From Candidatus Latescibacterota bacterium (GTDB lineage: Bacteria > Latescibacterota > UBA2968 > UBA8231), in the NCBI GenBank assembly GCA_965197905.1, contig CBDAOB010000004.1, forward strand, positions 2,080,001 through 2,144,000: a DNA stretch of 64,000 bases. The letters run 5' to 3'. Shown piece after piece: positions 1-64,000 of the stretch. The position numbers were made by a program, and so were the translations under genes. How positions within the stretch are numbered: position 1 is the stretch's first letter; each line of letters opens with the position of its first letter. The notes beneath the pieces were generated by a model, which saw only the letters and a program-made list of their open reading frames with translations, searched no databases and had not been told where the DNA came from.

Positions 1-2
1 AC

Positions 3-1001
3 CTAAAGGCGATAGCGGAAAAGGTAGCAAAAGGCTCCGGTCTCTTGATCATAGGGGGCACTAAGGCATTTCAAAGCTGGATCGCTACTGAGGGTATAGA
101 GAAGGTTCTCCCAGTAAGATTGGCCAATGCCGCATACGTAGCGAAGGAAATCCCCGTTCGAATATCCGAGGAAAGGCAGAGCCATCCCGTGCTTGCCCCT
201 CTCGCCCGCGACGTTTGGTCCAACATTGCGCCCCTATCGGGGTATGTCCCAACCGTAAAGGAGGATCAGCGGGGCATTTCCCTCATGTACGCTCCGGTCG
301 ATAAAGATCCCCCACTTGTCGTGGCTGGAACATATGGCGCCGGGAAAGTCATTGCAGCATTGTCGCCCTCGTTCTGGCGCTTGGACTTTGTAACCAGCGG
401 TGCGGGGGGCCGGCCGCAGGGCATACGACATTTCTGGCAGAGCGCCGTCCACTGGATTGCGCAAAGAGAGTCAAGTGGTCGCCTACAAGCAGCGCCAGAA
501 CGACAGGTCTATCGCGCGGGTGAGCCATTGACTTTTACGGCGCAGGTATTCGACGAGTTTTTCCGCGCTCAAAACGGCGCGGAGGTAACCGTAGCCTTTG
601 GGGACGTCAGTTTTCAACTGGAAGAGGCCGACGGCGAATACCAAGGTACCTGGGACCGGCAGGGCTTGGAGCCTAGGCCCTACAGTTTTAACGCATCCGC
701 GCGCTATGCAGGCCATGTTATCGGGGAAGATCGTGGCGAATTCGTGATCGAGGGCCACAGCGTTGAGGATGGAGATCTCCGAGCCGATACGCTGCTCTTG
801 CAACAGATCGCCCAAGTCAGCGGGGGCCGTTATGGCCGCCTCGATAACTGGCAGGCGCTGATGCGGTCCCTGAATCTTCAAACTCAGATAGTGGAGGAAA
901 TCGATACGCACCGATTGTGGGGGTCTATCTGGCCGATGGCCGCGGCAATAGCTCTATTAGTTGTGGAATGGACGGTGCGAAAACGCATCGGCATGATCTG
1001 A
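3..1001 (+). CDS. 5'-truncated membrane-anchored protein (class I glutamine-amidotransferase-like fold + Ig-like region + C-terminal TM), of the type usually fused to vWA domains
   Basis: Frame is open from base 3 (LKAIAEKVAKGSGLLIIGG...), so the start lies outside the window. Motifs 'YGAGKVIA...FWR' and 'LLQQIAQVSGGRY', C-terminal TM ending 'LLVVEWTVRKRIGMI'. Confidence 0.55.
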   Translation, partial: LKAIAEKVAKGSGLLIIGGTKAFQSWIATEGIEKVLPVRLANAAYVAKEIPVRISEERQSHPVLAPLARDVWSNIAPLSGYVPTVKEDQRGISLMYAPVDKDPPLVVAGTYGAGKVIAALSPSFWRLDFVTSGAGGRPQGIRHFWQSAVHWIAQRESSGRLQAAPERQVYRAGEPLTFTAQVFDEFFRAQNGAEVTVAFGDVSFQLEEADGEYQGTWDRQGLEPRPYSFNASARYAGHVIGEDRGEFVIEGHSVEDGDLRADTLLLQQIAQVSGGRYGRLDNWQALMRSLNLQTQIVEEIDTHRLWGSIWPMAAAIALLVVEWTVRKRIGMI

Positions 1002-1022
1002 CCGAACTCCGATATTCCATAT

Positions 1023-1886
1023 ATGCGCCGCACACAGTACCCATATGTTACCCTCATTGGCCTGTTTCTGACCCAGACCGCGGTTTCCCCCCAGGTGGTT
1101 CTAAACGAGGTGATGTATGATCCCGCCGGCCCCGAACACCACGACGAATTCGTCGAGCTCAAAAACCTCAACGAATATACATCTGTCGATCTTCACGGCT
1201 GGAGCGTGGGTGATGATGAGGAACTCGACAGCCTGGTCGACGTTGGCGACGGCCTTACCCTTGGTCCTGGGCAACTCGGTCTGGTGCTCGACGCCAGTTA
1301 CTTCGGCAACTCTACGACCTACGAACACGTGCCAACAGACGTTATTTTACTTACTATTAATGATAGGGCGTTCGGCAAGACAGGTTGGTCAAACTCCAGA
1401 AAAGAAACCGTCTTTCTAAGGGATTCCGCCGGCGGTACGGTTGATCTGTTTATCTATTCTTCACAGAGCAGATCGGGTTTTTCCTGGGAACGAGTCGACT
1501 CTACCGGTGAAGGACGCGCGATGTGGGATCTTGCCTTCGTCGCCGGTGGTACACCGGGTGCGATAAACAGTCGCGAGCTCATACATGTGCCGCAGCAGCT
1601 GGAACTCGAAGCGGATCCCAACCCATTCGTCAGGGAGCTCGCCATTCGACTTTCTCTGCCGGCGCGGTCAGGGCTGGCCAATCTCTGGCTTTTCGATATT
1701 GAAGGAACTCGCGTCAGAGAGATACTGAATGGCGACGACGTTTCGACCCACGGCGAATTCCTCTGGGATGGCAAAGACAAGAATGGCCGCGAGGTGCCAC
1801 CCGGACGCTACATTGTTTACGTCGAAGTAAACGTGAGGGGCGTCGTTCAACAGAAGAAAATCGTCGTCGTTCGCACCGTCGAATAA
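1023..1886 (+). CDS. Secreted lamin-tail-domain protein with C-terminal FlgD Ig-like/T9SS-type sorting domain
   Basis: Signal-like N-terminus; LTD motifs 'VVLNEVMYDP...EFVELKN' and 'GTPGAIN'; C-terminal 'PNPF...WDGKDKNGREVPPGRYIV'. Confidence 0.75.
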   Translation: MRRTQYPYVTLIGLFLTQTAVSPQVVLNEVMYDPAGPEHHDEFVELKNLNEYTSVDLHGWSVGDDEELDSLVDVGDGLTLGPGQLGLVLDASYFGNSTTYEHVPTDVILLTINDRAFGKTGWSNSRKETVFLRDSAGGTVDLFIYSSQSRSGFSWERVDSTGEGRAMWDLAFVAGGTPGAINSRELIHVPQQLELEADPNPFVRELAIRLSLPARSGLANLWLFDIEGTRVREILNGDDVSTHGEFLWDGKDKNGREVPPGRYIVYVEVNVRGVVQQKKIVVVRTVE

Positions 1887-2004
1887 TTTTAACCAACCCT
1901 CCAAGCCCATCCCCGGGTCAAGTGGTTGGTTGATAGGTCAACGCATCCCGCTTCCTCTGCTCCCCACCACCCCTGCACAGTTTCACCTCGTTGGAGTCCA
2001 ACCG

Positions 2005-4344
2005 ATGGTTAGCGATGCGCGTCACAATCCGGGCGGTAGAAAAGGATCGAGGGCGATCGGTGTCATCCTGCTCGCGCTTGGCATTTTTCTGGCCGTAAGC
2101 CTCTTATCCTATTCGCCGCAGGACTATCCGAATTCCAGCAATTCGCCAAACGACAGCACGAACTGGGCAGGATACACCGGAGCCTACTTCGCATTCGGGG
2201 CGTTCTTTGGAATCGGATACGCGGCCTATCTCCTTCCAGTACTTGCTCTGGTCTGGGGCTGGAACCGCCTATGTCAGAACTCGATCTCACACGCACTATA
2301 CCGCACGGGAACCCTTCTTAGTGTCTGCTTGCTTTTCTGCGTTGGAGCTGGACTGCCGCTCTATTCCTCATACACCGCGTTCGAACTCGGCGGCTGGCTC
2401 GGTACCTACTCAAGCGAAGTAGTGCTCATCCCCTACGCAGGTCGAATCGGATCAGCCATCCTGTTGGTGGCTCTGTCGATAGCGGCATTGATGTTGACTA
2501 CAGATGTGAATCTGCGGCCTGTTGCGAGAGCCGCAAGAGCCCTCTGGGCTTCGAAAAAGCTACATGTTCTGATGAATACGTTCATTGCATTGGGAAGAGT
2601 CCCGCACCTGTTGTGGTCGCGGGCAGGTTACTACCTGAAATATTTCCGATCAAACTCAGGCAACACAAAGCTCCGAATGCCCGATCCAAAAGAAACCTAC
2701 AGCAGTGTCGACAGTCTACATGACACAGACATCGATGGAAACCACCTAGTGTTTTCAACGGGAGAACAGGAAGCGCCTCCAGAGATCCGGCGTGATATAC
2801 CAATTACGGCGCCCCCCGTGCGAATGCCGTCTGGGGACAGCAAAACCCCCGGCCCCAATGTCAACTGGAAAAAGAGAACACAGTCGCCTCATTTCCGCAT
2901 GCCAATAGTCGGCGTGGTGATGGATACGGTACCCAACAATCCCGGAGAGCTCAGTAGGGAAGAGCTGCTTGAGAATGCCCGCGTTCTAGAGGAAGCCCTG
3001 AGCGACTTCGATGTAACCTGTAAGGTTGTTGAGGTGATTCCCGGACCCGTTGTCACCCGCTACGAATTGGAGCCAGCCTCCGGAGTTAAGGTCAATAGGA
3101 TTGTCACCCTTACAGACGATCTGGCGCGGGTTATGAGCGCGCGTGGCATACGCATCCAAGCACCCGTACCCGGCAAGTCTGTCGTTGGCATCGAAATTGC
3201 CAACCAGACCAACGAGGTCGTCTATTTGCGAGATATACTCGAATCCGAAGAGTTCAAGAAGGCGCCATCAAAGCTCACCATGGCCTTGGGTAAATCGATC
3301 ACCGGGGAATCATTTGTCGCAGATCTTGCTAAAATGCCCCACTTGCTAATTGCGGGTGCGACGGGCTCGGGGAAAAGCGTCTGCATCAACAGTTTGATCT
3401 CAAGTATCCTGTTTAAGGCAAGTCCGGAGGAGGTTCGCCTGCTGATGGTCGATCCCAAGGTCGTCGAACTGACGGTCTACAACGGGATCCCGCATCTACT
3501 CGTACCGGTAATCACTGAGCCACAGCGCGCTTCGGAGGCGTTACGGTGGACGGTTGCGGAGATGGAGGTTCGCTACCGGAAGCTTGCCGAGTTGGGGGTC
3601 CGCAACCTGGCGGATTACAACCGGAAGCTGCCGAAGGTCAACAAGGAGGACGAAAAAGCTGGAATCGAGCCTACGAATCCCCTCCCCTACATCGTTGTCA
3701 TCGTCGACGAGTTTTCTGATCTGATGTTGACGGCTCCAGCAGATGTCGAAACGTCCCTCATGAGCCTCGCCCAGAAATCACGTGCTGTCGGCATCCACAT
3801 CATTTTGGCCACCCAAAGGCCTTCCGTCAACGTAATCACGGGCGTCATCAAAGCTAATTTTCCATCGAGGATCGCATTCCAGGTGCCATCAAAAACCGAT
3901 TCGCGCACCATTCTCGACCTCAACGGGGCCGAACGTCTGTTGGGTAGGGGAGATATGCTCTTTCTCCCAGCTGGTCAGGGTGAACCGATCCGTGTTCACG
4001 GCGCCTACATATCCGGAGACGAAATCGAGCGTCTGGTGGAGTCCCTGCAGGATTCCGAATACGAAACCGAAGATGTTGCGGTCTTCTCAGCGCATGCGGA
4101 TATTAACGACTCGTCTGCCGACGACCGTGATGAGTTGTTCGATGAAGCGGTCCGGCTGACGGTTGAATCTGAGCAGGCTTCGACCTCGTACCTCCAACGA
4201 CGCATGAAGATCGGGTACTCGCGCGCGGCGCGCCTCATGGACGAACTCGAGGCCGCCGGAATTGTTGGTCCGGCCGAGGGCGCCAAGCCGCGGAAGATCT
4301 TCGTGACGGCAGAAGATCTGGAAGGGACTACCGCAAATCCGTGA
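2005..4344 (+). CDS. ftsK: DNA translocase FtsK
   Basis: 4TM N-domain, Walker A GATGSGKS, VVIVDEF, LATQRPS, gamma domain 'STSYLQRRMKIGYSRAARLMDELE'. Start moved to ATG 2005 behind GGAG. Confidence 0.97.
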   Translation: MVSDARHNPGGRKGSRAIGVILLALGIFLAVSLLSYSPQDYPNSSNSPNDSTNWAGYTGAYFAFGAFFGIGYAAYLLPVLALVWGWNRLCQNSISHALYRTGTLLSVCLLFCVGAGLPLYSSYTAFELGGWLGTYSSEVVLIPYAGRIGSAILLVALSIAALMLTTDVNLRPVARAARALWASKKLHVLMNTFIALGRVPHLLWSRAGYYLKYFRSNSGNTKLRMPDPKETYSSVDSLHDTDIDGNHLVFSTGEQEAPPEIRRDIPITAPPVRMPSGDSKTPGPNVNWKKRTQSPHFRMPIVGVVMDTVPNNPGELSREELLENARVLEEALSDFDVTCKVVEVIPGPVVTRYELEPASGVKVNRIVTLTDDLARVMSARGIRIQAPVPGKSVVGIEIANQTNEVVYLRDILESEEFKKAPSKLTMALGKSITGESFVADLAKMPHLLIAGATGSGKSVCINSLISSILFKASPEEVRLLMVDPKVVELTVYNGIPHLLVPVITEPQRASEALRWTVAEMEVRYRKLAELGVRNLADYNRKLPKVNKEDEKAGIEPTNPLPYIVVIVDEFSDLMLTAPADVETSLMSLAQKSRAVGIHIILATQRPSVNVITGVIKANFPSRIAFQVPSKTDSRTILDLNGAERLLGRGDMLFLPAGQGEPIRVHGAYISGDEIERLVESLQDSEYETEDVAVFSAHADINDSSADDRDELFDEAVRLTVESEQASTSYLQRRMKIGYSRAARLMDELEAAGIVGPAEGAKPRKIFVTAEDLEGTTANP

Positions 4345-5024
4345 TTGAAGTCGAAGGTTGGCGCTGGACAAGAGTCTGGTCACTTCTGCTGGTGCTCCTT
4401 GCCGAGGGTTCTTGGACACCGGCGTTCAGTGCGCGGAGCGGCGCCGAGATTCTCGCCGAGATCGAAAAGAGATTCGGCACCTACAAGACCTTCTCCGCCA
4501 GGTTTGAAAAGCAGTTCTATTGGGCGATTCTCGATGAAAAACACACGCGTCAGGGCCGCATTTACACCCGACATCCCAACCAGTTTCGAGTCGAGACGGA
4601 TGACGGCAACATGGTGTTGGCAGACGGGCAGACGATCTGGGCTTTCGTCAAGCAAAATGAACAGATAATCGCCAGTTCATACGATGGGGAATTGCGTACG
4701 CCGTGGGAGATACTCCTGGCCTACACGGCAAACTACCTCCCCGTCCAGGTGGAGGAGCTCAAATACGAGGGACGACCTGCCTTTGCCGTCAGCCTGAGGC
4801 CGCGACTGCAAAATTCTTCCATTAGCCAGCTGAAGATCTGGGTGAGCAAAAAAGATTGGTTTCTATTGAAGGTCAAACAAACAGAAACAAACAACGACGT
4901 GACGACTTATCTCCTCAAAGAGCACGAGCCCAACAAGAAACTGGACGAGGATCTGTTCGCATTCGATCCACCTGAAAACGTTGAGCTAATAGATCAGAGA
5001 AGATCTGCTTCGCCGGATCGATAA
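4341..5024 (+). CDS. lolA: Outer-membrane lipoprotein carrier LolA family protein
   Basis: 'FSARFEKQ...HPNQFRVE...LADGQTIW...FAFDPPENVELID'; conserved ftsK-lolA order. Confidence 0.85.
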   Translation: MIEVEGWRWTRVWSLLLVLLAEGSWTPAFSARSGAEILAEIEKRFGTYKTFSARFEKQFYWAILDEKHTRQGRIYTRHPNQFRVETDDGNMVLADGQTIWAFVKQNEQIIASSYDGELRTPWEILLAYTANYLPVQVEELKYEGRPAFAVSLRPRLQNSSISQLKIWVSKKDWFLLKVKQTETNNDVTTYLLKEHEPNKKLDEDLFAFDPPENVELIDQRRSASPDR

Positions 5025-5099
5025 GGTGCTCGCCGCACCCGTCAATCGCTCTTCACATTGACTCTTAATCCTTCCAATCAGACTCGTCGATTCTTGACG

Positions 5100-6722
5100 A
5101 TGGTTACGACCGGCATCCTGTTGTCAGCGAGCAACCTCCATGCAGTCGCAACCGAGTTCTGGGTGTTGCTCGACAATAAACCAGGTCTAGATGGCGCCAG
5201 GATTTCATGGAATCGGAACCCGCTGCACCACGAAAATGAAGTTCTGAATCTTCCGTTGAATCCGGGTTACATAGCTGAAGTTGCCGCCACAGGTGCGAAG
5301 ATCCGCGTTTGTTCGCGGTGGTTCAACGCCGTAAGCGTCAGCGCCGATCAAGAAACCGCGTTGCGCATCGACAACCTGCCGTTCGTGCGGGGCCTGGAAC
5401 CTGTGCCAAAGGCGCGGAGAGTTCAATACGAACCCGGTATCGCGTCTGATACGTTTTCCAAACCGACGCAGGACGAGTACGGCCCCTCTCTTGCCCAACT
5501 GGCGCAGATCGGTGTGGTCGCGTTGCACGGCGAGGGTTATCGCGGGCAGGGAATCCGCATTGCGGTACTGGACAATGGATTCCATTACACCGAACATCAG
5601 GCATTCGAGCAAATGAGGATCGTCGAAGAGTTCGACTTTGTAAACAACGACGAAATCGTTTCAGATCAGGATAATCAGCCGACTACCGGTGACGAAACCG
5701 CGTCAAATCAGAATATTCACGGTGCCCAGGTCCTGTCCATTCTGGGAGGTTTCGACCCTGGACGTCTCGTCGGTGTTGCGCCGGAAGCGGAATATCTCTT
5801 GGCGAAAACCGAAGACAACGACAGCGAGTTGCCGATCGAGGAGGATTGGTGGATTGCAGGGGTCGAATGGGCAGACAGCCTTCAGGCCGATGTTATAAAC
5901 AGCTCCCTTGGGTACAACACATGGGAGGACGGAACGGGATACGAATACCAGGATCTCGACGGCATGACGGCAAGAACCACAGTGGCGGCTGAAATAGCGT
6001 CCCGCATGGGAATGGTACTGGTCGTTTCCGCCGGTAACGAAGGGGACAAACCGTGGACCTACGTCACGACCCCGGCAGACGCTGACGCTGCCCTCGCCGT
6101 CGGCGCCGTGGACGCCCGAAACCAAATCCTTGCCTTCAGCTCCCGCGGCCCGACAGCCGACGGTCGCATCAAGCCAGACCTGGTCGCCCCCGGCGGTGCG
6201 GTGCTGATGGCCGCAGTGCGAAACGGCAACTACGTGCGCAATCGTGGCACATCATTCGCCGCGCCTCTTGTTAGCGGCGTTTGCGCTCTGCTGCTCCAGA
6301 TAGAACCGTTGGATCCCGAGACGATGCGCCAACGGTTGCGTTCCACAGCCACCGACTTGGGGCCCGTCGGACCTGACACCTTGTACGGTTGGGGTCTGGT
6401 CAATGCTCTTGCCGCCATGGGGGTAGGAGTCCCCGACGTGAGCGCTTCGGATTCCCCCTACCCGAACCCGAACACGAGCGGAGTCGTCCATTTCCCGCTC
6501 CTATTGTCAACACCAGATGAGGTCTCGGTCCGCATCTTTGATATTGCCGGCGCAATTGTGGATCAGCTACCACCCCGGCCGTTTGCAGCCGGCGATTTCA
6601 GACGCCCCGAGCGTGCCTTGAGATGGACCGTTCCCCCTGGTTTGGGCAACGGAGTATACCAGTTCGTATTACAGACCACGTCGTTCACACGACACGGGAA
6701 GATCGCGCTCGTCCGCGATTAG
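5100..6722 (+). CDS. Secreted subtilisin-like S8 serine peptidase with C-terminal sorting-like domain
   Basis: Catalytic motifs AVLDNG, HGAQV and GTSFAAP; oxyanion SAGNEG; C-terminal 'PYPNP...VRIFDIAG...GVY'. Start uncertain (5058 TTG or 5100 ATG). Confidence 0.9.
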   Translation: MVTTGILLSASNLHAVATEFWVLLDNKPGLDGARISWNRNPLHHENEVLNLPLNPGYIAEVAATGAKIRVCSRWFNAVSVSADQETALRIDNLPFVRGLEPVPKARRVQYEPGIASDTFSKPTQDEYGPSLAQLAQIGVVALHGEGYRGQGIRIAVLDNGFHYTEHQAFEQMRIVEEFDFVNNDEIVSDQDNQPTTGDETASNQNIHGAQVLSILGGFDPGRLVGVAPEAEYLLAKTEDNDSELPIEEDWWIAGVEWADSLQADVINSSLGYNTWEDGTGYEYQDLDGMTARTTVAAEIASRMGMVLVVSAGNEGDKPWTYVTTPADADAALAVGAVDARNQILAFSSRGPTADGRIKPDLVAPGGAVLMAAVRNGNYVRNRGTSFAAPLVSGVCALLLQIEPLDPETMRQRLRSTATDLGPVGPDTLYGWGLVNALAAMGVGVPDVSASDSPYPNPNTSGVVHFPLLLSTPDEVSVRIFDIAGAIVDQLPPRPFAAGDFRRPERALRWTVPPGLGNGVYQFVLQTTSFTRHGKIALVRD

Positions 6723-6736
6723 CTTCGTCACCTGCC

Positions 6737-7213
6737 ATGGCAATGCCCCAGTTTGAGTTCCGGTGGCCCAACGGGTATGTAGTGCTTGCGGTTCTTCTTT
6801 TGGTACCTCTGTACATGATTGTCCGCGTCACGGGAGGTTCGCTGGAGAAGGTGCGCGAGCTTCCCGAGCTAATCGATCGATTTCAGAACCCACTTGTGTG
6901 GAGTGTGCCGGAAGGGGGCGTTCGTTACTTGCACATATTCGATGGGGAGCCGACGGAAGGAAGCAAGTTCGTTCTCGTCCAGATTCAAATGGAAGCCCGA
7001 ATGAAAATCGGTTACGAGATTACTCCCTCTAGTTTTCGTCTCGTCGATGACATGGATGAGACCTACCTTCCCCTCGTTCGCTCTCCGTTGTTCCTGAACA
7101 GATCCACCAGTTTCGGTTTAGATCGCGGTGACGTATTTGAGGACGAATTGCTGTTCGAAATACCCCTTGAACGAAAATCGGTCCGACTCTTGTTCGACCG
7201 ATACTGGGAATAA
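6737..7213 (+). CDS. Membrane-anchored DUF4352-like Ig-fold protein
   Basis: N-terminal TM; 'EGSKFVLVQIQME...ITPSSFRLVDD...LLFEIP'. Start moved to ATG 6737 to avoid overlapping the S8 gene. Confidence 0.6.
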   Translation: MAMPQFEFRWPNGYVVLAVLLLVPLYMIVRVTGGSLEKVRELPELIDRFQNPLVWSVPEGGVRYLHIFDGEPTEGSKFVLVQIQMEARMKIGYEITPSSFRLVDDMDETYLPLVRSPLFLNRSTSFGLDRGDVFEDELLFEIPLERKSVRLLFDRYWE

Positions 7214-7223
7214 GGAGGACACC

Positions 7224-8322
7224 ATGCCGGCACTTGAAGACGAGCTACTCAGCTGCAGGGAACATTTGGAGCGGTTGGGAGGGTACCTTTGACCTGGAGT
7301 CGAAGAAAAACACGCTCGACGCCCTCGAAAAGGAGATGGCCCATCCGGACTTTTGGAACGATCGACAGAATGCGGAATCCGTAGGTCGCCGGGCCCGGGT
7401 CTTGCGAGATCAAATTGGTTCATGGCAGAAACTGAGTAGTAACCTCGAGGACCTCTTCGAACTACACACGATTGCCGAAGAAGAGAGTGACGTATCGACC
7501 CTCGAGGAGGTCGAAGCCGAGCTCGGCGTGATCGCGGAGAAAATCGGCGACCTCGAATTTAGAAATCTATTGAGCGACGATGATGACCCGAAAAACGCGA
7601 TAATAGACATTAACTCCGGTGCCGGCGGCACTGAAGCTGCGGATTGGGCAGAAATGTTGATGCGCATGTACACGCGCTGGATTGAGCGCAACGACTTCCA
7701 AAGCCAAGTCATGGATATACAAGCTGCGGAAGAAGCCGGCATCAAGAGTGTTACGCTAGAAGTCCGAGGAGACTATGCATACGGATACCTCAAAGCCGAG
7801 GCCGGAGTACATCGTCTGGTTCGGATTTCGCCGTTCGATTCGAACAGCCGGCGTCACACCTCGTTTGCGTCGGTGTTTGTGTACCCCGAAATCGAAGGCG
7901 ACGTGGAAGTCGATCTTCGTGATGAGGACCTCCAGATCGAGGTCTATCGGGCAGGTGGAGCTGGGGGGCAGCACGTAAATAAGACATCATCCGCGGTCCG
8001 CATCAAACACATACCCACCGGCATAACTGTTCAGTGCCAGAATGAGAGATCGCAGTTCAAAAACAAAGGCACGGCGATGAAGGTGCTGTCGGCGCGCCTT
8101 TACAAGCATTTCAAGGAGGAGGAACAGAAAAAACTCGATGCCGTCGAGAGCTCAAAGAAGAGCATCGATTTCGGCAGTCAAATCCGTTCGTACGTGTTCC
8201 AGCCCTACAATTTGGTCAAAGACCATCGGACGGGTCATGAAACGGCTAGTATTCAGGCCGTGATGGACGGAGACATCGACGATTTCATAAAAGCGTTTCT
8301 TACCCAAGCGAAGACGAGTTGA
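7224..8322 (+). CDS. prfB: Peptide chain release factor 2 (needs +1 programmed frameshift)
   Basis: AAGGAGG RBS, then ATG 7224 reading MPALEDELLSCREHLERLGGYL to CTT-TGA-C. The +1 frame continues DLESKK...; SPF and GGQ motifs present. Confidence 0.97.
7277..7293 (+). other. RF2 +1 frameshift cassette (internal SD GGGAGGG, TAC, CTT TGA C)
   Basis: Matches the canonical prfB slippery site with its upstream Shine-Dalgarno-like element. Confidence 0.95.
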
Positions 8323-8326
8323 GGCG

Positions 8327-9586
8327 TTGCGCTACGAACTTTTCATCGCCAGGCGCTATCTACGCTCCAAACAAAAAACCGGAATTATCTCGACCATCAC
8401 CTACATCGCTGTGGGTGGGGTAGTGCTGGGTGTGGCGGCCCTGGTCATCATCTTATCCGTAGCTAACGGGTTTTCGGGGGAGGTAAAAAACCGCCTGCTG
8501 GGGATGAACGCTCACGTCAGTGTGCAAAAGTACTACGGCGACACCATTGAGGAATACGAAGCGACAGGGAATCTACTTGAATCGCTGCCGGGAATCGTGG
8601 CCGCAGCTCCCATCATAGACGCCAAGGTTGGCATCGCGGCAAAAGGCAATCTTGAAAAATTTGATGGCGTAGTACTCTGGGGCATCGAACCTGACAGCTT
8701 TTCCGCAGTCTCCGACCTGCCGGCACACCTCACATATGAGCAGAGTGATGCTCTCTTGCTGGACCCCCCGAAAGGCTCGAAGTATCCTGGCATAATCCTC
8801 GGAGAGCACCTGAGTCGCCGACTGCGGGTCGGTCCCGGAGATGAGGTTCTGCTCATCACCTTCAACAAAGGACTTGAAGAGGCGATCGTGGGTGGAATCG
8901 CACCGCGCCTGTGGCCATTTGTTGTGACGGATACCTTCGAAAGCGGCATGTATCAATATGATGACAGCTACGCATTCATATCTCTTGCAGATGCGCAGAA
9001 GATTCTCGGACTTGGCGTCGGCGTCAACAAACTCCATCTGCGCGTCGAGGACATAGATCAGGTCGCCTCGATTCGGTCGACGATCGAGGAGTCGCTGGGT
9101 TATCCGTACAATGTCAGAGATTGGACGCAGCTATTCCCCGAGTTTTTTCGATGGATGGAGCTGGAGAAGTGGGCGATATTTATTGCGTTGAGCCTCATAA
9201 TACTCGTGGCCGCCTTCAATATCATGTCGATACTCGCCATGTCGATTCTGGCGAAAACGCCAGAGATCGGCATACTCAGGACCATGGGTTCGACCGCGTC
9301 CGGAATTCGCCGGATATTCGTATATCAGGGCATGGTGATCGGCTCCGCTGGGACAATCCTCGGGTGTCTGATCGGGTTCGTTTTGTGCGTGTTGCAGCAG
9401 CGATTCAAGCTGATTTCCATTCCAGGGGACGTCTACATCATAAATTCGCTTCCGATTGATATGGAATCGTTGGATTTCGCCTTGGTATCCGCCGTGAGCC
9501 TCGGCATCTGTTGGTTGGTGTCCTCCTATTCAGCTCGAAAGGCTGCCGCGCTGATGCCCGTCGAGGCGATTCGCTACATATTGTAG
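8327..9586 (+). CDS. lolC: Lipoprotein-releasing ABC transporter permease LolC/E
   Basis: 'ELFIARRYLRSK', 'VAALVIILSVANGF', 'EIGILRTMG', C-terminal 'PVEAIRY'. Confidence 0.9.
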   Translation: MRYELFIARRYLRSKQKTGIISTITYIAVGGVVLGVAALVIILSVANGFSGEVKNRLLGMNAHVSVQKYYGDTIEEYEATGNLLESLPGIVAAAPIIDAKVGIAAKGNLEKFDGVVLWGIEPDSFSAVSDLPAHLTYEQSDALLLDPPKGSKYPGIILGEHLSRRLRVGPGDEVLLITFNKGLEEAIVGGIAPRLWPFVVTDTFESGMYQYDDSYAFISLADAQKILGLGVGVNKLHLRVEDIDQVASIRSTIEESLGYPYNVRDWTQLFPEFFRWMELEKWAIFIALSLIILVAAFNIMSILAMSILAKTPEIGILRTMGSTASGIRRIFVYQGMVIGSAGTILGCLIGFVLCVLQQRFKLISIPGDVYIINSLPIDMESLDFALVSAVSLGICWLVSSYSARKAAALMPVEAIRYIL

Positions 9587-10279
9587 ATGTGTTCGGGAAT
9601 GACTGCTTCACCTGCATTGCAGGCGAGAGGAATTCAGAAGGTGTTTCGGTCGGGAGACGAGGAGCTCGTCGTTCTCGAAGATGTGAATCTGGAGGTTTGT
9701 CGGGGAGAAGTATTGGCCATAACCGGGGCTTCGGGTGTGGGCAAGAGCACTTTGTTACATATCATGGGGACGCTGGAGCGTCCGTCAGGTGGTGAGCTGG
9801 AGATCGATGGTCAACGAGTCTTTGAGCTTACCGAAACGGAAACGGCCCAATTTCGCAACCGCCACATCGGCTTCGTATTTCAGTTTCACCACCTTTTGCC
9901 GGAATTCACGGCCCTTGAAAACGTTCTTCTTCCCGGAATGATTGCTGGAATCGATGTAGCCGAGCTGAGAAAGTACGCCACCGAACTGCTCGGTACCGTG
10001 GGGCTGCAGGATCGCATGGAGCATCGTCCGGGCGAGCTTTCGGGGGGCGAGTGTCAGCGAGTTGCCGTTGCCAGGGCACTGGCCATGAAACCAAAGATCG
10101 TACTGGCCGATGAACCATCGGGCAACCTGGATACTGCCACTAGCGCGACGCTGCACGGAATGATTAAAGATCTCGCGAAAGCAGAAAATCAGACGTTTGT
10201 GATAATGACCCACGACCAGTCGCTTGCTTGCAGCGCAGATCGCGTCGGAAAACTCGAATATCGTTCGCTGCTTCTGTGA
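9587..10279 (+). CDS. lolD: Lipoprotein-releasing ABC transporter ATPase LolD
   Basis: GASGVGKS, 'GFVFQFHHLLPEFTALENV', LSGGE, ADEP. Confidence 0.9.
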   Translation: MCSGMTASPALQARGIQKVFRSGDEELVVLEDVNLEVCRGEVLAITGASGVGKSTLLHIMGTLERPSGGELEIDGQRVFELTETETAQFRNRHIGFVFQFHHLLPEFTALENVLLPGMIAGIDVAELRKYATELLGTVGLQDRMEHRPGELSGGECQRVAVARALAMKPKIVLADEPSGNLDTATSATLHGMIKDLAKAENQTFVIMTHDQSLACSADRVGKLEYRSLLL

Positions 10280-10282
10280 GGA

Positions 10283-10822
10283 ATGTTGATCATGAAATGC
10301 GAACAATGTAACCAACACGAGGCAACTGTCGAGTTTACGCACATCGTCGAAAGCGAGAAGAGAACCAGCCGCCTGTGCAGTGCTTGTGCATCGCAGATCA
10401 AGGGTGCTGAGAGTGAAAGCCCCGCCGTCGAAACAAAGGTGAAAAAGGCAACCGCCAAAGCCTTGAAGGAAGAAGACTCATCTACAGCGGCGCGCTGTGG
10501 TGGTTGTGGAGCAACCTACGAGGACTTCAAGAAGTCGGGCAGATTGAGTTGCCCCGAGTGTTATATTGCTTTCCAACCACAGGTTGACCGACTCTTAAAC
10601 CGTTTGCACGGCGCTGTGCAACATCGAGGCAAGAACAAAGCCTCGCCGCAAGATCTACCGGATCCGGGTGACGAACTCGAAACGTTGCAGGCAGAGCTGG
10701 AAGCGGCCGTCGCGGAGGAGGCCTTCGAGCGAGCGGCAGAGCTTCGCGACCGGATCAAACAGGTCGAAACCGAGTTGGACGACGGCGGCCCAGATCAGGA
10801 AACCACAGAGCAACCAGTTTGA
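10283..10822 (+). CDS. mcsA: McsA, activator of protein-arginine kinase (4x CXXC + UVR domain)
   Basis: CEQC, CSAC, CGGC and CPEC motifs; UVR motif 'EEAFERAAELRDRI'; directly upstream of mcsB. Confidence 0.92.
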   Translation: MLIMKCEQCNQHEATVEFTHIVESEKRTSRLCSACASQIKGAESESPAVETKVKKATAKALKEEDSSTAARCGGCGATYEDFKKSGRLSCPECYIAFQPQVDRLLNRLHGAVQHRGKNKASPQDLPDPGDELETLQAELEAAVAEEAFERAAELRDRIKQVETELDDGGPDQETTEQPV

Positions 10823-10868
10823 GCGGTAGCACAGATTGTCCTAGCGTCATCGGATAGAGGTTTGCTCA

Positions 10869-11930
10869 ATGGATCTCATCGAACTCTCACAGAATCTCGC
10901 AAGCTGGCTGCGTGGCACCGACGATGCCGACGGCATTGTCGTGAGTTGCCGCACGCGCCTGGCTCGGAACCTAACGGCACAACCATTCGCCCAGCAAGCT
11001 AATGAGGAGAATGAGAGGGAGGTTATCGAACGGGTTTTGTCGGCTGCCCGGCGCATCGGAGCGATGCGAGACGCGGCATTCTTCAAAATGGACGCGCTCG
11101 ATGCCAGCGATCGCCGCCTGTTGATGGAACGCCATTTGGTGAGTCCGGCGCTGGCCCAGAGCAAGGGTCAGCGCGGAGTGCTGTTTAATGCTGATGAGTC
11201 GCTGAGCGTTATGATCAATGAGGAAGATCACCTGAGACTGCAGGCGATTCTTCCGGGTCTGAGCTCGGAGAAGGCGTGGGGACTGATCAATTCTCTGGAC
11301 GACCAATTGGGCGCCGGCCTCGATTTCGCATATTCGGAGAAATACGGGTATCTCACGGCCTGTCCCACGAATACCGGCACCGGACTACGGGTATCGGCTC
11401 TCATGCATCTGCCTGCGCTGGTGTTGACGGAGGACATCGAGCGAGTTCTGCGCGGGTTGACGCAAATGTCGTTCACTGCCCGCGGTGTTTACGGTGAAGG
11501 CACGAACGCTGTCGGCAACCTGTTTCAGATCTCGAATCAGGGTACGTTGGGACACAAAGAGGAAGAATTAGTCGAAAATTTATCGACATTGGCAGAGAGA
11601 TTGGTCGAGTACGAGCGCGACGCTCAAGAGACCCTCCGCAAAGAAGCAAGCGACCAGGTCGAAGACAAAATCTGGCGGGCCTATGGCATTCTCAGCAACT
11701 CCCGTGTATTGAGCAGCCAGGAATTCATGAACTTGCTTTCGGCGGTGCGGCTTGGCTACAGTCTTTCAATGATGCCGCGCGTTACCTCAGCCTTTTTGAA
11801 TCAGTTGATGATCATCACCCAACCTTCACATTTGCAGGCAGAGGCAGGGCGAAAATTGAAACCGGATGAACGCGATGTAATCAGGGCCTCTCTCGTGCGT
11901 CGGCGCCTCCGTGATCATCTGGCAACGTGA
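10869..11930 (+). CDS. mcsB: Protein-arginine kinase McsB
   Basis: 'RTRLARNL', 'MINEEDHLR', 'GYLTACPTNTGTGLR', 'FQISNQ'. Confidence 0.95.
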   Translation: MDLIELSQNLASWLRGTDDADGIVVSCRTRLARNLTAQPFAQQANEENEREVIERVLSAARRIGAMRDAAFFKMDALDASDRRLLMERHLVSPALAQSKGQRGVLFNADESLSVMINEEDHLRLQAILPGLSSEKAWGLINSLDDQLGAGLDFAYSEKYGYLTACPTNTGTGLRVSALMHLPALVLTEDIERVLRGLTQMSFTARGVYGEGTNAVGNLFQISNQGTLGHKEEELVENLSTLAERLVEYERDAQETLRKEASDQVEDKIWRAYGILSNSRVLSSQEFMNLLSAVRLGYSLSMMPRVTSAFLNQLMIITQPSHLQAEAGRKLKPDERDVIRASLVRRRLRDHLAT

Positions 11931-11941
11931 CGCAGACGTTC

Positions 11942-11970
11942 TTGACAAGAGTACCCGTTTTTGGTAGTTT
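11942..11970 (+). promoter_or_regulatory. Putative sigma70 promoter upstream of clpC
   Basis: TTGACA-17 bp-TAGTTT with extended -10 TG. Confidence 0.6.
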
Positions 11971-12098
11971 CAAAACCGAGCTAAAAGTGCCGTTTGGTGT
12001 TATTTTTGTTGAGTTTAGTATCAATAGGAAACTGGCGCTATCTCGGTGATTTAGCCGGTTAGATAGTGATGAACGGACCGCCCAGGAGGGCATCTAGA

Positions 12099-14564
12099 AT
12101 GAACAACATGTTTACCGATGGCGTGAAGCGTGTCATGCAGTTGGCGCGCGAGGAATCGGCGCGTCTTGGCCATAACTACATCGGGACGGAACACCTGCTC
12201 CTGGGGATCATCAAGGACGGCAAGGGGAAAGCCGTCACGATTTTGACCAATCTGGGATTGAACCTGGAAACCGTCAAAAGCAGCGTCGAAGATTACGTGG
12301 CCACTTCTGGTGGCACTATGACGATCGGGGAAGTGCCATTCACTCCACGCGCAAAACAGATCCTCGAAGTGGCGGCTAACGAGGCCAAAGAGATGAAAAC
12401 CCAGTTCGTGGACGTCGAGCACCTGCTGCTGGCGTTGCTCAAGGACAAGGAAGGGGTCGCAGCTCAAATCCTTGCTGCTTTTGGCGTTGACTATAAAACC
12501 GCCAGCGAAGAAACACTGGCTGTCTTGGAAGGAAAAACTACCGGGCGGAAGGAGAAGGGAAAGAAAAGCAAAACACCTTTTCTCGATCACTTTGGGCGCG
12601 ATCTAACGCAGCTTGCGAGGGAAGGAAAATTAGATCCAGTAATTGGTCGTCTCAAGGAGATCGAACGCGTAACTCAGATCCTGAGTCGCCGGAAGAAAAA
12701 TAATCCGATCCTGATTGGTGATCCGGGGGTTGGGAAGACAGCGATCGTAGAAGGCCTCGCCCAGCGGATCATCGAAAAACGCGTGCCGCAAATTTTGCTC
12801 GATCGCCGATTGGTAACGCTCGATATGGGTGGTGTAGTGGCCGGTACGAAATATCGCGGTCAGTTCGAAGAACGTATCAAGGCGGTGATGAACGAGCTGC
12901 AGCAGAACGCCGACGTAATCATTTTCATCGATGAGTTGCACACCATCGTTGGCGCCGGGAGCGCTGAGGGCACGCTGGACGCCTCAAATATGTTCAAGCC
13001 GGCGTTGGCGCGGGGCGAACTGCAGTGCATCGGCGCAACGACTCTCGATGAGTACCGCAAGTACATTGAAAAGGATGGCGCCTTGGAACGTCGGTTCCAG
13101 ACCATCATGGTGGATCCGCCTTCGGCCGAGGACACGGTAAAGATCGTCCAGGGTTTGCGCAGCAGTTACGAAAGTCACCACCACGTCGAGTTCAGTGACG
13201 AGGTGGTCGAATACGCGGTGCGCCAGGCAGACCGTTACATCAGCGACCGGTATCTGCCGGATAAGGCGATCGACGTAATCGATGAAACCGGCTCGCGAGT
13301 GCATCTTGCACGCCTCAGTCCACCGGAAGAGATCGGCAAACTAGAAGGCCAGATTCAGGAGATCAACGGCCGCAAGAACGAGTCGGTGGAAAAGCAAGAT
13401 TTCGAGGAAGCCGCCCGCCTCCGCGACGAGGCGTTCGGTCTTGGAGAAAAACTGCAACAGAAGCGTCGGGCATGGGAGGAGCAGGTTCGCGACGAAGTGG
13501 TTCAGGTGAGCGAGGACGACATAGCCGAAGTTATATCCAGTATGACTGGCATTCCCATCGTGCGTCTCGCCAAGAGCGAGAGCGAGCGATTGTTGAACAT
13601 GGAAGATGAGCTCAAGAAGGTCGTGATGAGTCAGAACGAGGCTATCGCGTCGATCTCCAGAGCCATTCGCCGCAGCCGAGCCGGGCTACAAGACCCGAAA
13701 CGCCCCATTGGGTCATTCATTTTCCTGGGGCCCACCGGAGTGGGAAAGACCTATTTGGCGCATAAGTTGGCCGAATTCCTGTTCGACGACGAGGAGGCAC
13801 TCGTCACCGTGGATATGTCCGAATACATGGAAAAGTTCTCCGTATCCAGGCTCATAGGAGCACCTCCTGGTTATGTAGGGTTTGACGAGGGTGGTCAGCT
13901 TACCGAAAAGGTGAGGCGTCGGCCTTACTCAGTCGTCTTGCTAGACGAAATCGAAAAAGCCCATCCCGACGTGTTCAATATCTTGCTGCAGATTCTCGAC
14001 GAGGGACGCTTGACGGACAGCACCGGACGCAAGGTAGATTTCCGTAATACAGTGATGATCATGACTTCCAACATAGGTACCCGGGAAGTCGGAACGGGTG
14101 GAGTTCTCGGTTTCCAAAAAGCCGACGGCGAGGCGATGCAGGAACTGATGCAGTCGAAGATCAACGACGAAATGAAAAAGGCATTCAATCCAGAGTTCCT
14201 GAATCGAGTCGACGATTCCATCATTTTCAGAGCTCTCACCAGAGAAGATATTGCGAAAATCATCGACGTTGAGTTGATCAAATTCAAAGAACGCCTTTCC
14301 TTCCGCGACATTAAGGTTCGCATCACCCCCTCAGCAAAGAGTCTGTTGGCCGAGAAGGGGTTCGATCAAACCTTTGGTGCCAGATACCTGAAGCGGACCC
14401 TCCAGAAACTCTTGGAAGACACGCTGGCTGAAGAGATTCTCCAAGGAACCTTCGGAGAGGGTAGTTACATTCGGGTCACTAAGAAGGGGGAAGACCTGGT
14501 GTTCTCCGACGAAGGTGAGGGGAGCGACCAGACGGAAAGCAAAAAAAAGGAAACCGCCGGCTGA
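12099..14564 (+). CDS. clpC: ATP-dependent Clp protease ATPase ClpC
   Basis: Double Clp-N repeats, two AAA modules ([16 protein letters not shown]), UVR M-domain, LGF ClpP-docking loop. ATG 12099 follows AGGAGG. Confidence 0.96.
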
Positions 14565-14608
14565 CTTCGAAGGTCTAATTGGTCACGCCTTGATCAGGCA
14601 ACGTAGGA

Positions 14609-14643
14609 AAACAGCCGCTTTGCATTAGGTAAAGCGGCTGTTT
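14609..14643 (+). terminator. Hairpin/terminator between clpC and bamA
   Basis: AAACAGCCGCTTTGC-attag-GTAAAGCGGCTGTTT inverted repeat. Confidence 0.6.
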
Positions 14644-14672
14644 GAGTGGGAGTCCTTTCCTAGAATTCCAAC

Positions 14673-16958
14673 ATGAATACAACCCAAAAACTGACAGGTA
14701 CCGTTGTCCTGGCGGTACTTATCGCGGTCCCGTGCCATGCTCAGAAGGTGGTTGAGGTCGAGATCGAGGGGGAACTCAACAAGGTCGCCAAGTCGCTCAT
14801 TTTGTCGACGATCGGGCTCGCGCCCGGAGTTGAACTCTCTCAAGAGAACGTTCAAGCAGCCGTACGCGACCTCCAGGGATTGGGCGTCTTCGAAGATATA
14901 CAGATATGGGGCGAACGCGTGGCGGGTGGCATCAAGGTTATCGTGGTTGTCGAAGAATATCCCACCTTGGAAGACGTTCGATTCAAAGGCAACAAGCACG
15001 TCAAGGAAAAGGATATGGAAGAGAGCCTGGCATTTGTGACGGGTCAGGTGATCGCCCCGAAGGACATTGCGCGGGGCAAACAAAAGATAATCGATCTGTA
15101 CCAGGACAAGGGTTATCTCCGGGCTGAGGTGGACGGCAAGTTGTTTGATTCCGAAACCGAAGGCAAAGTGTACCTGCAGTACAACGTCGTCGAAGGCGAA
15201 AAGGTTAAAATCCGGCGCATTCGAATCCTCAACGCCGAGGCTGTTTCCGAGGGAAAAGTCAAGAAGCAGATGGAAACAAAGGAGAAGAAGTGGTGGAGAA
15301 AGGGCGAGTACAAGGCGGACACCTATCGCGAGGACAAGGACAAAATCCTCGCCTTCTACAAAAGCAAAGGGTATTACCAGGCCGACATCCTCAGAGACAG
15401 CATTTATTACGACGAAACGCGACAGAACCTGTTTATTGATATCCAGGTGGAAGAAGGTCAGAAGTACCGCATGGGTGCCATCTCCTGGGATGGCAACGCC
15501 CTGTTTGAGAGCGATTTCCTGGCCGAAAGGCTGCCCATTGATGAAGGCGACGTCTACAAATTCAGCGGTCTGGAACTGACGCATCTGGTTCGCACGGCCT
15601 ATCTCGACAAAGGTTATCTGGACACCGAGGTCATTCCCCAGGAAACGTTGCGTAGCGACTCGGTTGACGTCGCGTTCAAGATTTTCGAAGGCGAGCCCTG
15701 GAAAATTCGACGGATCAACATCAAAGGAAATACCAAAACTAGAGAGAAGGTCATCCGCAGGGAGCTGGAATTGAGGCCGGGTGATATCTATCAGCAGGAG
15801 TTGGTGCAGGAGAGCCAACGTCGCGTTTACATGCTGAACTTCTTCAAGAACGTGGAGATCGAACCGGAATTCGGGTCCACCGACTCCGACAGGCTAGTCG
15901 ACCTGAATTTTCAGGTCGAGGAGCAACCGACCGGTCAAGCTTCGATGGGCGCTGGTTATAGCCAACGCGACAAGCTGGTCGGGCAAATAGGTCTGCGGAT
16001 TCCCAACTTCCGCGGCATGGGTCAAAATCTCGACTTCAGCTGGGAATTCGGCACCAGGCGCAAGCAGTTTTTGGTTGGTTTTACCGAGCCCTGGTTGTTC
16101 GATACTCCCACAAGCCTTTCGGTCCGGGCTTTTCTGCTGAATCAACAGTATTTCAATCTGTATGACCGCCAGTCAAAGTCAGTGAACGTGCGGATAGGCC
16201 GGCGCCTGCAACGGCTTTCGTATTCAAGCCTATCCCTGGGATATCGGCTGCAGACCGACAGTTACAACGATTTCAGCAACAGCATCAACGAGAGCTTGCT
16301 TTCCAGCGGGCGCTATGAAACCCGCAGAACCAGTAGCTTCGAATTGACATATCAAAGGGATACCCGCGACCTTGCACAGTTCCCGACCAAGGGAACCCTT
16401 TTCAGCTTTCGACCCGAGATCGCGACCTCGTTTACCGGAGGCGAGGTCGATTTTCATAGCCACGAGGTGCGGTTCAACTACTATCGCCCCAGCTGGTGGA
16501 AGTTTATTCTGAGCGTCGAGACCAAGATGTCAGTCATCGACGGATTTTCCAAGTGGGACGACGAACATTTATCCTTCTTCGACCTCTTTACGCCGGGAGG
16601 CATCGACTGGTGGGACGGCGTCGTCCGCGGCTACCCAGATCGATCGCTGGGCCCCCGCTCCAGCGGAATTCCACTCGGTGGCCGCTCCATGATCGTCTTG
16701 AATCTTGAATATCGCTTCCCGGTAGCGGAGAATCAGGTATTCGGCCTACTTTTCGCGGATGGAGGCAACGCGTGGAAAGATTTGGCAAGCATGAGTCCGC
16801 TGGACTTGCGACGATCGGTAGGATTCGGATTTCGTATCATGACACCGATGCTGGGCATGATCGGGTTCGACTTCGGATATGGATTTGACCGCCGGAAGGT
16901 CGACACCAATCCGGCTGGATGGAACACCCACTTTCAGTTCGGACCGCAGTTCTTCTAA
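14673..16958 (+). CDS. bamA: Outer-membrane protein assembly factor BamA
   Basis: Signal peptide, POTRA repeats ('GNTKTREKVIRREL'), 'VRGY' loop-6 motif, C-terminal 'HFQFGPQFF'. Confidence 0.95.
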   Translation: MNTTQKLTGTVVLAVLIAVPCHAQKVVEVEIEGELNKVAKSLILSTIGLAPGVELSQENVQAAVRDLQGLGVFEDIQIWGERVAGGIKVIVVVEEYPTLEDVRFKGNKHVKEKDMEESLAFVTGQVIAPKDIARGKQKIIDLYQDKGYLRAEVDGKLFDSETEGKVYLQYNVVEGEKVKIRRIRILNAEAVSEGKVKKQMETKEKKWWRKGEYKADTYREDKDKILAFYKSKGYYQADILRDSIYYDETRQNLFIDIQVEEGQKYRMGAISWDGNALFESDFLAERLPIDEGDVYKFSGLELTHLVRTAYLDKGYLDTEVIPQETLRSDSVDVAFKIFEGEPWKIRRINIKGNTKTREKVIRRELELRPGDIYQQELVQESQRRVYMLNFFKNVEIEPEFGSTDSDRLVDLNFQVEEQPTGQASMGAGYSQRDKLVGQIGLRIPNFRGMGQNLDFSWEFGTRRKQFLVGFTEPWLFDTPTSLSVRAFLLNQQYFNLYDRQSKSVNVRIGRRLQRLSYSSLSLGYRLQTDSYNDFSNSINESLLSSGRYETRRTSSFELTYQRDTRDLAQFPTKGTLFSFRPEIATSFTGGEVDFHSHEVRFNYYRPSWWKFILSVETKMSVIDGFSKWDDEHLSFFDLFTPGGIDWWDGVVRGYPDRSLGPRSSGIPLGGRSMIVLNLEYRFPVAENQVFGLLFADGGNAWKDLASMSPLDLRRSVGFGFRIMTPMLGMIGFDFGYGFDRRKVDTNPAGWNTHFQFGPQFF

Positions 16959-17058
16959 GCGCTTCCTCTCTCTTTTCTCGCCCGCCGAAGCCATCGACCC
17001 GCACGTTCAACCTCTTCTCAAATCGCTAGCGTAGTACCATCATCCAAGAGGGAATCTC

Positions 17059-17604
17059 ATGAAACCGTTTCGCGTTGTTGCGTTCGTGTTGGCCAGTCTG
17101 GGGTCAGCGGTATCTTATGCCGATGTTAAGCTGGGATATATAGATTCAGATATCGTGAAGGATCGTTTGCCCGAGTTTCGAGAAGCTCAACGCAAGCTGG
17201 ACCAGCTGCGTCAGGACTACGAAAGGGAAGCTGGTGATCGGCAGGGAAAACTGCTAAAGCTGCAAGAGGACTTTCGGAAACAGGAGCTGCTGATGAGCGA
17301 AGCTCGACGGCAGGAGCTGCAGGATGAATTTGACGCCAAGGTGCAGCAGCTGCAGGGCTTCAACGTGCAAAAGTTTGGCCCGGAGGGCGAGTTGGTCCGC
17401 AAGAACGTGGAACTCTCAGGTCCTATTTTTAAACAAATCAACGATGCGCTTCAGGCGATCGGCCGAGAAGACAGTTACGACTTCATTTTCGACGTCGCCG
17501 GCAATAGTTCCATCATCTTCGTGGCGGAAGACAAATACAACCTGACCGAAGATGTGCTTAAACGGCTGGATGAGGAGCGGGAGGAACGCGAAAAGGGCAG
17601 ATAG
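17059..17604 (+). CDS. skp: Periplasmic chaperone Skp/OmpH
   Basis: 'KLGYIDSD', coiled coil, 'YDFIFD...NLTEDVLKRL'; follows bamA. Confidence 0.9.
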   Translation: MKPFRVVAFVLASLGSAVSYADVKLGYIDSDIVKDRLPEFREAQRKLDQLRQDYEREAGDRQGKLLKLQEDFRKQELLMSEARRQELQDEFDAKVQQLQGFNVQKFGPEGELVRKNVELSGPIFKQINDALQAIGREDSYDFIFDVAGNSSIIFVAEDKYNLTEDVLKRLDEEREEREKGR

Positions 17605-17635
17605 CGAACCCCTCGCAGCGACACTACTCCAGCCG

Positions 17636-20600
17636 TTACTTCAACAATGTCATTTTTCGCACCTGCGTGAAATCGCCGGCTTGCAGGCGATACAAGTACA
17701 ACCCGCTACCCACCATTCTACCGTTGTCATCGCGACCATCCCACGTCCTTGTATGATACCCCGCCTTGTGGTTCGAATCGGACACCAGAACACGGATCTT
17801 CTGGCCCAGGACGTCATACACGCTAAGCAGGACGGGGGCGGCAACCGGAAGCGCGTATTGGATCGAGGTAGAGGGGTTGAACGGGTTCGGAAAATTCGTC
17901 TCGAGCGAGAACGAGCTGGGAAGAATAGTCGTCGAGCCGAGGTCTGTTACCCTCCTTGCGGATTCGCCCGCGCTTCCAAGAAAGGTCTCCGTGACTGCAA
18001 CCACTGCGTCCCCGGGCACACCGTTCAGCCGGAAACGCAATTCCGCCAGCGTGCCATGGCCCGACACGGAAGCACCCGATGTCAGGGCGTTGCCAAAAAC
18101 CACCTGGCCGGGCTCGCGAGAAAACACGGTGAAAAGATCGGCGCGCGCGCCGTTTACCTCCAATACATGCCCAGGGCCCTCGCTGGCTTCGGAGAATTCC
18201 ATTTGGTCCGGGTCGTACTCAACGACCACACCGAAGGCGTGAATCCGATCGGCATTGTCGATGCGAATGCGGACGGTGGCGATCCGATTCGAACCAAGCC
18301 CATTTCCAACGGCCGTGAGCGAGACGAAAGCTTCGCTGTCCTCGCGTGTGCTGGACCCCCATGATTTGCTAGTAATGGAGTTCCCGAAATTGTCGACGAA
18401 CACGAAGAAGTCGTCGAACGTGATGCCACCCGAACTATCCAGATCGAATTTGGAATCGAAATCCGGGCTCGACGTTGTCTCCCCGAAGTGGTCCACAAAC
18501 AAGAAGAAGTCGTCGAAGTTAACGGTGTTGTTGCCGTCGAAATCTCCCGTCAAAGTGGCCGGCGCCTCGACCAGAAACTCATCCGCTGCCGAAAACTCAC
18601 CAACCAACTCCCCCTCCTCCGCGCGCACACGCCAGTAGTAGGTAGTACCTTCTTCGAGGTCGCGGTCGATGGTCCATGCGGTGAATCCAGACCCCTGATC
18701 GCCAACCCCCGCCTGCAACCCCGAAGTGGATGCCGTTACGTTGCTGAAATCGGATATCGTCGACACCTGCAGGGTGTAGATGACTGTGGCTCCTTCGCTC
18801 ACGGGCATCGAGTTATCAAACACCAGGACCGGCCGCAGGAAGTTGTCACCGGTTCGCGATAACTGGGCCGGCGCCGATGGAGCCGCCAGTGCTGTCGGCG
18901 TCACGGTTACCGTGGAGCTCGGATCGCTTTGATTTGGGGAGCTGGCCCGGTCGATGGCTGTTATTTGATAGTCATACGCGGTTCCGTTCACCAACCCCAG
19001 ATCGGTGTAGGACGATTGCTCAACGCGGCTGGCGATTTCCGCAAACGCATCAGACCCTGTGCGGCGGAAAACATTGTAGCCGGCAAGATCAGCTTCCGTG
19101 TTGGCATCCCAATTCAGAATGATCTGCGATGAGCCGGCGGTTCCAGCCAAGTTAGCTGGAGCGGCCGGCGCCTGAGTGTCGGCTTCTGACAGGGTTGCAA
19201 AACCAACTGAGAAGGTGCTGTCGGCCTGGTTGCTGGCGCGATCCACTGATCCGACCTTGTAGAAATAAGTGGTACCGGGCAGGAGGTTGGTGAGCGTAAT
19301 CTCGTGCTCGGTCACATCCTTGGTGTCGCCAATATTAACATCCAGCAGGTTCACGTCGGTCCCGAACTCCACGAAACTGTCGCCCAGCTCATCCGTATCC
19401 CATGTCACGATCGCGCTGGAGTCGGCAGCGGTTACGACGACATTGGAGATGGCCGGCGCCGTGAGATCCTGCTCCGCATCGGTACTGAAGGTCAGAACGG
19501 CACTCTCCGTGGGGCCGTTGCTGCTCAGATCCAACGACGAAACCTTGTAGAAATAGGTGGTCGCAGCGTCGAGATTGGTGAGCGTAATCTCGTGCAGGTC
19601 GTCGGTTGTCGATAGCGTGCGAATGAATCCCAAGTCCTGGGAGGTACCGAACTCTACTTCCCCGGTGGCCTCCTCGTCAGTTGTCCATGAATGGTAGCGC
19701 TGGCATCGTTCCTTATACACCACCTCAGGTGCGACGGTTATCTCGGGAGCGACAAGATCCAAGTCGGGGTTGGTGGTAAATACACCCTGTGTGCTTTCCG
19801 TGGCTCCGTTGCCTGTGGCATCCGTAGACCCCACGATATAGTTGTAGGTCGTGCCGGCGGAAAGATTGCTCAGCGTCAGCTTGTGGCTCACTTCGTTGTC
19901 GCCGGAGGTCTCTTCATCGTCCAAACTTGCCGTGCCGAATTGTATCTCGCTGTCAGCGGGTTCGTCTGTGGTCCACTCGATAACCGCCGTATCGTGGGTT
20001 TTAGCAGATATGGTTGGACCCGACAGGATGACGGGGAACTGGGTATCGGCATCACTGTTGGTCACGAAACTGCCCGATCCCCCCGGGGGTTGTTGTATTC
20101 TTGCCACCTTGGCAGAGGTCGTCACGTTGGGGTCGAAGGTCACTGTCTTTAGGTTCGCGGCCGTCGACTCTAGACGATATCCGTAAGTCGTGTTCGGCTC
20201 GAGACCGGTAATCGTGACCACATGTTTCTGCCCGAAACGTGGTCGGCCGTTGGGCGCGAAATCGATGCGCTCAAACTCGTCCGCCGTGCCCAAGGTGCCG
20301 TTATCGCCGAGGGTGCCGAAGAAAACCGTGCCCGAGGTCTCCACATCGGTGGCCCAGCGGAATATGGCCACCTTATCGCGCGCCAAAACCTGTGGCCCTT
20401 CCGTGATCTCCGGCGGGAGAGTATCCCCTTCGGCAGAGGTGGTGAATTTCAGATCCCGACTCCACCGCCGATTACCCCGCGGATCGGAGGTGATCGTATC
20501 GCCGTCGGAAACGGCGGTCAATCGGTAGCGGTACACCGTCTGCGGTTCTAGGCTGGTGAGGGTCAGGGTTTGCCGATTCAAGTCCTCGGTTGAGGAAATG

Positions 20601-22047
20601 CTATCGCTGTAGCTGATCGTCGTCGACTCGGAATCCGCTACCCCGTAGTCAATGGTCAAGCTGGAGATGCGGCTCAACGCGGTGATGATAATGGCGGTTT
20701 CCGATCCTACGACGCGGAAAGGTGGGCCCAGGAAGCGCAGCGGCAGGATTTGTCGCAGTGTACGAAATGTGCCGGTCCGCGTGGCGGTTTTGTCTGCGTC
20801 GCTCAATGTGGTTTCCTCGACCAGGGTAGAGCTGACCGTAAAGGTGTATTCGGTGCCGGCCTCCAAACCTTCTTCGATGAGAACGATATGCGCTTGGGTG
20901 CCATCGCTATCCGCCGTACCGCTGGCTATAACCGACCCCCCCTGCTCGATGCTATACTGGGTGTCCGAGGCCCGGTTCGTGAACCACCTCATGGCTGCGC
21001 CCGTGGGAATGGTTTGAACGTCGAACGCTTCGATGTTCAGCGGTCGGAGATCGCGGGCGAGACGCGTTTGAAACCGCCCTGAGCCAAGCGGCGTCGGTCG
21101 GTTCTCCAGATCATACGATCGAGCTTCGAACTCGTAGGTCGCCCCAGACTGCAGGTTGGGCAGCAGGACAAGATGCCGCCGCGTCTTCAGGGCCTCTGTG
21201 ATTCGGCGCAGCGTACCGGCAAAACCCGAAGGCAGCACAGGGACGCCCAAAGCGTTGCGAATCTGGCTGTTGGTGGCTTCCGTAGGATCTATGCCTCTCT
21301 GGAAAAGAATGATGAGAGCGCCGACAACTTGATCTGTAGCCTGTTCGAGCAGCGGGTTGTGCGCACTGAGCCAGATCTCCTCCCCAATCTGACGGTATCG
21401 AACCGTGTCGTTAATTCCCGGTAGTCGCGTCTCCCAGCCAATAGCGGCGCGCTCGAACCCACGGTCCACCTTCAAGTCGATAATCTGATTCGCGAAGTTG
21501 GACCGGACTCGTACTCCGAATCGACCTAGGTTGAAGGTCTTGATGTCGACATCAGAGGACGACAATCCTATGCGCAGGCGGGTAACGGAGATGAAACTCC
21601 CGCTCTCCGGAACCTTCCCGATGATGTCGAAGGTAACGACGAAGACTCTCTTACGTGTATCTCCAGCGCTGAGACCCCTTCCTACCAGTTTCGCCCCGGA
21701 TGCAGAAACCGAGGCAAGTCTTCGCGGATCTCGGGTTCAGGAACACCCCCGACTGGAAGGATGAGGGCACCGGTCACGAGATTGCCGCCGACAAAGGTGA
21801 AGTTTCCGAAAACCGCCGGGTCGTAGACGATTTCCACCGCAATCTGTTTGGCACTGTCGACATTGGCTGCAAAAATAACCATGGTTTGAGGCACTGGGAG
21901 TTCGGCATCTGGAGCCGGGCCTCGAACGCTGGTTGGCGCGACCGATGGCACGAAGTTTTCGTTTATCCCTCCAAACGCTTCATGCAGTGCAAATACTGAA
22001 AGTGCAATACCCCAAAAGGCACCTAGTCGCGCAAATTTAGCCATCAT
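17636..22047 (-). CDS. Giant (~1470 aa) secreted protein: signal peptide, cohesin-like, multiple Fn3/purple-acid-phosphatase-N-like repeats, dockerin-like EF-hand pair, cohesin-like, FlgD/T9SS-type CTD; split by a frameshift near 21720
   Basis: ORF 21682..22047 carries the signal peptide. The frame of ORF 17636..21565 stays open to 21736, and the two join with one base (...EIRED|LASVSASG...). Repeats 'W-T-T-D-E...H-x-I-T-L-T-N-L', 'DFDGNNTVNFDDFFLFVDHFG', C-terminal 'NFPNPFNPST...WDGRDDNG...KMTLLK'. Confidence 0.75.
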
Positions 22048-22259
22048 TCCAAACCTCTCTCCCTAAAGTAACTATTTGTTTTATATAGGTTTATTTAGTG
22101 AATATGAACCAAGATTCCAACTTCTGATCAACAACTGCCTTTTCGATCGGTCAAGATAATTCCAACGAGAGGAGTGGTCTACTCCATCTCGTCTTCCCCC
22201 AAGATAACACACCGCGAGGTAGAAATCTGTGATACGCGTCAAGCGCCGGTCGTTTTTTC

Positions 22260-36010: not shown

Positions 36011-37039
36011 TTGGAAGACCGCATAATCGATCCGAATGCAGACGACGACGATCTGAGATTTGACCGCACCTTGCGGCCAACCTCTCTCTCCGAGATGCTG
36101 GGGCAGGTGCGCATCAAGGAGCAGCTCCGCATTGCCATTGAGGCAGCAAGGCAACGCGGCGAGGCAATGGACCATGTGCTGCTCTACGGTCCTCCGGGCT
36201 TGGGAAAAACGACCATATCACACGTCATAGCGCGGGAGCTTGCCGTCGATATCCATCCAACATCCGGCCCCCTTCTGGAACGTCCCGGAGAGCTGGCTGG
36301 AATACTAACCAAACTTGGACCGCGGGATGTATTGTTCATCGATGAGGTGCACCGAGTGAACCGGGTGGTCGAGGAGTATCTCTATTCGGCGATGGAGGAC
36401 TACCGCATCGACATCATGATCGATCAGGGCCCGCAGGCGCGTTCGGTATCGATTCCCCTCGAACCGTTTACGCTGATCGGCGCTACAACGCGACAGGCTT
36501 TGCTCACCTCGCCGTTGCGGGCGCGCTTTGGTATTACGCTCCATCTCGATTATTACACCGTTGACGAGCTCACGCAGATAATCCTGCGCGATGCCGAGCT
36601 ACTCGGATTTGTCGTGGATGCCGACGGCGCACGGGAGATCGCACAACGAGGCAGAGGCACCGCCCGGACGGCCAAGCGCCTATTGGCTCGCGTTCGAGAC
36701 TTCGCCCAGGTCAAAGGAGATGGGTCCGTCAATATGAGCACGGTCACCAAAGCGCTGGACATGCTCAATGTAGACGCAGTTGGTCTCGACGAGATGGATC
36801 TCAAGCTTCTCAGTGCCGTTGTCGACCGGTTCAACGGAGGACCGGTCGGACTCGACAATCTGGCAGCGGTCATCGGCGAGGAGGCAGAGACGATTTCGGA
36901 CGTATATGAGCCGTACCTGATCAAGGAGGGGTTCTTGAAACGGACACCCCGAGGCCGGCGAGCGATGACACGGGCGTATGAGCACCTGGGACGTCCCTTA
37001 CCCACCGAACAGGACCCCGATCAGCTGGATCTGCTGTGA
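36011..37039 (+). CDS. ruvB: Holliday junction helicase RuvB
   Basis: 'GPPGLGKTT', 'FIDEVHR', 'RTPRGR'. Confidence 0.97.
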
Positions 37040-37101
37040 GATTCGTTTCCATTCGCGGCCGTCCAGGTCGATTATCGCCGGGATGGTGACCTGAGGACCC
37101 G

Positions 37102-37779
37102 GTGCTCGTACTTGCCCTAGACACCTCCACCCCGAGCGGCAGTGTTTGCCTGCTCGACCGGGACAAAGTCATCGCCGGACGGCTCTTCGATCCCGGCATT
37201 CGGCATTGCCAACGTTTGTTCGTGGAGATCGATGAGCTGTATAAACTGAGCGGCTACGAGGTGGCAAACACGGATGCCGTCGCAGCGACCATAGGCCCCG
37301 GCTCTTTCACCGGCCTTCGCATCGGACTTGCGGCGGCCAAAGGGATCTGTTTCGCCGCCGACAAACCTCTCGTGACTGTTTCAACACTCGAGGTGCTGGC
37401 ATCACGGTTGCCTTTCTCGCTCTATCCAGTGTGCGCCATGATCGACGCCAGAAAGGATCAAGTGTACGCGGCAACCTACGATATGTCGGAGGACTATCCG
37501 GTGGAGCTTTCCGCACCACGCGCGGTAGAACCGGATATCCTGATTGGAGAACTGGCGGGGGGGCCGGTAATCTGCACAGGAAACGGAGCTCACGTGTTTG
37601 CCAATTTGCTAGCTGAAAACCCACTCGCAAAACGGTCCCCTCTGCATTGTTCGGGTATGGATGCGTCCGCTACCGGTTGGCTAGCGATACGCAAGATAGA
37701 TGCGGGCTTGTTCGCCGACGTGAATTCGGTCGAGCCCCTATACCTGCGGGCTCCCGATGCCCAGGCGCCCCGGGGTTGA
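37102..37779 (+). CDS. tsaB: tRNA threonylcarbamoyladenosine biosynthesis protein TsaB
   Basis: 'LALDTS', 'GPGSFTGLRIG', 'IDARK', 'PLYLR'. Confidence 0.95.
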   Translation: MLVLALDTSTPSGSVCLLDRDKVIAGRLFDPGIRHCQRLFVEIDELYKLSGYEVANTDAVAATIGPGSFTGLRIGLAAAKGICFAADKPLVTVSTLEVLASRLPFSLYPVCAMIDARKDQVYAATYDMSEDYPVELSAPRAVEPDILIGELAGGPVICTGNGAHVFANLLAENPLAKRSPLHCSGMDASATGWLAIRKIDAGLFADVNSVEPLYLRAPDAQAPRG

Positions 37780-37892
37780 ACCATTCGACCGGAACTAAAT
37801 TGCGCACATTCGATAACCGTTCCACTCACCTTCCCCTGCGACGCCCTGACTCGCCGGAGCCGCCTGAAACACGCAACAGTTCGCGCCGATGT

Positions 37893-38333
37893 GTGTTGCC
37901 GCTCAACACCAGTCACATCCAATCGGCACTGGCCATTGAACGTCTATCGTTTGAATCGCCGTGGTGTGCGCTCGATTTTCAATCGGTTTTCGACGATGCG
38001 TGCTCGCTGAGTCTCGGTTTGGAGCTCGACGGCAGCCTGGTAGGATACGCCATCGGCTATCTGGAAGTGCCATCGTTTCATCTTACCAATTTGGCGGTCG
38101 ATCCGAGCCACCGCAGGATGGGACATGCCAACGTGCTCGTATGGGGAATCATGGCCCAGGCGATCGAGGCGGGTTGCGATGTGTGCACGTTGGAGGTGAG
38201 GGCATCCAACGAGGGTGCCCAGCGGCTGTACCGCATGCTGGGCTTTGAGGTGGTAGATGTTTGGCGCCGGTTTTACACAGCCCCGTCCGAAGACGCCCGC
38301 ATCATGTATAGAGCTCTGAACCGCCATGGCTGA
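37893..38333 (+). CDS. rimI: Ribosomal-protein N-acetyltransferase RimI (GNAT)
   Basis: 'IERLSFESPW', 'NLAVDPSHRRMG', 'LEVRASN...LY...GF'. Start uncertain (frame open from 37647). Confidence 0.85.
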   Translation: MLPLNTSHIQSALAIERLSFESPWCALDFQSVFDDACSLSLGLELDGSLVGYAIGYLEVPSFHLTNLAVDPSHRRMGHANVLVWGIMAQAIEAGCDVCTLEVRASNEGAQRLYRMLGFEVVDVWRRFYTAPSEDARIMYRALNRHG

Positions 38334-39456
38334 TGTCGTACTGCGAGGCCTGAGCAAGACCTACGATGGAGAGATTGTCGCCGTCAGCAACGTCGATATC
38401 GAAATCGGGCACGGCGAGTTCGTCGTGTTGGTGGGCCCCTCGGGCTGCGGTAAGTCCACGACATTGCGGATGATCGCCGGCTTGGAGGAGGTCACCGAGG
38501 GCGAGATCCTCATCGATGGCCAAGTCGTAAATGAGGTGCGGCCGAAAGATCGCGACATTGCCATGGTTTTTCAGAACTATGCCCTTTACCCTCACATGAC
38601 GGTGTACCAAAACATGGCCTTCGGGCTCAGGCTCAGGAAGTTTGGCAACGATGAGATAGAGCACCGGGTTCAAGATGCGGCCGGCATTCTGGGCATAGCC
38701 GATCTGTTGGATCGCAGGCCGAAGGAGCTCTCCGGTGGCCAAAGGCAAAGGGTGGCCGTGGGGCGAGCGATTGTCCGCAAACCCAAGGTGTTTCTGTTCG
38801 ACGAACCGCTGTCGAATTTGGACGCCAAATTGAGAGTGCAGATGCGGGCGGAAATCAGTAAGCTGCACGCTCAAATCGATGCGACCATGATCTACGTAAC
38901 TCACGACCAGGTGGAAGCGATGACTATGGGTGACCGAATTGTCGTTATGAAGGATGGCATCGTACAGCAAATCGACCAGCCACTCCATCTCTACAACCGG
39001 CCGACAAACAAATTCGTGGCAGGGTTCATCGGAAATCCGGGTATGAATTTCTTTCGCGGGAAGATTGTCGCGGACCACGGAGGCGATCTGGTCTTCGACG
39101 ATGGTGTGTTGAATCTTCGACTGCCTTCCCAGGTCAAAGGAGCTTTGAAAGCGCGAATCGATCGCGAGGTTATCCTCGGTATCCGGCCTGAGCACATTCG
39201 CAATCCGGAGACGATGGGTCGCGAAGCGCAGGTTGAAACTATCTCGGCTCGCGTCGAGGTGGTGGAACCCATGGGAAACGACGTATACCTCTATCTGAAC
39301 ACCGGAACTTCCAGTTTTGTCGCGCGCGTCGAGCCCGACCACCTTCCCGACGTGCACGATGAAGTCAGTTTGGCCGTGGCTGTGGACAAGATTCACTATT
39401 TCGACGAGACCAGCGAGGTCAACGTCGCATTAGACCTGGAAGAGGTCCGATCTTGA
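38326..39456 (+). CDS. Carbohydrate ABC transporter ATP-binding protein (UgpC/MsmX/MalK family)
   Basis: GPSGCGKST, 'VFQNYALYPHMTV', LSGGQ, TOBE domain. No cognate permease adjacent. Confidence 0.93.
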   Translation: MADVVLRGLSKTYDGEIVAVSNVDIEIGHGEFVVLVGPSGCGKSTTLRMIAGLEEVTEGEILIDGQVVNEVRPKDRDIAMVFQNYALYPHMTVYQNMAFGLRLRKFGNDEIEHRVQDAAGILGIADLLDRRPKELSGGQRQRVAVGRAIVRKPKVFLFDEPLSNLDAKLRVQMRAEISKLHAQIDATMIYVTHDQVEAMTMGDRIVVMKDGIVQQIDQPLHLYNRPTNKFVAGFIGNPGMNFFRGKIVADHGGDLVFDDGVLNLRLPSQVKGALKARIDREVILGIRPEHIRNPETMGREAQVETISARVEVVEPMGNDVYLYLNTGTSSFVARVEPDHLPDVHDEVSLAVAVDKIHYFDETSEVNVALDLEEVRS

Positions 39457-39465
39457 GTAAGCTCG

Positions 39466-40545
39466 ATGTCGCTCGCTAATGTCCCAGGCCAAGAGGGCGC
39501 AAAAACCCTTGCCGCGGCCTGGCTGCGAAACCAGCGCATACCCCACTCAATACTGATCAAGGGACCTGCCGGCACTTCGAAACGCACACTCGCAATGGAA
39601 GTTGCCAAGGCCGTCAACTGCGCCCAACCGGGCAACGGTGCTTGCGATTCGTGCGCCTCATGCCGCAAGATCGACAGCCTGGTACATCCGGATGTGCACG
39701 CGTTGATGCCGTTGGTAGCCGGCAGCAAGAAGAGCGGCGACGCAAGAGATCAGATGAGGTCGGAGGTGATGGGGTATCTAAACGACCATACAACCCTCGC
39801 GGTGAGCAACGTGAATATCGCGCGGGATCATCTGCTAAACCTTCAACGGGAGATCTACTTCGCCCCTACGGTGGGAAACCGGAAAATAGGAATTGTCTTC
39901 GAAGCTGACCGGATGCATCCCGCTGGTTCCAATGCCCTACTAAAGACACTCGAAGAACCTCCGAATCGTGCGCTCCTCATTCTGGTATCGACGTTCCCGG
40001 AGCGTCTATTGCCTACTATTCGGTCTCGCTGCCAGAATATGGTGACCCACGCTCTTGGCAGGGAAGAGCTGGAAGAGCATTTGCGTCCTTTAAAACTTGC
40101 TCCAGATCGTTTGGAACTAACCCTGCGTTTGGCAGACGGAAACCTGCACCGCGCCAACCACGTTGCCACAGGGAGCATCGACGCAACACGTACGCGGGTG
40201 GAGAACTTTCTGCTGTCAGCCTGCAAGAAGGAGGACAAAGAATTCTGGCGACTGACGGCGGAAATCGGGGTCAAAGCGGAGCGCCAGGAACTGGAGCGTT
40301 TTTTGGAAACCTGCTCCCAGTACTTGAGGGATCTGTTCCTGATCAAATACGGTCGCGAGCATCTGGCGCGGCACATCGACCGGAGCGAATTCTTGCACCT
40401 GGTGGATTGCCTCACACCTGAGATGCTGGAAACTGTAGCTGCGGAGGTGGACCAAGCCTTCCAGAACATAACGCAGAACGTTGCCCCCTCTCTGGCCTTG
40501 GTTGACCTCTGGCGTCGCCTTGGTCCACGGGAAGTTTCCCGCTGA
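39466..40545 (+). CDS. holB: DNA polymerase III delta' subunit
   Basis: Zn motif 'ACDSCASC', 'HPD', 'NALLKTLEEPP', 'TIRSRC'. Confidence 0.9.
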   Translation: MSLANVPGQEGAKTLAAAWLRNQRIPHSILIKGPAGTSKRTLAMEVAKAVNCAQPGNGACDSCASCRKIDSLVHPDVHALMPLVAGSKKSGDARDQMRSEVMGYLNDHTTLAVSNVNIARDHLLNLQREIYFAPTVGNRKIGIVFEADRMHPAGSNALLKTLEEPPNRALLILVSTFPERLLPTIRSRCQNMVTHALGREELEEHLRPLKLAPDRLELTLRLADGNLHRANHVATGSIDATRTRVENFLLSACKKEDKEFWRLTAEIGVKAERQELERFLETCSQYLRDLFLIKYGREHLARHIDRSEFLHLVDCLTPEMLETVAAEVDQAFQNITQNVAPSLALVDLWRRLGPREVSR

Positions 40546-41381
40546 TGCACCGACCACCGCCACTAAAAAGGTACGGTCAACACTTTCTCAGCGATGGCAC
40601 GGTCATCGAGAAGATCGTTCGTATCGTGTCGCCCGGTGCAGATGATTTACTGCTCGAAGTCGGTCCCGGAAGGGGGGCGCTCACCAAACGCCTGGTGGAG
40701 ATCGCGGGACCGATCGCGGCCGTGGAGATAGACGAACAATTGTCGGCACTCTTGCAGGAGCGCTTCGCCGCCAACGACGTAAGCCTTCTCAACGCTGACA
40801 TTCTTCAGGCGGATTTTCGCCGTATCCTCAGTGAAGGCGGAAAGAAACTCCTGTATGTCGTCGGCAATCTGCCCTACAATATTACGGCGCCGTTGTTGTT
40901 CAAGCTGCTCGACAACGCCGAGCTCATCAATCGGTCGTTGCTGATGGTACAGCGGGAGGTGGCCGAGCGTCTGGTCGCGACGCCCGGAAGCAAGGCGTAC
41001 GGCGTCTTGTCCGTGTTGTTGGGCTTACGCGCCGATGTAAACATTCGAATTCGGGTGAATCGGCGCGCGTTCAAGCCGATTCCCAAGGTCGATTCGGCCG
41101 TGGTGGAGATTGATTTTCTCCGAACACCCCGATACGAGATTCACGACGTTGGAGGGTTGCACCGGCTCGTTCGAGCCTGCTTCGGGCAACGGCGCAAGAT
41201 GTTGCGCAATTCGCTGCTCGCCATGAGTGTCGCGCACCCCGAGGTTTCGCTGGAGGAGATCGTCGCGCCAACAGGAATCGAGCTTTCGCGACGCCCGGAA
41301 AGCCTCGCGCTGGCGGAGTTTGCCGAACTCTCAAATGCATTCTCCGCCGCGCGGGGTGCCACCGCGAATACGCGGTGCTGA
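40545..41381 (+). CDS. rsmA: 16S rRNA m6,2A1518/1519 dimethyltransferase
   Basis: 'YGQHFL', 'LEVGPGRG', 'VGNLPYNI', 'QRRKMLRN'. Confidence 0.96.
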   Translation: MHRPPPLKRYGQHFLSDGTVIEKIVRIVSPGADDLLLEVGPGRGALTKRLVEIAGPIAAVEIDEQLSALLQERFAANDVSLLNADILQADFRRILSEGGKKLLYVVGNLPYNITAPLLFKLLDNAELINRSLLMVQREVAERLVATPGSKAYGVLSVLLGLRADVNIRIRVNRRAFKPIPKVDSAVVEIDFLRTPRYEIHDVGGLHRLVRACFGQRRKMLRNSLLAMSVAHPEVSLEEIVAPTGIELSRRPESLALAEFAELSNAFSAARGATANTRC

Positions 41382-41382
41382 T

Positions 41383-43314
41383 GTGGTCATTCGGTGCAGG
41401 CTGTTCGCCGTGGCGTTCGCGACCTTGCTGACGAGCACGGTGTGGGGATCGCAGTATACCTTACGCTTCAACAAGACGAGCTCGCGGATGAGCTGGAACC
41501 ATCGACTTCCCAGCTGGCAATATTCGATTCCGGTGCGCTCCATAGCTGGACCTGATTCAACGACAGCTCTGCGCGTGTCGACGTCGGCGAGCCTGAGCTA
41601 CATCCTGGACGAACGGAACGACGTCAAGACCTGGCAGGACAGAGGTCTAGTCAACTGGTCAGTCAACTATCCAGTATTGGGTTCAAAGGCGGAAGTCGGG
41701 GTCTCGGGGAACGTGGAAACCCGCAATGCCACGCTTCAGAAGCAGAAGATCCGCAACCAGACCTACGGTGCTCGTCTTCAATACAAACCGTTGGACAAGG
41801 GTGTGTTTCGAACGCTGCGGGCGCACGTCGCTCCTGGACTCATAACCGCGAGCCGCGTTAGCCGAGCCAAGCTAGATAGCACGATTCAGGAGCGCGGTGT
41901 TCAATACGACGCCCAGATCAGTACCGATCCAGTATTTCGAGTCCGGGGACGGAAACTAAATACTTCGATGCGTTTGACGAAGAGGGACAATACCCTCGAG
42001 AACAACAAGGATTTGAGTGAAACGCTATCCCTAAATATGGGGTACAAGTTACCACGCAATGCAAATGCAAGCCTCGCAGTCAGCGAATCTCGTACCGAAC
42101 GCGGCGTAACCCGTTCGGTCGTCGAGGCCGACGCCAACCGTTTCGGGGTGACTGACACGACCATAACAGCTGACATCGCGGCCACGCGAAACAGTTCAAT
42201 TACATCCAAAGCCGATTTCAAAGTCATGAGTTTCAAGCTCGACACGAAGTTATCTTACATCGAGAACTTGAACACCAACACCGCCAGTGATTCGGAAGAC
42301 ACCGGCAATAGATATTTCGGCACCGACCGCGAGAGCAAGCAGTGGCGTCTAGGTACCAACGTTTCCGGCAGGTTGATCGATCAGCTGGTTGTGCGGACCT
42401 CAATCAACCACAAGGTCAGGGATCAGCGATTCCTCCCGGTAGAGTTCCGAGACGGCAGAAGGCATCGCGACGACAGTGAAGATCGGAGGGATCGCGACCT
42501 TGCCGTAAACGCGTCTCTCGATTGGCAAGTGCGGACCAAACATACGTTGAAATTTTCGAGCCAGGTTCGTTCGATTCGCGACAAAAATCCGGGCTCCCCG
42601 AAACAGAACAGAGATACCTTTCGCAACACCTCCGCTTTTTCGTACTCGGGGACCTACGCTAGTGGACTTCAGTTGACGGTGGGTGTCGGATCCAGTTTCT
42701 ATCATCGCGTCAATCTGCACGCCAGCCGCTCGAGCGACAACTCGCGCAATCGCGATCTCAATCTTGACATCAACACCCGTTACGAGCGTCTGGGGGCCAG
42801 CATTACCCACACTTTTGGCGTTTCGGCCAGACGAACCATATACGACTTCGACCGCCAGGTAAATTCGCGGGATTCCGATCGCAGGAGCAACATCCGGAGA
42901 GGGTGGAGTATGCGCCACACAATCCAGCGCCGATTCACCTCCGCGCTCCAGGTCAACTCGAGCTACGCCTACAAGGCCGATGATTTCGGTCGCTTCATAG
43001 TCGAGGACAACGCTCAGATCGTAGAGGAAGACAACAGCGACCACACGGCCAGCTGTGGCGTTTTGTACCGCCCCAACAAGGCGTTTTCCGTAGCTACAAA
43101 TTACACCTACAGGTTGGACAGGCAGTGGGACCATGTGTATGACAATTTTCGCGAGTTCCGATCGTTGGTGATCCGCAACAAACACGAAAACCTGAGTGTC
43201 ACTTTCGATTACAAACCGACGAGGGATTCGACCTTGAACTTTCGAAGTAGCCGATCGCGGCAGCTGAGCGGCACCTTCGATAGTTTCAACATTGGCTACG
43301 TGAGAACCATCTGA
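41383..43314 (+). CDS. Hypothetical exported protein, probable outer-membrane beta-barrel
   Basis: Signal peptide from GTG 41383; Ser/Thr/Arg/Asn-rich alternating beta-strand pattern; C-terminus 'FNIGYVRTI'. Confidence 0.6.
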   Translation: MVIRCRLFAVAFATLLTSTVWGSQYTLRFNKTSSRMSWNHRLPSWQYSIPVRSIAGPDSTTALRVSTSASLSYILDERNDVKTWQDRGLVNWSVNYPVLGSKAEVGVSGNVETRNATLQKQKIRNQTYGARLQYKPLDKGVFRTLRAHVAPGLITASRVSRAKLDSTIQERGVQYDAQISTDPVFRVRGRKLNTSMRLTKRDNTLENNKDLSETLSLNMGYKLPRNANASLAVSESRTERGVTRSVVEADANRFGVTDTTITADIAATRNSSITSKADFKVMSFKLDTKLSYIENLNTNTASDSEDTGNRYFGTDRESKQWRLGTNVSGRLIDQLVVRTSINHKVRDQRFLPVEFRDGRRHRDDSEDRRDRDLAVNASLDWQVRTKHTLKFSSQVRSIRDKNPGSPKQNRDTFRNTSAFSYSGTYASGLQLTVGVGSSFYHRVNLHASRSSDNSRNRDLNLDINTRYERLGASITHTFGVSARRTIYDFDRQVNSRDSDRRSNIRRGWSMRHTIQRRFTSALQVNSSYAYKADDFGRFIVEDNAQIVEEDNSDHTASCGVLYRPNKAFSVATNYTYRLDRQWDHVYDNFREFRSLVIRNKHENLSVTFDYKPTRDSTLNFRSSRSRQLSGTFDSFNIGYVRTI

Positions 43315-43338
43315 ATCAATAATAGGAGATGCTGATCG

Positions 43339-44259
43339 ATGGCGATGGCTCAATCGGACAAGATCTGGTTTAATGGTGAATTGATAGATTGGAACGATGC
43401 AAAGATTCACGTTCTCTCGCATGTCGTGCACTACGGGTCCAGCGTTTTTGAAGGGATTCGCTGTTATCGCACGAAAAGAGGGCCGGCGGTTTTTCGCCTA
43501 GACGACCACATGGGCAGACTCTATGACTCAGCCAAGATTTATCGAATGAATATTCCGTACGAAATCGACGAATTGCGCAACGCCGTTCTCGAGACTATTC
43601 GCATAAATAATCTGGAAGCGTGTTATGTGCGCCCGGTCGTGTTCAGGGGTTACGGAGCGATAGGCGTCTTGCCCTTCGATGCTCCGATCGATACGGCTAT
43701 TGCCGTATGGGAGTGGGGGCAGTATCTGGGTGAGGAGGCGGTGGAAAAGGGAGTCTCCGTGTGTACGTCATCCTGGAACAGGATGGCGCCAAACACCATC
43801 CCCTTCCTCGCCAAGGCGGGAGGAAACTATCTCAATTCGCAGCTGGTGAAAATGGAGGCGAACCTGGACGGCTACGACGAAGGCATTGTACTGGGCACCG
43901 ACGGATTGGTCAGCGAGGGGAGCGGGGAGAATATCTTTGCCATCAAAAACGACAGCATCTACACTCCGTCATCGAGCTTTTCCATTCTCCCGGGCATTAC
44001 CCGCCACAGCGCTATAACGCTGGCAAAGGACATGGGGTTCAAGGTAGAACAGCGGCCTATCCCCAGGGAATTTCTGTATTTAGCGGATGAATTGTTTTTT
44101 ACTGGAACGGCCGCCGAGATAACCCCGATTCGCGCCGTTGACAAGATACCTATCGGCAGCGGTAAACGGGGTCCGATCACGAGCAAGTTACAGGAAGCCT
44201 TTTTCGCGATCACCAACGGCGACCAGGACGATCGTCATGGTTGGCTGACCCACGTCTGA
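43339..44259 (+). CDS. ilvE: Branched-chain amino acid aminotransferase
   Basis: '[13 protein letters not shown]', 'KAGGNY', 'EGSGENIF', 'LPGITR', 'GTAAEITP'. Confidence 0.96.
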
Positions 44260-44273
44260 CGAAGGAGATCACC

Positions 44274-46121
44274 ATGAATTTTCGCCGTTTTGCCGGCATG
44301 CTAATCGCGTTCGTATCGGCGATGTTGTCCTGGGACCTCGAGACTGTTTCCGCGGAGTCGGAGTGGGAAACGGTTCAGGGGACACTGAAGATCACGCGCG
44401 ATAATATTGTGCTGGACGGCACGACCAGTGCTCCGCTCCGGTACGAAGGCACTGATTCTCCCCAAAGCGGGGATTGGATGGTGCGTCACACGTTATCCGA
44501 TCCGGAGAATCTGAATCCGTATACCTCGAGTGATGCTGGTGCCAGCCGGATCATGGGATACATCTTCGAGAGTCTGCTGTATGCCGAACCGGACCCGCCA
44601 TTCGCGCTCAAAGGACACCTGGCAACCGGTTATCCTGCCATTTCCGATGACCGACTCTCTTACCTCTTTGAGATACGGTCTGACGCCGTATTCGCGGACG
44701 GAGAGCCGGTGACGGTGGACGATGTGCTTTTCAGTATGAAGGTAATCAAGAATCCCGTGGTTTTGGCGCCTCATCTGCGCAACTACTTCTCGGCGGTCAA
44801 AGATGTCAGGATCGAAGCGGGGAGTAAGATCAGATTCGTTTGCGACGAACCTTATTTCCGAAACGACCTGGTGCTCGGAACATTCGAGGTATTACCGAGG
44901 CATTTCTACGATCCAGATGGACTCTTGGAACCAGTGATGATGAAGAGCCTTGTCGACGGCTCGTGGGAAACGGGCGAGCACGCAGAACGAGTCAGAAAGT
45001 TCGCCGAGCAGTTCAATCAAAATTTTAACCGCAAAGTGCTAGGTTCGGGCCCGTACGGCATCGAAAATCCCGAGACCGACATCGTCACCCAACAGAAGGT
45101 GGTTTTGACCCGCAGTTCGAATCATTGGGCCACGGGAAAGGAATCTCTACCATCTTCCGGTTACGTAGACAAGCTAGTGTTCAAGGTAATCAACAATATG
45201 GATGCGGCATTCGTAGAGCTGACTAACGGAAACCTCGACCTGTATGTGCTGCAGCCTCTCGAGTTCAAGGAAAAGAGTTGGTCGAAGGGTTTTACCGATC
45301 GTTTCTTGAAAGGCATCGCATACGGCAGCGGGTACACCTACATAGGATGGAACAATGCGCATGCCATTTTTCGCGATCCGCTCGTGCGCAAGGCCATGAC
45401 ACATCTTACCAACAAAGAAGCGATGGTAACCAATCTTCTTTTCAGTCTCGGGGAGCCAGTTCTAAGCCCCATCCACAAGTTTCGCCCGGAATACAACCTC
45501 GACCTGGAAACCATTCCGTACGATCCAGACAAAGCCTTGGATCTTCTCGAGGAAGCAGGCTGGGATGATATGGACGGCGACGGCGTGTTGGACAAGGAAA
45601 TCGATGGCACGCGCGTGCCTTTCAAGTTCGAATTTCTGGTGAACTCCGGAAACCAAATCCGCAAGGATATCGCGCTGATCATGCAGGACGAACTTGCGGA
45701 TATCGGCATTGTCTGCGAAGTCCGGGAACTGGACTGGTCGATTTTTCTACAACGGGTCAAAAGCAAGGACTTTGCTGCTGTAACGCTGGGGTGGACGGGC
45801 AGCCTGCGTTTTCCGCCGGATGGATACCAGATCTGGCACTCCTCGCAAGCAGCGGGTAATGGTTCGAATTTCATCAGCTTCAGCAACGCAGAAGTAGACG
45901 AGATCCTAGAACAATATCGTCGGGAGTTTGACTTGGACAAACGGATTCTGCTCTACAAGCGGTTTCAGGAAATACTTCATGGTGAACAGCCATATACCTT
46001 CTTGTGGAAGGGTCGGTCAGCGACGGCCTACAGTCGTAGATTCAAAGGTGTGAATTGGTATCCCGCGGGTCCGCAAACGAGAGAGTGGTGGGTTGGTGTG
46101 GAAGATCAACTATACCGGTAG
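44274..46121 (+). CDS. Peptide ABC transporter substrate-binding protein (family 5)
   Basis: 'DPENLNP', 'FADGEPVTVDDVLFS', 'GSGPY', 'YDPDKALDLLEEAGW'. ATG 44274 follows AAGGAG. Confidence 0.9.
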   Translation: MNFRRFAGMLIAFVSAMLSWDLETVSAESEWETVQGTLKITRDNIVLDGTTSAPLRYEGTDSPQSGDWMVRHTLSDPENLNPYTSSDAGASRIMGYIFESLLYAEPDPPFALKGHLATGYPAISDDRLSYLFEIRSDAVFADGEPVTVDDVLFSMKVIKNPVVLAPHLRNYFSAVKDVRIEAGSKIRFVCDEPYFRNDLVLGTFEVLPRHFYDPDGLLEPVMMKSLVDGSWETGEHAERVRKFAEQFNQNFNRKVLGSGPYGIENPETDIVTQQKVVLTRSSNHWATGKESLPSSGYVDKLVFKVINNMDAAFVELTNGNLDLYVLQPLEFKEKSWSKGFTDRFLKGIAYGSGYTYIGWNNAHAIFRDPLVRKAMTHLTNKEAMVTNLLFSLGEPVLSPIHKFRPEYNLDLETIPYDPDKALDLLEEAGWDDMDGDGVLDKEIDGTRVPFKFEFLVNSGNQIRKDIALIMQDELADIGIVCEVRELDWSIFLQRVKSKDFAAVTLGWTGSLRFPPDGYQIWHSSQAAGNGSNFISFSNAEVDEILEQYRREFDLDKRILLYKRFQEILHGEQPYTFLWKGRSATAYSRRFKGVNWYPAGPQTREWWVGVEDQLYR

Positions 46122-46148
46122 CATCTGATTGCACCAATATTGACATAG

Positions 46149-47447
46149 ATGTTTCAGTACGCCCTACAACGCACCCTGCTAGCGATCCCCACGTTACTGG
46201 GAATCACCCTGATCTCCTTTCTCATCATGCACCTGGCTCCCGGAGATCCTGTCGATCTGTTTCTCGGCGGCGCTGCCGGGGGCGAGGGGATTTCGACGGA
46301 TCGCCAATCGGATTTCGCGAAGACGCGCAGAGACCTGCGACGCCAACTCGGCCTGGACAAACCGTTGCACGTCCAGTACCTCAGCTGGTTGTCAGGCTTG
46401 ATTCTAAGAATCGAGCGGTTGGACAACTATGACCGGATGGCGATCGCGGTCGATCAAACCCTCTCGAAACTGGATCAAATCCAGCTCAGCCAGCTGCAGG
46501 AGACAAAGGGGCAAGAGCGCAAAGGGAAGTTCCTCGCCTTTCACCGACAGCTATCCCGCGACGCCGATGTCTTGGTCCAGTCTTCCTTCTGGAAGGGCAA
46601 GAGCATCAAGGTGTCGGGAAACTACAGGTATGAAGGTGCAGGACTGGAACTCTGGCGCTCGTTCGGTTTCCGTTTCGTGACGCTGAATTTCGGACGTTCC
46701 TTCAAGGACCAGCAACCGGTCATCAAACGCATACTCGCAAGGTTGCCGGTGACCGTGGAAATCAACGTCCTGGCCATTTTGATCGCATACGTCATCGGCG
46801 TACCGCTGGGCATCTTGCTGGCACTCAAGCAGGACAGCCGAACCGATAGACTTTTGACGTCCGGTACCTTCGTATTGTGGTCGATGCCTTCGTTTTGGGT
46901 GGGCATGCTGCTGATAACCTTCTTCTGCAATAGGGAGTTTTTGTTCTGGTTTCCGGCGTCGGGCATCCAATCGCTGAACGCTACGGAGGAATGGGGCACC
47001 TGGCGTTTGTTCAAGGACCACGCCCACCATATGGTCTTGCCCGTCCTGGCGTCGTCGTACTCCAGCTTCGCGGTCATTTCGCGGTTCATGCGTACGAGCA
47101 TGCTGGAGAATCTCAGACTGGACTATGTGCGCACGGCGCAAGCCAAAGGGCTTGGTTACAATGTGGTGGTCCTGCGGCACGTTTTGCGCAACTCCTTGAT
47201 CCCCATTGTGACCCTGTTAGCTGGTCTGTTGCCCGGATTGTTTGCCGGTTCGGTGTTCATTGAGACGATTTTTACCGTTCCCGGGCTTGGTTTTCTTGGG
47301 TTTCAATCCGTGATTGTGCGCGATTACCCCGTCATCATGGCGATATTCACCATCAGCGCCGCCCTGTTCCTTTTGGGGATTCTCCTTGCCGACATTCTGT
47401 TGAAGGCGGTAGACCCCCGAATCGAATTCTCGAGAGTCGAAGGTTGA
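46149..47447 (+). CDS. Peptide ABC transporter permease (OppB/DppB)
   Basis: 'HLAPGDP', 'GLDKPLHVQY', EAA-like 'DYVRTAQAKGL', 'RDYPVI'. Confidence 0.92.
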   Translation: MFQYALQRTLLAIPTLLGITLISFLIMHLAPGDPVDLFLGGAAGGEGISTDRQSDFAKTRRDLRRQLGLDKPLHVQYLSWLSGLILRIERLDNYDRMAIAVDQTLSKLDQIQLSQLQETKGQERKGKFLAFHRQLSRDADVLVQSSFWKGKSIKVSGNYRYEGAGLELWRSFGFRFVTLNFGRSFKDQQPVIKRILARLPVTVEINVLAILIAYVIGVPLGILLALKQDSRTDRLLTSGTFVLWSMPSFWVGMLLITFFCNREFLFWFPASGIQSLNATEEWGTWRLFKDHAHHMVLPVLASSYSSFAVISRFMRTSMLENLRLDYVRTAQAKGLGYNVVVLRHVLRNSLIPIVTLLAGLLPGLFAGSVFIETIFTVPGLGFLGFQSVIVRDYPVIMAIFTISAALFLLGILLADILLKAVDPRIEFSRVEG

Positions 47448-47450
47448 GGC

Positions 47451-48506
47451 TTGCAAGCAGCTGAGAAGGGAGAGGAGGCACTTGAGCTCGAGGAGCGCGC
47501 GGGACAGTCCTACGCCCGCATTGTCTGGCTGCAGTTTCGTCGAAATCAGCCGGCGATCGCTGGGCTGGCCGCTGTGGGAATACTGGCCATCATCGCCGTT
47601 GCCGCCGACTTAATCGCGGGGAACAGACCCTACTACATGGAGTATCGCGGAAACACCTACTTTCCCGCATTTCGCCAATACGCTGTTCACCTTGGCCTCA
47701 TGGATTGGCCAAAGGAGCTTCGCCGGCGGAAAAACTTCAAACGGCTGAAGACCGATGTAGCCGTTTTCCCCCCCGTCCCGTACGCGGCGAGCGAGATAAA
47801 TCTTTCTCACAAGTACCAGCCGCCAAACGGCGAGCATTGGCTGGGTACCGACAGGTTGGGTCGGGATGTCCTGTCCAGCCTGGTTCACGGCACGCGGTAC
47901 GCCCTTACCATCGGGCTGGTCGCGGTGGGCATCTCGCTGATAATCGGTATTTCTCTGGGAGCGTTGGCGGGGTATTTTGGAGGTTGGCTCGATCTGTTCC
48001 TGTTATCTCGCATGTTTGAATTGTGGGCGGCCATACCATCGATCTTTTTGATCATCACTGCCGCGGCCTTCTTCCCGCCAAGCCTGTTCTTTGTGATGCT
48101 CATCATCGGCCTGACGGGTTGGGTGGGGATTGCCCGGCTTGCCCGCTCCCAATTTCTGCAGCTACGAAGCTACGACTACGTTGCAGCCGCCCGCAGCTTG
48201 GGCTGCTCGAGCAGGCGGATCATGTTCCGCCACATGCTGCCCAACGCCCTGGGACCGCTACTGGTGCCGACCGCATTTGGCGTGGCGGGGGCCATCTTGA
48301 TGGAGTCCGGCTTGAGCTTCCTGGGAATCGGTGTGCCGGCGGAGGCGATCACCTGGGGTTCGCTACTGGCTGGTGCCCGCAGCAACGCTTCGGCGTGGTG
48401 GTTGGTTGTTGTTCCAGGAACCGCCATTTTCATTACGGTTACCATGTACAACCTCCTGGGTGACGGATTGCGAGACGCATTGGATCCCAAAATGAAAGCG
48501 GGCTAG
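47451..48506 (+). CDS. Peptide ABC transporter permease (OppC/DppC)
   Basis: 'HWLGTDRLGRDV', 'YVAAARSLG', 'NLLGDGLRDALDPK'. Confidence 0.92.
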   Translation: MQAAEKGEEALELEERAGQSYARIVWLQFRRNQPAIAGLAAVGILAIIAVAADLIAGNRPYYMEYRGNTYFPAFRQYAVHLGLMDWPKELRRRKNFKRLKTDVAVFPPVPYAASEINLSHKYQPPNGEHWLGTDRLGRDVLSSLVHGTRYALTIGLVAVGISLIIGISLGALAGYFGGWLDLFLLSRMFELWAAIPSIFLIITAAAFFPPSLFFVMLIIGLTGWVGIARLARSQFLQLRSYDYVAAARSLGCSSRRIMFRHMLPNALGPLLVPTAFGVAGAILMESGLSFLGIGVPAEAITWGSLLAGARSNASAWWLVVVPGTAIFITVTMYNLLGDGLRDALDPKMKAG

Positions 48507-48524
48507 AGGCAGTCGCCGGTCAAA

Positions 48525-49632
48525 TCAGGTAGTCCCCTCGTTGCGCCACCAGCGTACCTCTGAGTCGTCGCCAAGAGCACTGACGATCACGTCGAGCAAG
48601 CCGTTTCCGGTCAAGTCTGCGACGATGACTTGATTGGCATTCCAGGTTTCTTTGAGCACTTGAACGCTCCACGGCCTCGCGGGTCCCCTTCGTGTTTGAA
48701 CAGGGACAGACCGAACCCTCTCTTGCCATAGGACGTGGCCAAGACTTCCTGTTCCCCGTCGTTATCGAGGTCAGCGGCAATCGCTTCGAAGGCTCCAGGA
48801 CACGAAGGGGAGATTGTATGTTTCTTCCAAGGACAACGTGTCGGCTCCCCCTCGTTTTCGTACCAAACGATCTGGTGATCCACTTCTGCTTTGTCTTCCA
48901 CTGACCGCATCCCCAGGGCCATGACGACATCCAGATGGCCATCACCGTCCATATCAACCGGATTGCCGTGGGTGGCACGGTATCGATGATGTGTTTGGAC
49001 CAGCCCGCGCTCGCCGAAGCGCCTGTATTCTCGTACCACACCACCTGATCGCCCATGAACGCGGTTCCCAATAGGTCGGGGAGCCCGTTGCCATTAAAAT
49101 CGGCTACGCGCATGGTGCGAGTTTCGCTCATCGATTCTTCTATGGCGCGTTGGGTCCAACCGTCAGGGCTTTGTTCAAACCAGGCGAATTGATTCCCCTT
49201 CCTCCAGCTGGATGCGGCCACATCCAGACGGCCGTCCCCGTTGAAGTCGGCCACCGCCACATCGTACGCCCCAGGCAAGGTGCCCTTCGCAATGTATTCG
49301 TGGTGCCAGGAAGCCGTGTCGCGCGGATCCCCTTCAAATCCGAACCACAGCAGGCTGCCGTTGATGTTGTCGACGCTGACAATCTCCGGGGATCCATCAC
49401 TGTTAATGTCGGCGATGGTGTGGCGTTCCAGCCACTCTTCCTTGCGCTCGTGAATAGTGTGGTTCGTGAAGGTTTCGCTGCCGTCATTTTCGAACCAGTA
49501 GAGCCCGACATCGGTGTCGCAGGCCACCAGGTCGGGCAGCCCGTTACCAGTAAGATCGACTGCTGATACGCCGTAGGCATACTCGAAGCCGCCTTTGAGC
49601 TGGAACTCCGTAAAACGGATGTGTTGATACAT
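48525..49632 (-). pseudogene. FG-GAP/VCBS-repeat beta-propeller protein, frameshifted twice (about 48980 and 48672)
   Basis: D-x-x-G-x-G-x-x-D repeats continue across three frames: ...SKHIID | HGNPVDMDGDGHLDVV...GDPRG | WSVQVLKETWNANQVIVADLTGNGLLDV...RWWRNEGTT*. May be an assembly error rather than a true pseudogene. Confidence 0.7.
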
Positions 49633-49781
49633 ATTCCTCTGCTCGCGTTAGTGCGATCTATCGTTCCTCTCAGTAGGAATGCTTTTGTGGCGTGACTGTC
49701 AAGGTATCACGGCCTTGCGGTGATCGGCAATACAGTTTTGTTAAAAACACTCGGCGCGACATCCTATAAGGAGAACTCCAA

Positions 49782-51317
49782 ATGAACGAACCGGCCCTGA
49801 TCCCTCAACCGTTCATAGACTGGTATGAGATCTGGGCAGGTCAAGCCGGCGTCAACGAGCACGGCGAGACCGGGCTCAAGGACCCGCCAACGGGCGTCCA
49901 ACTATCAGTGCAGCCGGCGCGCCGCTCAGAGATATTCTTCCGCTCCGAAAAACCATGGGAACAGGTACGGATGGTGTATCCTTGCGTAATCCACGACGAA
50001 GGCCGTTACCGAATGTGGTTCTGGACCTGGGGAGAAGGGGAAAACAGAGCGCGCTACAACGGCTACGCGGAAAGCGCGAACGGATTCGATTGGGAGAGAC
50101 CCGAGTTAGGATTGGCGTCGTACGAGGGGTCCACATCCAACAACCTGCTCTCTAGGCACGAAGAATTCGAAATAAACACCGTATTCCTGGATCCAACGAG
50201 TGGTTCCTCGGAACGCTTCAAAGCGATTGGAACCCGAACGTTGTTCTTTCGCAACGGAGAGCCTGAACCGGAGATGGACTGGGACAGGTTCAACGAGCTT
50301 CGAACTCAGACGGGATATCAGGGCGATCCGACGGTAAACGCAATGAACCTGGTGGCTGAGAAGTTCGGAGTAACGCGGGAAAACGCAGTTATGGGCGCAG
50401 TATCGGCCGACGGTTTGCGCTGGAGCGTGCTGCCGGAACCCTTGGTGAATGTGGGGAACAGCGTGTTGGATACGCAGAATGTGGCGGCTTACGAGCCTGA
50501 AAGTGGCGAGTATGTCGCCTACCTGAGAGGCATGTACCACAACGAGGGGAAGTTTGGGTACGGCGGTCGACGGGCGGTGCGCAAGGTATCGGGAAGGGAG
50601 TTTGGCAACTGGGGCCCGCCGCGTTACGTGTTGGTAGCCGACCCACAGGACCATGTTTCTGACGACATCTACACCTCCTGCTATTGTCACTATCCCGACG
50701 TGCCCGGACTCCACCTCATGTTCCCTTCGATTTACCACCGGCTCGATTCCGAACAGGACGTACAACTGGCGGTGAGTCGCGATGGTTGGCACTGGGTCCG
50801 ACCCGAGCGCAAGCCGATCATAACCCTGGAGAGCGACACCGGCCGCTACGGCAGAATTCGCTCAGGTCCCAACCTCGTGGCGCTCAGCGACGAGGAGTGG
50901 GGTCTGCCCTACGACTGCCGCTACAGCCGACACGACCACGGTCCGGCTCAACTGCCTGAGGGCGAGTTTCGCTGGGCGTTATGGAAGAGGGATCGACTGG
51001 TAGCTCTGGAGGCGCCGGTGGAAGGAAGGGTTACGACGATTGCTCGCATCTGCCACGGCCGCGAGCTGCACCTCAACTTTCAGACGAGAAGGGCGGGTTG
51101 GATTCGGGCGGAAATCGTTACGCCGCCCACCGAGCCCAACAAAACGATCCGTGCGCTGGACGGGTTTACCCTGGAAGACTGCGATCCGCTGGCGGGAGAC
51201 GAGATGGATCGAGTGGTTACCTGGAAGGGGCAGGCAGACCTCTCCTCGCTGGAGGGGAAACAGGTGGCCATTCGACTGCAACTGGCCCGCGCCAAGCTTT
51301 TCTCAACGGCTATGTAG
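49782..51317 (+). CDS. Hypothetical protein with five-bladed beta-propeller (GH32/43/130-like) fold
   Basis: Asp-box-like repeats 'AESANGFDWERP', 'SADGLRW', 'SRDGWHW'; C-terminal sandwich 'DLSSLEGKQVAIRLQL'; AAGGAG RBS. Confidence 0.65.
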   Translation: MNEPALIPQPFIDWYEIWAGQAGVNEHGETGLKDPPTGVQLSVQPARRSEIFFRSEKPWEQVRMVYPCVIHDEGRYRMWFWTWGEGENRARYNGYAESANGFDWERPELGLASYEGSTSNNLLSRHEEFEINTVFLDPTSGSSERFKAIGTRTLFFRNGEPEPEMDWDRFNELRTQTGYQGDPTVNAMNLVAEKFGVTRENAVMGAVSADGLRWSVLPEPLVNVGNSVLDTQNVAAYEPESGEYVAYLRGMYHNEGKFGYGGRRAVRKVSGREFGNWGPPRYVLVADPQDHVSDDIYTSCYCHYPDVPGLHLMFPSIYHRLDSEQDVQLAVSRDGWHWVRPERKPIITLESDTGRYGRIRSGPNLVALSDEEWGLPYDCRYSRHDHGPAQLPEGEFRWALWKRDRLVALEAPVEGRVTTIARICHGRELHLNFQTRRAGWIRAEIVTPPTEPNKTIRALDGFTLEDCDPLAGDEMDRVVTWKGQADLSSLEGKQVAIRLQLARAKLFSTAM

Positions 51318-51346
51318 GGGGTGCGCCAGGGACCGAAGGGAGAATG

Positions 51347-52642
51347 TCAACGTTGGAGGAAATCCGGGATCTTTTCGTTGGCGGTGATCTGCTCCAGCGT
51401 CTGCCGTTGTCGTATAGGGTGGAAGGTCCCATTGTTGGCGATCAGAACCTCTGAGGCTTCGGGGAAGGAATTATAGTTTTTGGCAGACTGGCCCGCGCAG
51501 TAGGCTCCAGTGGCACCGATGACCAGAATATCTCCAATATGGGTGGTGGGAAGTTGCCGTGGGCGCAATCCTTCGGGGTTGTTCGGCTCGGGGGTTAACA
51601 CGTCCCCGCTCTCGCAGCAGTGTCCAGCGATAATGTAATCGAGATTCTCCGCACTTGGCGCGGACGCGTCAGGAAAGACGTGAACCGGGTGCTGCGCGCC
51701 GTACATGCTGGGTCGCAACACCTCGGTCATTCCCGCATCGACCTTGATAAAGTTGTAGCCGTTCGGTCCCGTGTCCACGACGTCGATAACCGAACACACG
51801 AGTACGCCGGCGTTGGCGACGAAGAAGGTTCCGGGTTCGATCTCCAGCGTGAGTTTGCGACCGTGGGAGTCGTAGAAGCGCTCGAACTCCTTGACGATTT
51901 GGTGTCCGGCGGCATTTAGATCGGTTGCCTCTTCATCAGGCATCCGTGCCACCTTATAGCCCCCGCCCAGGTTTACGGAAACCACATCGGGAAGTCGCGC
52001 GGCGATACCCAAGGTCAATCTGGCACAATGTTGCCAGACTGACGGGTCACTGCCCGACCCTATGTGGGAATGCAGGCGATCGACCGTGAGCCGATATTCG
52101 GTCGCCATCTCAAGAACCTGATCCAGGTATTCATGCCAGATTCCGAAACTGGAGGAAGGTCCCCCAACGTTGGTGCGATTGCTGTGCCCCGATCCCAGGC
52201 CTGGGTTTATCCGTACAGACAAGTGCCCCCCTTCGGAGCGGTGGCCGAATTCTCGAAGTTGATTCAAGGAACAGGCGTTGAAGAGCACGCCCTCTTTCAT
52301 CAATTCCTCCAGATCGTCCGGAAGTTGCTGCGCGGTAAGTTGAATCTGGTGGCCGGGAATGCCCGCGGCCAGAGCCCGGTGAACTTCAAACCCACTGCTG
52401 GCATCGATGTGCAAACCGAGCCGATTGAAGATGCTCAGCAGTGCCGCGTTTGGGCAGGCCTTCATGGCGTAGCGCGCCGTCAAGCCGTACGGATTCGGGA
52501 ACGCCAGGACGGCGCGCGCGCGGCGCTCCAGCTCCGCCTGGTCGTAGACAAACGTGGGGGTGCCGAAATCCCGTCGGATATCGCCGGCCTGAGCATGGTT
52601 GAGCAAGCATCCTGGACTCATGTAATGGTCTCTATGTTGCAA
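51347..52642 (-). CDS. lysA: Diaminopimelate decarboxylase
   Basis: 'YAMKA' PLP lysine, 'HSHIGSG', 'NLGGG', 'EPG', 'CESGD', 'GAY'. Confidence 0.9.
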   Translation of the reverse strand: MQHRDHYMSPGCLLNHAQAGDIRRDFGTPTFVYDQAELERRARAVLAFPNPYGLTARYAMKACPNAALLSIFNRLGLHIDASSGFEVHRALAAGIPGHQIQLTAQQLPDDLEELMKEGVLFNACSLNQLREFGHRSEGGHLSVRINPGLGSGHSNRTNVGGPSSSFGIWHEYLDQVLEMATEYRLTVDRLHSHIGSGSDPSVWQHCARLTLGIAARLPDVVSVNLGGGYKVARMPDEEATDLNAAGHQIVKEFERFYDSHGRKLTLEIEPGTFFVANAGVLVCSVIDVVDTGPNGYNFIKVDAGMTEVLRPSMYGAQHPVHVFPDASAPSAENLDYIIAGHCCESGDVLTPEPNNPEGLRPRQLPTTHIGDILVIGATGAYCAGQSAKNYNSFPEASEVLIANNGTFHPIRQRQTLEQITANEKIPDFLQR

Positions 52643-52721
52643 TATTTATTGGAAGTAAGTAGGTTTTCCAACTAAGTATCCAACTCCCGATTAACGGTGT
52701 CAAGGCGCCGAAAAAAAGGGC

Positions 52722-54545
52722 ATGCCCACCTACATTCTCGGTCTTTCCGCCTTCTATCACGACAGCGCCGCCTGCCTTATTCGCGACGGCGAAATCATCG
52801 CCGCTGCTCAGGAAGAGCGTTTCACCCGCATCAAGCACGACCCCGGTTTTCCGCTCCACGCAGCACGCTACTGTCTTGCTGAAGCGGGCATCGCGGCCAA
52901 GGATTTGCGCTGCATCGGATTCTACGACAAACCGCTCCTGACTTTCGAGCGGCTGTTGGAGACGCATCTGGCGACCGCCCCCAAAGGCATTCGGCTTTTC
53001 TGGAAGAGCATGGCTGTATGGCTGAAGAAGAAGCTATGGATTCCCCAACTGATCCAACGCGAGCTAGAATTCGACGGCCCGGTCCTTTTCGGTGACCACC
53101 ACGAGTCACACGCCGCGAGCGCATTCTACCCTTCGCCCTTTGCGGAGGCGGCGATCATCACCCTCGATGGGGTCGGCGAATGGACCACCACCAGCTACGG
53201 ATACGGCAGAGGGGCGGATATCCACACCCTGGCCGATATCAAGTTTCCCCACTCTCTCGGTTTACTCTACACCGCCATCACCTACTTCACCGGTTTCAAA
53301 CCCAATTCCGGGGAGTACAAGCTGATGGGGTTGGCGCCGTACGGCCAGCCCCGATACGTAGATCGCATTATGGAGAACGTGATCGATCTCAAGGAAGACG
53401 GATCGTTCAAGCTGGACATGCGCTATTTCAACTACCTCGCCGGCCTCACCATGACCAATCAGCGGATGGCGGAGCTGTTCGACGGTCCGCCACGAAAGCC
53501 CGAATCGCCTCTTACGCAGCGGGAAATGGATCTGGCGCGATCGTGCCAGCAGGTCACTGAAGAGGTGATGCTGCGCATCGCGAGAACTGTCCACCGCGAA
53601 ACCGAGATGAAACATTTGTGCCTGGCCGGTGGGGTGGCGCTGAACTGTGTCGGCAATGGTCGCATTTTGCGGGAAGGGCCTTTCGAAAAGATCTGGATCC
53701 AACCGGCAGCAGGCGATGCAGGGGGGGCGTTGGGTGTGGCTCTCTCGCTGTGGTATCGATATTGCGAGAATGACCGCAGAGTCCCTGGCGCCGGCGATGG
53801 CATGGGGGCGTCGTTATTGGGTCCTTCCTTCGATGACGAGCAGATCCGGGAGTTCCTCGAACTGAATGTGGCTCCCGGAGAATTCATGAGTCGGGAGCAG
53901 TTGCCGGTACGAGTCGCCGAGCTGCTCAACGATGAAAAGGTGGTCGGTTGGTTCAGCGGCCGCATGGAATTCGGTCCGCGGGCATTGGGCGCCCGCAGCA
54001 TCATTGGTGATCCACGATCGCCCAAGATGCAATCGGTGATGAATCTTAAAATTAAGTTTCGCGAGAGCTTTCGTCCGTTCGCGCCGTCGGTATTGCGGGA
54101 CCGGGTGCAAGATTTCTTCGAAATAGACGCCGACTCACCGTATATGCTTCTCGTCGCACCGGTAAAGGAAGATCGGCAGATACGGATGACCGCGGACGAG
54201 GAGAGCTTGTTCGGAATAGACAAGCTGAATATCCCACGTTCGGACGTTCCGGCGGTCACGCACGTCGACTATTCAGCGCGCATTCAGACGGTCCGGAGAG
54301 AAGAGAATCCACCGTATTACGACTTGATCCAGGCTTTCAACAGCATTTCCGGATGCCCGCTGATCGTCAATACGTCGTTTAACGTGCGCGGCGAGCCGAT
54401 CGTCTGCACTCCGGAGGATGCGTACCGCTGTTTTATGCGTACGGAAATGGATTACCTGGTTTTGGGGAACTACCTGCTCGACAAGAGATCTCAGCCTAAC
54501 TGGAGCGAGAAGGAAGACTGGCGTGAAGAGTTCGAATTGGACTGA
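52722..54545 (+). CDS. O-carbamoyltransferase (NodU/CmcH/TobZ family)
   Basis: 'YHDSAA', 'HHESHA', 'EYKLMGLAPYG', 'EFGPRALG', 'NTSFN'. Confidence 0.93.
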   Translation: MPTYILGLSAFYHDSAACLIRDGEIIAAAQEERFTRIKHDPGFPLHAARYCLAEAGIAAKDLRCIGFYDKPLLTFERLLETHLATAPKGIRLFWKSMAVWLKKKLWIPQLIQRELEFDGPVLFGDHHESHAASAFYPSPFAEAAIITLDGVGEWTTTSYGYGRGADIHTLADIKFPHSLGLLYTAITYFTGFKPNSGEYKLMGLAPYGQPRYVDRIMENVIDLKEDGSFKLDMRYFNYLAGLTMTNQRMAELFDGPPRKPESPLTQREMDLARSCQQVTEEVMLRIARTVHRETEMKHLCLAGGVALNCVGNGRILREGPFEKIWIQPAAGDAGGALGVALSLWYRYCENDRRVPGAGDGMGASLLGPSFDDEQIREFLELNVAPGEFMSREQLPVRVAELLNDEKVVGWFSGRMEFGPRALGARSIIGDPRSPKMQSVMNLKIKFRESFRPFAPSVLRDRVQDFFEIDADSPYMLLVAPVKEDRQIRMTADEESLFGIDKLNIPRSDVPAVTHVDYSARIQTVRREENPPYYDLIQAFNSISGCPLIVNTSFNVRGEPIVCTPEDAYRCFMRTEMDYLVLGNYLLDKRSQPNWSEKEDWREEFELD

Positions 54546-54580
54546 ACCTTGCGGGTTGAGGTGTTGATGGACTGGGGAGT

Positions 54581-55006
54581 ATGATCGACAAGAGCGGATT
54601 CTGGCGCATACCTTCGGCATCCAGGTCTGAGCTGCGCACATTCGGACTCGTCATGGCCCTCGCCGCCGCGGCGATCGCACTGCTTCTGTGGTACCACGGG
54701 TCCGTCGACACCGCACAAGGCGTGGGTCTGGCGGCAGCGGCATTCATCGGACTCGCCCTCGGCATTCCGTCGATTCTGCGACCGCTGTATACCGTCTGGA
54801 TGTTGCTTGCCCGGGTACTAGGATTCATAAATACGCACATACTGTTGGGACTGGTTTTCTACACCATTTTCACCGCAATCGGGCTGGCCATGCGCTTGAT
54901 CCGGCACGATCCGCTGGATCGCAAACTCGACGCGGATGAAAAGAGCTACTGGTCTCGGCGCGAGCCTTCTCAGTTGCCGCGAAAGCACTTCGAGCGGCAG
55001 TTCTGA
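54581..55006 (+). CDS. SxtJ-family membrane protein
   Basis: 'LRTFG', 'LRPLY..W', 'DPL.RK...SYW', C-terminal 'RQF'; usual partner of this carbamoyltransferase subfamily. Confidence 0.8.
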   Translation: MIDKSGFWRIPSASRSELRTFGLVMALAAAAIALLLWYHGSVDTAQGVGLAAAAFIGLALGIPSILRPLYTVWMLLARVLGFINTHILLGLVFYTIFTAIGLAMRLIRHDPLDRKLDADEKSYWSRREPSQLPRKHFERQF

Positions 55007-55031
55007 CGGCTCATTGAGCCGGCTGGCCATC

Positions 55032-55060
55032 TTGATATTATCTATTGCCACAGCTATATT
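55032..55060 (+). promoter_or_regulatory. Putative promoter of tadA-tRNA-Ser unit
   Basis: TTGATA-17 bp-TATATT. Confidence 0.6.
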
Positions 55061-55120
55061 TACCCGCTTTGGGAGAAGGCTCTGAGGCACCCAGAAACAG
55101 CTTCCGCTCAGCGGTCTGAG

Positions 55121-55585
55121 GTGGCCGCCGCAGATCGCCGCTGGATCGAGTTGGCATTGGAGGAAGCACGCCTCGCCGCCACCAACGGTGAAGTTCCAGT
55201 TGGGGCTCTCGTCGTTCGAGAAAACAAGGTCGTCGGGCGCGGGGCCAATGCCACGGAACGTGAGCAAGACCCGACTGCCCATGCCGAGATCCTGGCTATC
55301 AGGCAGGCCGCCGAATACCTTGGGACAAGGCGCCTGAACGACACGACCTTATACGTTTCTCTGGAACCCTGTTCCATGTGTGCAGGAGCTATCGTGCTCG
55401 CTCGTATCCCGTTACTCGTCTTCGGAGCCCACGATCCCAAGGCGGGCGCCTGCGGGTCGTTGCGGGACGTGGTCCGCGATACTCGTCTCAATCACCAATG
55501 CGAGGTACGAGGCGGAGTGATGGAACCCGAGTGCGGCGGTTTATTGAAGGAATTCTTTGCGGACATCAGGTCGTCGACAGCCTGA
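55121..55585 (+). CDS. tadA: tRNA adenosine(34) deaminase
   Basis: 'GEVPVGA', 'HAE', 'EPCSMCAGA', 'DPKAGA'. Confidence 0.95.
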   Translation: MAAADRRWIELALEEARLAATNGEVPVGALVVRENKVVGRGANATEREQDPTAHAEILAIRQAAEYLGTRRLNDTTLYVSLEPCSMCAGAIVLARIPLLVFGAHDPKAGACGSLRDVVRDTRLNHQCEVRGGVMEPECGGLLKEFFADIRSSTA

Positions 55586-55596
55586 CAGCAGGTTTG

Positions 55597-55687
<91 letters not shown>

Positions 55688-55706
55688 TCACGAACGATGC
55701 AAATCG

Positions 55707-55797
55707 GGAGAGATGACCGAGTGGTCGAAGGTGCACGACTGGAAATCGTGTGTAGCGCGAACCGCTACCGTGGGTTCGAATCCCACTCTCTCCGCCA
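55707..55797 (+). tRNA. tRNA-Ser(GGA)
   Basis: Long variable arm, anticodon loop CT-GGA-AA, CCA. Confidence 0.96.
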
Positions 55798-55947
55798 TAT
55801 ATATTCTGTAACCCCTTTATAAACAAAATATTATGTAAGATAAGAAAACTCTATCCCCTCATTTTTACCTCCATTCTTTAACGGAATGAACGGGACCATA
55901 CTGGACTTTCCGCGGTTCCGGCTGCCACCTCGGAGGCCTGGTTCCCT

Positions 55948-56261
55948 TGAGAGCCGGTCGATGTTGTCCCGGAGAGCGTCGATCAGACCGTGGAGACGCG
56001 GGGGGCGAAGAAGATGCCCGTGAAGTGGTCCCGGACGAAGGTGTCCGCCTGGGGGTTGTCGGCACGTAGCGCCTCCCGGTCTTCGTCACTGAGGCGGACG
56101 GTGCGGTTTTCGATGGTGGCCCGGACCGCGTGGTGGCAGTAACGCAGCCGGTCGTTGGCCACGACCGCGATCCCCTTGCTCTCGTACATGTAGGCCACGA
56201 CCGCCGGAGAAAACGTATAGGCCGACGACACCCCACCCGGGGTGTGCTTCCAGATCCAGCG
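55948..56261 (-). pseudogene. Decayed fragment of a phage/MGE-type DNA adenine methyltransferase (D12-like N-terminus)
   Basis: 'WIWKHTP.GVSSAYTFSPAVVAYMYESKGIAVVANDRLRYCHH...IEN' has a damaged motif I and 'ND' motif II. It continues in another frame (HGLIDALRDNIDRLS). No start codon and no DPPY half. Confidence 0.6.
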
Positions 56262-56387
56262 CGGCATCGGTCTCCACCAGGAGTGTTGCTGGAGTTTGAG
56301 ACAACCCGGTTGTCCTTGGCAAGAAGCCGGAGGAACTGAATCCTCATGAGTTGGATTGCCATTATACACCAGGAATGAGGACGCAGG

Positions 56388-58616
56388 ATGTACTATGCAC
56401 ATTCCCTCAAAGGTCAGTCGAGGGAATACTGGCAGCCGCTCCGGGAGCACCTGCTCAAGGTCAAAGACGAGGCAGCGGCGCGGGGGGCCAAGTTTGGAAC
56501 CGACAAAGCTGCGGGATTGGCTGGGCTTTTGCATGATCTTGGCAAGTACACAGAAGCGTTCCAGAAGCATATAGATGGCTCGTCGATCCAAGTTGATCAC
56601 TCCACGGCCGGTGCCCAACAGGTTTGCGTTCTTGACACGGCAACGCCAAACGACCGGGGCATGGCGCAGCTTATCGCTTATACCATCGCCGGGCACCACG
56701 CTGGCTTGCCGGATATGCAAAGCGGGACCGGCTCACTCAATTCGCTTGATGAGCGGCTAAAAAAGACACTCAACCCGCTTGACTCGACTTGGGAGAAGGA
56801 AATTCGGCCAGTCGCTACTGGTCTTTGGCCCGAAGGGTTCACACTAGGGAAAGACCGTGAGACGACGGCGTTTCAGCTCTCCTTCCTGACGCGGATGATC
56901 TTCTCGTGCCTCGTTGACGCAGATTTCTGCGACACCGAGGGCTTTTACGCTGATGCAAAAGGCGAGACCGTTGACCGCGACTGGCCGACGCTCCCAGAAA
57001 TAGTTGATCCGCTACGCGATAGGCTCAACAACCACTTCGCCGGACTTGCCAGCGAGGGCAAGGTCAATCGTCTGCGCCGCGAGATTCTGGAGCATGTTCG
57101 CGCTCAAGCCGATTGCTCTCCGGGCCTGTTCTCGCTCAACGTACCGACCGGCGGCGGCAAGACGCTGACTTCCCTCGCCTTCGCCCTCGACCATGCCAAA
57201 GCACACGGGCTTGAGCGCATCGTCTATGCCATTCCCTTTACTTCAGTGATTGACCAGACCGCAGGGATTTTCCTCGATGTGCTGGGTGAGGGCGTCGTCC
57301 TTGAACACCATTCGGCGATTGACGAAACCAAGTTCACAAAGCGGGAGGGAGCCGATAAACTGCGGCTCGCCATGGAGGACTGGGCGGCCCCCATCGTCGC
57401 GACCACCAACGTCCAGCTCTTTGAAAGCCTGTTTTCCCATCGCCCGTCGCGGTGCCGCAAGTTGCACAATTTGGCTCGTGCGGTCATTGTCCTCGACGAA
57501 GCGCAGACCATTCCCCTACACGTGCTCCGACCGGCGGTCGCCGCCCTTGATGAACTGGCTCGCAACTATGGCTCTTCAATAGTACTATGCACCGCGACCC
57601 AACCGGCACTCAAGGCACCTGAATTAAAAGGGGGCTTTGTCCAAGTCCGCGAACTCGCGCCTGACCCGCCGCGCCTGCACCAGAAGCTCGTCCGTGTCAG
57701 AATCTCCAACGGGGGCGCACTCAGCGACGAGAGCCTATGCAATGCCCTCACACAAACAGCGCAAGGCATGGTCGTTGTCAACAGCCGGAGACACGCCTTA
57801 GACCTCTTCCGGCAAGCCTGTGAAGCTGACATCGACGGCGTCGTGCATCTGAGTACGCGACAATACGCAGCGCATCGTCGCCGCATTCTTGCGGATGTTC
57901 ACCAGCGGTTAAAGGAAGGCAGGCCGTGTCGATTGGTTGCGACTTCGTTGGTCGAGGCGGGCGTTGATTTGGATTTTCCGAGGGTCTGGCGGGCCGAGGC
58001 GGGGCTTGATTCGATTGCCCAAGCTGCCGGGCGGTGCAATAGGGAGGGACGACACGATGTTGCAGACAGCATTGTCACCGTGTTCCAATCAGAGGAACAT
58101 CCAAGTCCGCCTGAACTACGCCAGCTTGCCGGAGATATGCAGCGCATCATCAGTCGTCATGATGACTTGCTCTCGCCGGAGGCCATGGAGGATTATTTCC
58201 AAGAGGTGTATTGGCGCAAGGGGGAGGGGCTCGGTGATGATGTTCTGCAAAAATTCACGGCTGATAGGAACGGAACATCGTTCTCCTTCCGCGAAGTTGG
58301 AGAGACGTTCCGCCTGATCCAGAGCGGACTTGAGCCAGTGATCGTCGCCCGAGAAGAGGAAGCGGGTAAGGCGGTGCACGATCTCGCTTATGCTGAACGG
58401 CTTGGCGGCGTGGCGCGGCGGCTCCAGCCTTATATTGTGCAAGTTCACCCTCGCTTCCGGGCGCAACTTGTCACAAATAATCACGTATGTTTTGCGGCAC
58501 AGGAACGCTTCGGCGACCAGTTCGCCGTTCTCTTCACTCAAAGCCTCTATCAAGAAGAGGTCGGCCTCCTTTGGGAGGACGCGGATGCGCTCGGCGATGA
58601 GGTGATGCTTATATAA
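56388..58616 (+). CDS. cas3: CRISPR-associated HD nuclease/helicase Cas3 (type I-C)
   Basis: 'YAHS...LREHL', 'LHDLGK', 'LVDADF', 'PTGGGKT', 'DEAQ', 'QAAGRCNREG'. Confidence 0.97.
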   Translation: MYYAHSLKGQSREYWQPLREHLLKVKDEAAARGAKFGTDKAAGLAGLLHDLGKYTEAFQKHIDGSSIQVDHSTAGAQQVCVLDTATPNDRGMAQLIAYTIAGHHAGLPDMQSGTGSLNSLDERLKKTLNPLDSTWEKEIRPVATGLWPEGFTLGKDRETTAFQLSFLTRMIFSCLVDADFCDTEGFYADAKGETVDRDWPTLPEIVDPLRDRLNNHFAGLASEGKVNRLRREILEHVRAQADCSPGLFSLNVPTGGGKTLTSLAFALDHAKAHGLERIVYAIPFTSVIDQTAGIFLDVLGEGVVLEHHSAIDETKFTKREGADKLRLAMEDWAAPIVATTNVQLFESLFSHRPSRCRKLHNLARAVIVLDEAQTIPLHVLRPAVAALDELARNYGSSIVLCTATQPALKAPELKGGFVQVRELAPDPPRLHQKLVRVRISNGGALSDESLCNALTQTAQGMVVVNSRRHALDLFRQACEADIDGVVHLSTRQYAAHRRRILADVHQRLKEGRPCRLVATSLVEAGVDLDFPRVWRAEAGLDSIAQAAGRCNREGRHDVADSIVTVFQSEEHPSPPELRQLAGDMQRIISRHDDLLSPEAMEDYFQEVYWRKGEGLGDDVLQKFTADRNGTSFSFREVGETFRLIQSGLEPVIVAREEEAGKAVHDLAYAERLGGVARRLQPYIVQVHPRFRAQLVTNNHVCFAAQERFGDQFAVLFTQSLYQEEVGLLWEDADALGDEVMLI

Positions 58617-58624
58617 TGGTAGGG

Positions 58625-58653
58625 GTGTCCCTCGTGCGGAGGGTATTGAATAC
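58625..58653 (+). repeat. Solitary degenerate type I-C CRISPR repeat between cas3 and cas5
   Basis: GTGTCCCTCGTGCGGAGGGTATTGAATAC: hairpin CCCTC/GAGGG around GTGCG plus an ATTGAA(T)AC tail. Shares the CGTGCGG core with the repeat at 62099. Confidence 0.5.
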
Positions 58654-58681
58654 CACAATACCACAGAAAAGGAGTTCGTCC

Positions 58682-59341
58682 ATGTTCGGAATACGTCTGC
58701 TCGTGGGAGGCGAATACGCCTGTTTCACGCGACCGGAAATGAAGGTCGAGCGCGTGTCCTACGACGTGATGACGCCTTCGGCGGCACGCGGCATTTTGGA
58801 GGCCATTCACTGGAAGCCGGCCATCGTCTGGCGCATTGACCGCATTCACGTTCTCAAGCCGATTCGGTTCCAGTCGATCCGGCGCAACGAGGTCGGCAAG
58901 AAAATTCCCATGGGGTCTGTCCGCACGGCGAAAAACAGGGGATCCATTGAGACCCTCTACACCAAAGTTGAGGATGATCGCCAGCAACGTGCCGCAACCG
59001 TCTTGGTCAACGTTGAGTACGCCATTGAAGCGCACTTTGACATGACGGACGAAGCGGGCGAAAGCGATAACGTGGGCAAACACCTCGACATCTTCAATCG
59101 CCGCGCTAGAGGCGGGCAGTGCTTTCACCATCCCTGTCTCGGAACGCGAGAATTTGCCGCAGACTACACACTCATCGAGAACGACGACCTGCCGCCAGCG
59201 ATTGACGAGAGCCGCGACTTAGGCTGGATGCTCTACGATATTGACCACGAAAACGAACGACAGCCGCTTTTGTTTCGCGCCGAAATGAAACAGGGGGTTG
59301 TCGAAATTCCCTCACCCAACTCGCCGGAGGTACTGAGATGA
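58682..59341 (+). CDS. cas5: Cas5c (Cas5d), crRNA-processing endoribonuclease of type I-C
   Basis: 'ACFTRPEMKVERVSYDVMTPSAARGILEAIHWKP', 'LGTREF'. ATG 58682 follows AAGGAG. Confidence 0.97.
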   Translation: MFGIRLLVGGEYACFTRPEMKVERVSYDVMTPSAARGILEAIHWKPAIVWRIDRIHVLKPIRFQSIRRNEVGKKIPMGSVRTAKNRGSIETLYTKVEDDRQQRAATVLVNVEYAIEAHFDMTDEAGESDNVGKHLDIFNRRARGGQCFHHPCLGTREFAADYTLIENDDLPPAIDESRDLGWMLYDIDHENERQPLLFRAEMKQGVVEIPSPNSPEVLR

Positions 59342-61158
59342 GCATTCTGGCTTCTCTTGAGCGTGCCTATCATCGGCTCGCAACAGAGAACAAAGTGCCG
59401 CCGATTGGCTACTCCAATGAGCGGATCGACTATTGCGTCGTCCTGAAGGCCGATGGCCAGCCCGATGGTCCGCCTGTGGACCTACGAGACCACTCAGGGA
59501 AGAAACCTGTAGCCCCGCGACACTCAGTTCCGCGACCAGAGAAGCGGGCGGGTAAAACGCTTTTGCCGAGCTTCCTCTGGGACAAGGTATCGTATTCGCT
59601 GGGTGCCATGGAAGACTTGGAAGGCGAGGACCCACACACCAGAGAGCGTCGTGCCGATCGGGTGGCGAAGCAGTACGAGGCTTTTCAGGACCGGCACCTC
59701 GTTGTCCTGCAAAATGAAAGCGACGCAGGGCTTGTGGCCTGCCGTTGTTTCTTGAAATGGTGGAAGCCAGAGTACTTCGACGCGCATGGCTGGCCAGACG
59801 AAATGAAGGGGGCCAATGTGGTGTTCCGGTTGGAGGGAGAGCAAAACTTCATACACGACCGCGAGGCCTCACGTCAACTATGGGCTTCGCAGATGAATCA
59901 GGATCACGAACCGGGCCAAGCCGTTTGCTTGGTGACCGGAGAGAGATCCCCTATCGCTCGATTGCATCCCTCGATCAAGGGGGTGCGTGGCGCACAGTCT
60001 GCCGGCGCATCCATCGTCTCTTTCAATCTCGACGCCTTTGAGTCTTATGGGCACAAACAGGGCGATAATGCACCCGTAAGCGAGGACGCTGCCGCCGCCT
60101 ATACGACTGTGCTCAACCACTTTCTCCGTACCAACGAAAACAAAGTCCAACTCGGCGACACCTCGACTGTATTTTGGGCCGATGGCTCGAATGCGGAAAC
60201 AGTGGCGCAATGCGAGGCACTATTTTCCTTCTTGGCCAATGACACAGGCGACGCGATAAGCGAGCAGGCCATCAAGTCCATTCTCGAAAAAATGGCAAGG
60301 GGCCGTCCCATGGAGGAAATCCGCCCGGATTTGCCCCAAGGTGTGCGCTTCTACGTGCTGGGGTTGGCCCCCAATGCAGCGCGTATTTCGATTCGCTTCT
60401 GGCTGGAGGACGACTTTGCGACGTTTGCAGAGCATATCCTCTGGCACTATCGGGATATGCGCCTCGACCCGCGGCCGCGGGTCGAGGCGCCAAGCGTTCG
60501 GCGCTGCCTACTTGAGACCGCCACGACGAAGGTAAAAAACCGATACGAACATATCCCTTCCCAACTCGCTGGGGATATGCTACGCGCGATCCTGACAGGT
60601 CGCCGTTATCCGCAGACGTTGTTTTCCACGATTCTCATGCGACTGCGGTCGGATAAGGCCATAACGGCCCTTCGCGTAGCCTTACTCAAAGCCGTGATCT
60701 GCCGAAATAGGCGCAAGGATGACCATTTAACAAAGGAGAATTTTATCGTGTCCCTCAATCCCACAAACGCCGACTCCGGCTATTTGCTAGGCCGGCTATT
60801 TGCCTGCTTTGAGTACGCGCAAACGCAAGCCCTCGGTGGCAAGGTCAACGCCACGATATGCGATAAGTACTATGGGGCGGCTTCGGCGACGCCGCGGTCT
60901 GTATTTCCCATCCTGCAACGCAACGCCATGAACCACCTGTCGCGTCTGCGGAAAGACCGGCCTGCAACGCATCGCTATATCGACAACACAATCGCCCAGA
61001 TCTATGGGTGCGCCACGCCCGATGAGCTGTTCGTGGCGACGCTGACGATGGAACGTCAGGCCCTCTTCGCCATCGGCTACTACCACCAGAAAAACGATTT
61101 TTACACCAAGTCCGCCCCCCGTGAGGAGGGCAAAGAAGAAAAGGAGAACGAAGAATGA
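59338..61158 (+). CDS. cas8c: Cas8c/Csd1 large subunit
   Basis: 'CLVTGE...IARLHPSIKGV', 'IVSFN..AFESYG', 'LGLAPNAARISIRFW', 'YLLGRLFA', 'GYYHQ'. Confidence 0.96.
   Translation: MSILASLERAYHRLATENKVPPIGYSNERIDYCVVLKADGQPDGPPVDLRDHSGKKPVAPRHSVPRPEKRAGKTLLPSFLWDKVSYSLGAMEDLEGEDPHTRERRADRVAKQYEAFQDRHLVVLQNESDAGLVACRCFLKWWKPEYFDAHGWPDEMKGANVVFRLEGEQNFIHDREASRQLWASQMNQDHEPGQAVCLVTGERSPIARLHPSIKGVRGAQSAGASIVSFNLDAFESYGHKQGDNAPVSEDAAAAYTTVLNHFLRTNENKVQLGDTSTVFWADGSNAETVAQCEALFSFLANDTGDAISEQAIKSILEKMARGRPMEEIRPDLPQGVRFYVLGLAPNAARISIRFWLEDDFATFAEHILWHYRDMRLDPRPRVEAPSVRRCLLETATTKVKNRYEHIPSQLAGDMLRAILTGRRYPQTLFSTILMRLRSDKAITALRVALLKAVICRNRRKDDHLTKENFIVSLNPTNADSGYLLGRLFACFEYAQTQALGGKVNATICDKYYGAASATPRSVFPILQRNAMNHLSRLRKDRPATHRYIDNTIAQIYGCATPDELFVATLTMERQALFAIGYYHQKNDFYTKSAPREEGKEEKENEE
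60748..61158 (+). CDS. cas11: Cas11c small subunit, internally translated in frame within cas8c (136 aa)
   Basis: AAGGAG at 60733-60738, 9 nt before an in-frame GTG; product begins MSLNPTNADSGYLLGRLFA. Confidence 0.8.
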   Translation: MSLNPTNADSGYLLGRLFACFEYAQTQALGGKVNATICDKYYGAASATPRSVFPILQRNAMNHLSRLRKDRPATHRYIDNTIAQIYGCATPDELFVATLTMERQALFAIGYYHQKNDFYTKSAPREEGKEEKENEE

Positions 61159-62099
61159 CCGCACTCAATCATCGCTACGACTTCGTCTATCTGTTCGACG
61201 TCAACAACGGCAACCCCAACGGCGATCCGGACGCAGGCAACCTCCCGCGCCTCGACCCGGAAACGAACCAAGGATTGGTCACGGATGTCTGCCTCAAGCG
61301 CAAGGTGCGCAATTTCGTTGAACTGGCTAAGGGCGACGAGTCCGGCTACGCGATCTACGTCCAGGAAGGTGCTCTGCTCAACGAGCAACACCGGAAGGCG
61401 TATCGGGTTGTGCGCCCCAACGACAAGAAGGTCGAGAGCAGCAAGAAACTAAGCCCCCAAAGCGACGAGGAGATGGATAAACTGCGCGGCTTCATGTGCG
61501 ACAATTTCTTTGATGTACGCACCTTCGGTGCGGTAATGAGTACCGGCATCAACTGCGGCCAGGTCCGCGGGCCGGTACAGATGACCTTTGCGCGGTCCAT
61601 TGATCAGATCGTGCCGCTCGAAGTGTCCATTACGCGCATGGCAGCGACCAACGAAAACGAAAAGAAGGAGCGCGAGGATGCCAGCGATGAAAACGCGGGC
61701 GACGAGCGGACCGAGCACCGCACCATGGGTCGCAAACATATTGTGCCCTACGGACTGTATCGGGCGCACGGCTTTGTCTCCGCCAAGCTCGCCGAACGCA
61801 CGGGCTTTTCGCCGGACGATCTCGACGTCCTCTGGAATGCCTTGACGCAGATGTTCGAACATGACCACTCGGCCGCCCGCGGCGAAATGGTTGCCCGTCG
61901 GCTCATTGCCTTTAAGCACGCCAGTGCCTTGGGCAACGCGCCCGCGCATAGGCTCTTCGAGCGGGTGAGTGTGCAGCGTGCAGAAGCGGATGGTAGCGAA
62001 GGCATCCTGCCGCCTGCCCGCAGCTTTGCTGACTATCGTGTAGAGCTCGACTTGGACGATATGCCGGCAAATGTCGAGGTCGTCGAGCCGATCACATAG
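61155..62099 (+). CDS. cas7: Cas7c/Csd2 backbone subunit
   Basis: 'NGNPNGDPDAGNLPR', 'TDVCLKRKVRN', 'FDVRTFGAVM', 'RGPVQ'. Confidence 0.97.
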   Translation: MTALNHRYDFVYLFDVNNGNPNGDPDAGNLPRLDPETNQGLVTDVCLKRKVRNFVELAKGDESGYAIYVQEGALLNEQHRKAYRVVRPNDKKVESSKKLSPQSDEEMDKLRGFMCDNFFDVRTFGAVMSTGINCGQVRGPVQMTFARSIDQIVPLEVSITRMAATNENEKKEREDASDENAGDERTEHRTMGRKHIVPYGLYRAHGFVSAKLAERTGFSPDDLDVLWNALTQMFEHDHSAARGEMVARRLIAFKHASALGNAPAHRLFERVSVQRAEADGSEGILPPARSFADYRVELDLDDMPANVEVVEPIT

Positions 62100-62202
62100 A
62101 CGCCTCCGTGCGGGGTACGGAATGAAACAAACGGAGCGGAGATGCCGATGCGTGAAGCGCAGTTCGGGCGGTCACCCCCAGTGCAGGGGCATGGATCGGA
62201 CC
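62099..62202 (+). CRISPR. Degenerate CRISPR mini-array (repeat - 42 nt - repeat) between cas7 and the cas4 core
   Basis: R1 62099-62128 GACGCCTCCGTGCGGGGTACGGAATGAAAC; R2 62171-62202 GTCACCCCCAGTGCAGGGGCATGGATCGGACC. Both align to the recalled I-C repeat pattern GTCGCCCCCCGTGCGGGGGCGTGGATTGAAAC (R2 25/32 ungapped). Confidence 0.65.
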
Positions 62203-62846
62203 ATGGAATGGAGCCGGTACCCGTGTCGGCACTGCAACATGCGGTGTACTGTATGAGGCAATGTGCTCTGATCCACTTGGAACGGCTTTGGGAGGAAAAT
62301 CGATTTACCGCTGAAGGTCGGGTACTGCATCAAGTCATTGACGAAGCCGGGCGTCGGCGCAAGGCAGGTGTACGCCAAGTAATGTCGCTCCCGATCTACA
62401 GCATCCGGCTCAATCTTACAGGCCTCGCCGATATGGTCGAGTTCCGCGAAAGCCGGACGGGTACGACCCCGTTCCCGGTCGAGTTCAAACGCGGCAAGGC
62501 CAAAGTACATCGCGCCGACGAGGTGCAACTCTGCGCCCAGGCACTGTGCCTTGAGGAAATGACCGGTACAGAAGTGCCAATGGGGGCCTTTTACTACGGC
62601 CAAACCAAACGGCGGAAGGAAGTGTCTTTTGACGCCGAACTCCGCACCCTGACCGAGACGACAGTTGTGCAGGTAGCCACGCTCTTTGCGGGAGGCCGCA
62701 CACCGCCAGCCGAATACGAAGCGGCCAAATGCCGTGGCTGTTCGCTGCTCGACCAGTGTCGCCCGAAGGCGATGGAGCGTTCGGTTATAGCTTGGCGGAC
62801 GCGTACCCTAGCATCGCACCTTGCCGAGCCTGGAGAATACCCATGA
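62142..62846 (+). CDS. cas4: Cas4 exonuclease
   Basis: 'SALQHAVYCMRQCALIH', 'GLADMVE', 'PVEFKRG', 'QLCAQ', 'C..CSL...C.P'. Start at 62142, 62148 or 62208. Confidence 0.96.
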   Translation: MPMREAQFGRSPPVQGHGSDHGMEPVPVSALQHAVYCMRQCALIHLERLWEENRFTAEGRVLHQVIDEAGRRRKAGVRQVMSLPIYSIRLNLTGLADMVEFRESRTGTTPFPVEFKRGKAKVHRADEVQLCAQALCLEEMTGTEVPMGAFYYGQTKRRKEVSFDAELRTLTETTVVQVATLFAGGRTPPAEYEAAKCRGCSLLDQCRPKAMERSVIAWRTRTLASHLAEPGEYP

Positions 62847-63877
62847 GGCGGTTGCTCAATACGCTCTATGTTACTACGCCTGAAACACGTCTGACCAAAG
62901 ACGGCGAGAATCTGGTCGCGGAAGTAGAGGACGAGGAACGTGCGCGGGTGCCGCTCCACATGCTGGGATCTGTGGTGGTGTTCGGCGGCATCTATATATC
63001 TCCACCCCTGATCCAGGCCTGTGCTGCCGGCGGCATCGTCTTAGTGCTCCTGAGTCGATTCGGCCGATTTCAAGCCCGAGTCGAGGGACCGGTCTCTGGC
63101 AACGTGCTGCTGCGTCGCGCACAATATAGGGCCAGCGACGACCCAGAAGAGATCGTCCGCAGCATTCTCGTCGGCAAGATCGCCAATCAGAGAAGCGTCC
63201 TGCAAAGAGCCCAGCGAGATTACGGTGGGGAGCTTGAGCCTTCTGGCCGCGAAGCCATGTCCGCCGCGACGAATCGCCTTCGGCAGATTGTGCAACGTAT
63301 CAGCGACGGCCACGACAGTATCGATAGGCTACGCGGTTTTGAAGGCGAGGCCGCACGGCTCTATTTCTCCATCTTTGGCCACCTGATCCGCGTACCCGAC
63401 CCAGAGATGGCATTCGCCGTCCGCAGCCGCCGGCCGCCGCTGGACCCGATGAATGCCCTGCTCTCGTTTCTCTATACCCTTCTCGTCCACGATTGCAGAT
63501 CGGCCGCCGAAAGCGTGGGCTTGGATCCGGCTGTAGGCTTCTTTCATAGAGATCGGCCCGGCCGTCCGAGTCTCGCGCTAGATCTTATGGAAGAGCTGCG
63601 GCCAGTCTTGGCTGACCGGCTCGCGCTATCGCTAGTCAATCGTCGGCAAGTTCGCGCTAAAGACTTCCAAGTCCGAGAAGGCGGCAGCGTCTCAATGAGC
63701 GACGCCGCTCGCACGACGGTTCTCAGTGCTTGGCAGGAGCGAAAGCGCGTAGAGCGCCGTCACCCTTTTTTGGGGGAGCAGGCACCGCTCGGCTTGGTTC
63801 CATATCTCCAGGCGCAGTTGCTGGCTCGGCATCTTCGAGGCGACTTAGATGCCCACCCGCCGTGGTTATGGAAATAA
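62843..63877 (+). CDS. cas1: Cas1 (type I-C)
   Basis: 'MRRLLNTLYVTT', 'LRGFEGEAA..YF', 'RRPP.DP.NALLSFLY', 'LALDLMEELR'. ATG 62843 overlaps the cas4 stop. Confidence 0.97.
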   Translation: MRRLLNTLYVTTPETRLTKDGENLVAEVEDEERARVPLHMLGSVVVFGGIYISPPLIQACAAGGIVLVLLSRFGRFQARVEGPVSGNVLLRRAQYRASDDPEEIVRSILVGKIANQRSVLQRAQRDYGGELEPSGREAMSAATNRLRQIVQRISDGHDSIDRLRGFEGEAARLYFSIFGHLIRVPDPEMAFAVRSRRPPLDPMNALLSFLYTLLVHDCRSAAESVGLDPAVGFFHRDRPGRPSLALDLMEELRPVLADRLALSLVNRRQVRAKDFQVREGGSVSMSDAARTTVLSAWQERKRVERRHPFLGEQAPLGLVPYLQAQLLARHLRGDLDAHPPWLWK

Positions 63878-63935
63878 GGCTATTCAACATGCCCTTCTGA
63901 ATGATAGTCGCTCTCTCACAAGGAAATAACCGACC

Positions 63936-64000
63936 ATGATGGTTCTCGTTACGTATGATGTCTCGACGACATCCGATGGCGGCGCACGTCGGTTACGACG
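63936..64000 (+). CDS. cas2: Cas2, 3'-truncated by window edge
   Basis: AAGGA RBS; MMVLVTYDVSTTSDGGARRLR. Confidence 0.92.
   Translation, partial: MMVLVTYDVSTTSDGGARRLR

Follow-up and report, generated by a model that had tools for sequence, protein, structure and literature searches.

We found, between cas7c and cas4 of a type I-C CRISPR operon of a Latescibacterota bacterium, two worn copies of the CRISPR repeat (R1 and R2) flanking a 42-nt interval, and we consider this repeat-interval-repeat unit to be probably a relic that likely yields no guide RNA. Instead, it likely now provides cas4 with its ribosome-binding site and start codon and with a short N-terminal extension. We favor this reading because the repeats drift at the synonymous rate and because the interval has no detectable target. 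The complete operon occupies the end of the window (the whole stretch of 64,000 nucleotides that was analyzed; Table 1), where the products of cas3, cas5c, cas8c, cas7c, cas4 and cas1c pass the NCBIfam cut-offs and cas2 was identified by sequence reading alone. The real array, with 26 exact copies of a 32-nt repeat, begins 413 bases beyond the window end. A sequence-only reading had described the unit as a cryptic mini-array, and the coordinates, lengths and reading frame that it gave stand, including the start of R1 on the last base of the cas7c stop codon. Elsewhere in the operon, the worn copy at the cas3-cas5 junction lies 28 nt ahead of the likely cas5 start (58682) and has a clearer homologue in locus L011 (score 32), and the possible half copy at the cas1-cas2 junction matches a sister repeat at 12/13 positions (p 0.04 against shuffles, a weak result). 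A repeat-like 5′ half (score 28) is also seen at 61113-61131, in the last cas8c codons 23 nt ahead of the cas7 start, and recurs in L012 and L013. Elsewhere in the genome are another array, built of 17 copies of an 18-mer unrelated to the cognate repeat (C4 12329-13700), and a further periodic repeat at C5 about 1191580.

Table 1. Features of the window and related repeat-derived elements in other loci of the phylum (L numbers denote loci and precede their own coordinates)
Feature	Location	Strand	Remarks
cas3	56388-58616		type I-C operon
Worn sense repeat copy, cas3-cas5 junction	58624..58653	+	local score 26, under the threshold of 28
cas7c (Csd2)	61155..62099	+	TIGR02589, 381 bits (cut-off 182)
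R1, worn repeat, 30 nt	62099..62128	+	24/30 to the cognate repeat
42-nt interval	62129..62170	+	A-rich stretch, two GGAG, two ATG, opening codons of the likely Cas4 extension
R2, worn repeat, 32 nt	62171..62202	+	25/32; in the cas4 reading frame (within SPPVQGHGSDH)
cas4 with likely N-terminal extension of 20-22 residues	62142..62846	+	TIGR00372 from residue 27
cas1c	62843..63877	+	TIGR03640; overlaps the cas4 stop
Possible 5′ half of an older repeat copy, cas1-cas2 junction	63907..63919	+	weak
cas2 start	63936..64000	+	sequence reading; runs beyond the window
CreR-like unit	L014 about 4414-4570; L015 about 4372-4545; L016 about 4355-4520; L013 about 3177-3305		
Lineage-B copies, cas7-cas4 junction	L154 7831-7863; L157 7925-7954; L158 7948-7977; L160 7550-7575; L155		
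Lineage-B copies before cas1	L161 9205-9237; L154 8584-8632; L157 8599-8630		
Lineage-B copies before cas2	L158; L159		
Lineage-B copy before cas5	L159		

The kinship of R1 and R2 with the cognate repeat is evident from comparison with the real array, a check proposed in the sequence-only reading, which had scored R2 at 25/32 against a type I-C repeat pattern. R2 reaches the same 25/32, ungapped, against the array repeat itself and is the best non-array site in the 6.69-Mb genome (both strands, array masked), with the next-best sites at 23/32 (two sites) and none at 24. R1 matches a two-deletion form of the array repeat at 24/30, likewise the best non-array match (next best 22/30, one site), a score that is slightly flattered because that form was picked after R1 was known. 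Judged by these comparisons, two such matches 42 nt apart are not a chance occurrence, and the alignments show R1 and R2 to descend from the I-C repeat family. The interval is at the upper end of the spacer range of the array (32-43 nt for 24 of its 25 intervals), and the unit has the makeup of a mini-array, in which a single interval of spacer size lies between two relatives of the cognate repeat; with at least 16 bases matching that repeat, within the cas locus and outside the array, it also belongs to the class of standalone repeat-like elements. R1 lacks one base in each stem arm, has A and C as the equivalents of G21 and U22, and keeps 9 of the 11 handle bases in the window (C22 and one further handle change being the differences), while R2 keeps U22-G23-G24, has A21 and is changed at the 3′ end of the handle. 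Position 27 of R2 is C, as in 34/56 repeats outside the phylum, versus T in 12/12 of the arrays examined from the closest relatives (lineage A, see below), which fits an old copy that failed to track its array.

DNA searches recovered the cas7-cas4 junction at high identity in 12 of 168 genomes of the phylum, our own included, and these, together with one metagenome contig, constitute the 13 loci of lineage A, which form one clade in the Cas7 and Cas4 trees nested among mostly alphaproteobacterial systems; the outgroup junctions have a median length of 39 nt (68 loci) and are as a rule without repeats. Parsimony rates were computed on nine of the 13 loci, with L014, L018, L019 and L091 excluded for internal indels and an insertion in L017 set aside. 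R1 accumulates 1.17 changes/site (95% interval 0.90-1.48) and R2 1.16 (0.78-1.59). For comparison, cas7 shows 1.12 at its four-fold sites and 0.26 at codon positions 1+2, and cas4 shows 1.10 and 0.15, respectively; both repeats thus drift at the synonymous rate. Within R1, the stem arms change at 1.25 and the 11-nt handle at 0.82 changes/site; R2 changes at 0.86 in codon positions 1+2 and 1.73 in position 3, and the interval at 0.64, its first 8 nt at 0.62 (interval 0.25-1.12). The R1 handle shows no difference among the window, L011 and L013 (four-fold divergence 0.11-0.16), which is weak evidence because few changes are expected over that distance. The R1 hairpin has been deleted at least twice and is missing from 4/13 loci (L014, L018, L019 and L091), although three of these four possess arrays with 25-72 repeats. 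The conservation in related junctions that had been proposed as a check was thus not borne out, and the joint preservation of repeat and seed among relatives that marks CreR-type elements is not seen in the R1/R2 unit.

Several further rearrangements were observed at and around this junction. L017 has a 36-nt insertion with a further repeat copy inside the old R1 (5885-5916), and at the same place the basal loci L018, L019 and L091 display an apparent repeat that has lost its hairpin. In 8/13 loci, the cas7 stop and cas4 share a frame that is free of further stops (window 62097-62208); read-through there would fuse Cas7 to Cas4, and the spacing is probably inherited and was lost in the other five. 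The cas3 and cas8 genes of L013 are interrupted by insertions and the cas7 of L122 is matched in two frames, both loci having long arrays.

The translation start signals of cas4 lie within the interval, as the sequence-only reading had noted: GGAG occurs at 62133-62136 and 62138-62141, followed by ATGs at 62142 and 62148 in frame with the ATG at 62208, where the conserved core of cas4 starts. All 13 loci have an in-frame upstream ATG within the interval, and in three of them, forming one clade (L018, L019 and L091), the core ATG is replaced by ACG or ACA, so that the interval ATG is the only ATG start and cas4 must begin there. Shine-Dalgarno pairing is stronger at the upstream ATGs (−5.8 and −6.6 kcal/mol) than at the core ATG (−3.9 kcal/mol); the host anti-Shine-Dalgarno sequence is standard and in use (33% of 2279 proxy starts vs 7% in the control), and the conserved bases of the interval are those of the Shine-Dalgarno sequence, retained where R1 is deleted. 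The extension shows a coding pattern of change, with 0.68 changes/site at codon positions 1+2 vs 1.23 at position 3 (one-sided p 0.047), and both deletions inside it remove whole codons (−18, −12), whereas 4/5 indels upstream of the ATG do not (by-eye count). The absence of stops is weak evidence, its chance expectation being 0.10, and the +1 frame is likewise stop-free over the last 48 nt in 12/13 loci. We infer that translation begins at ATG 62142 or 62148 and passes through R2, which is probably translated as part of Cas4; the earlier proposal that R2 is read as an N-terminal extension (SPPVQGHGSDH) accordingly appears probable.

The Cas5c (Cas5d) substrate in pre-crRNA is a repeat with a 7-bp stem, a 5-nt loop and an 11-nt handle, cut after position 21, with the stem base and the three bases past the cut (U22-G23-G24) being recognized (PMC8524198, PMC3973291); species differ in tolerance, and some Cas5c enzymes are described as accepting changes at G21 and G23 (PMC8524198). 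R1 and R2 come from the same repeat family, but unlike that substrate R1 has A21 and C22, R2 has A21, and neither is predicted to fold canonically in the window: the pairing probability of the canonical stem is 0.00-0.01 for R1 and 0.02-0.03 for R2, versus 0.93-1.0 for the array repeat in context. The stem of R1 has no more than five pairs, and its preferred fold is a shifted hairpin in which the first handle bases are paired. The CCCC/GGGG stem that had been noticed in R2 is present, but it retains only 4/7 canonical pairs at the low pairing probability just given. The closing pair is C-A in both repeats, followed by UGG in R2 and CGG in R1, and both fail the Cas5c-site test (a stem closed at 21, then U22-G23-G24), a test of sequence only for an enzyme whose tolerance differs between species. 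On this evidence the repeats are apparently no longer Cas5c substrates in this genome. R1 folds canonically in L011 (0.93-0.99) and, taken alone, in L013 (0.74), so a weak Cas5c site is possible there. Rfam gave no match to the unit at E up to 1, and no promoter- or terminator-like site bounds it. One metatranscriptome contig from relatives (61598-62156, differing at 41 of 560 positions) runs across the predicted cut in R1, and the next of the listed pieces begins at 62399; because assembled contigs show neither RNA ends nor levels, and DNA may be present in the sample, these data speak neither for nor against processing. The second half of the original idea, in which Cas5c cuts or binds the cas mRNA at the cas4 start, is thus unlikely in this window, judged from its sequence, and possible elsewhere in the group.

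The first half of that idea, the release of a functional crRNA-like guide, fares worse. It would make the unit a gene of the CreR/CreA type, in which Cas5c frees a 74-nt RNA (62118-62191) that guides Cascade to repress a promoter; CreR is described as keeping the 5′ handle in its first repeat and pairing with a PAM-flanked site at a cas promoter, and I-C examples of CreR-like units are reported in the same source (10.1101/2023.03.10.532045). The repeat-42 nt-repeat layout inside a cas operon and the fairly conserved first 8 nt of the interval (0.62 changes/site) agree with such a gene. We searched for targets as TTC-flanked sites with 14 scored positions, every sixth base being left free and mismatches being allowed, in comparison with shuffles. 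The best such site in its own locus scores 8/14 (p 0.98), and the intervals of 12 loci reach 7-11/14 with no convincing TTC-PAM target, the sole nominal match being 11/14 behind TTC inside cas4 of L019 (p 0.024, 1 of 12 tests). Genome-wide, two sites score 12/14, versus 0-13 (median 1) for 20 shuffled guides, and no target position is common to the 13 loci. The earlier remark that the cas3 promoter has no TTC-PAM seed target holds under strict and relaxed rules alike; among the four nearest relatives, the sequence ahead of cas3 is not shared, save about 100 bases in one. The wider search for seed targets that had been suggested came out negative too, with nothing above shuffles in the genome, no protospacer in 50,697 phage records (best E 0.7) or 72,556 plasmid records (best E 0.04, 32 nt at 87.5%), no phage or plasmid record covering 80% of the query, and zero IMG/VR matches to a 24-base degenerate pattern of the interval. 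Together with the drift of the repeats, the altered handles and stem base, the lack of a bounding promoter or terminator, and conserved bases that are those of the Shine-Dalgarno sequence and survive where R1 is deleted, these results make a guide-producing gene very improbable.

That such genes can be detected in this clade is indicated by a CreR-like unit that we uncovered at the cas3-cas5 junction of four relatives, consisting of a near-intact repeat, a spacer of ~28 nt and a repeat-derived hairpin with a T run, followed by a promoter of the TTGACA-17-TATATT/TATGTA type ahead of cas5; at this junction the window has only the worn repeat. The spacer of the unit matches the −10 region of the cas5 promoter behind TTC at 12-13/14 positions in L014, L015 and L016 (p 0.002 each), and at its position 1 the spacer and the target change together in L014; the unit of L013, a locus without the −10 target stretch, fails the target test. 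In L014-L016 the CreR-like unit keeps 10-11/11 handle bases and a near-identical seed, whereas R1 keeps 5-7/11 and its seed varies. As this positive control passes in three of the four relatives, the test can detect CreR-like elements in the clade, and the R1/R2 unit is not one: its first repeat lacks an intact 5′ handle and processing site (A21, C22 and one further handle change) and its interval has no seed match to a PAM-flanked cas or cargo promoter site. A separate two-repeat mini-array is found about 100 nt upstream of cas3 in L016 (1927-2020).

As for the origin of the unit, we propose that a single repeat would first have landed ahead of the original start of cas4, much as lone copies are seen at the starts of several cas genes in the phylum. 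A second copy may then have arisen upstream. Either a spacer was integrated into the stray repeat, or another repeat was inserted so that the two enclosed the native leader of cas4; the hairpins would then have eroded and the start signals been retained. We infer this order of events. Spacer integration into the stray repeat would be an ectopic activity of Cas1-Cas2. On the native-leader idea, the 108 nt of the junction minus both repeats leave 47 nt, near the 39-nt median of the 68 outgroup junctions, and of the four sister loci by Cas7, two come first and third among the 68 in similarity, with a weak overall correlation (p 0.08, 0.14). We also considered the interval as a copy of the cas4 region encoding F-K-R-G-K, which has TTC in front, and did not adopt this reading, the match being 15/34 in the window (p 0.31); the three basal loci gave 17-18/34 (p 0.03-0.09; 13 tests, 74 segments). 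A cas4-derived spacer is thereby a weaker candidate still than spacer integration or leader bracketing.

A different account of the origin, compatible with the unit being a relic, holds that array repeats acted as short homologies that were copied into cas junctions during swaps of cas modules between co-occurring systems, leaving recombination scars that mark such exchange and have no RNA role. Along the operon, the identity shared with the window changes abruptly in L013 (66-99%) and L011 (73-98%), the same system occurs in several genera and families of the phylum, some copies match the repeat of their own array best (L014 cas2; L154 and L157 cas1), and L124 has worn repeats right behind cas7 with no cas4 or cas1 match in the stretch examined. 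However, identity was compared in 300-nt bins only, so that its steps can be tied to the repeat copies no more than tentatively, and the alphaproteobacterial relatives rarely carry copies (3/55), so that a host-specific cause would be needed; we hold this account to be tentative and rather doubtful.

What plain decay leaves unexplained, and thus counts against the relic reading, is the fresh repeat inserted into R1 of L017 and the recurrence of copies at gene starts. We scanned 145-nt windows at six cas gene starts against the repeat of each locus (score threshold 28), with L012 and L095 dropped as near-duplicates, L091 dropped for its short contig, and only loci with an array in view scored. 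Sense copies within 130 nt of a cas gene start are found in 6/11 loci of lineage A and in 6/8 loci of lineage B, a distant group of type I-C systems within the phylum whose repeat is 37 nt long and whose Cas7 is 44-47% identical, amounting to 12/19 loci of the phylum versus 3/55 loci outside it. Within the phylum, sense windows outnumber antisense ones 19 to 1, and interior control windows gave 0/684 hits (12/1942 outside); a Fisher p for this enrichment overstates it, since kin are not independent. By eye, there were at least six separate gains, at cas3-5, cas7-4 and cas1-2 with refreshes in L014 and L017 in lineage A, and at cas4, cas1 and cas2 in lineage B. In L014, a near-intact repeat of its own array (9694-9725) follows right after the cas1 stop, 12 nt before the cas2 ATG, and replaces the older junction. 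Outside the phylum, copies are scattered: of the 55 loci, L074, L072 and L039 have them at the cas7-cas4 junction (one in sense, two in antisense orientation), and L064 has one sense copy before cas5.

In lineage B, the handle often directly abuts the ATG, and L154, L157, L158 and L160 show at most one difference from each other in the 12 nt that precede the ATG of cas4 (four-fold divergence 0.28-0.54), the hairpin being retained although its arms change. With 2-3 handle changes in L155, conservation beyond the synonymous divergence applies to 4/5 lineage-B loci, although the copies were located by a 7-nt handle anchor, which biases them towards intact handles. This conservation could reflect Cas5c recognition or simply a good ribosome-binding site, and by their sequence the lineage-B copies are the best candidates for live Cas5c sites. 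An in-frame second worn repeat was looked for in lineage-B cas4 and gave a score of 26, under the threshold of 28, in 1/8 loci, too little for us to claim a two-layer parallel in that lineage. The recurrence and conservation of copies at gene starts underlie the alternative that R1 itself still acts, at reduced strength, as a Cas5c site within the cas mRNA, such sites being repeatedly gained and lost in the phylum, at which Cas5c in excess over pre-crRNA would bind or cut just upstream of the cas4 ribosome-binding site and uncouple or damp cas4-cas1-cas2. The abundance and sense orientation of the copies at cas starts, the conserved lineage-B handle and hairpin, and the reading by Cas5c of the stem base and the three bases past the cut (PMC8524198, PMC3973291) favor it; nevertheless, R1 in the window is without G21, U22 and the canonical fold, drifts at the synonymous rate and is deleted in 4/13 loci, L155 departs from the conserved handle, and the anchor favored intact handles. 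Moreover, GGA and a run rich in A are part of the handle, and selection for ribosome binding could by itself maintain both the handle and the sense orientation. We therefore regard a live site at R1 as unlikely.

The unit resembles the degenerate mini-CRISPRs of the CreR/CreA kind in having two degenerate repeats and one interval between type I cas genes (10.1101/2023.03.10.532045), but differs in an eroding R1 handle (9/11), the lack of a found target and an interval that is the translation start of the next gene. It is also like the standalone mini-arrays of PMC10120712, partly degraded repeat pairs 20-60 bp apart in a cas locus; according to a table of that paper, a repeat-like sequence occurs in 34% and a mini-array in 7% of I-C loci, and its text describes dynamic gain and loss. 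The elements presented there lie in long intergenic regions near cas3, cas8 or cas6 with an upstream repeat close to the array repeat, whereas here one repeat is within a reading frame and copies sit on start codons, and ‘cas4’ is absent from its main text. PMC12102369, as far as its accessible part goes, concerns Cas6 competition and not mRNA sites. Descriptively, and on its sequence features, the R1/R2 unit is a standalone mini-array of the kind in PMC10120712 that lacks three sequence hallmarks of CreR as given in these sources. In the main texts of the open-access literature, our searches found neither the reuse of a repeat as start signal and coding sequence, nor a concentration of copies on start codons, nor an action of Cas5c on cas mRNA through such copies.

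As a relic, the unit illustrates on a small scale how DNA of CRISPR repeats can be turned into a translation start and into coding sequence, and it cautions against labeling a repeat-interval-repeat unit of a cas operon as CreR until its interval has been tested for a target. The wider pattern would be weightier, as known control by mini-arrays has Cascade acting at promoters, whereas with repeats placed on start codons the processing enzyme Cas5c could itself act, and do so on the cas mRNA. We raise the possibility, itself speculative and more doubtful than probable, that the I-C systems of this phylum keep planting their own repeat on the start signals of cas4, cas1, cas2 and cas5, where Cas5c would read the copies in the cas mRNA as an RNA-level feedback on the adaptation genes, with sites being born and dying and the old ones being absorbed as ribosome-binding sites or N-terminal peptide. 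If this is true, the R1/R2 unit would preserve two layers of that cycle in fossil form, and the sister lineage would hold sites that are still live. The clade offers a natural test set for these ideas, combining a CreR-like unit with a co-varying target, the conserved lineage-B handles, and decayed copies as controls.
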